5,910 nt of DNA, taken from assembly GCF_006345805.1 (NCBI RefSeq), contig NW_021829575.1:1-5910 (forward strand), written 5' to 3'. The DNA is from Octopus sinensis. Lineage: Eukaryota. The notes beneath the pieces are model-generated. The model was not told the DNA's origin. It made no database searches and saw only the letters and a list, made by a program, of their open reading frames with translations. This document shows positions 1 through 5,910 of this stretch, piece by piece (positions within the stretch are counted from its first letter, which is position 1; each line of letters opens with the position of its first letter). A program made the position numbers and the translations under genes.

Positions 1-8
1 TCTCACGT

Positions 9-31
9 ACACACACACATACATACATACA

Positions 32-66
<35 letters not shown>
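9..66. repeat. Compound microsatellite: short (AC)n, (ACAT)11, short (AT)n
   Basis: Read directly: ACAT x11 at 17-60, preceded by (AC)n and followed by ATATAT. Confidence 0.97.
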
Positions 67-103
67 TTAAGCACAACTATATACCATATACGTCTGTATA
101 TAC

Positions 104-105
<2 letters not shown>

Positions 106-136
<31 letters not shown>
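106..136. repeat. (TA)15 microsatellite
   Basis: Uninterrupted alternating TA at 106-136. Confidence 0.97.
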
Positions 137-141
<5 letters not shown>

Positions 142-179
142 TATATATAATACTCCTTTTTGATAACATATACTACACA

Positions 180-182
<3 letters not shown>

Positions 183-223
<41 letters not shown>
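183..223. repeat. (TA)20 microsatellite
   Basis: Uninterrupted alternating TA; source of the IYIYIY run in ORF 160..348. Confidence 0.97.
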
Positions 224-228
<5 letters not shown>

Positions 229-386
229 GCAATATGCAAATGTTCTTTTAAAAAATCGTTTCTTTTAATTTTTCCAAATTTCATTGTTTTCCATACTTGC
301 ATTGAAAAAGTCTCAATGACTGAACAGGTACTAGAAATGTTTTTATAAAATTATTTTAGCATTTTGTATCTTGACTTTTTTTCCAT

Positions 387-405
387 ACACACACACAACA
401 CACAC

Positions 406-463
<58 letters not shown>
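387..463. repeat. Compound (AC)n-(AT)n microsatellite
   Basis: (AC)n 387-437 with two AA interruptions, then (AT)n to 463. Confidence 0.96.
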
Positions 464-466
<3 letters not shown>

Positions 467-1254
467 ATACAAAAATGTACGTCGTCTCTTATACCAGTTT
501 TCTCTTGCAGTGACGGGGTTGCATTCTTAAGTTTCTTAAATGACCACTCCATCGATAATATGAATCTTGAAATGGTTGGATTTAAACATAGATATGTTTA
601 AACAAATTCAAACGCAACCAACTTAGTTAATGGTGCTTTAGACGTTCGAGGTAATCATATCACCATGGAACACCGAATAAAGAAACGCTATATATTCATA
701 GAAATTCTGACATTCCAGTTATATAATTAGGAATTTATTTTCCTGCATCAAGATACCTGGTAACCTATCCTCAGAGACTCTTTTAATAAGGTTGCAGCTC
801 ATTAGGACGAAGATATCTTTGGATGACGAATAATGCTCGTTATTATTGGCAGGTTCAACTTACATATAAGAGTTGGCTGCACACAAGTGGTGTTATTGAC
901 TAATGGACACTGATGGATACGACTCAGACTGACACTTTCAAAGATCAGTGCTTGACAAATGATGGGCGGTGAACTGAACTTTTCTGCAATAGGATTATAG
1001 ATATTCAATGGTGGTTAATATCTGCTAAAGAATTCTCCAAAAGAGTCAAAGTGTTTAATATATAAAACAGCTGTCCCCACCACCCACCGGCAGGAATATT
1101 GCACAAGTTGTTTACAATATTCGTAGCACTCACTATTGGGTAAAAAGACGTAAAGATGAGCTATTACACATTACAGCATCGAATCGAAGTACTCTTTATA
1201 TATACCAAGGAGAAACCTACTTTTAAATACCCATGAATATAATGTTACTCAACT

Positions 1255-1255
1255 T

Positions 1256-1335
<80 letters not shown>

Positions 1336-1343
1336 CACACACA
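1255..1343. repeat. Interrupted (TA)n microsatellite ending in short (CA)n
   Basis: (TA)15 at 1261-1290, further TA with phase shifts, then ACACACACA; abuts the left end of the fold-back element. Confidence 0.95.
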
Positions 1344-1552
1344 TCTTATCAATAAAGATGTAACGACATCACAAAAACTGTTACTCAGAGTTATCGTTCC
1401 CGTTCGTCGGACACTCTTGGTGAACGGGAACGTGGAACTCTGAGTAACAGTTTATGTAATGTATTTGCAGCTTTATATTATAAAACACATTACTCTGTCT
1501 TCGGTATCCGAGTACTGTTTTCCTTCTACCTTGTTTCACATTCGTGTTCTTT

Positions 1553-1557
<5 letters not shown>
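1344..1557 (+). mobile_element. Fold-back repeat with two degenerate head-to-head hammerhead-like motifs plus tail; putative non-autonomous Penelope-like derivative (copy 1)
   Basis: Perfect inverted arms 1375-1392/1436-1453 (18 bp) and 1395-1405/1422-1432 (11 bp), imperfect pairing out to about 1352/1476. Shares an exact 19-mer CGTTCCCGTTCGTCGGACA with 4564-4582. Tail 15-mer ACCTTGTTTCACATT (1528-1542) is the exact reverse complement of 4458-4472. The Penelope assignment is inference from the ribozyme architecture. Confidence 0.75.
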
Positions 1558-1602
<45 letters not shown>

Positions 1603-1612
1603 ATATATATTA
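1558..1612. repeat. (TA)n microsatellite with one phase shift
   Basis: Read directly; abuts the tail end of copy 1. Confidence 0.96.
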
Positions 1613-1614
1613 GG

Positions 1615-1638
1615 GGTTAAGCAACAAGTTGCTTAACC
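1615..1638. repeat. Perfect 11-bp inverted repeat with 2-nt spacer
   Basis: GGTTAAGCAAC-AA-GTTGCTTAACC. Confidence 0.9.
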
Positions 1639-1721
1639 ACATACCGAAAATTTATTCCTGTCATCAGCACAATAATTCGATAATTTATAAATTAGGAAAT
1701 GCTATGAACCTACCCTTTGAT

Positions 1722-1798
1722 TATGTATATATATTTATATACATATGTGTGTGTGTGAGTGTGTGTGTGTGTGTGAGTGTGTGTGTGTGTGTGTATGC

Positions 1799-1829
<31 letters not shown>

Positions 1830-1848
1830 TATATATGTATATTTATAT
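1722..1848. repeat. Compound (TA)n-(TG)n-(TA)n microsatellite
   Basis: Long interrupted (TG)n at about 1746-1830 flanked by degenerate TA; source of the CVCV/HTHT ORFs. Confidence 0.95.
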
Positions 1849-2260
1849 GGCCATGTAGTAGGTATCTTGCTTCCCAACCATGCTTCTGCTTTCAGTCCTA
1901 CTGCATGATACCTTCGGCAGGTGTCTTCAATAACCTCGGGCCGACTAATGCCTTGTGAGTGGATTTGGTGGACGGAAATTGAAAGAAGTCTGACATATAT
2001 ATATGTATATATTTGCTTGTGCGTGTGTGTGTGCTTGTGTGTCTGTCTTTCTATGTGTCTGTGTTTGTCCACCACCACCACCACTTGACAACCGGTGATG
2101 GTGCGTTTACGGCCCTGTAACTTAGCGGTTCGGGAAAAGACACCATTGAATAACTACCAGGCTTTAAACGAAAACGTCCTGAGATCGATTTATTCGATTA
2201 AAATCATTTAAGGTCATGCCCATGCATGGACACAGTCAGATGACAAGATACAAAATTAAA
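1848..2260 (+). mobile_element. Diverged tRNA-derived SINE with CORE-like segment and internal (TA)/(TG) microsatellite
   Basis: A-box-like TGGCCATGTAGT (1848-1859); decayed B-box-like CTTTCAGTCC (1889-1898); CORE-like ...ATACCTTCGGCAGGTGTCTT (cf. MIR core ACCTTGGGCAAGTCACTT); internal microsatellite about 1995-2064; 3' body shares a module with the second SINE. Resembles an abundant Octopus SINE as recalled from memory, not verified. Ends approximate; no target-site duplication seen. Confidence 0.8.
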
Positions 2261-2429
2261 ATTTCAACTCCAAATACATTTCCAAAATCATAAATAAACA
2301 TTTCTCCAGCAATTATCAAAAACAACTTTCTGCGACGCTTAGAAGCGTAAGTTTTATATTCCTTGCCATTTCAGCGAAAACCTAAAAATGAATGCATAAG
2401 ATTATAAGGTTGCCAATGTATTCTAATTC

Positions 2430-2544
2430 CGAGGGGTGTATGAAAAGTCTTGAACCTCAAAAACACAAAGTATGGTACAAGACTTCTGTTGAAGGTACAG
2501 GATTTCAAGGCCTTGAAAGCTCTAAACTTTTCATACACCCCTCG
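2430..2544. mobile_element. 115-bp Tc1/mariner-type MITE (non-autonomous)
   Basis: Perfect 19-bp terminal inverted repeats CGAGGGGTGTATGAAAAGT (2430-2448) and ACTTTTCATACACCCCTCG (2526-2544). TA follows the right end (2545-2546); the left flank is TC, one mismatch from a TA duplication. No transposase ORF. Confidence 0.82.
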
Positions 2545-2947
2545 TATGTTTATAATTCTGTCAAGGTGTGAAATTCATGGCACAGACTGGACCTATTTCT
2601 TACGTTTGGCTTTTTGCATTCATCAGGAATTCTAGCCAAATCTACTGATTTTCCTAATTTTAGAATTGTATTCTTGCAGTATTGCCTTGAACTTGTATTA
2701 AGGAAGTGATTCCGTCTAGTTTTTGGTGTTGGTGTTGTGCTTCAGATGAACTCTACCGATGAGACCTAAGGTATCTGATTCCTTTGTTGTTAAACAGGAT
2801 GCTGTCTGAAATTGATTCGGCTCTTATGTCTAGGAGATAGAGCGACCACATAGTGTCCCGGTCGTTCAACTCGTGTCGGGTTTTGGTTCTGGACGGGCGT
2901 AGTGTGTCTGAGGATCTGAAAGCTCTCTGTATGTCTACGAGTAGGCT

Positions 2948-3047
2948 CATTCATTCATTCATACATTCATTCTTTCCGTCATTCATTCATTCATACATTC
3001 ATTCATTCCGTCATTCATTCATCCCTTCATTCATTCATACATTCATT
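2948..3047. repeat. (CATT)n tetranucleotide repeat, 25 units, with a 32-bp higher-order duplication
   Basis: 2948-2979 and 2980-3011 are identical at 31/32 positions, including variant units CATA and CCGT in the same slots. Confidence 0.95.
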
Positions 3048-3107
3048 CTACTGTTATTTCTCTTCATATCCGACTAGATATCACGAATCCTTCTCAGAGT
3101 GCAATTG

Positions 3108-3113
3108 CACACA

Positions 3114-3165
<52 letters not shown>

Positions 3166-3272
3166 ACATGCACGCACAAGCACACACACACAAACATACG
3201 TGCAAACACATATACTCGCAAACATACACACACGCACATTCTCGCGTGCACACACGCCCGCAAACACACACA
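3108..3272. repeat. (CA)n microsatellite decaying into degenerate CA/CG/TA-rich sequence
   Basis: Near-pure (CA)n 3108-3168, then degenerate; source of four overlapping artefactual ORFs. Confidence 0.94.
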
Positions 3273-4056
3273 AAGTCTTGACTAACAAAGAGTACGTTAT
3301 GCAAATTGTCCTGTTTTCCTTTCTGTAATGGTCCATTTATAATCATGTCGTGATTTACTTTTTATATATCTTATATATTTAAAATGACAACCGTTCCTCT
3401 TTTTACGGTGTCAATGTGATATTTTCGGAAAACAGTAAGTACTTTTAGAAAGCTGAATGCGTGCGTAGGAGCTCCCCCGTTGGCCAATACGACATTTTAT
3501 GCTGATGAAAATTATAAACATTATCATTTATAATGAAACAATCTCGTACTATTAATACGATATAAGGCACTGGAAAAATGTGTGACCGTCACATGTAAAA
3601 ATATGAAAACATGAACATCCCAACAATTAAAATTCCTCCATTCAAGCATTCAGGGACTTTGAGTAATTGATTGCCTTTAAACAAAAGCACATCACGAGTT
3701 CAAGCCACCCACCATTATGAAAACAGCGTGGGATACACTCTAAATGTCAATTGGGGATAAGTGTGAGCAGAAAAACACGCCGTTTGTATGTTTAAACATA
3801 TTTGTAAACAGCAATATGTAAAAGCATGTATAGAGTCGAATTAGATACTAAACGCTGTTCGGATTCGTTTCAACAATCAATTGTTCAAATATATAATATA
3901 ATAAAAGGCAAAAAATATATATATCTTTCTTAAGTTCTATTTTAGTTAAACTGATCCTAGTAATGTATTGTTTAATTGAATGATGTTAACAGAACACCTC
4001 TGTGCTATTCTAACTCATAGATCCATTGACACCGACGTACAACCTTCTATAAAAAG

Positions 4057-4190
4057 CGCACAACAGACACGTACACATGCATGTGCAAGTACATACGCAT
4101 ATACACACGCATGTACAGAAGTACACACAAACACATACACATACGCGCTCACACAGACACGCACACACATACACACTCACACATATATAT
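4057..4190. repeat. Degenerate (CA)n/(CATA)n alternating purine-pyrimidine tract
   Basis: Old interrupted CA-type repeat ending in a short TA run. Confidence 0.88.
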
Positions 4191-4276
4191 CGGAGTAAGC
4201 GCATAAAGGCGAAGCAAGGTGGGAAAAAGAGTACTCAAATACCAGAGGTAGAGTGATATGCTGCTTTTTAATAAAG
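4191..4276 (-). mobile_element. Internally deleted copy of the fold-back element: tail present, ribozyme hairpin absent (copy 2)
   Basis: 4192-4261 aligns to 4445-4512 at about 83% by hand (58/70 columns). 4259-4280 is identical to 4644-4665 (TGCTGCTTTTTAATAAAGTATA). Confidence 0.85.
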
Positions 4277-4388
4277 TATACATATACATACATATATATA
4301 TTATATATATATATTATATATATATATATATATATTATATAATATATATATATATATGTATTAATATATATATATAATATTATATATA

Positions 4389-4440
<52 letters not shown>
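4277..4440. repeat. Long interrupted (TA)n microsatellite
   Basis: Read directly; separates copies 2 and 3. Confidence 0.96.
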
Positions 4441-4443
4441 CTC

Positions 4444-4662
4444 TGGAGTAAACACATAATGTGAAACAAGGTGAAAAAAGAGTACTCAAATAACACTGGT
4501 AGAGTAATATGCTTTATTCGAAAGCAGCAGAAAATTCAACAAAACTTGTTACTCTGAGTTTCACGTTCCCGTTCGTCGGACAGTTTTTTCTAGCAAAAAA
4601 CTGTCCGATGACGGGAACGTGAAACAGGTTTCGTTGAATTTTCTGCTGCTTTTTAATAAAGT
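4444..4662 (-). mobile_element. Fold-back element with hammerhead motif, AATAAA and ~70-nt tail; putative non-autonomous Penelope-like pLTR derivative (copy 3)
   Basis: Inverted arms 4521-4550/4623-4652 (28/30) and 4559-4589/4595-4624 (one substitution, one gap) around a 5-nt spacer CTAGC; the two right-arm intervals overlap at the deletion junction. AATAAA on the - strand at 4518-4513. Tail homologous to 1485-1557 and 4192-4261. Flanked by (TA)n on both sides. Confidence 0.8.
4541..4587 (-). ncRNA. Putative minimal type I hammerhead ribozyme (U4C core variant, palindromic helix III)
   Basis: Minus strand reads AAAACUGU-CCGACGA-ACG-GGAA-CGU-GAAA-CUC-A-GAG-UA^ACA(A)GUUUU. Helix I: 3 bp + bulged A + 5 bp. 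Helix II: 3 bp + GNRA loop. G12A13A14A15.1 intact. Helix III ACUC/GAGU closed by 1 nt. Predicted cut between 4550 and 4549 after GUA. The core differs from canonical CUGANGA at position 4; activity untested. Confidence 0.68.
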
Positions 4663-4674
4663 ATATATATACAC

Positions 4675-4729
<55 letters not shown>

Positions 4730-4735
4730 CAAATA

Positions 4736-4774
<39 letters not shown>

Positions 4775-4800
4775 ACAAAATTATATATACAACATATATA
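4662..4800. repeat. Long interrupted (TA)n microsatellite
   Basis: TA-dominated 4662-4770, degenerate to 4800. Confidence 0.95.
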
Positions 4801-5095
4801 AACAACGTCACTCGCGAAAATTCCTATGTCTGTGTCTATTACTGCAACTATTGTCCATGATTTTGTTGTTATGTTAATGAACAGGAAAACAAAATTCACA
4901 GAAAACTCTTCATTCCTGTATTCAGTCAAATGTAGAACCACTACAGAACTCTATACTAATCATAATTGTCTGTGGAGGTCAGAATAATGAGTAAACTATC
5001 TACCTTTTTGCTTGATTCCTCCCCATAATTGCAACAAGTTTAAACAAAATATTTGGTTCAAGATATGAGTTAACTCCATTCGACTTTATATTAGT

Positions 5096-5308
5096 AAAAT
5101 AATCCTTTTAATCTAGGCGTGAAATTTTTAGGGGAGGGGGTTAGTCAATTAAATCGAAATCAGTGTTCAACTGGTACTTATTTCACCGATCCCGAAAGAA
5201 TGAAAGGCAAAGTCGACCTCGGAGGAATTCGAACTCAAAACCTGAAGACGGAAGGAATGCCGCTACGCATTTCGTCCGGCGTACTAACGATTCTGCCAGC
5301 ACGCCGCC
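5096..5308 (-). mobile_element. tRNA-derived SINE, near full length
   Basis: Minus strand starts GGCGGCGTGCTGGCAGAATCGTTAG (A box), has B box GTTCGAATTCC, then GAGGTCGACTTTGCCTTTCATTCTTTCGGGATCGGTGAAATAAGTACCAG, a central domain resembling conserved metazoan SINE domains, and an AT-rich 3' end. Resembles a very abundant Octopus SINE from memory, unverified. 3' end approximate; no TSD found. Confidence 0.85.
5224..5298 (-). promoter_or_regulatory. Internal RNA polymerase III type-2 promoter (A and B boxes) of the SINE
   Basis: A box TGGCAGAATCG (5298-5288) about 10 nt from the 5' end; B box GTTCGAATTCC (5234-5224); spacing about 53 nt. Confidence 0.7.
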
Positions 5309-5910
5309 TGCAGGGAATTTTTGTGGGTCGATATATAAGTGAAATCTACAAAATAGTGGAATAAATCGCTAGACAGATATTAAACATGTATGAAAATCAT
5401 TTTGGAGAGTGTCTCCACTCAACGGAGTGTTAGCGTTGAGAATCGTTTGGATAGCTTCTTAAAGAAAATGTTATTTACTACTGTTAAAAGTACATGAACT
5501 AAATTCACGTGAAGATATCGGGAAAGAAAATTTTGATGCTGCAAATGAAATTTTTAGACCAACAAATTCATGTTATGAAAAGACAAAATCAAAACAGAAA
5601 CCTAATAATGACCGAGTTTAATCTGATATCATATGTCTACCTCTCTCAAGTAGCTTATCAGAGAAAATCATATTCAGAGCACATTTTTTAAAATAAAATT
5701 TATCTAACATCGATAAGAAATAAATAAAGGAGATTTACATAGATTTTGTATTAATGACTGATGTCTATTGAGTCTGTTTCAGTCCAAGTAATAAACAAAC
5801 GATATATAATATTAAGTATGTGAATAATTTTTTAAAAAAATGTTTGAACTTAGCATTAAAATACAATCTTAAATGTGTAAATTTATGTCGAAGAAGCAAG
5901 TAGAATGTTG

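Follow-up and report, generated by a model that had tools for sequence, protein, structure and literature searches.

We consider it fairly probable that the hammerhead-like sequence at positions 4541-4587 (minus strand) of the window, by which we mean the whole 5,910-nucleotide stretch of Octopus sinensis DNA that was analysed, is a hammerhead-derived block carried in fossil, inverted and 5'-truncated insertions of a non-autonomous retroelement of the Penelope-like element (PLE) type, that the cytidine at position 4 of its core (C4) was a trait of the source lineage, and that this is the least decayed copy of the block. Judged from its core and scaffold, the copy at 4541-4587 probably cuts poorly or not at all.

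The motif lies in arm A, one of six related arms (A to F) described below. Read on the minus strand from 4587 to 4541 it is AAAACUGU/CCGACGA/ACG-GGAA-CGU/GAA/ACUC-A-GAGU/A/ACAAGUUUU, with the predicted cut before the last element. Its parts are as follows.

4541-4587, minus strand: hammerhead-like motif of arm A, 47 nt, the sole copy with all parts
4587-4580, minus strand: helix I, 5' strand (AAAACUGU)
4579-4573, minus strand: core C3-C4-G5-A6-C7-G8-A9 (CCGACGA), C4 being position 4578
4572-4563, minus strand: helix II, ACG-GGAA-CGU, 3 bp (A10.1-U11.1, C-G, G-C) with a GGAA loop
4562-4560, minus strand: G12-A13-A14
4559-4551, minus strand: helix III, ACUC-A-GAGU, in which ACUC/GAGU enclose a single A
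4550, minus strand: H17 (A4550), with predicted cleavage between 4550 and 4549 (GUA/A)
4549-4541, minus strand: helix I, 3' strand (ACAAGUUUU), with A4546 bulged

In arm A the helices follow one another around the core in the order I-II-III-I. Helix I consists of 8 bp with one bulged A, and helix III can form either 3 bp closed by a triloop or 4+4 bp in a dimer; the very short helix III with a palindrome that allows dimeric pairing was found in arms A, C, and D. Helix II can alternatively be drawn with its A as an extra nucleotide, which leaves 2 bp (C-G, G-C) and an unpaired U before G12. Arms A, B, and C depart from the canonical box C3-U4-G5-A6-N7-G8-A9 at position 4 alone, where each has C; their remaining six positions agree with it. 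Only arm A, at 4562-4550, combines G12-A13-A14 with the A15.1-U16.1 pair and a cleavage triplet whose last base, H17, is not G. The original prediction of a ribozyme at 4541-4587 thus read the minus-strand parts and the putative cleavage site between 4550 and 4549 correctly, and we agree with it that every catalytic residue of arm A other than U4 is present.

Searching the window with arm A by blastn and aligning the hits with MAFFT gave six related arms, which make up three insertions of one short non-coding repeat (1345-1558, 4191-4276, and 4441-4661). In each insertion a long and a short arm stand head to head, and the outer ends adjoin a (TA)n-type microsatellite. The whole units span just 86-221 bp and have no coding part.

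1345-1414, minus strand: arm C, short arm of insertion 1, with a CCGACGA box at 1410-1404 (C4 = 1409) and helix III CUC-U-GAG
1415-1422, strand not assigned: junction filler tcttggtg between the arms of insertion 1, 8 nt
1423-1558, plus strand: arm D, long arm of insertion 1, 5'-truncated at about A9 and with no CUGANGA box
4191-4262, minus strand: arm E, long arm of insertion 2, consisting of the 3' tail alone and ending ...UUACUCCG beside (TA)n
4259-4276, plus strand: arm F, short arm of insertion 2 (UGCUGCUUUUUAAUAAAG), overlapping arm E by 4 nt at the junction
4441-4589, minus strand: arm A, long arm of insertion 3, 149 nt, sense RNA 5'-AAAAAACUGU...UUACUCCAGAG-3', with its 3' end adjoining (TA)n
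4590-4594, strand not assigned: spacer CTAGC, 5 nt, the centre of the insertion-3 palindrome, at which both arms end at the same template position
4595-4661, plus strand: arm B, short arm of insertion 3, with a CCGAUGA box at 4605-4611 (C4 = 4606), helix II, and GAAAC
4505-4665, strand not assigned: near-perfect inverted repeat of arms A and B, about 150 nt

The outer ends of the arms are fixed and the inner ones vary. The 3' terminus of the long arm is identical in all three insertions (...UUACUCC(A)GA), and the full tail of arm D ends ...UUUCUCUGA beside (TA)n. The short arms terminate at a second fixed point, 71 nt upstream in the template, which reads ...AAUAAAG beside (TA)n in arm B, recurs as the terminus of arm F, and reads ...GAUAAG beside the microsatellite in arm C. 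As for the inner junctions, both arms of insertion 3 reach AAAAAACUGU, those of insertion 1 end near the core box and near A9, and those of insertion 2 do not come close to the hammerhead block, ending well downstream of it. On the sense strand, 38 nt separate the putative cut site of the hammerhead-like block from one of the two downstream 3' termini, and 109 nt separate it from the other. The combination of constant 3' ends with variable 5' ends and the lack of a terminal inverted repeat argue for target-primed reverse transcription and not for a DNA transposon. On this anatomy, the insertions support a PLE-type, probably non-autonomous retroelement independently of the motif itself.

The Penelope-like anatomy around the motif had been missed by the original prediction. 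Other classes of element or signal were also considered. A MITE or foldback DNA transposon is not supported, since one arm overshoots the other by 71 nt in every insertion, so that the inverted repeat is not terminal; target-site duplications are unreadable inside (TA)n. L1-type twin priming was discarded because both arms copy the same ~70-nt stretch of template and not adjacent segments. A candidate pol III B-box, GTTCGTCGG in the opposite orientation, was dropped, as by eye it is only a partial match, and no tRNA-like SINE head was found in the window. Elsewhere, at 1860-2230 and 5110-5320, the window contains SINE-like sequences which we take to be octopod-like.

No other part of the repeat is as well conserved as the hammerhead-like block. 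Between arms A and C the core box agrees at 10/10 positions, the rest of the block at 28/33, and the adjacent segment at 11/29, the tail not being shared; between arms A and D, where the core box is absent from D, the corresponding values are 29/34 for the rest of the block, 18/28 for the adjacent segment, and 50/71 for the tail. All parts of the hammerhead are nevertheless kept in only one of four arms (arm A), the others being without G12, A13, or helix III. Arm B has suffered a deletion of ~10 nt that took helix III, U16.1, and the GUA site and left GAAA in place. Arm C reads CGAUAAC, with AUAA for GAAA, so that G12 is lost and U11.1 is changed to A, and arm D has GGAA for GAAA (A13G), with helix III and GUA retained. 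The 5' strand of helix I is absent from both C and D. The arms of the copy at 1345-1558 therefore do not keep the catalytic core, G12 being missing from arm C and arm D having the A13G change and no CUGANGA box. The original claim that this copy keeps the same helices stands for helix III in both arms and for helix II in arm D, but fails for helix II in arm C (U11.1 to A) and for helix I; within helix III the difference lies at the central base, as had been stated (ACUC-U-GAGU in arms C and D).

The helix I consensus, AAAACUGU/ACAGUUUU, forms a perfect 8 bp. Since the 3'-strand consensus of arms C and D (ACAGUUUU) fully complements the 5' strand of arms A and B (AAAACUGU), the bulged A is private to arm A. 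When pairs were counted on the four arms, helices II and III were invariant, so covariation says nothing either way, and helix I was not comparable because of the truncations.

Position 4 is C in arms A, B (4606), and C (1409), that is, in three arms from two independent insertions, so that the earlier view of U4C as a family trait and not a private mutation is upheld. C4 sits in a CpG, where the usual decay of C to T would lead toward the canonical core; position 7, which is U in arm B and C in arm A, shows a CpG change of this very kind. With C4 shared by three arms of two insertions and CpG decay running toward the canonical U, we infer that C4 was present in the source element.

Further copies of the family were sought in sequence collections. 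Exact-pattern scans of metagenome and viral contigs returned nothing, or 14 matches with a GC content of 0.59-0.72 throughout, none of which ran on into the AAAC of the GAAA box; these are taken to be chance. A chimeric query composed of all open six-frame peptides of both hammerhead-bearing insertions gave 1206 word candidates in a set of 5.8 billion proteins, and none at E<=1. With no further copies in the collections searched, the family picture rests on two independent block-carrying insertions. In the window itself there are no direct tandem copies of the hammerhead block: insertions 2 and 3 are co-oriented, but insertion 2 is without the block. Nor does the window hold a credible PLE ORF (reverse transcriptase or GIY-YIG), which we count against the PLE reading.

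The chance expectation of such a motif was estimated with our own relaxed type-I descriptor, which tolerates at most one mismatch to CUGANGA and an optional extra base after A9, and demands GAAA, U16.1 with H17 after it, a minimum of 2 bp in each of helices II and III, and a minimum of 5 bp in helix I, where one bulge is permitted. The motif at 4541-4587 was its sole match on the two strands of the window. In 1500 dinucleotide-shuffled windows the relaxed motif (at most one core mismatch) occurred 0.137 times per window, and motifs equal to the observed one in quality (8 bp or more in helix I, 3 bp or more in each of helices II and III) 0.0033 times per window. Random sequence with the composition of the arms yields about 5e-4 equally good motifs per 5.9 kb of one strand, and the expectation within the 512 nt of sense-strand arms is about 4e-5, a value that derives from one event in 2000 simulations and gives the order of magnitude only. 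As chance motifs are to be expected in a genome-wide scan, the motif alone is suggestive and not decisive. Scoring against Rfam with cmscan, one of the checks proposed for the ribozyme, was carried out at E<=10 on the whole window, on 4500-4670 (171 nt), and on 1350-1560 (211 nt), and no hammerhead family came up in any of them. The sole Rfam matches were miRNA-precursor-like hairpins below threshold and microsatellite artefacts; the miRNA-like matches are all far below the gathering scores and reflect a generic hairpin or microsatellites.

In folding, the hammerhead structure is marginal. The isolated 58-nt RNA has an MFE of -6.1 kcal/mol, worse than that of its shuffles (z = +1.16), and the fold is not a hammerhead; the hammerhead secondary structure itself comes to -1.6 kcal/mol, with an ensemble probability of 5e-4. 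C4 creates a CCG/CGG hairpin, in which C3-C4-G5 pair with the CGG of helix II, and this hairpin competes with helix II (pair probability 0.36 versus 0.18 for helix II). In two copies, ACUC-N-GAGU is self-complementary as had been noted, and its duplex is worth -9.4 to -9.9 kcal/mol, arm A giving -9.4 kcal/mol with a central A.A mismatch. An intermolecular helix III of 4+4 bp makes the idea of a dimer physically reasonable. The inverted repeats fold far more stably: RNA of 4505-4665 reaches -88.9 kcal/mol (z = -16.6) and RNA of 1360-1465 reaches -55.2 kcal/mol (z = -10.0). Because the motif is one arm of the 4505-4665 inverted repeat, a hairpin RNA would bury it.

Taken together, the original description of a structurally complete ribozyme family was overstated, as one of four arms is complete, no covariance model matches, the fold is marginal, and there is no tandem partner. 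Its placement of the motif in a dispersed repeat, with the helix order and palindromic helix III of Penelope-type minimal hammerheads, is borne out.

A resemblance by coincidence, in which a DNA element (palindromic, foldback, or MITE-like) or a (TA)n satellite prone to hairpins mimics a minimal hammerhead by its one-mismatch core and short internal stems, seems to us unlikely. Look-alikes are inevitable in a genome scan if a relaxed one-mismatch descriptor finds 0.137 of them per shuffled window, yet motifs of the quality seen here are ~40 times less frequent than relaxed matches. The long hairpin is the dominant structure, neither a covariance model nor covariation lends support to the ribozyme, and central deletions of long palindromes could also yield variable inner junctions. 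Against this, the 71-nt overshoot makes the arms unequal in all three insertions, so that the inverted repeats do not have the terminal position required of a DNA transposon; the motif occupies the sense strand of the repeat ~100 nt upstream of a fixed 3' end, as PLE hammerheads do, and it coincides with the most conserved block of the repeat. A different proposal concerns the present day: read-through of 4505-4665 and 1360-1465 might supply long hairpin RNA, and this dsRNA might feed small-RNA or RNA-editing pathways. It is compatible with the other readings and agrees with the two folding energies and with the miRNA-precursor-like character of the sub-threshold Rfam matches. We nevertheless find it very improbable that such a role exists, as those matches are generic hairpins far below the gathering scores and the inverted arms are a by-product of the insertion mechanism.

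The competing reading closest to the original prediction is a living family of U4C hammerheads that pair by their palindromic helix III, cleave themselves as dimers, and tolerate or even prefer C4. Arm A does possess all catalytic residues except U4, C4 has survived within a CpG in three arms of two insertions, and the block is the best conserved in the repeat. Moreover, U4C is not undescribed but already known as a natural viroid variant: in the summary that Perreault et al. 2011 (PMC3088659) give of the work of Ambros & Flores 1998, its activity in vitro is considerably lower and infectivity is kept, which indicates sufficient activity in vivo. The hammerhead of a PLE of Anolis, studied in vitro, cleaves only with its protein (PMC11167929), and weak cores may therefore be assisted. 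We nonetheless judge a living family rather unlikely. In a full map of single and double mutants of a tertiary-stabilised hammerhead, all mutants of the CUGA turn had low activity except the C3G:G8C double swap (PMC9901934), and cleavage in vitro is poor even for minimal PLE hammerheads with a canonical core (PMC4209133). The octopus motif has a 3-bp helix II without G10.1-C11.1, lacks loop-loop contacts, and faces competition from the CCG/CGG hairpin; G12, A13, or helix III is damaged in three of the four arms, no tandem direct copies exist in the window, and Rfam gives no match. From the minimal scaffold, the 3-bp helix II with A10.1-U11.1, C4, and the published mutant data, a weak catalyst at best would be expected.

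We therefore return to the reading as fossil insertions of a PLE-type element, for which the following course of events may be proposed. The block would descend from the hammerheads found in animal non-LTR retrozymes and in the pseudo-LTRs of PLEs. If the source transcript were tandem or multimeric, the palindromic ACUCNGAGU would let one copy pair with another, and the resulting double hammerhead would cleave behind GUA, possibly at a slow rate or aided by protein. A GIY-YIG endonuclease would cut AT-rich DNA on both strands, reverse transcription would start from both strands and at either of two internal RNA sites, and it would halt at a variable distance, leaving 5' truncations. The copy at 4541-4587 would then be a fossil with no direct-repeat partner that, if transcribed, would be locked in a 70-bp hairpin with its inverted twin, and its C4 core would be expected to cut poorly at best.

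If the PLE reading is right, the window may serve as a compact natural record of Penelope-type enzymes inserting short RNAs, with both strands primed, two start sites, and (TA)n targets, and it would place a hammerhead-bearing non-autonomous element in what appears to be an octopod lineage, from which the literature searched describes none. C4 matters only if the family is active, in which case the uridine of the U-turn, intolerant of mutation in vitro, would be replaceable in nature, and among retroelements this would be the first hammerhead lineage to do without that CUGA-turn uridine. A Penelope-derived and apparently cephalopod family that has fixed C at hammerhead position 4 and still cleaves itself, for example with the assistance of protein or as a dimer, is in our view quite unlikely. 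The variant would be notable only if cleavage were demonstrated, and the copies here are decayed.

Several known systems can be set beside the octopus repeat. The viroid U4C variant shares the same single core change, with activity lowered in vitro and function in vivo according to the summary cited above (PMC3088659); it belongs, however, to an RNA replicon, as one sequence variant of a type-III hammerhead that is stabilised by tertiary contacts, whereas the octopus C4 belongs to the minimal core of a genomic repeat. A stem II of two bp is common among natural hammerheads (Perreault et al. 2011, PMC3088659). Animal retrozymes, which are reported in molluscs (mussel), have been proposed to be non-autonomous derivatives of PLE pseudo-LTRs (PMC7229834; preprint of Li et al. 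2026, doi 10.64898/2026.07.22.740005), and the reading of the octopus repeat as PLE-type agrees with this recent proposal. The octopus repeat is like the animal non-LTR retrozymes in being short, non-coding, and low in GC and in having a type-I hammerhead (Cervera & de la Pena 2020, PMC7229834). The retrozymes, in contrast, form direct tandem repeats of ~170-400 bp with helix I/II loops and a usually canonical core, and the octopus copies form inverted pairs with no tandem and no loop 1.

Most minimal PLE hammerheads are single truncated copies, and some form opposite-strand pairs separated by 100-700 bp (Cervera & de la Pena 2014, PMC4209133). The octopus motif resembles them in its type-I order, open helix I, and palindromic helix III, which is very short and points to dimeric action, and also in its occurrence as mostly truncated single copies and opposite-strand pairs (PMC4209133). 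It differs in having C4 instead of U, a helix II of 3 bp with A10.1-U11.1 where 6-8 bp with a conserved G10.1-C11.1 are typical (PMC4209133), and a helix I of 8-9 bp versus 4-5, and in that no PLE ORF is linked to it in the window. Naiad-type PLEs, reported from Octopus species, are without hammerheads (Craig et al. 2021), and we count this against a hammerhead-bearing PLE.

The likeness extends to the manner of insertion. PLEs are described with an adjacent inverted and 5'-truncated copy that makes an inverted repeat, a tail of 30-40 bp usually at one end, and a bias toward microsatellites (Craig et al. 2021), and the purified protein of the Anolis PLE Poseidon favours AT-rich DNA and cleaves and extends both strands (Frangieh et al. 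2024, PMC11167929). AT-rich or microsatellite targets, an inverted 5'-truncated copy, a one-end extension, and two 3' termini are shared by the octopus repeat, and this PLE-type pattern was found in all three insertions, although the octopus extension is 71 nt compared with the published 30-40 bp and the units are non-coding and of only 86-221 bp. In Poseidon the hammerhead is dispensable for insertion in vitro, and reverse transcription begins at two internal RNA sites, the sequence between them being the optional genomic "tail" (PMC11167929). The hammerhead cut site there is at +26 and initiation occurs 111-118 nt inside the ORF, which places initiation ~85-92 nt downstream of the cut, as against 109 nt in the octopus repeat (PMC11167929 for Poseidon). 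In both elements, then, the hammerhead stands ~100 nt upstream of a start site of reverse transcription, which in the octopus repeat is the putative one marked by the fixed 3' end of the long arms.

A third copy of the repeat, a short non-coding retroelement that we read as PLE-type, was found at 4191-4276 (insertion 2), about 165 bp upstream of the hammerhead-bearing insertion 3 (4441-4661) and in the identical orientation. In this copy, which is much shorter, both arms stop short of the hammerhead block, with their truncation points downstream of it, and at the junction the two arms are connected via a 4-nt overlap, TGCT. The placement of insertion 2 beside insertion 3 is consistent with PLEs inserting adjacent to earlier copies.

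Within insertion 3, the hammerhead-like cores of the two arms differ at core position 7, with C in the long arm A (4575) and U in the short arm B (4609). This difference is a post-insertion change of the CpG-to-TpG type. The neighboring CpG, formed by C4 and G5, is intact in all three arms having that site.

If read through, RNA from each of the two hammerhead-bearing insertions was computed to fold into a long near-perfect hairpin (4505-4665 of insertion 3, -88.9 kcal/mol, z = -16.6; 1360-1465 of insertion 1, -55.2 kcal/mol, z = -10.0). Speculatively, dsRNA from these two segments might serve as input to small-RNA or A-to-I editing pathways.

The window also holds a further, unrelated inverted repeat (2430-2544), whose 24-nt arms (CGAGGGGTGTATGAAAAGTCTTGA / TCTAAACTTTTCATACACCCCTCG) are 92% complementary and lie 67 nt apart; by appearance, it looks like a small MITE. 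SINE-like sequences occupy 1860-2230 and 5110-5320 (minus strand) and presumably belong to the abundant octopus SINE family, in which case the window would be octopod DNA; ARAGORN detected no tRNA anywhere in the window. At 2940-3050 lies an imperfect minisatellite built on (CATT)n, its period being ~32 nt. Rfam matches to mir-297, mir-1277, and mir-3149 (4-68, 1791-1861, 4072-4140, and 4661-4728), all far under gathering scores, fall within (CA)n or (TA)n microsatellite tracts and are low-complexity artefacts.

A small stem-loop, CAC...GUG, is located 10-20 nt upstream of the 3' ends of the long arms:

4453-4463, stem-loop of arm A (insertion 3)
~1537-1546, stem-loop of arm D (insertion 1)
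~4203-4214, stem-loop of arm E (insertion 2)

Among these three sequences, there is one compensatory change (A-U to G-C, in arm E), and the consensus energy is -0.8 kcal/mol. At n = 3 and this energy, the stem-loop is no more than a hint; it recalls the stem-loop of the Anolis PLE (Poseidon) at which reverse transcription starts (PMC11167929).
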